Positions 1 to 20,000 of a stretch of DNA of 20,000 nt are shown here, piece by piece (positions within the stretch are counted from its first letter, which is position 1; every line of letters starts with the position of its first letter). A model generated the notes under the pieces. It was given only the letters and a program-made list of their open reading frames with translations, was not told the origin of the DNA and did not search any database. This DNA is from Chiloscyllium plagiosum (taxonomy: Eukaryota). Location of the stretch: assembly GCF_004010195.1 (NCBI RefSeq), contig NC_057718.1, positions 92,468,560 through 92,488,559 on the forward strand. The letters run 5' to 3'. The position numbers were made by a program, and so were the translations under genes.

Positions 1-140
1 TCTGCAACAATAAATACAGCTGATCATTGAGACAAAAAATTGGATTGGTACGTATTTTGGCTTATCTTCATACCAATTTGTCTGTTTCTGTTTTAGTATA
101 TTAAAGCTCAGATGATGTTTATTATTTTTGTAACTAACAG

Positions 141-218
141 AAACAAGAGCTTATCAGCTGTTAAAGCTATCGGCAATGCAGAAGAATGAGAAGGATGTTT
201 CTGATTTACATTCAGCAG
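141..218 (+). CDS. Candidate internal coding exon of an unidentified host gene (phase 1/1; xTRAYQLLKLSAMQKNEKDVSDLHSA)
   Basis: T-rich acceptor ...tttttgtaactaacag|141 and donor CAG|gtaatt at 219. 78 nt, only one frame open. Phase-compatible with 2460-2556. Protein not recognised. Confidence 0.45.
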
Positions 219-1669
219 GTAATTGCCAGTGTTTTTTTCATAAATCAATATACTAATTGTTTACAAAATTGTCCAATCAACCACGTAGCCCTTGTTTATG
301 AAAAATATTGTGGCATGGAAAGTAGTTGATTTTTGTTTTGATTCTGTGTATAAGACCAAATTGAAGTCTGCAGATAATGATACTGTTACATAAATTGCTC
401 CAATTATATTGCTTTTTTAAAAATAATCCATTTGAATTATATGTAAAGGAGCGCCTATATTCATGGGACAGTAGTGTATGGAATAAAACAGTGTTTAGCC
501 TGTATCTGAGGGGAAACCCATTTTACTTGTGTACAAAAACATTTGCCTTTCACACCCCAAGTGATTTACTTATTGTACAACACAATTTTGTTTTGACTTA
601 TTAAATGTTATAAAAATGCTGTTGATTTTCATTCAAGTTCTGTTTTGCCACTTGGTGTGATGAGAGTACTTACTATGTACTCAAATCTTGCCAGAATAAA
701 TACTCTCAGCTCTTTAAACTGTCCAAAACTGCTATGAATCTAAAAGGGTTTTCCAGGCAAGCTGCTTTGTTTTACTATGACATACTTTATTGCTACTCCT
801 CTTAAGTGTATACTTCTGATAAGTGTATACAAATAGTGGGAATCAGCTACACACTTAACTAGAGTATGTTGTAGTTATCTTTGAGAGTTTCATTAATATT
901 ATTAAACTGTGACAGGTCGAGAACTATTTTTTTTCTTTGAAATGCAAAAAAAAACTGCGATTGTCATAAGTTTTGTGGTGAAACAAATGATTACATTCTG
1001 AACTTCATGCAGCTGGTAAGAATGTTTTTATAAAAGATCAGCCTTAGGAAACAATTACAGGAATTAGTTCATGATTCCATGGAAAAACAAACTTGACTTT
1101 TACATCCTGCCCACTTGTTTATACCTTTTATGATAACAAAGAACAGATTTTGCAGTCTGGAGAGAAGGACTAGTGCGAATTAGCAGAACTGCTCCTATAT
1201 TTTAATTTTCCATTGTGTATATAAACATAAGAACCTAAAGGATATGATTACAACACAAACACTAGCAATGAACATCTTGCACTAGAACAACCCAAGATGA
1301 AAAGTGAATGATGGGAATTAACAATTACTTCACCAATATTATGAGTTGTGTAGACACATGATAAATGATCCTTTTAACGATTTTCAAGTGAATATTCCAC
1401 TACTATGTTACACGGTAAAGTCTCATTCAAAATAGTTTGATTAAACATTATTTCACTTTTAACGTTGGTAAATTCATGGAAATTATATTCTGGCTGAGCC
1501 TCATGAGATTTATTGAACTTCATTTTCTGTATCACCAGATTGGTGCCTTCCCGGCTCCCTGACCCCCAGGTCATGGCCTGTATCCTCACCCATCTCCACT
1601 TCTGACTTCCATGTTGTGACCCCATCTTCCTCCTGAACTCATCCATGTGACTCTTCTATTTTGTTTCCA

Positions 1670-1896
1670 TTCAAGATCCAGATTGAATCTGAAGCCAGAG
1701 CTCTGATATCAAAGAAGTGAGAGTTCTGATGGTGCAGAAATCTCATTGCCCTTATTGCAAGCCCCCACTGTCAATAAGGATTCAGGAGAAGGAAGCAGCA
1801 TTTTAAAAAATGGATTGTAAAAGGCTCAGTATTTCTGAATTATTTGCAATTCCACAGCATTGGAGCTCCAGCTTCAGATTGAATCTGGTTCTTGAA
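1670..1896. repeat. 34-bp imperfect inverted repeat pair (1670-1703 / 1863-1896), possible old MITE remnant
   Basis: ttcaagatccagattgaatctgaagccagagctc vs reverse complement ttcaagaaccagattcaatctgaagctggagctc: 30/34 identical. Each arm contains the palindrome cagatt-g-aatctg. Confidence 0.6.
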
Positions 1897-1912
1897 CAAA
1901 AAAATATATTCA

Positions 1913-2216
1913 GGCTGCATGGTGACTCAGTGGTTAGCACTGCTGCCTCACAGCACCAGGGTCCCAGGTTCAATTCCAGCCTCGAGTTCGCACATTCTTT
2001 CCATGTCAGCGTGGGTTTTCTCCGGGTGCTCCGGTTTCCTCCCACAGTCCAAAAATGTGCAGGTTAGGTGAATTGGCCATGCTAAATTGCCCATAGTGTT
2101 AGGTGCATTAGTCAGAGTGAAATGGGTCTGGGTGGGTTACTCTTCAGAGGGTTGGTGTGGACTGGTTGGGCCAAAGGGCCTGTTTCCACACTGTAGGGAA
2201 TCTAGTCTCATCTAAA
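1913..2216 (+). mobile_element. HE1-type tRNA-derived V-SINE (shark)
   Basis: tRNA-like head with A box (tggtgactcagtgg) and B box (ggttcaattcc). V-domain gtgggttttctccgggtgctccggtttcctcccacagtccaaa. CR1-like 3' end gggcctgtttccacactgta with a degenerate (tctaa)n tail. Short internal deletion near 1983 relative to the copy at 9303. Confidence 0.93.
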
Positions 2217-2459
2217 CACTCGGAAATTAAATAATCTAAAAAAAGGTTCCGTTAGAGGGTATAATGTTGAATATTTCTTTTTTTTTCCTGATCAGTGATG
2301 TAATACGGAACTAATGACAGTTCCAACATTCTTTCCTGTGGAAACTACATAAAACTGCTTCACATAAGTCATGATTTTTAGGAATGCAGCCCCATAACAT
2401 CAAGTAGAGAACTTAATGTATTGTGTAACTGTTTGGCCTTGTTCTTTGTGTTGTTCGAG

Positions 2460-2556
2460 GTACGAGCAAGGAGAATTGCAGCAGGAAGGCAAAAAATGAT
2501 AATGAAGTTCAAGATAATTTTGAAACTGGTTCAAGTGAAGAAAGTCCACAGTTAAG
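2460..2556 (+). CDS. Candidate internal coding exon (phase 1/2; GTSKENCSRKAKNDNEVQDNFETGSSEESPQL)
   Basis: Pyrimidine-rich tract ttgttctttgtgttgttcgag (rare GAG acceptor) and strong donor AAG|gtaagg at 2557. Purine-rich 97 nt; the only fully open frame continues that of 141-218. Confidence 0.42.
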
Positions 2557-3203
2557 GTAAGGTGATTGTAATTAAATGTAAAAATTATCATAATTATGAA
2601 TACTTTTAATTAGGAAAGCTTCATCATTGGTCACTTTTTATATGAATGTTAGGAACTGAAAAGCGTGTTATATAGTTTGACAAACATTCTGAGATGTAGT
2701 GCCTGTATTGTCAACTGAAGTATAAATCCTGGGATTCATTCTTTGGAAATGATAATTTATTTAATTATTCGCAACATCTCCCACTTGTAGAAATCAAAAC
2801 TAGTAATCACAACATTCAACAAATGTGAATTACAAACCTTGTTCCAAACACCTTTTAAAGGTGCATTTTCATGGAAGCAATGTTTTTGAATTAAATTAAT
2901 TGTTATTGTTTATACCTCTATATATGTGGTATTTGTAAGCTATTGTTGATTTACATTGTAATTGGTCAGTTTAATGAGATGTCCACCATTTAATCTGTGT
3001 ATTTAACTCACAATATCACAGCCCATAAAATCTTTTTGAAGAGTAATCTTTGCAATTTATACATATGACCCTTGATAGATTGTAGCAATCGTAATTAATA
3101 AAAAATCATACTTAAAATTCTAACAAACAAAGAATAGACTGATTTTGTACAATGGTGACAGTTGAAATTAATCTTCCTTTTCAAGTCTCTTACTCCACTG
3201 ATT

Positions 3204-3353
3204 GTGGGATGAAGCTTCGCAGTTGGAATGTAACATGAGAAAATGTGACATTATGCACTTAGGAAGTTAAAATAGAAGAGCTGAATATCATTAAAATGGA
3301 AAAAGACTGCACCACAGAGTTGGGGTGCTCATGCAGGAATAACATAAAGCTAG
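3204..3353 (+). mobile_element. Old CR1 LINE fragment A, left part (post-RT region)
   Basis: Degenerate translation QLECNMRKCDIMHLGS*NRRAEYH*NGKRL...GVLMQE*HKA matches the CR1 ORF2 motif WQMxFNxxKCxVMHxG...RDLGV. Confidence 0.75.
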
Positions 3354-3810
3354 AATCGTAGAGTCATAGAGTCCCACGGCACGGAGACAGGCCCTTTAGC
3401 CCAAACTGGTGCATGCCTACCAAAATGTCCATCAACACTAAACCCATTTCCCTGTACTTGGCCCATATCCTTCTAAACCTTTCTTATAATTGTATTTGTC
3501 CAAATGCCTTTTAAATATTGTTAATGTACCTGCCTCCACCACTTCCTTTGGCAGCTAATTAGATAAATGTACCACCCTCTGTGTAAAAAAGTTGCCCCTC
3601 AGGTTCTCTTTTATTCTTTTTTTCTCTAACCTTAAACTGATGCCTTCTAGTCTTTGATTTCCCATTCCTGGGAAAAAGATTGAGTGCATTTACCCTATAC
3701 ATGCCTCTCATGATCTTACATAATTCCATAAGATTCCCCCAATCTCCTACGCTCAAAAGAAAAAAGTCCTAGCTTGTCCAACTGCTCCCTATAACTCAGA
3801 CCATTCAGTC
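3351..3810 (-). mobile_element. HER1/CR1 LINE 3' fragment B, inserted into fragment A
   Basis: Tail repeat tagagtcatagagtc at 3359-3373. Minus-strand translation includes GNLMELCKIMRG...LFP...KTRRHQFKV (ORF2 C-terminus). A further piece, cctggcaacatctttgtaaat, lies at 4137-4160. Confidence 0.88.
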
Positions 3811-3819
3811 ATAGAGTCA

Positions 3820-4136
3820 GAGAGGCTGAATAGACTGGAGCTATTTCCTTGGAGCATCAGAGGGTGAGGGGTGACCTTATAGATGTTTACAAAATCATGA
3901 GGGGCATGAATAGGATAAATATGTTCCCTGGGTGGGGGGCAGGAGATTTAGGGTGAAAGGGGAAAGATTAAAAAGGGACCTGAGGGGCAACTATTTCACG
4001 CAAAGGGTGATTCGTGAATGGAATGAGCTGCCAGAGGAAGTGTGGAGGTTGTTACAATTACAGCACTTAAAAGGTATCAGATGGGTATATGAATAGGAAG
4101 GGTATAGAGGGATATGAGCCAAGTGCTGGCAAATGG
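3820..4136 (+). mobile_element. CR1 LINE ORF2 C-terminal segment C in inverted orientation, without its own downstream tail
   Basis: ERLNRLELF...RGDLIDVYKIMRGMNRIN...RDLRGNYFTQRVIREWNELPEEV. Closely resembles the reverse complement of about 10690-11035 and stops abruptly at gctggcaaatgg. Confidence 0.88.
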
Positions 4137-4160
4137 CCTGGCAACATCTTTGTAAATTTC

Positions 4161-4746
4161 TATATTTCAAGGGAACCGGAATATAGAAACAGAGACCTCT
4201 TGCTAAAACTCTACAACGCACTAGTCAGATCACAATAAGAATATTCTGAGCAGTTTTGGTCCCTTGATCTAAGGAAAGATATAGTGGCATTGGAGGCAGT
4301 CCAGAGAAGGTTCACAGAGTTGGGTATGGAAGAATTTTCTTGAGGAGAAATTGAATAGATTGAATTTGCGCTTGTTGAAGTTTAGAAGAATGACAGGAGA
4401 CCTTATTAAAACACCTAAGATTCTTGAGTATTTGACAGAGTTAATGCAGAGAAATTGTTTCCCCTTGTGGGAGCGTCTCGGATCAGAGGGCATAATCCCA
4501 GCAAAAGAGAGAAAATAAAGATGAGGATGAATTTTTTTCTTGCTGAGTGTGGTGAATCTGTGTAATACTTTATTGTAGAGGGCTGTGAAAGCATAACCAG
4601 AACTGCGATATAGGGATTTTTAATCAGTAAGGGAACCGAGGGTATCAGGGAAAAGGCAGGTAAATGTGTTGAGGATTATTAGATCAGTCATGAACTCATT
4701 GATTGGCAGAGCAGACTTGATGGGCGATTAAGCTATGTCTTATGTT
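4161..4746 (+). mobile_element. Old CR1 LINE fragment A, right part (ORF2 C-terminus and 3' UTR)
   Basis: EYRNRDLLLKLYNALVRSQ*EYSEQFWSP*(L)RKDIVALEAVQRRFT...RRMTGDLIKT. 3' end gatcagtcatgaactcattgattggcagagcagacttga...tcttatg. Confidence 0.85.
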
Positions 4747-5538
4747 TAAATTCATTATTTACAAAAGAATAGCATAACTCCCTGTTACATTGACCACCTT
4801 TACTTTTAACTGAAAAAAAAATTAATAGTTGATGTTGGCTTACACCACATTCCAAAGTTAAAAAGTTAAATCAAATCTTTACTATTCTTATTCTCTGTCA
4901 ATATCTATCTCTGGTAGTTAAGAATAAATTCTGTGCCATCTTTTCACCATTGTTATTATTAATTATTTTCATTCGGATAGATGGTACAAAAACAACACTC
5001 GAATTTGAACTTCTGGATACTTTGAATGGGAATGGCATTTTATTTAGGGACGGAAGTACTGCCAGTGTATGCTTCCGTAGAAACATTTAGAAAGAATTAT
5101 ACAAGTTTGTCTCTCAGGAAAAGAGTTTTACAACAGTAGAAGTGAGTAAATAGATTGTCAGTAATGGCACAAGCAAGGTTTTTCATGGATAATCAAAAGA
5201 AAGAGTTACCTTAAACCCGTGAGATTATACACCCTAGCTTGTGACAAACATGGTTTTCCACTTGATGTTTATGTTCTTATATGATCTGGTATCTTGTTTA
5301 TTTGCCTGACTCATCACTGAAAAATCCCAAAAGTTGGTGACACATTGCAAGCACCTCGCATTAGACTGCCATTCTCTTTGAAAGAATAAGCAAAGTCTAC
5401 TTAGTCTCCTCAGTGGAAGTTGTGAAAGATGATATCCTTGCATTTACCAATATTTAAATGGGCATAAACTGCATTGTACTTGCAGTGAAAGGATACATAT
5501 TAAATCCAATGATAGGCAGTACTTTGCATTCATGCTAT

Positions 5539-6280
5539 TGTTACAACACTGGGTGAACCCCTCTGCTAATTAAACCAAACATCCAGAAAAGCTCACCTTG
5601 CCTCATAATCTGCTCAAGTATGAGTAACAGAGAACTCCCAGATTACAGTATTTAAAGAAAAAATATCAATTTATTCTTTAACTCTAAAATTGAACATTAA
5701 ATAAGAACTACTTACAACTCTACGCTTTCTTTCTCCTGGCTGCTTGTTATCTGCCTCCAACTCTATAACAATACGCTGTTCCACTAACCACCCATATTAA
5801 AATTATATTAACTTAATTTTCAAAACCAGTCAGTGGCGGTCGTCTCCACTGTCCTTTCTCTGGCTGGAAATCTATCTGGGTTGTCTTCGGTCTTTTATTT
5901 TAAAGATGTTTCTTATAAAAGCGGTATCTTTGATAGAGAGTGTTTTGCTCGGTTACTCTGGTGATGGCAGTTGGTCCTCAGTCTAGCTAACTCTCAAAAT
6001 GCCAGCTTCTTTGTACCTGACATATTGGATCGTCTCATTGGTTCGATGTTGGCAAAACAGTAAAATTCAAATTTGATTGGGTTTTACTATCTTGGAGCAT
6101 AATTTAAATTAGTGAAATTCAAATTGTTGTGAAAGCACGGTGACCAAAACTCAGATACTTGTTTCGCAGCCAAATATTACATATTTTCAATTTTCACATG
6201 ACAGGTGCCTGCAAGATCTCAGTTCAAAACCACTTTCACTCTCTCTTAAAAGTACAGTACACGCCTTCGACTTCATAACA
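5539..6280 (-). mobile_element. Solo LTR (about 740 bp), probably Gypsy-type or ERV
   Basis: Termini tgtta...taaca (TG..CA with short inverted ends). AATAAA on the minus strand (tttatt near 5671). Colinear diverged second copy at 7934-8691. No PBS or PPT at the flanks. Confidence 0.72.
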
Positions 6281-7111
6281 CTGAATCTATTGACCCTTTC
6301 ACAGTGTCACTGCAAATGATTCTTGTACAAAATGTCCGCTCCCAATTAAGCAATTGTAAATAGGGAATGGTTGAGTGATATGATAACGTATACAAGAATG
6401 TGATATTTTGACAGATATGTTGTCTTGTGTAACTTTTAAAATGAGGCACAATTCAGTAGATTAAAGTTTGTCTTCAGTTAAGCTTCATTCAATTTTCTTC
6501 AACCAATACGCGATGACAATCATTTTTCACTGCTGTTAATTTCCATTTTACTCTCTGCAACACTAACAAATGTACCTGTGACATCTAGTGGGGAAACAAG
6601 GCACTGCAGAAATTTAATGTTATTCCTGTACTATATCAGATATTTAATCTTGTGTTATTAAGATCAAATCTCATCTACAATCAAAAAAGGGAAATCTGAA
6701 CAAGGCTTCAACTGGATTCAAGGGTATAATTTTATGGTAAACCTGTTTAATTTATTTCCAATTATGATTTTAGAATTGTATTTCAAACTTGTGACTGCTA
6801 CAATATTGTTACCAAGTCCAATGTCACGTTGCATATTCATTATCTCTTTCTGTACAGGTGAGCCATTTATAAGATTCTGAACAGGCTCTATACCAACTAT
6901 AGTCTGAAGTGAATACTTCTAAAATGCCTGACAATGTACGTAAAGCTAAATTAAGTGCTCCCAGAGTGGAACCGTGTTCATGTGGTGTATGAGTCAGATA
7001 ACTGAGGATATAGCATTGTGTCTCCATTAGAACTTTCTGGCAATCACCCACACTGCTTTTCAGTGTGGGTCCATTGCTGGAAACATGGCATGAGTAAATT
7101 TGCCTTGTCAC

Positions 7112-7910
7112 TGTAGTTACATGAATGAGGTCAGCCTGATGGAGCTGATAGAATATGAATACCCTGACTGGGGCTGATAACATGGTCCGATCAGGAAGTT
7201 CTGGCTGACAGATAGAAATAGGAGTGTCAGGGGTTCTGTTCACTCTAGGAGCTGATTTTGAGCAAGCTTGGTCTGTGTCATGTCCTGTGCATATGTAAAT
7301 AAAGATAGACTTGGTGATGGGATGCTAGTATTTGTCGAGTTACTTCAGTGGCGATGTAAGAAAAATGCGCCCCTGAAGAGGACCGCTCGCCGCAGTTGTC
7401 TTTGAGGTGGGATAAGCATTTTTGATATCATGCCACCATTTGACTCATTTCGATCCTGCCACTGAAAACTGGGCCCAATATATGGAAAGAATGCAATTTT
7501 TTTCCATGTAATTGACATTGGCGCAGATGAAAAGCAATGAGTAATTCTCCTGACAGCTTGTGGACCGCCACCTTTTTCAGTTATTAGGAGCCCAAGCCTT
7601 CTCTAATTCTCTAACTGGACCAGAAGCTACAGGCAAAAGAAGAGGCCTATATACCAGGACTTAGAGGAGGAAGGATGTAGTGATTAGAACGAGGTCAGTC
7701 AGGTGGACCTCATAGAATATCAGTTCCTTGATTGGGGCTGTTAACCTGAACCAATCAGGGAGCCCTGGCTGCCAGATAAAAACAGGGGTGCCAGGGTTCT
7801 GTTAAATCTCGGAGCTACCTCTGAGCTAGCTGGGTCCATGTCATGTGCTCTGAACATGTAAATAAAGGGTGTCTTGGTGATGGGATACTGGCCACTGTGG
7901 AGTTACTTCA
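7112..7910 (+). mobile_element. Internally deleted Ty3/Gypsy LTR retrotransposon (TRIM-like size): LTR 7112-7347, PBS about 7349, gag stub 7430-7592, PPT 7663-7675, LTR 7676-7910
   Basis: Two ~235-bp direct repeats tgtag...ttca, each with aataaa. PBS-like tggcgatg. Frameshifted gag start MPPFDS/FDPATENWAQYMERMQFF..ADEKQ*VILLTACG. PPT agaggaggaagga. Degenerate 5-bp TSD gtcac/gttat. Confidence 0.88.
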
Positions 7911-7933
7911 GTTATCTGTTATGCACTTCATAG

Positions 7934-8691
7934 AGTTACAACACTGCAGTGGACCCCTCTGTTAATTAAAGCAAAAACTGGGAAAAGCTCATCTTGCCTC
8001 GTAATCTGTTAATATATATGAGTGACAGAGAACTCCCAAATTCCAATATTTAAAGAAAATAATATCAATTAATTCTTTAAGTCTAAAAGTGAATAATAAA
8101 CAACAACTATTCACAGCTCGAAGCAACCCCCTTTCTCTGAACTGCTTATTATCTTCCTCCGACTCTAAAACAATACACTGTTCCAATTAAACACGTAGTA
8201 AAATTACATTAACTTAATTTCAAAACCAAAGCTGTTGTCGTTGGTGCCTGTCTTCTTGTGGATGAAGATCTCCCTTCATCATCTTCTCTCTTTTTACTGT
8301 GAAGATGTTTCATATGAAAAGGTACCTTTGATAGGGAGTATTTCGATGGCAGTTATTCACTCAATGGCAGTTACTCTGTCTGACTTTCAAACTGCCTGCC
8401 TTTTTCATACCCCCAGAATCGGATCATTGGTTCGATGTCGGCAAAAACAATATATTCAAACTCAATTGAGTTTTAATATCCTGGGGAATAATTTAAACTG
8501 GTTAAATTCAAATTATTGTCAAAATAGCAACCAACTCAGGTGTCTATTTCACTACCAAATGTTATATATTTTCAATTTTCCAGTACACTCAGACTGCCAG
8601 CTAGTCATATGGCAGGTGCTTGTAAGCTCTCAGTGCAAAACAACATTCACACTTTCTTAGAAGTATAGTACACACCTTCAACTTCAGAACA
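7934..8691 (-). mobile_element. Solo LTR, second copy of the family at 5539-6280
   Basis: Starts (a)gttacaacactg and ends accttcaacttcagaaca. Colinear with 5539-6280 (shared cagagaactccca, cattggttcgatgt, caggtgc blocks). Flanks atag/gtag fit a decayed 4-bp TSD. Confidence 0.72.
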
Positions 8692-9285
8692 GTAGCCAGT
8701 GATCCTTTATTCAACACTATTCCTAAATAATGTCACTTAAATAGCCTAAAAACGTTTTATACTGCTGTATAAAACTGAAAACATTTTAGTAATGAAAAGT
8801 AGACAAAATCACTTTGCAAGTCATAAAGTGATTAATTCTGAAATCCACAAGAGAATTCCAGAAGTAATTCCACTAAAACTTTCATTTTAGGAAATACTAC
8901 ATGCTGTATATATGCTATTGCTTTCAGCATGAAAAGAATCTGATAAATCACAATATTCCAGTCACCTTATCTAAATTGATCTTGTTCATTCTAACAACAT
9001 TTTGCAGCCATGAAGTAGGCAGTCTTCGGGCACTGATGGTACCATAACTGAAATCAGTTGTCTGGTCTGACAGTGGAGTAACCAACTTTATTTTATGCAG
9101 AGCAGGAAGTTCATTGGATGTTGGGAATAGCCATTCAATGGGAATACACGAGCAACCAAACCTTTCTGCTACAAGCAGCAGATTGTCAACCTAATATCCA
9201 TGCAGCAGATTAGAGGGCTCAGCAGACTAACTGTATCATGTTAATCATTGAACATAGTTATGCTTTGGATTTGTAATGTCTTTTG

Positions 9286-9899
9286 GAACATAAGAACTAA
9301 AAGGCGGCACGGTGGCACAGTGGTTAGCACTGCTGCCTCACAGCGCCAGAGACCCGGGTTCAATTCCCGCCTCAGGCGACTGACTGTGTGGAGTTTGCAC
9401 GTTCTCCTCGGGTCTGCGTGGGTTTCCTCCGGGTGCTCCGGTTTCCTCCCACAGTCCAAAGATGCGCAGGGTCAGGTGAATTGGCCATACTAAATTGCCC
9501 GTAGTGTTAGGTAAGGGGTAAATATAGGGGTATGGGTGGGTTTCGCTTCGGCGGGTCGGTGTGGACTTGTTGGGCCGAAGGGCCTGTTTCCACATTGTAA
9601 TCTAATCTAATCTAATCATAATCTAAACTAGGAGCAGGAGTAGGCCATCTGGCCCTTCGAGTCTGCTCCGCCATTCAATAAGATCATGGCTGATCTTTTT
9701 GTGGCCTCAGCTCCACTTACCCGCCCTCTCACTGTAATCCTAAATTCCTTTATTGTTAAAAAGAATCGATCTTAACTTTAAAAACATTTACTGAAGTAGT
9801 GTCAACTACCTCACTGGGCAGGGAATTCCATAGATTCACAACCCTCTGGGTGAAGAAGTTCCTTCTCAATTCAGTCTTAAATCTGCTCCCCCTAATTTG
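9286..9899 (-). mobile_element. CR1 LINE 3' fragment (different tail family), interrupted in its tail by a SINE
   Basis: gaacataagaact...aggagcaggagtaggccatc...ccattcaataagatcatggctgatc. Minus translation SRFKTELRRNFFTQRVVNLWNSLPSEVV. Confidence 0.85.
9303..9625 (+). mobile_element. Young full-length HE1-type V-SINE
   Basis: ggcggcacggtggcacagtggttagcactgctgcctcacagcgcc with A/B boxes, V-domain, CR1-derived 3' end and (tctaa)n tail. CpGs are retained. Candidate TSD aacta (9295-9299 / 9626-9630). Confidence 0.95.
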
Positions 9900-10600
9900 T
9901 GGGTTTTCTGAAAAACACAAATTAATAGAATACATAATGTAATGTGTTAAATCAAGTTTACTTTACCTTTGTAAGCGTACTCTATATGTGGCTTCATTCC
10001 TTTTGAATTATTAGTTCAAACCCACTTCTTCTTATAACTTTCTACTTAGTATACTTGATTTACTTGTAAACTTTAAAAATACTGCATCATTAAACCTTGT
10101 ATCTCCTTGTAAGTCAGTAATGGTTGTCCAAGGTCTCTGAAAGAATTCATTCTCTCTCTTGTGTTCTGTTAACAATTAAAGCATACATGTCTGACTACCA
10201 GTCTTATTCATGAAAATACCATTTCTATTTCTAAAGCGTCTAGCTGATTAGATTGTTGAGGTAAAAGGCAGCTGCCAACTTTCACATTTTCAGCAAAGGT
10301 TTATAGTGAAATCAGGTATTGTGCAACTAGAGTATTTCATATCCAGATTCCATTGACTTCCTGGTAAATCACAAGTGAGTGTATACAGCTGCTCCCAGTA
10401 GGGTTACTGGGTCATGCGACAATTATGGGTTTGACAGATAATTTGGAAAGTTAAATCTAGGGAGGATTGTAACAGCTGAATTTTATTGTTTTGAAGATCT
10501 TGACTGTTGAAGACCTGCCTAGAAGCTTTGATTGCTTCGTTCACATTGACCTTGCCTTTGGATCACTCTTAAATGATAGTGTTTTATTCACAGATTGTTG

Positions 10601-12971
10601 TCATAGAGTCATAGAGATGTACAGCATGGAAACAGACCGTTCGGTCCAACCTGTCCAAGCTGACCAGATATCCCAACCCAATCTAGTCCTACCTGACAGC
10701 ACCCGGCCCATATCCCTCCAAACCCTTCCTATTCATATACCCATCCAAATGCCTCTTAAATGTTGCAATTGTACCAGCCTCCACCACATCCTCTAGCAGA
10801 TCATTCCATACACATACCACCCTCTGCATGAAAAGGTTGCCCCTTAGGTCTTTTTTATATCTTTTCCCTCTCACCCCAAATCTATGCCCTCTAGTTCTGG
10901 ACTCCCTGACCCAGGGAAAAGACTTTGTCTATTTATCCTAACCATGCCCCTCATAATTTTGTAAGCTCCTATAAGGTCACCCCTCAGCCTCCAAGGCTCC
11001 AAGGAAAACAGCTCCAGCCTGTTCAGCCTCTCCCTATAGCTCAAATCCTCCAACCCTGGCAACATCCTTGTAAACTTCACTATCCTATCTACCTGTGACT
11101 CCACTTTCAAGGAGCTATGAACCTGCACTCCAAGGTCTCTTTGTTCAGCAACACTCCCTAGGACCTTACCATTAAGTGTATAAGTCCTGCTAAGATTTGC
11201 TTTCCCAAAATGCAGCACCTTGCGTTTATCTGAATTAAACTCCATCTGCCACTTCTCAGCCTATTGGCCCATCTGGCCAGATCCTGTTGTAATCTGAGGT
11301 AACCCTCTTCGCTTTCCGCTACACCTCCGATTTTGGTGTCATCTGCAAACTTACTAACTGTACCTCTTATGCTCGCATCCAAATCATTTATGTAAATAAC
11401 AAAAAGTAGAGGACCCAGCACCGATCCTTGTGGCACTCCACTGGTCACAGGCCTCTAGCCTGAGAAAACAACCCTCCACCACCACCCTCAGTCTTCTACC
11501 TTTGAGCCAATTCTGTATCCAAATAGCTAGTCCTCCCTGTATTCCATTAGATCTAACCTTGCTAATCAGTCTCCGATGGGGAACCTTGTCGAATGCCTTA
11601 CTGAAGTCCATATAGATCACATCTACTGTTCTGCCCTCATCAATCTTCTTTGTTACTTCTTCAAAAAACTCAATCAAGTTTGTGAGACATGATTTCCCAC
11701 GCACAATGCCATGTTAACGATCCCTAATCAGTCCTTGCTTTTCCAAATACATGTACATCCTGTCCCTCAGGATTCCCTCCAACAACTTGCCCACCACTGA
11801 GCTCAGGCTCACCGGTCTATAGTTCCCTAGCTTGTCTTTACTGCCCTTCTTAAACAGTGGCGCCGCGTTTGCCAACCTCCAGTCTTCCGGCACCTGACCT
11901 GTGACTATCGATTATACAAATATCTCAGCAAGAGGCCCAACAATCACTTCTCTAGCTTCCCACGGAGTTCTCGGGTACACCTGATCAGGTCCTGGGGATT
12001 TATCCATGTTTAACTGTTTCAAGACATCCAGCACTTCCTCCTCTGTAAACTGGACATTTTGCAAGCTGTCACTATCTATTTCCCTACAGTCTACATCTTC
12101 CATATCCTTTTCCACAGTAAATACTGATGCAAAATACACATTTAGTATCTCCCCCATTTTCTGTGGCTCCACACAAAGGCCGCCTTGCTGATCTTTGAGG
12201 TGCCATATTCTCTCCCTAGTTACCTTTTTGTCCTTAATATATTTGTAAAAACCCTTTGGATNNNNNNNNNNNNNNNNNNNNNNNNNNNNNNNNNNNNNNN
12301 NNNNNNNNNNNNNNNNNNNNNNNNNNNNNNNNNNNNNNNNNNNNNNNNNNNNNNNNNNNNNNNNNNNNNNNNNNNNNNNNNNNNNNNNNNNNNNNNNNNN
12401 NNNNNNNNNNNNNNNNNNNNNNNNNNNNNNNNNNNNNNNNNNNNNNNNNNNNNNNNNNNNNNNNNNNNNNNNNNNNNNNNNNNNNNNNNNNNNNNNNNNN
12501 NNNNNNNNNNNNNNNNNNNNNNNNNNNNNNNNNNNNNNNNNNNNNNNNNNNNNNNNNNNNNNNNNNNNNTGCACCTTCTCTAGTAGGTACATCCACATAC
12601 TGAATCAGAAAATTGTCTTGTATACACTTAAGAAATTCCTCTCCATCTAAACCTTTAACACTATGGCAGTCCCAGTCAATATTTGGAAAGTTAAAATCCC
12701 CTACCATAACTACCCTATTATTCTTAAAGATAGCTGAGGTCTCATTACAAGTTTGTTTCTCAGTTTCCCTCTGACTATTGGGGGGGTTCTATAATACAAT
12801 CCCAATAAGGTGATCATCCCTTTCTTTTTTCTCAGTTCCACCCAAATAACTTCCCTGGATGTATTTCCGGGAATATCCTCCCTCAGCATAGCTGTATTGT
12901 TATCCCTTATCAAAAATGCCGCTCCCCCTCCTTTCTTGCCTCCCTTTCTATCCTTCCTGTAGCATTGTTCC
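10601..12971 (-). mobile_element. 5'-truncated HER1/CR1 LINE with disrupted ORF2 (APE endonuclease + reverse transcriptase)
   Basis: Endonuclease motifs YRKDR..GGG, GLYYRTP, VGDFNFPNIDW. RT motifs [49 protein letters not shown]-terminus QRVVCVWN. Tail tcatagagtcatagag. Frameshifts and an internal deletion near 11075. Possible TSD tgttgtc (10596-10602 / 12972-12978). Confidence 0.96.
12262..12569. other. Assembly gap (308 N) inside the CR1 copy
   Basis: Run of N flanked on both sides by colinear CR1 ORF2 sequence. Confidence 0.99.
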
Positions 12972-13057
12972 TGTTGTCTGTCAAAAAAAAATGCTTCAGA
13001 GTCCAAGGTTAATAAAATTACCAAAACATGTAACAAAGAAAGACATGTCCTTATTTG

Positions 13058-13357
13058 GTATCTTTGCAGCCTATGAAATAGTATTGAAGTATCATCACTA
13101 TTACAGTGGAGAAAACATGGCAGCCAATTTGTGTTTTGCAAATTCTGGCAAACATAATGCGATAATTACCACATGATCTATTCTTAATGATGTTGACTGA
13201 GGTATAAGTATTGGTCAATTCGACTGCCCTACTCTTATTCAATGTAGTGTTATGGTATCTTTTCCACGTACTTGAGAAAACACTACCGGATGGTTCCTCA
13301 AAGCCACAAAGAAACATAACCTCCTCTACTCCCTAGTATTGCTGTTAACTATCAGCA
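13058..13357 (-). mobile_element. Highly decayed Deu-domain SINE (SacSINE1-like)
   Basis: Ordered blocks tttgcagcctatgaa, gaagtatcatcactatt, aaacatggcagccaatttgtg, tgatgttgactgaggtataagtattggtca, ccctactcttattcaa..tagtgttatggtatcttt, actccctagtattgc match my recollection of the reverse complement of shark DeuSINE. Confidence 0.6.
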
Positions 13358-14673
13358 CTTTAGAACATCTCTCCTACCATTCTCCTGTTCATCCTTTTTG
13401 TTCAAACTAAAAGCTAGAACTGAACATTTAGCTGAACAAAGATAATAATTCAGCTTACAGATTTGCAATTCCTACACAAATATGGTCAGTTATGCACTTT
13501 GAACCAATAAATACCAGAGGCATTCCTAGAATAATACTGTGGAATAAAAATACAACTCTGGTTATTTAAGTGTGGTAAATCAAGGGCAAGGATAGTGCAT
13601 TGGACATTATCTAACATAATACAGTGTTTACGTATGTTGACCAAGAGCTCTGCTGTGAGAAATCCACTTGTATTTTGTATGTTGTTATATGATTTGGAGT
13701 ACAGACTGGTATTTCTGTTTAGTCCTATACAGTATTCCTCCACTGAGCCAGTTGTAGACCATGGAGTCAGGATAGACTCCTTATTATTCAAGTATGTTCA
13801 AGTTGGAAGAGACTTCATCTTCTGTGGATCCTCTTGTGACTGAAAACTGTGATGTGAGATTGGCCTGGATGTCCACAGAACTAGAACCTGATAAATCACA
13901 AGATTTATGCCATTGTTTGTACTTGTGGCACGGGTGGGCTGATGAAACCCAAAATCTTGTTCATAAAATGCATGAAGTTCAAATATTGCTTTGCAGTATT
14001 TTAATCAAACCGATGTTATTAATATAAGTTTTCTTTTTGTTTGACTGCTTTGACATCAAGTTCATAAGTGTACCTCTGCAGTTCTGTAATAAATCTAACC
14101 AGTAAGTCAGTCCGAAACTGGTGTAAGGGTGAGAACAAAATTAAGCAGAACAGCACAAATGTGAACCCACTTGTGTGTTCCATGCAACTTGGTTTATTTC
14201 ACTAAGTCAGCTGTCCTTGATGTGGATTCTATCTGTCCTTTAAGCTCTTTACTTATCAGGACTTTATCTGAATGTTGACATTTCCCTAACCTTTCTTAAA
14301 ATGTTTATTCTAAGTACTGAAAATTTAGCATACAGAATAGTAAGGTATAGATTTGTGAATATAAGTCAAATTAAGTTACGTTATTTGAAGCAATTACTAA
14401 AGAAGTGCCACATCTCTGCCTCACTTGGAATACAGATATCCACTTTAGTGCTGTAGATTACACTGTAATGCTACTGCCAGCCCACTTTGCATCCAAAGGC
14501 AGGCACTATCTTGTTCACCAAAGAGGGTGCACATCTGTGGTCTTTGCTTGCTTTCTTAGCACGTGCTCACATCACACTCAGTTGGATTTTAACACCATCG
14601 CTGGTTTGCCTTGTCATACCTTTTGTGCTTTAGTATCTCGTTCTGAATTCAAGGTCTTACAGTAGTTCTACCC

Positions 14674-14998
14674 CAGAGGTGGGGAACTTTTTCATGTTGG
14701 AAGGCCGCATAATGTTAGTTGTAATCTAATAAAGCCGCATCCAAGAAACTTCAATGATATATTCTTCAAAATTCACATTATTTTAATTGTGGCGGTCAGT
14801 CTGTGAGGATTATTTCGTTGAGTTTTCTTTTACTCTCTGGTATTTTAAATACATTCATTTTAAGATTAAAATAAAAATAATAAAGAAAAAAAACATATTA
14901 ATAAAAAATAAAAGATTTGTTCTGCAAAATTTGGATTCATTCAAAAGGCCACATACAATGGCCTAGAAGGCCATAAGGCTGCAGGTTCCCCACCCCTG
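14674..14998. mobile_element. hAT (Charlie-type) non-autonomous DNA transposon / MITE, 325 bp
   Basis: TIRs CAGAGGTGGGGAAC / GTTCCCCACCCCTG (13/14). Perfect 8-bp TSD ttctaccc (14666-14673, 14999-15006). Subterminal aggcc(g/a)ca repeats and AT-rich interior. Confidence 0.93.
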
Positions 14999-16260
14999 TT
15001 CTACCCTGTCTTGCCATTTATGCCAGGCAGATTATCATAGTTGTCAGCGGTAATTAGTCGAAAGGGTGAACATGTTGCTGTGCAGCACTGTGCTGCAATA
15101 ATGCCATGCCTATAAGTGGCTCATGTGGCCATCACTGTGCATGTACTCCAGCTAAATGGCCATGTCTGAAAACATGAGAGGCGTAATCCGTGGTCAAGTC
15201 AAGGAGACTCTTATCCATCAGTGGGTATCATCACAGTCAGTCAAGCAAAGCATCCAATCTCAATCCAGGGCTTAGACACGGTCCATCAGCTGCTAGGAAT
15301 TGTCAGGGTCAGGGGTTCAATATCATTCAATACTGGGAGTGGGTCACAGCTGGTCCTGCAGGTCTAATGCAACCAGTCTGGGGATCAGTAGCTGAGTTGG
15401 AGAGCTACACAGAGATCAGTTAGGGATCTGGTCAGTGATCAGTCAAAGCTGACCTTTGAAATCGATGAGGGTTTTGGGGCAAGGTCAGTTCTCGAAATCT
15501 GCTCTCTGAATTCAAGGTAGTTTATCAGAAGGCACCCCTGTGGTTGAGAAATTGTGAAAGCCACTTATGAGGTTGGAGGCAGCATGCTGGGATGCAGAGT
15601 GGAAGACAGTTGTGATGAGGGTATTGTTCATTGCATATTGACCATAGTCCTCCCTGCAGCAGAAGTAATCACAGACAACCTTAAAAGTTTCACCAGTGGG
15701 CCACAATTTACTAAACAATCCAAAATCTTTTCAGCTGCACAATAGCGGAGAGCTGACTTCTTCTCACCTTACATTGTAAGTACTTGCCATCATCCTCATT
15801 GGGTGATTTGGGTTGAGTGGGGGCGGGGGCAACATTTCAGCAATCTTACCACATTTAGAAACTCCTGCTAGCTCTTGCTGTGTGCATCAGAATAAAGTTC
15901 TCTATATCAAAACTCCACGTGCAGGCATTCCATGACGCTCCTTGTTAGAGTTCTCCATGTCCCCTGAAAGGAGGACAGTGCTAAACTATTATTTTTGTGT
16001 GAAACAAGTGCTTACTGCTATGTTAATAAGTACCTGTTCTGTTTCTGATAGTCCCCACACAAGTTCATTGGAAACGTGACCAACGGACCCAACCACAGCA
16101 GACATGACCATCATTGTGTCTATACTGCTCCGAGGTACAGAGGAATTGAGGAGAAACAAATGTGTTAGCATGCCCAGTGGCTGCTGATCAGTCTGCACAT
16201 GAGGAGCTGCAGCTGGAGATCCTCTCAAGTTGTTCTGTCTGCAATAAAGACAGTGAGATT

Positions 16261-16968
16261 CTTGTTGCCAGCTATTTCAACCTTGTTCCCTAGCCAACCT
16301 CTCTGATTCAGGCTTACCGCAGTGATCCAATTAAGCTTAGCACAAGTTGGAAGAACAGCACTTCATTTTCTGCTTGGAAACTCTATAGCCTTCTGGATTC
16401 ATTATTGAGTTCAACAGTTTTAGGGTTTGAGGCACCTTTTCTCATGTTCTTACCCCAAACCCCACACACGAGGCCTTGTTATCACATGGTCCGCTATTAC
16501 ACACTACCCATTGTTAGCCACTTAGAGTCCCCATTAGCAGCAATTCATTCTTCCATGTTGATCATATCTCCTCCTTTATCTGTCCAACTCTTCTGCTCTC
16601 TCTCTTTGAGTTCTATTTCCATCCATACTTTACCCTTTGCCCTCACCCTAATCTTCTGCTTAAAAAGCAACCTTTTCCTAGCTACCACCAGTTTTGAAGA
16701 AGGATCACTGGACCTGAAATATTAACAACGATTTCTCTTGTCAAAAAGTGTGGCGCTGGAAAAGCATCCAGGGAGCAGGAGGAATTCCTGATGAAGGGCT
16801 TATGCCTGAAATGTCGACTCTCCTACTCCTCAGATGTTGCCTGACCTGCTGGGCTTTTCCAGCGCCGCATGTTCTGACTCTGATCTCCAGCATCTGCAGT
16901 CCTCACTTTCTCCTAATGATTTCTCTTCACAGATGCTGCTAAAATTTTCCAGCAATTTCTGCTTTTGT
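16261..16968 (+). mobile_element. Penelope-like element 3' fragment (end of GIY-YIG ORF + pseudo-LTR), interrupted at 16740-16914
   Basis: Degenerate HKLEEQHFIFCLETL*PSGFIIEFNSFRV* (PLE C-terminal E..I..L.T..P.GLN motif). Pyrimidine-rich UTR. Decayed hammerhead ttgaaga-aggatcactggacct-gaaa at 16694-16719. Ends cacagatgctgc..ttttccagcaatttctg. Confidence 0.78.
16740..16914 (+). mobile_element. Non-coding fold-back PLE-derived insertion #1 with hammerhead core
   Basis: Inverted arms gtcaaaaagtgtggcgctggaaaagc / gcttttccagcgccgcatgttctgac. CTGATGA 16788-16794 and GAAA 16808-16811. Tail tgatctccagcatctgcagtcctcactttctcct. 13-bp TSD aacgatttctctt / aatgatttctctt. Confidence 0.85.
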
Positions 16969-17288
16969 TTATGGTTCTTTCATGTTTTTATTCCAATAGC
17001 TGAGAGTTGGGAGAAGTGAGCGTTCTATGAACTTAATTTGGTTGAATGGTTTTATTTATTAATTTTTCATATTTCCTGTTGGTCAATAAAAGTTAACATT
17101 TTTCACCACCAAGACTGGCTCTACAGCAGTACTACAGATCAAGCTATTCAGGTCCGAAAGGACACAACTGCTAGTCTGGGGCTGCGGCAGGTGATGAAGG
17201 AACCAATAAGAGGGGAAAACATTCTTACCTCATCCCTACCAATCTGCCAGTTGCAGATACATCTATCCATGACAGTATCGGTAAGAGT

Positions 17289-17478
17289 CAAGAGTGTGGT
17301 GCTGGAAAAGCACAGCAGGTCAGGCTGTATCGAGGAGCAGGAGAATCGATGTTTTGGGCATAAGCCCTTCATCAGGAATGGCATTCTGATGAAGGGCTTA
17401 TGCCTGAAACCTGCTGTGATTTTCCAGCACCACACACTTGACTCTGATCTCAACCATTTGCAGTCCTCACTTTCTCCT
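17289..17478 (+). mobile_element. Non-coding fold-back PLE-derived insertion #2 (same family as #1) with two damaged hammerhead cores
   Basis: Arms gagtcaagagtgtggtgctggaaaagcacagcagg / cctgctgtgattttccagcaccacacacttgactc. Centre gcataagcccttcatcaggaatg-g-cattctgatgaagggcttatgc. Same tail as #1. TSD gtatcggtaagagt / atttcagtaagagt (11/14). Confidence 0.88.
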
Positions 17479-17662
17479 ATTTCAGTAAGAGTGACCACTG
17501 CACAGACTTTGTGGAGATGCAGTCCCGCCTTCTTCATGTTATGTGGCACTATCACTGTGCTAAATAGGACATGATTTGGAGATGCCGGTGTTGGACTGGA
17601 GTGTACAAAGTTAAAAATCACACAACACCAGGTTATAGTCCAACAGGTTTAATTGGAAACAT

Positions 17663-17696
17663 ACTAGCTTTCGGAGCGAAGCTCCTTCATCAGGTG
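17663..17696 (-). ncRNA. Minimal type I hammerhead ribozyme (minus strand)
   Basis: Reverse complement reads cac-CUGAUGA-a-GGAGC-uuc-GCUCC-GAAA-gc-UA-gu. Catalytic core intact. Confidence 0.75.
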
Positions 17697-17703
17697 ACAC
17701 AAT

Positions 17704-17738
17704 CACCTGATGAAGGAGCGTCGCTCCGAAAGCTAGTG
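17704..17738 (+). ncRNA. Minimal type I hammerhead ribozyme (plus strand)
   Basis: CAC-CUGAUGA-a-GGAGC-guc-GCUCC-GAAA-gc-UA|GUG. Stem I CAC/GUG, 5-bp stem II, vestigial palindromic stem III (AGCU). Predicted cleavage after A17735. Confidence 0.8.
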
Positions 17739-19415
17739 TGTTTCCAATTAAACCTGTTGGACTATAACCTGGTGTTGTGTGATTTTTAACTGAATAGGAC
17801 AGACTTTGAACAGATCGAACAACTCAAGACTGGGCATCCACGAGGCGCTGTGGGCCATTAACAGCAGCAGAATTGTATTCCAACACAGTCTGTAATCTCA
17901 TAGCCCAGCATATCTCCCAGTCAACCATTATCATCAAGCCAGGGGATTAACCTGGTTCAATGGAGAGTGCAGGAGGGCATGCCAGGAGCAACAAGAGGCA
18001 TACCCGAAGATGAGGTGTCAACCTGATGAAGCCACCAAACAGAACTACTTGCATGCCAAACAGCATTAGCAGCAAAGAATAGACAAAGCTTAGCAATCCC
18101 CACAACTAACGGATCAGATCTAAGCTCTGCGGTCCTGCCACATTCAGTTGTGAATGATGGTGGACAATTAAACAACTCACTGGTGGAGGAGGCTCCACAA
18201 ATATCCCCATTGTCAATGATGGAAGAGCCCAGCAAAACAGTGCAATAATTAAGGCTGAAGCTATCGCACCAATCTTCAGCCAGAATTCCCAAGTGAATGA
18301 TCCATCTCTGACTCCTCCAGTGGTCCCCAGCATTACAGATACTAGTCTTCAGCCAATTTGATTCAGTCCACATGATATCACGAAACAGGTGGAGGCACTG
18401 AATACTGTAAAGGCTATAGGTCCTGACCACATTCTGGCAATAGTACTGAAGACTTGTGCTCCAGAACCTGCTGCTCTCTTAGCCAAGCTGTTCCAGTACA
18501 GATACAACACTGGTATCAACCCGATAATATGGAAAATTGTCCAAGTATGTCCTGTACATAAAAAGCAGGACAAATCCAACCTGGCCAATTACCGCCCCAT
18601 CATTCTACTCTCGACCATCAGTATAGTGATGGAAAGTGTCATCAATAGTGCTATCAGGCAGCACCTGCTCAGTGATGCACAGTTTGGGTTCTGCCAGGGC
18701 CACTCAGCGTCGGACCTCATTACAGCCATTGTCCTAACATAGACAAAAGAACTGAATTCCAGAGGTGAGGTGAGAGTGACAGCCCTTGACATCAATGCTG
18801 CATTCGACCAAATGTGGCTTCACTTGGGTATCGGGGCCAAACTCTCCAGTGGTTGGAGTCAAAGTTGACACATAGAAAAATAGTGAGGAAGTCAGTCATC
18901 TCAGTTCCAGGACACCTCTGCAAGAGTTCCTTCGGGTAGTGTCCTTAGCCCAACCATCTTCAGCTGCTTCATCAAAGACCTTCCCTCCACCATAAGATCA
19001 GAGTGGGGATGTTCGTCAATGATTGCACAATGTTCAACATCATTCACGACTCCTCTGATACTGAAGCAGTCCATGATCAAATGCAACAAAATCTGGATAA
19101 TATCCAGGCTTGAGCTGACAAGTGGCAAGTAACATTTGCACCACAATTGCCAGGCTGTGACCATCACCAATAAAAGACAATCTCACCACTGCCCCTTGGC
19201 ATTCAACAGTGTTGCCATTACTGAATCCACCACTATCAACATACTGGGGGTTATCATTGACCAGAATCTCAGCTGGACTCACCACATAAACACAGTGGCT
19301 ACAAGAGCAAGTCAGAAGCTAGGAATACTGCGCCTCAAAGCCTGTCCACCATCCAAATGGCACAAGTCAGGAGTGTGATGGAATACTCTTCACTTGCCTA
19401 GATAAGTGTAGCTGG

Positions 19416-20000
19416 AAATGTGTTGCTGGAAAAGCGCAGCAGGTCAGGCAGCATCCAGGGAACAGGAGAATCGACGTTTCGGGCATAAGCCCTTCTTCAG
19501 GAATGAGGAAAGTTTTTCCAGCAGGCTAAGATAAAAGGTGGGGAGGAGGGACTTGAGGGAGGGGCGTCGGAAATGTGATAGGTGGAAAGAGGTCAAGGTG
19601 AGGGTGATAGGTCAGACTGGAGTGGGGGCGGAGAGGTCAGGAAGAAGATTGCAGGTTAGGAAGGCGGTGCTGAATTCGATGGATTAGACGGAGACAAGGT
19701 GGGGGGAGGGGAAATACCTTGTCTCAGTCAAATCCATCGAACTCAGCACCGCCTTCCTAACCTGCAATCTTCTTCCCGACCTCTCCGCCCCCACCCCAGT
19801 CTCACCTATCACCCTCACCTTGACCTCTTTCCACCGATCACATTTCCGACGCCCCTCCCCCAAGCCCCTCCTCCCTACCTTTTATCTTAGCCTGCTGGAC
19901 AAACTGTCCTCATTCCTGAAGAAGGGCTAATACCCAAAACGTCGATTCTCCTGTTCCCTGGATGCTGCCTGACCTGCTGCGCTTTTCCAGCAACACATTT
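19416..20000. mobile_element. Large fold-back PLE-derived insertion #4 (related to #1/#2): arms of about 285 bp, 15-nt loop; runs off the window
   Basis: 19416-19700 is the near reverse complement of 19716-20000 (aaatgtgttgctggaaaagcgcagcaggtcaggc / gcctgacctgctgcgcttttccagcaacacattt). Loop ggggggaggggaaat. A hammerhead core lies in each arm. Confidence 0.92.
19470..19504 (-). ncRNA. Minimal hammerhead ribozyme core (minus strand); the mirror copy at 19916-19943 has GAAA changed to AAAA
   Basis: Reverse complement auuc-CUGAAGA-a-GGGC-uuau-GCCC-GAAA-c-GUC|gau. Palindromic ACGU at stem III; stem I weak. Confidence 0.65.

Follow-up and report, generated by a model that had tools for sequence, protein, structure and literature searches.

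Structure of the fold-back insertions

The window analysed here, a stretch of 20,000 nucleotides of DNA from Chiloscyllium plagiosum, contains at 16740..20000 four insertions in which an inverted copy of a short unit is joined head to head to a direct copy. What kind of element leaves such hairpins, how are they formed, and what is the role of the hammerhead motifs in their arms? The arm alignments bore out the four fold-backs where the original prediction had placed them; #1, #2 and #4 belong to one sequence family (A) and #3 to another (B). All three complete insertions, #1 to #3, combine an inverted truncated copy with a tail at one end only, and the predicted tail length of 34-37 nt held for each of them. 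They are flanked by TSDs as predicted, with measured lengths of 11-13 bp instead of 12-14 bp; among 1500 random boundary pairs, 3 had flank matches of at least 11 nt. The total length of #1 to #3 is 175-230 bp.

Insertion #1 follows a left TSD at 16727..16739 (plus strand, 13 bp with one mismatch). Its inverted tail-less arm (16740..~16781, minus strand) has an internal deletion of 17 nt, carries no core motif and stops a few nucleotides 3' of the predicted hammerhead cut. The direct arm (family A, 16784..16878, plus strand) starts 4 nt before C3 with the core at 16788-16815, and is followed by a 36-nt tail (16879..16914, plus strand) and the right TSD (16915..16927, plus strand). In run X21, 372 reads show this tail sequence behind #4-type units. 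Insertion #1 is nested in a fifth relic of a Penelope-like element (PLE), termed family C, which is absent from the original prediction and resumes behind the right TSD to run to about 16971. It includes the broken C-terminus of a GIY-YIG endonuclease (16230..16430, plus strand) with stops and one frameshift, recognised by phmmer (E 3e-6 to 1e-4) and tblastn (E 1e-10); homologues carry PF01541 and chain to RT+GIY-YIG proteins. Pfam run directly on the window did not detect this endonuclease relic. The 3' end of family C (16660..16726, plus strand) shares 73-76% identity with family A and has a decayed hammerhead core from 16694. We take its A/T-rich stretch at 16660 to be TATA-like and the A at 16690 to be initiator-like. 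The flanks of family C yielded just an 8-bp repeat with one mismatch, which was not accepted as a TSD.

Insertions #2 and #3 reside in a broken LINE ORF2 relic (17082..19409, plus strand), directly after which #4 begins. In the relic, RVT_1 was detected at 18362-18826 (E 8e-9), and Pfam missed the endonuclease part. The left TSD of #2 (17278..17288, plus strand) ends in 5 nt that also fit the element end; with its right counterpart (17482..17492, plus strand) it can be read as 11 bp with one mismatch or 13 bp with two. Both the inverted tail-less arm (family A, 17284..17380, minus strand) and the direct arm (17382..17445, plus strand) start 5 nt before C3. The former carries the core change G12A, the latter has lost the cleavage site by a 33-nt deletion and continues into a 34-nt tail (17446..17479, plus strand). 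Insertion #3 is oriented on the minus strand, so that its 37-nt tail (17572..17608, minus strand) is on the left, next to the left TSD (17560..17571, plus strand, 12 bp with one mismatch). The direct arm (17609..17697, minus strand, C3 at 17693) and the inverted tail-less arm (17703..17791, plus strand, C3 at 17707) each contain a complete minimal hammerhead; the right TSD (17790..17801, plus strand) overlaps the arm by 2 nt. The arms of 89 nt each are 98% identical and fold with z = -24.6. When an insertion was removed together with one TSD copy, the frames on either side lined up with that of the LINE RT downstream. This was so across both #2 and #3, for which the chance expectation is 1 in 9.

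Insertion #4 has an inverted tail-less arm of family A (19410..19715, minus strand) that comprises an ORF end, a 3' UTR, an initiator-like A at 19504 and a complete hammerhead with C3 at 19500 and a predicted cut at 19473/19472. Its direct arm (19716..20000, plus strand) is 15-16 nt shorter at the 5' end and carries the core change G12A. The aligned parts (19416-19700 and 19716-20000) have 15 differences in 285 nt; the insertion is cut by the window end, with tail and TSD beyond the visible sequence. The ORF end at 19656..19715 (minus strand) matched a matrix (PSSM) built from 18 homologue C-termini and was the best of 39,966 six-mers with 19.6 bits vs. 13.2 for the next. Thus the tip of #4 contains the last ~19 codons and the stop of a PLE ORF, and the statement of the original prediction that none of the insertions encodes protein needs a slight correction.

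Hammerhead motifs in the arms

A strict scan found full hammerhead cores in four of the seven motif-bearing arms, i.e. the direct arm of #1, both arms of #3 and the inverted arm of #4, while neither arm of #2 had a complete core. The predicted presence of cores in all insertions therefore applies to CUGAnGA, found in at least one arm of every element, and not to the full core. In an alignment of 15 sequences, from which the structure itself was drawn and in which two rows were misaligned, 77% of the cells were paired and seven of nine pairs had two-sided changes. None of 500 shuffles scored as high, and slid controls gave 20-41%. Judged by covariation, the motifs are ribozyme-like with helices I and II and a palindromic helix III, as in a minimal type I hammerhead. 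An Rfam search returned no hammerhead among 16 matches at E ≤ 1; what it matched in the hairpins were miRNA and snoRNA models, all below threshold. Among 44 copies from relatives, the core and its neighbouring flanks alike were mostly 0.9-1.0 conserved, with the anchor in the flank and the core index off by one. Reads of run X21 covered both strands with no pile-up of molecule ends, which this kind of library is ill-suited to reveal, so that the run speaks neither for nor against cleavage or a start site.

The motifs agree with the minimal PLE hammerheads described in PMC4209133 in the core boxes, the extra nucleotide before helix II, the palindromic positions 15.2-16.2 and the short helix I. 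They differ in a helix II of just 4-5 bp and in the head-to-head layout, in which dimer folding lacks a partner on the same strand. PMC4209133 also records pairs that lie 100-700 bp from each other on opposite strands. In #2 to #4 the motifs have decayed or base-pair with the antisense arm of the same insertion. The hammerheads are inherited parts of the pseudo-LTR (pLTR) and probably inactive in #1 to #4. The best candidate for a self-propagating class would have a junction of the #1 type, in which helix I is lengthened by the inverted arm and the core stays unpaired.

Assignment to Penelope-like elements

By homology, the units of families A and C appear to lie downstream of an ORF for RT with a C-terminal GIY-YIG domain. 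Family B gave no ORF piece and matches PLEs in architecture and hammerhead design alone. RT+GIY-YIG relatives on contigs from invertebrate hosts have a nearly identical hammerhead, an optional tail, inverted copies and TSDs. In a strict scan the hammerhead followed the ORF end in 27 of the 59 relative loci with downstream room, compared with 0 of 59 in the 700 coding nucleotides upstream. A tail was present at 28 and missing at 37 of 67 core sites in these loci, two sites being cut off. Eight loci had direct and inverted copies; five of these showed exactly one tail, two showed none and one was left unscored by the script. Five of the eight had TSDs of 11-16 bp, L056, L073 and L086 having been left out of the TSD and microhomology calls because element-internal or duplicated sequence had been picked. 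At L037 the arm edge was read by eye.

The linker CX2-5CxxC was present in all 12 nearest full-length relatives listed. In this they resemble canonical EN+ PLEs of the Neptune type as described in the accessible parts of PMC8557442 and PMC3846280; the linker also occurs in Nematis and so is not specific to Neptune, and the window lacks the ORF segment that would encode it. In contrast to a canonical EN+ PLE, the whole insertion here is made up of two element ends, and most arms and read-level copies start at a fixed point. The exact family-A hammerhead pattern had 0 matches in metagenome and viral contigs, and a protein scan of the viral contigs confirmed 0 of 45 candidates. A search for longer proteins starting from homologue P0004 gave none among 295 candidates; that from homologue P0015 succeeded.

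The ORF linkage, the same design in the RT+GIY-YIG relatives and the varied junctions in the reads (see below) argue for hairpin formation on short PLE ends at each event. Thus it is very probable that the hairpins are dead-on-arrival ends of EN+, Neptune-type PLEs of two families, each built at its own insertion. The original prediction had offered two alternatives, of which 5'-truncated PLE insertions are retained and a ribozyme-bearing non-autonomous hairpin class finds little support. The architecture of fold-back PLE ends as such is already published, as the available portions of PMC8557442 and PMC3846280 document.

A fixed 5' edge of the copies

In public reads of the family-A unit, which sum to a depth of about 2e7, depth falls 9-18-fold at a point 3-5 nt upstream of the CUGA core, where unique flanks take over. 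This 5' edge of the copies coincides with the initiator-like site, where five of the six short arms of #1 to #3 start. These five, namely the direct arm of #1 and both arms of #2 and of #3, have their start 4-5 nt upstream of C3. The shared start implies that the junction has one fixed side and that the arms are not random 5' truncations. This modifies the earlier emphasis on differing fold-back points: #1, #2 and #4 do have three different junctions, but one junction side is fixed in #1 to #3. The edge is probably the transcription start of the element. The upstream TATA-like region is absent from #1 to #3; a TATA and initiator-like pair in the pLTR of a rotifer element is recorded in the accessible part of PMC3846280.

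Among the opposite-strand joints listed, four of five had one side at 19495-19509 with partners scattered over 19454-19472 and depths of 23-217. The junctions 19457-19503, 19454-19495, 19504-19463 and 19503/4-19470 recurred in reads of both organisms A and B; the listing covers 15 of the 34 joints and 12 of the 39 inserts, and unitigs can miss junctions that occur in many copies. Head-to-tail joints from 19504 to 19419 were seen in 4+1 contigs from reads, and the window has no such direct-pLTR tandem. No description of the fixed 5' edge was found in the literature on twin priming, strong stop and shark PLEs, searched mostly outside subscription journals; the coverage plots in Fig. S2 of PMC11167929, a source available in part, may already show the 5' step.

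Formation of the hairpins

In LINE-1 twin priming, priming at both target nicks yields an inversion composed of two pieces without overlap. Minus-strand strong-stop DNA of retroviruses results from internal priming near the RNA 5' end, which gives a short run-off cDNA. The PLE hairpins would share with twin priming the use of both nicks and differ in that both arms copy one unit, for which two pLTR copies or two RNAs are needed.

We propose that two cDNAs would be primed from a pair of nicks 11-13 bp apart, with one start at the tail end and the other at the tail-less site, and that priming may sometimes be aided by 2-7 nt of pairing between target and RNA. A microhomology of 0 at the tail-less end of #1 and in three of five usable relative loci counts against such aid. 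The two cDNAs would be joined head to head, producing the order TSD, tail-less inverted arm, direct arm, tail, TSD. Premature stalling would account for the ends of both #4 arms and of the inverted arm of #1, and run-off at the RNA 5' end just upstream of the hammerhead for those of five of the six arms in #1 to #3; the chances of such a run-off origin of the short-arm ends are about even. In a wider version, to which we give somewhat less than an even chance, most genomic copies of these PLE families would be run-off ('strong-stop-like') cDNAs, reverse-transcribed from tail sites of the RNA's first pLTR to the capped 5' end. RT would then fall off about 95-130 nt on, at the initiator 4-7 nt before the hammerhead core, and the hairpins would arise where such products are joined at both nicks of the target.

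According to the available part of PMC11167929, the PLE protein of Poseidon of Anolis (PAc) nicks and extends both target strands in vitro, begins reverse transcription at two sites within the RNA that are separated by one tail length, and initiates at sites without homology to the cut DNA. PAc thus resembles the proposed scheme in its two internal RT starts, in cutting and extending both strands and in a minimal hammerhead about 100 nt upstream of those starts. It belongs to a different clade, its ORF starts inside the hammerhead, and that part of the paper does not model an inverted arm or a run-off product.

The same PLE origin would hold if a single cDNA folded back at its 3' end, copied itself and was resolved by the endonuclease. 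Self-priming of this kind is proposed for head-to-head PLE repeats in the accessible text of PMC3846280 and would fit the near-symmetric apices of #2 and #3 with loops of 1-5 nt. Yet direct copies linked to an ORF often lack the tail as well (37 of 65 scored sites), so that tail-less ends look like true priming sites, and in the five clear pairs of the relatives the tail was on the inverted copy in four and on the direct copy in one. Furthermore, the tail-less arm of #4 exceeds its partner in length, and the one in #2 has 33 nt that are missing from the direct arm, although a later deletion could explain the latter. Together with the extension of both strands by a PLE protein in vitro, reported in the part of PMC11167929 at hand, these data make self-priming unlikely, if still a serious competitor. 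We hold it very improbable that the whole fold-back is transcribed and reinserted by PLE RT/GIY-YIG as a non-autonomous, self-propagating hairpin family. Non-autonomous PLE derivatives do exist (PMC8557442 and bioRxiv 10.64898/2026.07.22.740005, each in its available part), in the minimum free energy fold of #1 a long helix closes the loop that contains the core, and a junction class at 19503/19504-19470, near that of #1, made up 3 of the 12 insert rows listed and occurred in both organisms. However, the fixed 5' edge and shared old loci account for such modest recurrence, and the depths of the listed junctions are small against the summed depth on the unit. The three different junctions of #1, #2 and #4, the lack of the TATA-like region in #1 to #3 and the pairing of the motif with the antisense arm in #2 to #4 also speak against propagation of the hairpin itself.

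Terminal inverted arms, TSDs and a very high copy number would likewise be expected of MITE-like DNA transposons, and hairpins could stem from assembly error or later rearrangement; we attach almost no probability to either. MITE identity was rejected on account of the one-sided 34-37-nt tail, the TSDs of 11-13 bp and the homology of ORF end and hammerhead to retroelements with RT. The differences between the #4 arms at 15 of 285 sites exclude a duplicated assembly, and strand-switch joints were present in two independent DNA runs. Non-LTR retrozymes, as described in the accessible part of bioRxiv 10.64898/2026.07.22.740005, are also non-coding, hammerhead-bearing and pLTR-related, but form head-to-tail tandem arrays, whereas the present insertions are single head-to-head hairpins with TSDs. 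This candidate was rejected as well: TRF found only one repeat in 16000-20000 (14 bp × 1.9 copies), and the arms are head to head.

Implications for PLE biology

The fold-back pattern is mainly useful for annotation, as the hairpins draw sub-threshold miRNA-precursor matches and could pass as MITEs. The fixed 5' edge bears on an open question, since the steps of PLE integration that follow nicking and the start of the first strand still await validation according to the available part of PMC11167929. If the run-off reading is true, the formation of inverted pLTRs and of tails would be explained, and the short genomic copies should begin at the very base to which the capped 5' ends of PLE RNA map. 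The genome would then be a large fossil record that maps the transcription start of the PLE together with both RT start sites.

Anatomy of the fold-back insertions

The window has the composition of animal DNA, AT-rich and laden with repeats. Alignment within it bore out all four fold-backs predicted at 16740-20000, each an inverted and a direct arm head to head, and their division into two sequence families: A with #1, #2 and #4 (80-91% between elements) and B with #3, which lies on the minus strand. The complete elements #1-#3 share the order TSD, tail-less inverted arm, direct arm, tail, TSD, while #4 runs into the window end and is hence incomplete. Tails of 36, 34 and 37 nt in #1, #2 and #3 agreed with the original prediction (~34-37 nt). 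TSDs were likewise present, yet with 13, 11 and 12 bp and one mismatch each they departed from the expected 12-14 bp; when 1500 boundary pairs were drawn at random, three had flanks matching over at least 11 nt. A broken LINE ORF2 relic at 17082-19409 with an RVT_1 (Pfam) match is interrupted by #2 and #3 and adjoins #4. Thus the cluster is a nested insertion into older repeats. Removal of each insertion with one TSD brought the flanking frames into register with the RT frame of the relic, an independent check of the #2 and #3 boundaries. Short direct repeats flank two internal deletions, 17 nt in the #1 inverted arm (16755-16770) and 33 nt in the #2 direct arm (17409-17412), which may reflect RT jumps or later palindrome instability.

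Elsewhere in the window, a SINE-like repeat of ~310 bp occurs twice (1912-2218, 9302-9618; 78%) and a ~750-bp repeat is present in two diverged copies (5540-6280, 7935-8691; 73%). A MITE-like structure has 34-bp inverted arms (1670-1703, 1863-1896; 88%) separated by 160 bp. LINE 3'-end pieces lie at 3356-4136, a pair in opposite orientation, and at 10601-12260, adjoining an assembly gap (12262-12569). Two 238-bp direct repeats (7112-7349, 7676-7912; 77%) that enclose ~330 bp look like an internally deleted LTR element; the single frame examined there had no Pfam match.

Link to protein-coding Penelope-like elements

An older, fifth Penelope-like element (PLE) at 16230-16971, the family C relic, carries a GIY-YIG C-terminus, TATA- and initiator-like motifs and a hammerhead that has decayed, and its end lacks a tail. 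The insertion point of #1 lies a few nt 3' of this hammerhead. The relic frame 16281-16427 had four protein matches, whose profile retrieved 341 relatives, several with GIY-YIG; the named ones come from rays, which points to a cartilaginous fish as the source of the window. One of the 341 as query yielded 72 long proteins, most annotated as RT (PF00078) and several also as GIY-YIG; Pfam confirmation of RT+GIY-YIG was made on two of the 72. The nearest 12 among those listed contain a CX2-5CxxC linker, a feature described for Neptune and Nematis in PMC8557442. Family A shares 73-76% identity with the 3' end of the relic. Moreover, the tip of the #4 inverted arm reads as the residues following the GIY-YIG end in the relatives. 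Its F-x-I-S/P-P run occurs in 20 of 63 of them, and it ranked first of 39,966 six-mers with a matrix from 18 C-termini. The expectation that none of the insertions encodes protein thus needs qualifying for #4. For family B no comparable ORF link was found within the window.

Searches of metagenome and MAG contigs gave 95 relative loci, probably host DNA of marine invertebrates. Under a strict scan, a hammerhead lay 3' of the ORF end in 27 of the 59 loci with downstream room and in 0/59 of the upstream coding stretches used as a control. A looser scan gave 67 core sites, with a core almost identical to that of family A; a tail was present at 28, absent at 37 and cut off at two. Eight loci had direct and inverted copies, five with exactly one tail and five with credible TSDs of 11-16 bp. 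This is the architecture published for PLEs (PMC8557442, PMC3846280, PMC8969392). The ORF links of families A and C and the same architecture in RT+GIY-YIG relatives argue for the predicted PLE origin. Animal-type PLE ORFs also occurred on contigs filed in bacterial MAGs (L081-L095, 11 of 15 from a single assembly), pointing to contamination by host DNA.

A pyrimidine run ends or sits within tails in the window (16900-16914, 17465-17479) and in two relatives (L001, L032); in relatives it is followed by AG, resembling a splice acceptor. 5' UTR introns are known in PLEs.

Hammerhead motifs

A full core, predicted for all insertions, was found by strict scan in four of seven motif-bearing arms; #2 has no intact core in either arm and the #4 direct arm carries G12A. 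No hammerhead match was found in Rfam. The motifs fit the design of minimal PLE hammerheads, whose cleavage is weak and confined to dimers (PMC4209133). In a set of 15 sequences from the window and the relatives, the minimal fold covaried, with 77% of cells paired (0/500 shuffles as high, slid controls 20-41%) and two-sided changes in seven of nine pairs, figures biased in its favour because the structure was drawn from the same sequences. In predicted foldings the motif is buried inside the hairpin in #2-#4 and the core remains in a loop in #1. There, at 16781-16830, the inverted arm pairs with the bases directly 3' of the predicted cut, giving a long helix I with the core left in a loop. A large subfamily of relatives (L030, L032, L081-L094) shows a U4C core change; T stands in 57% of 44 copies.

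A fixed 5' edge near an initiator-like site

In DNA runs of two organisms, one #4 arm matched 59,840 contigs in the first and 52,451 in the second. Family A is therefore very abundant, although summed read depth is not copy number. In 372 raw reads the #1/#2-type tail follows the #4-arm unit. Depth dropped 9-, 18- and 10-fold (runs X1, X10, X21) upstream of ~19504 in the #4 inverted arm, and, in the 24 of 818 rows listed, loose ends whose consensus was close to random (agreement 0.31-0.33) accumulated behind 19503-19505. Subfamilies with diverged upstream sequence, hinted at by one G-rich loose-end row, may contribute part of this step. Among those listed, four of five strand-switch joints had one side at 19495-19509, with partners scattered over 19454-19472, and nine of 12 insert rows had one side at 19501-19505. 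Some junctions were shared by the two organisms, with depths of 23-217.

The base at 19504, 4 nt before the core cytosine C3, is the A of an initiator-like motif (chance 1.3% per base). Arms start at -4 in #1 (direct), -5 in #2 (both) and about -4 in #3 (both); in family C, too, position -4 is an initiator-like A, and 30 nt upstream of it the sequence is A/T-rich. Of the 67 sites in the relatives, which are related and hence non-independent copies, 56 show an initiator-like A at -7 and 49 a TATA-like box between -39 and -43; three of eight inverted copies begin at most 11 nt from C3. The base expected from a copied cap G opens five of six insert rows leaving 19504, a hint only, as rows may share loci.

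Mechanism

According to PMC11167929, a PLE protein cuts and extends both target strands, initiates at two internal sites, one at either end of the tail, and dispenses with hammerhead cleavage in vitro. Both target nicks would prime, one at each internal start site, and the two cDNAs would be joined head to head, arm ends reflecting stalling or run-off at the 5' end of the RNA. Target and element overlap at the tail-less end by 0, 5 and 2 nt in #1, #2 and #3 and by 7, about 4-6, 0, 0 and 0 nt in relatives (chance of at least 2, 0.07); target pairing may thus help but is not required. Self-priming of the cDNA is a fair rival where the hairpin is symmetric. There is little to favour a self-propagating hairpin class, which is unlikely: its best remaining case is the junction of the #1 type, which lies close to the predicted cut, a similar one recurring in reads, but junction depths are tiny among those listed, #1-#3 have no upstream promoter region, and #1, #2 and #4 have three junctions. 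The predicted variation of fold-back points holds to that extent, while the arms of #1-#3 largely begin at -4/-5.

Transcription starts inside a pseudo-LTR in Penelope and Chlamys, according to PMC2377424 and PMC8557442. The TATA-less D. virilis promoter, with an intron between start and hammerhead (PMC4209133 and PMC2377424), counts against a general rule of a start just before the hammerhead. No description of a fixed 5' edge was found in the literature searched; a supplementary figure may already show one. We infer from sequence that this edge may mark the transcription start of the element. The fold-backs themselves represent an insertion architecture already known for PLEs, here seen in new families.

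What the first reader, a model, noticed from the sequence alone, without database searches (positions are those of the whole stretch)
17572..17801. Near-perfect 89-bp palindrome encoding an intact hammerhead on both strands
Seen: arms match at 87/89, and one of the two differences lies in the stem II loop (guc vs uuc), so both catalytic cores are preserved. A transcript from either strand carries a ribozyme in its 3' arm and the exact antisense in its 5' arm. Inference: read-through RNA would fold into a long hairpin that masks the ribozyme and is an ADAR/Dicer substrate, while shorter RNA could self-cleave, probably as a dimer via AGCU as known for minimal hammerheads. Ribozymes in both polarities recall viroid-like RNAs, but one cleavage site per strand is not enough to release a circular monomer.
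Basis: partly seen in the sequence, partly recalled or inferred. Interest (0 to 1): 0.7.

Follow-up and report, generated by a model that had tools for sequence, protein, structure and literature searches.

The report
Head-to-head Penelope leader stubs
The palindrome and its two hammerhead motifs are real, but they are two short back-to-back pieces of a very abundant Penelope-type jumping gene, likely copied from the first 100-130 bases of its RNA and inserted together, not a viroid-like or regulatory RNA.

Summary
The 89-bp arms (87/89 match) and both hammerhead cores are present. It belongs to a repeat family of about 9x10^4 loci. The arm is the pLTR of a Neptune-type Penelope-like element (RT, CX4CXXC, GIY-YIG-like), and the tail ends at that element's ATG. 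An inverted pLTR plus tail is a described layout. The family data add a mechanism. Copy 5' ends stop sharply 30 nt behind a TATAAA box (12 of 86 at -9/-8, none at -10 to -41), not at the ribozyme cut site. Family RNA is polyadenylated after an ATTAAA inside the arm. The arms are therefore likely two run-off ('strong-stop'-like) cDNAs of the uncut RNA leader. No RNA reads bridged this locus's right junction. The scan has seen such stubs before and once proposed the cap reading (e1-8021554). The locus is ordinary; the LTR-like leader organisation is the interesting part.

The parts
17563..17571 (.). Left target-site duplication copy AATAGGACA (12 bp, 17560-17571, if one mismatch and 2-nt microhomologies at both element ends are allowed)
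   Evidence: empty site in 10 of 11 paralogous LINE copies
17570..17608 (-). PLE 'tail': the 5' leader segment that ends at the element's ORF start codon (ATG at 17572-17570 on the minus strand, its last two bases shared with the duplication)
   Evidence: L338, L345 and L348 run arm-tail-ATG-ORF; the tail is one-sided across copies
17609..17697 (-). Left copy (tail arm) of the pLTR, 5' end at -4 relative to hammerhead C3
17662..17696 (-). Minus-strand minimal type I hammerhead motif; core intact, predicted cut between 17665 and 17664, stem I reduced to 2 bp by the change at 17662
17698..17792 (+). Right copy (tail-less arm) of the pLTR, 5' end at -9, next to the inferred transcription start A(-8) = 17699
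17704..17738 (+). Plus-strand minimal type I hammerhead motif (3-bp stem I, CUGAUGA, 5-bp stem II, GAAA, AGCU palindrome, predicted cut 17735/17736)
   Evidence: cleavage untested
17747..17767 (+). ATTAAA signal (17747-17752) with family RNA poly(A) sites at 17764 and 17767
   Evidence: non-templated A runs in 63 + 87 of 372 reads laid and 339 + 417 of 2690 at the same sites of L065; these are family reads, not locus-specific
17793..17801 (.). Right target-site duplication copy
17480..19400 (+). Host LINE fragment interrupted by the insertion (bounds approximate; RT-like frame at 18362-18742; the CR1/L2 label is recalled)
   Evidence: 3380 candidates, best scored 86-89% identical

Best explanation
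This is a 221-bp insertion, with a target-site duplication, of two head-to-head end pieces of an abundant Penelope-like (Neptune-type) retrotransposon, likely made when two reverse-transcription events each copied only the 5' leader of the element's RNA. Shown: in long copies the order is TATAAA (-38), TCCACA (-11 to -6), hammerhead (0-31), ATTAAA (+40), arm end (about +85), tail, ATG (+121), ORF; the same arm also follows the ORF and 3' UTR. Inferred steps: (1) the pLTR promoter starts a capped RNA at A(-8); (2) the endonuclease nicks both target strands about 9-12 nt apart; (3) RT primes at each nick, once at the tail end by the AUG and once at about +85, as shown in vitro for the Anolis element; (4) both cDNAs run off the RNA 5' end after about 95-130 nt; (5) their 3' ends are trimmed by a few bases and joined head to head. 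The unit has lost the promoter and is probably a dead end. Its ribozymes are passengers and would be masked in any read-through RNA.
For: Link to the PLE: the arm occurs in 18 of 20 endonuclease-hit loci; L094 reads tail-arm-UTR(-) then RT-EN-UTR-arm(+); RVT_1 in 3 of 3 long frames, E 4e-9 to 1e-8; arm-tail-ATG-ORF in 3 of 30 N-terminal loci. Insertion: empty site in 10 of 11; exact duplications of 9 bp or more in 62 of 90 tail-selected loci, median 12, against 7 of 90 in a simpler 9-mer control. Two templates: in 22 of 45 adjacent pairs the tail-less arm reaches at least 5 nt further 5' than the tail arm, so it cannot be a fold-back copy of it; here -9 versus -4. RNA 5' end: 35 of 86 ends at -9 to +7 against 2 at -80 to -10, p=4e-23, window chosen after seeing the data; G precedes A(-8) in 8 of 12 against 18 of 58 at the other end positions 0 to -9, p=0.024. 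Literature: both-strand nicking and extension, two internal RT start sites bounding the tail, ribozyme cleavage not needed (PMC11167929, parts 1-2 read).
Against: No RNA 5'-end peak was seen (table 6 empty; the poly(A) single-cell library is probably ill-suited to 5' ends). The cap-G signal is modest and post hoc, and some of the Gs could be templated by the partner arm. Ends at -9 (9 cases, including this locus) show G in only 1 of 9. 34 of 90 tail arms had no partner within 1.4 kb. Pfam did not recognise the endonuclease (0 of 2): GIY-YIG and Neptune rest on motifs read by eye, and no tree was built.
Confidence: 0.72

Rival explanations
1. Same PLE origin, but the arms are ordinary 5'-truncated copies of a long or tandem RNA, and the pile-up just before the hammerhead comes from RT stalling at the folded ribozyme or from microhomology-biased joining (ATCA/TGAT, GA/TC) rather than from the RNA's 5' end.
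For: Many junctions overlap by 1-13 nt; ends spread over -9 to +23; 5' truncation with an inverted copy is the standard description (PMC8557442 passages).
Against: The hard edge at -9/-8 with none from -10 to -41 lies 30 nt behind TATAAA at an Inr-like site. It also occurs in arms without a partner (L273, L316, L319). RT travelling towards the 5' end would stall at the 3' side of a structure, not beyond it (inference).
Confidence: 0.18
2. A non-autonomous MITE- or retrozyme-like mini-element that is transcribed and retrotransposed as a whole palindrome.
For: 39 near-identical whole-unit relatives at 94-97%; both arms start at -12 to +7 in 16 of 90 loci.
Against: Junctions and arm lengths differ from copy to copy, with insert lengths from 85 to over 1200 bp. 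The promoter is absent from the unit. The copies are dispersed inverted pairs, not the tandem units that define non-LTR retrozymes (bioRxiv 10.64898/2026.07.22.740005, part 1 read).
Confidence: 0.05
3. The arms are copies of ribozyme-cleaved RNA or of a circular intermediate, as proposed for PLE hammerheads.
For: 5 of 86 ends fall at +27 to +31, p=0.07; the circular model is proposed in PMC4209133.
Against: Both arms here, and most in the family, keep the sequence 5' of the cut site. Three of those five (L262, L265, L274) carry a 2-nt deletion variant that shifts the called end (by eye).
Confidence: 0.03
4. One reading: a locus-specific functional hairpin or two-polarity ribozyme switch, viroid-like.
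For: The plus-strand motif is intact, and a long hairpin is predicted.
Against: One of about 9x10^4 loci; minus-strand stem I is broken; zero RNA depth over 17810-17949 in runs X20 and X2 (these may be related species); no host exon recognised around it (weak test).
Confidence: 0.02

Closest known systems
EN+ Penelope-like element insertions with inverted pLTR, one-sided 30-40-bp tail and TSD (Arkhipova 2013 PMC3846280; Craig 2021 PMC8557442; passages read)
   Same: Head-to-head inverted pLTR, tail on one end only, 8-10-bp TSD in their examples, TATA/Inr-like motifs in the pLTR, tail adjoining the ORF start.
   Different: Here no ORF or 3' UTR is inserted; both copies stop at a sharp position before the hammerhead. 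The tail lies just before the ATG, whereas in their A. vaga example pLTR and tail extend into the ORF.
PAc Poseidon of Anolis (Frangieh 2024, PMC11167929; parts 1-2 of 4 read)
   Same: Both strands nicked and extended, two internal RT start sites bounding the tail, hammerhead dispensable for insertion.
   Different: Different clade. In PAc the ORF starts in stem II and RT starts 111-118 nt into the ORF. The paper assumes a multi-copy mRNA; the parts read do not describe run-off at a capped 5' end or polyadenylation in the pLTR.
Minimal type I hammerheads of metazoan PLEs (Cervera and De la Pena 2014, PMC4209133; parts 1-2 of 4 read)
   Same: Core boxes, extra base between positions 9 and 10.1, G10.1-C11.1 pair, palindromic 15.2-16.2, short stem I, opposite-strand pairs noted in Schistosoma.
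   Different: The pair here is directly fused, and one member has a broken stem I.
Retroviral / LTR-element U3-R-U5 and minus-strand strong-stop DNA (recalled)
   Same: Promoter upstream, start site and poly(A) site bounding a repeated segment, priming downstream in the leader, short run-off cDNA.
   Different: Target-primed rather than tRNA-primed, no integrase, two priming sites; strand transfer is inferred only.

Membership tests
EN+ Penelope-like element | Single ORF with PLE-type RT | tested here: met
   In linked long copies: RVT_1 in 3 of 3; DKG, GTAMGT and YIDD motifs seen. Absent from the stub itself.
EN+ Penelope-like element | C-terminal GIY-YIG endonuclease | tested here: inconclusive
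   VVYLIRC...YIGET...LRQRMNGH seen by eye; Pfam 0 of 2 and no PDB relative.
EN+ Penelope-like element | pLTR at both ends of the ORF carrying a hammerhead | tested here: met
   Arm after EN-UTR and before tail-ATG.
EN+ Penelope-like element | Inverted 5'-truncated copy, one-sided 30-40-bp tail, TSD | tested here: met
Neptune clade | CX2-5CxxC linker between RT and EN | tested here: met
   CHGGRCKTC; criterion from passages of bioRxiv 2021.04.23.441226. Shared with Nematis.
Neptune clade | RT phylogenetic placement | not tested
Minimal type I hammerhead | CUGANGA, GAAA, NUH, stem II, palindromic stem III remnant | tested here: met
   Both strands.
Minimal type I hammerhead | Stem I able to form | tested here: inconclusive
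   Plus strand 3 bp (p about 0.33); minus strand 2 bp (p 0.07 or less).
Minimal type I hammerhead | Self-cleavage | not testable with these tools
   Needs an in vitro assay.
Non-LTR retrozyme | Head-to-tail tandem units, each with a hammerhead | tested here: not met
   No such tandem in the window; family copies are dispersed inverted pairs.
Viroid-like circular RNA | Unit-length RNA released by two same-strand cuts, no DNA-level TSD | tested here: not met
   One site per strand; TSD and empty site present.

The most novel reading that the evidence does not exclude
This Neptune-type element replicates with retrovirus-like logic. Its pLTR is a true U3-R-U5: a TATA promoter, an R segment from the cap at -8 to the poly(A) site at +57/+60 that contains the hammerhead, and a U5-plus-tail leader ending at the AUG. 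Target-primed RT starts in the leader, makes a strong-stop cDNA, and must jump to the 3' R to copy the body. The tens of thousands of stubs and palindromes are failed jumps frozen in the genome, which would explain pLTR formation without tandem read-through or circular RNA.
Probability: 0.35. Interest if true: 0.7.

Novelty: new member of a known kind. Interest (0 to 1): 0.32.

Why it matters
The locus itself is one dead-end insertion among roughly 10^5 and needs no special function. The family is more useful. The papers read treat the PLE transposition cycle as unresolved, and these stubs give a large natural record of where RT starts and stops. If the cap and poly(A) reading holds, it supplies a testable route from a single-unit transcript to pLTR-flanked copies and shows that uncut RNA is the main template in vivo, as found in vitro for PAc. 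It also warns that opposed hammerhead pairs in such genomes are not signs of viroid-like agents.

Tried and rejected
Rfam scan: no hammerhead family hit; miRNA hits are generic hairpin matches below their gathering scores. Look-up of earlier findings by sequence: nothing. DNA search with tail plus arm end: empty, probably because the tool skips very common words. The long 'open frames' picked were assembly gaps. Pfam and PDB searches for the endonuclease: no relevant hit. Run search: no RNA holder listed on record; run X21 laid no reads, so it is no test. No listed DNA contig bridged the right junction, so presence in relatives is undecided. Host-gene search: 150 of 156 candidate frames in the 420 kb around the window gave only XRN_N exons, starting about 82 kb downstream on the plus strand; intronic or intergenic status is unresolved. 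Fold-back from one cDNA was rejected as the general route, although some junctions such as L257 fit it. Arm subtype agreement was 8 of 9 classifiable pairs out of 19 (p=0.027): it hints that both arms come from one source element but is too thin to rely on. Paper searches found no paper on strong-stop cDNA or pLTR polyadenylation in PLEs, or on this shark family. The library lacks subscription journals and Repbase reports, and no supplements were read, so the point may be in print.

Full report
Observation. The inverted repeat is as described: arms 17609-17697 and 17703-17791, 87 of 89 matching. Both strands carry a minimal type I hammerhead core with the AGCU palindrome; predicted cuts are 17735/17736 (plus) and 17665/17664 (minus). 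One mismatch is in loop II. The other, 17662, turns the third stem I pair of the minus-strand motif into C-A. In folds of single arms, stem I pair probabilities are about 0.33 (plus) and 0.07 or less (minus); in the full hairpin stem II essentially never forms. Positions below are relative to hammerhead C3 (17707 on the plus strand).

It is an insertion. AATAGGACA flanks the unit at 17563-17571 and 17793-17801. The flanks are a LINE-like repeat. None of 11 paralogous copies has the insert, and in 10 of them the left-flank-like sequence runs straight into the right-flank sequence with the motif present once. A 37-bp segment (17572-17608) is present on the left side only.

It is very abundant. 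The whole-unit query gave 2558 candidates; the 40 scored include 39 other loci at 94-97% identity, and the 29 of 30 fetched loci that were printed have unrelated flanks. Sixty 10-kb stretches taken at fixed positions (586,206 non-N bases) held 15 loci, about 9x10^4 genome-wide (5-15x10^4). The genome is probably a shark; that label comes from a recalled SINE resemblance and from earlier scan notes.

It is the end of a Penelope-like element. Longer copies extend upstream into a shared 3' UTR and an endonuclease-like frame; 18 of 20 endonuclease-hit loci contain the arm. Further upstream lie an RT (RVT_1 in 3 of 3; DKG, GTAMGT and YIDD motifs), a CHGGRCKTC linker and VVYLIRC...YIGET. This matches the description of Neptune/Nematis elements in passages of Craig et al.. 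Pfam did not recognise the endonuclease and I built no tree. L094 shows the same layout as the finding with a long sense copy: tail-arm-UTR on the minus strand, then RT-EN-UTR-arm. In 3 of 30 loci found with the ORF's N-terminal part (L338, L345, L348), the order is arm, tail, ATG, ORF, with the ATG at +119 to +121. So the tail is the last part of the 5' leader.

Where copies begin. I selected loci by an exact 35-nt tail pattern, independent of truncation (213 matches), and analysed 90 of the first listed, leaving out the window's own. Four ended at assembly gaps and were dropped. Of 86 tail arms, 12 end at -9/-8, 35 at -9 to +7, none at -10 to -41 and two at -80 to -10. In intact copies TATAAA is at -38 (-36 to -40) and TCCAC(A/T) at -11 to -6, so A(-8) is where a TATA/Inr promoter would start (established spacing, recalled). 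In the unselected and tail-selected loci together, a G precedes A(-8) in 8 of 12 against 18 of 58 at the other end positions 0 to -9 (p=0.024), as expected if RT copies the cap (recalled from other retroelements). This is modest and post hoc, and ends at -9, including this locus's right arm, lack the G. Ends near the ribozyme cut (+29) are at most weakly enriched: 5 of 86, p=0.07, three of them in a deletion variant that shifts the call.

Where family RNA ends. In one raw RNA run (X20, about 2% read; coded organism, possibly a relative), reads carry non-templated A runs at +57 and +60, 12-15 nt after ATTAAA (339 + 417 of 2690 reads on L065; 63 + 87 of 372 on the window arm). The genomic sequence there is not A-rich. 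These reads may come from host transcripts that end in stubs, so they show that the signal works, not that the element's own mRNA uses it. No 5'-end peak was listed. Depth over this locus's right flank (17810-17949) was zero in both RNA runs laid.

Two cDNAs. A partner arm was found in 56 of 90 loci, and exact duplications of 9 bp or more in 62 of 90, median 12. Among 45 adjacent pairs the tail-less arm reaches at least 5 nt further 5' in 22, the tail arm in 12, and 11 are within 4 nt. A fold-back copy cannot be longer than its template, and the tail arm cannot be copied from a tail-less cDNA. Here the starts are -9 (tail-less) and -4 (tail arm). This fits the in vitro behaviour of the Anolis element: both strands nicked and extended, two RT start sites bounding the tail, hammerhead mutants without effect (PMC11167929).

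Mechanism. Shown: layout, duplication, empty site, PLE linkage, end distribution, poly(A) on family reads. Inferred: capped start at -8, twin priming at about +85 and at the AUG, run-off, trimming and joining. If the element's RNA ends at +57/+60, the +60 to +121 segment on long copies can only come from the leader, which would require a jump within the repeated segment. Tandem read-through RNA, as assumed in the literature, remains an alternative.

Function of this copy. None is indicated. The promoter is not included. The right arm is identical to at least 10 other loci, and the two arm differences and a tail variant all lie in the left copy. Family-wide, 57 of 112 arms keep the core and 36 keep core plus stems. 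The nearest recognised host gene, an XRN-family gene, starts about 82 kb downstream.

Literature seen. PMC4209133 and PMC11167929: parts 1-2 of 4. bioRxiv 10.64898/2026.07.22.740005: part 1 of 5. PMC3846280, PMC8557442, its preprint, PMC2377424 and PMC6765202: passages. Lunse et al. on dimer cleavage: only as cited in PMC6765202. No supplements were read. Inverted pLTR plus tail plus TSD, minimal hammerheads and pLTR promoters are all described. Searches found nothing on strong-stop products or pLTR polyadenylation, within a library that lacks many journals.

Earlier scan notes. Eight notes describe such shark stubs, two mentioning joins at the ribozyme's front. One (e1-8021554) proposes the TATA/cap reading, which I had written down before seeing it; these are not independent support. 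A word search for the polyadenylation / U3-R-U5 aspect found none.

Verdict. A real feature and a new member of a known kind; interest 0.32, carried mostly by the family-level mechanism.

Noticed in passing
window 19416-20000: A 285-bp-arm inverted repeat (95%, 15-nt spacer) with a hammerhead-like motif near each outer end (CTGAAGA core variant); likely a second, different PLE family. It may run past the window end.
   Followed up: no
window 17284-17445 and 16744-16870: Smaller fold-back and single copies of the same second hammerhead family (cores at 17386 and 16788), the first immediately upstream of the LINE that holds the finding.
   Followed up: no
L081 1860-3956: Frames of another PLE family (DKG, GVAMGT, YIDD, CNRKKCKTC) beside the family studied, so at least two Neptune-like lineages are in this genome.
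   Followed up: no
L248, L261, L287, L293 junctions: Short extra pieces of leader sequence at junctions, in L248 of a different sequence variant, suggesting template jumps between RNAs after the run-off.
   Followed up: partly
L127, L141: Tail alone (no arm) joined head to head to an ORF-containing copy.
   Followed up: partly
L174 9475-9690 and L176 9751-9936: XRN 5'-3' exonuclease N-terminal exons on the plus strand, about 82 kb and more downstream of the finding.
   Followed up: no
window 1912-2195 and 9302-9599: Two copies of a tRNA-derived-looking SINE (resembles shark HE1, recalled).
   Followed up: no
window 5553-6195 / 7949-8580 and 7112-7349 / 7676-7912: Diverged direct repeats at about 2.4-kb and 564-bp spacing; the first could be the LTR pair of an old element.
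   Followed up: no
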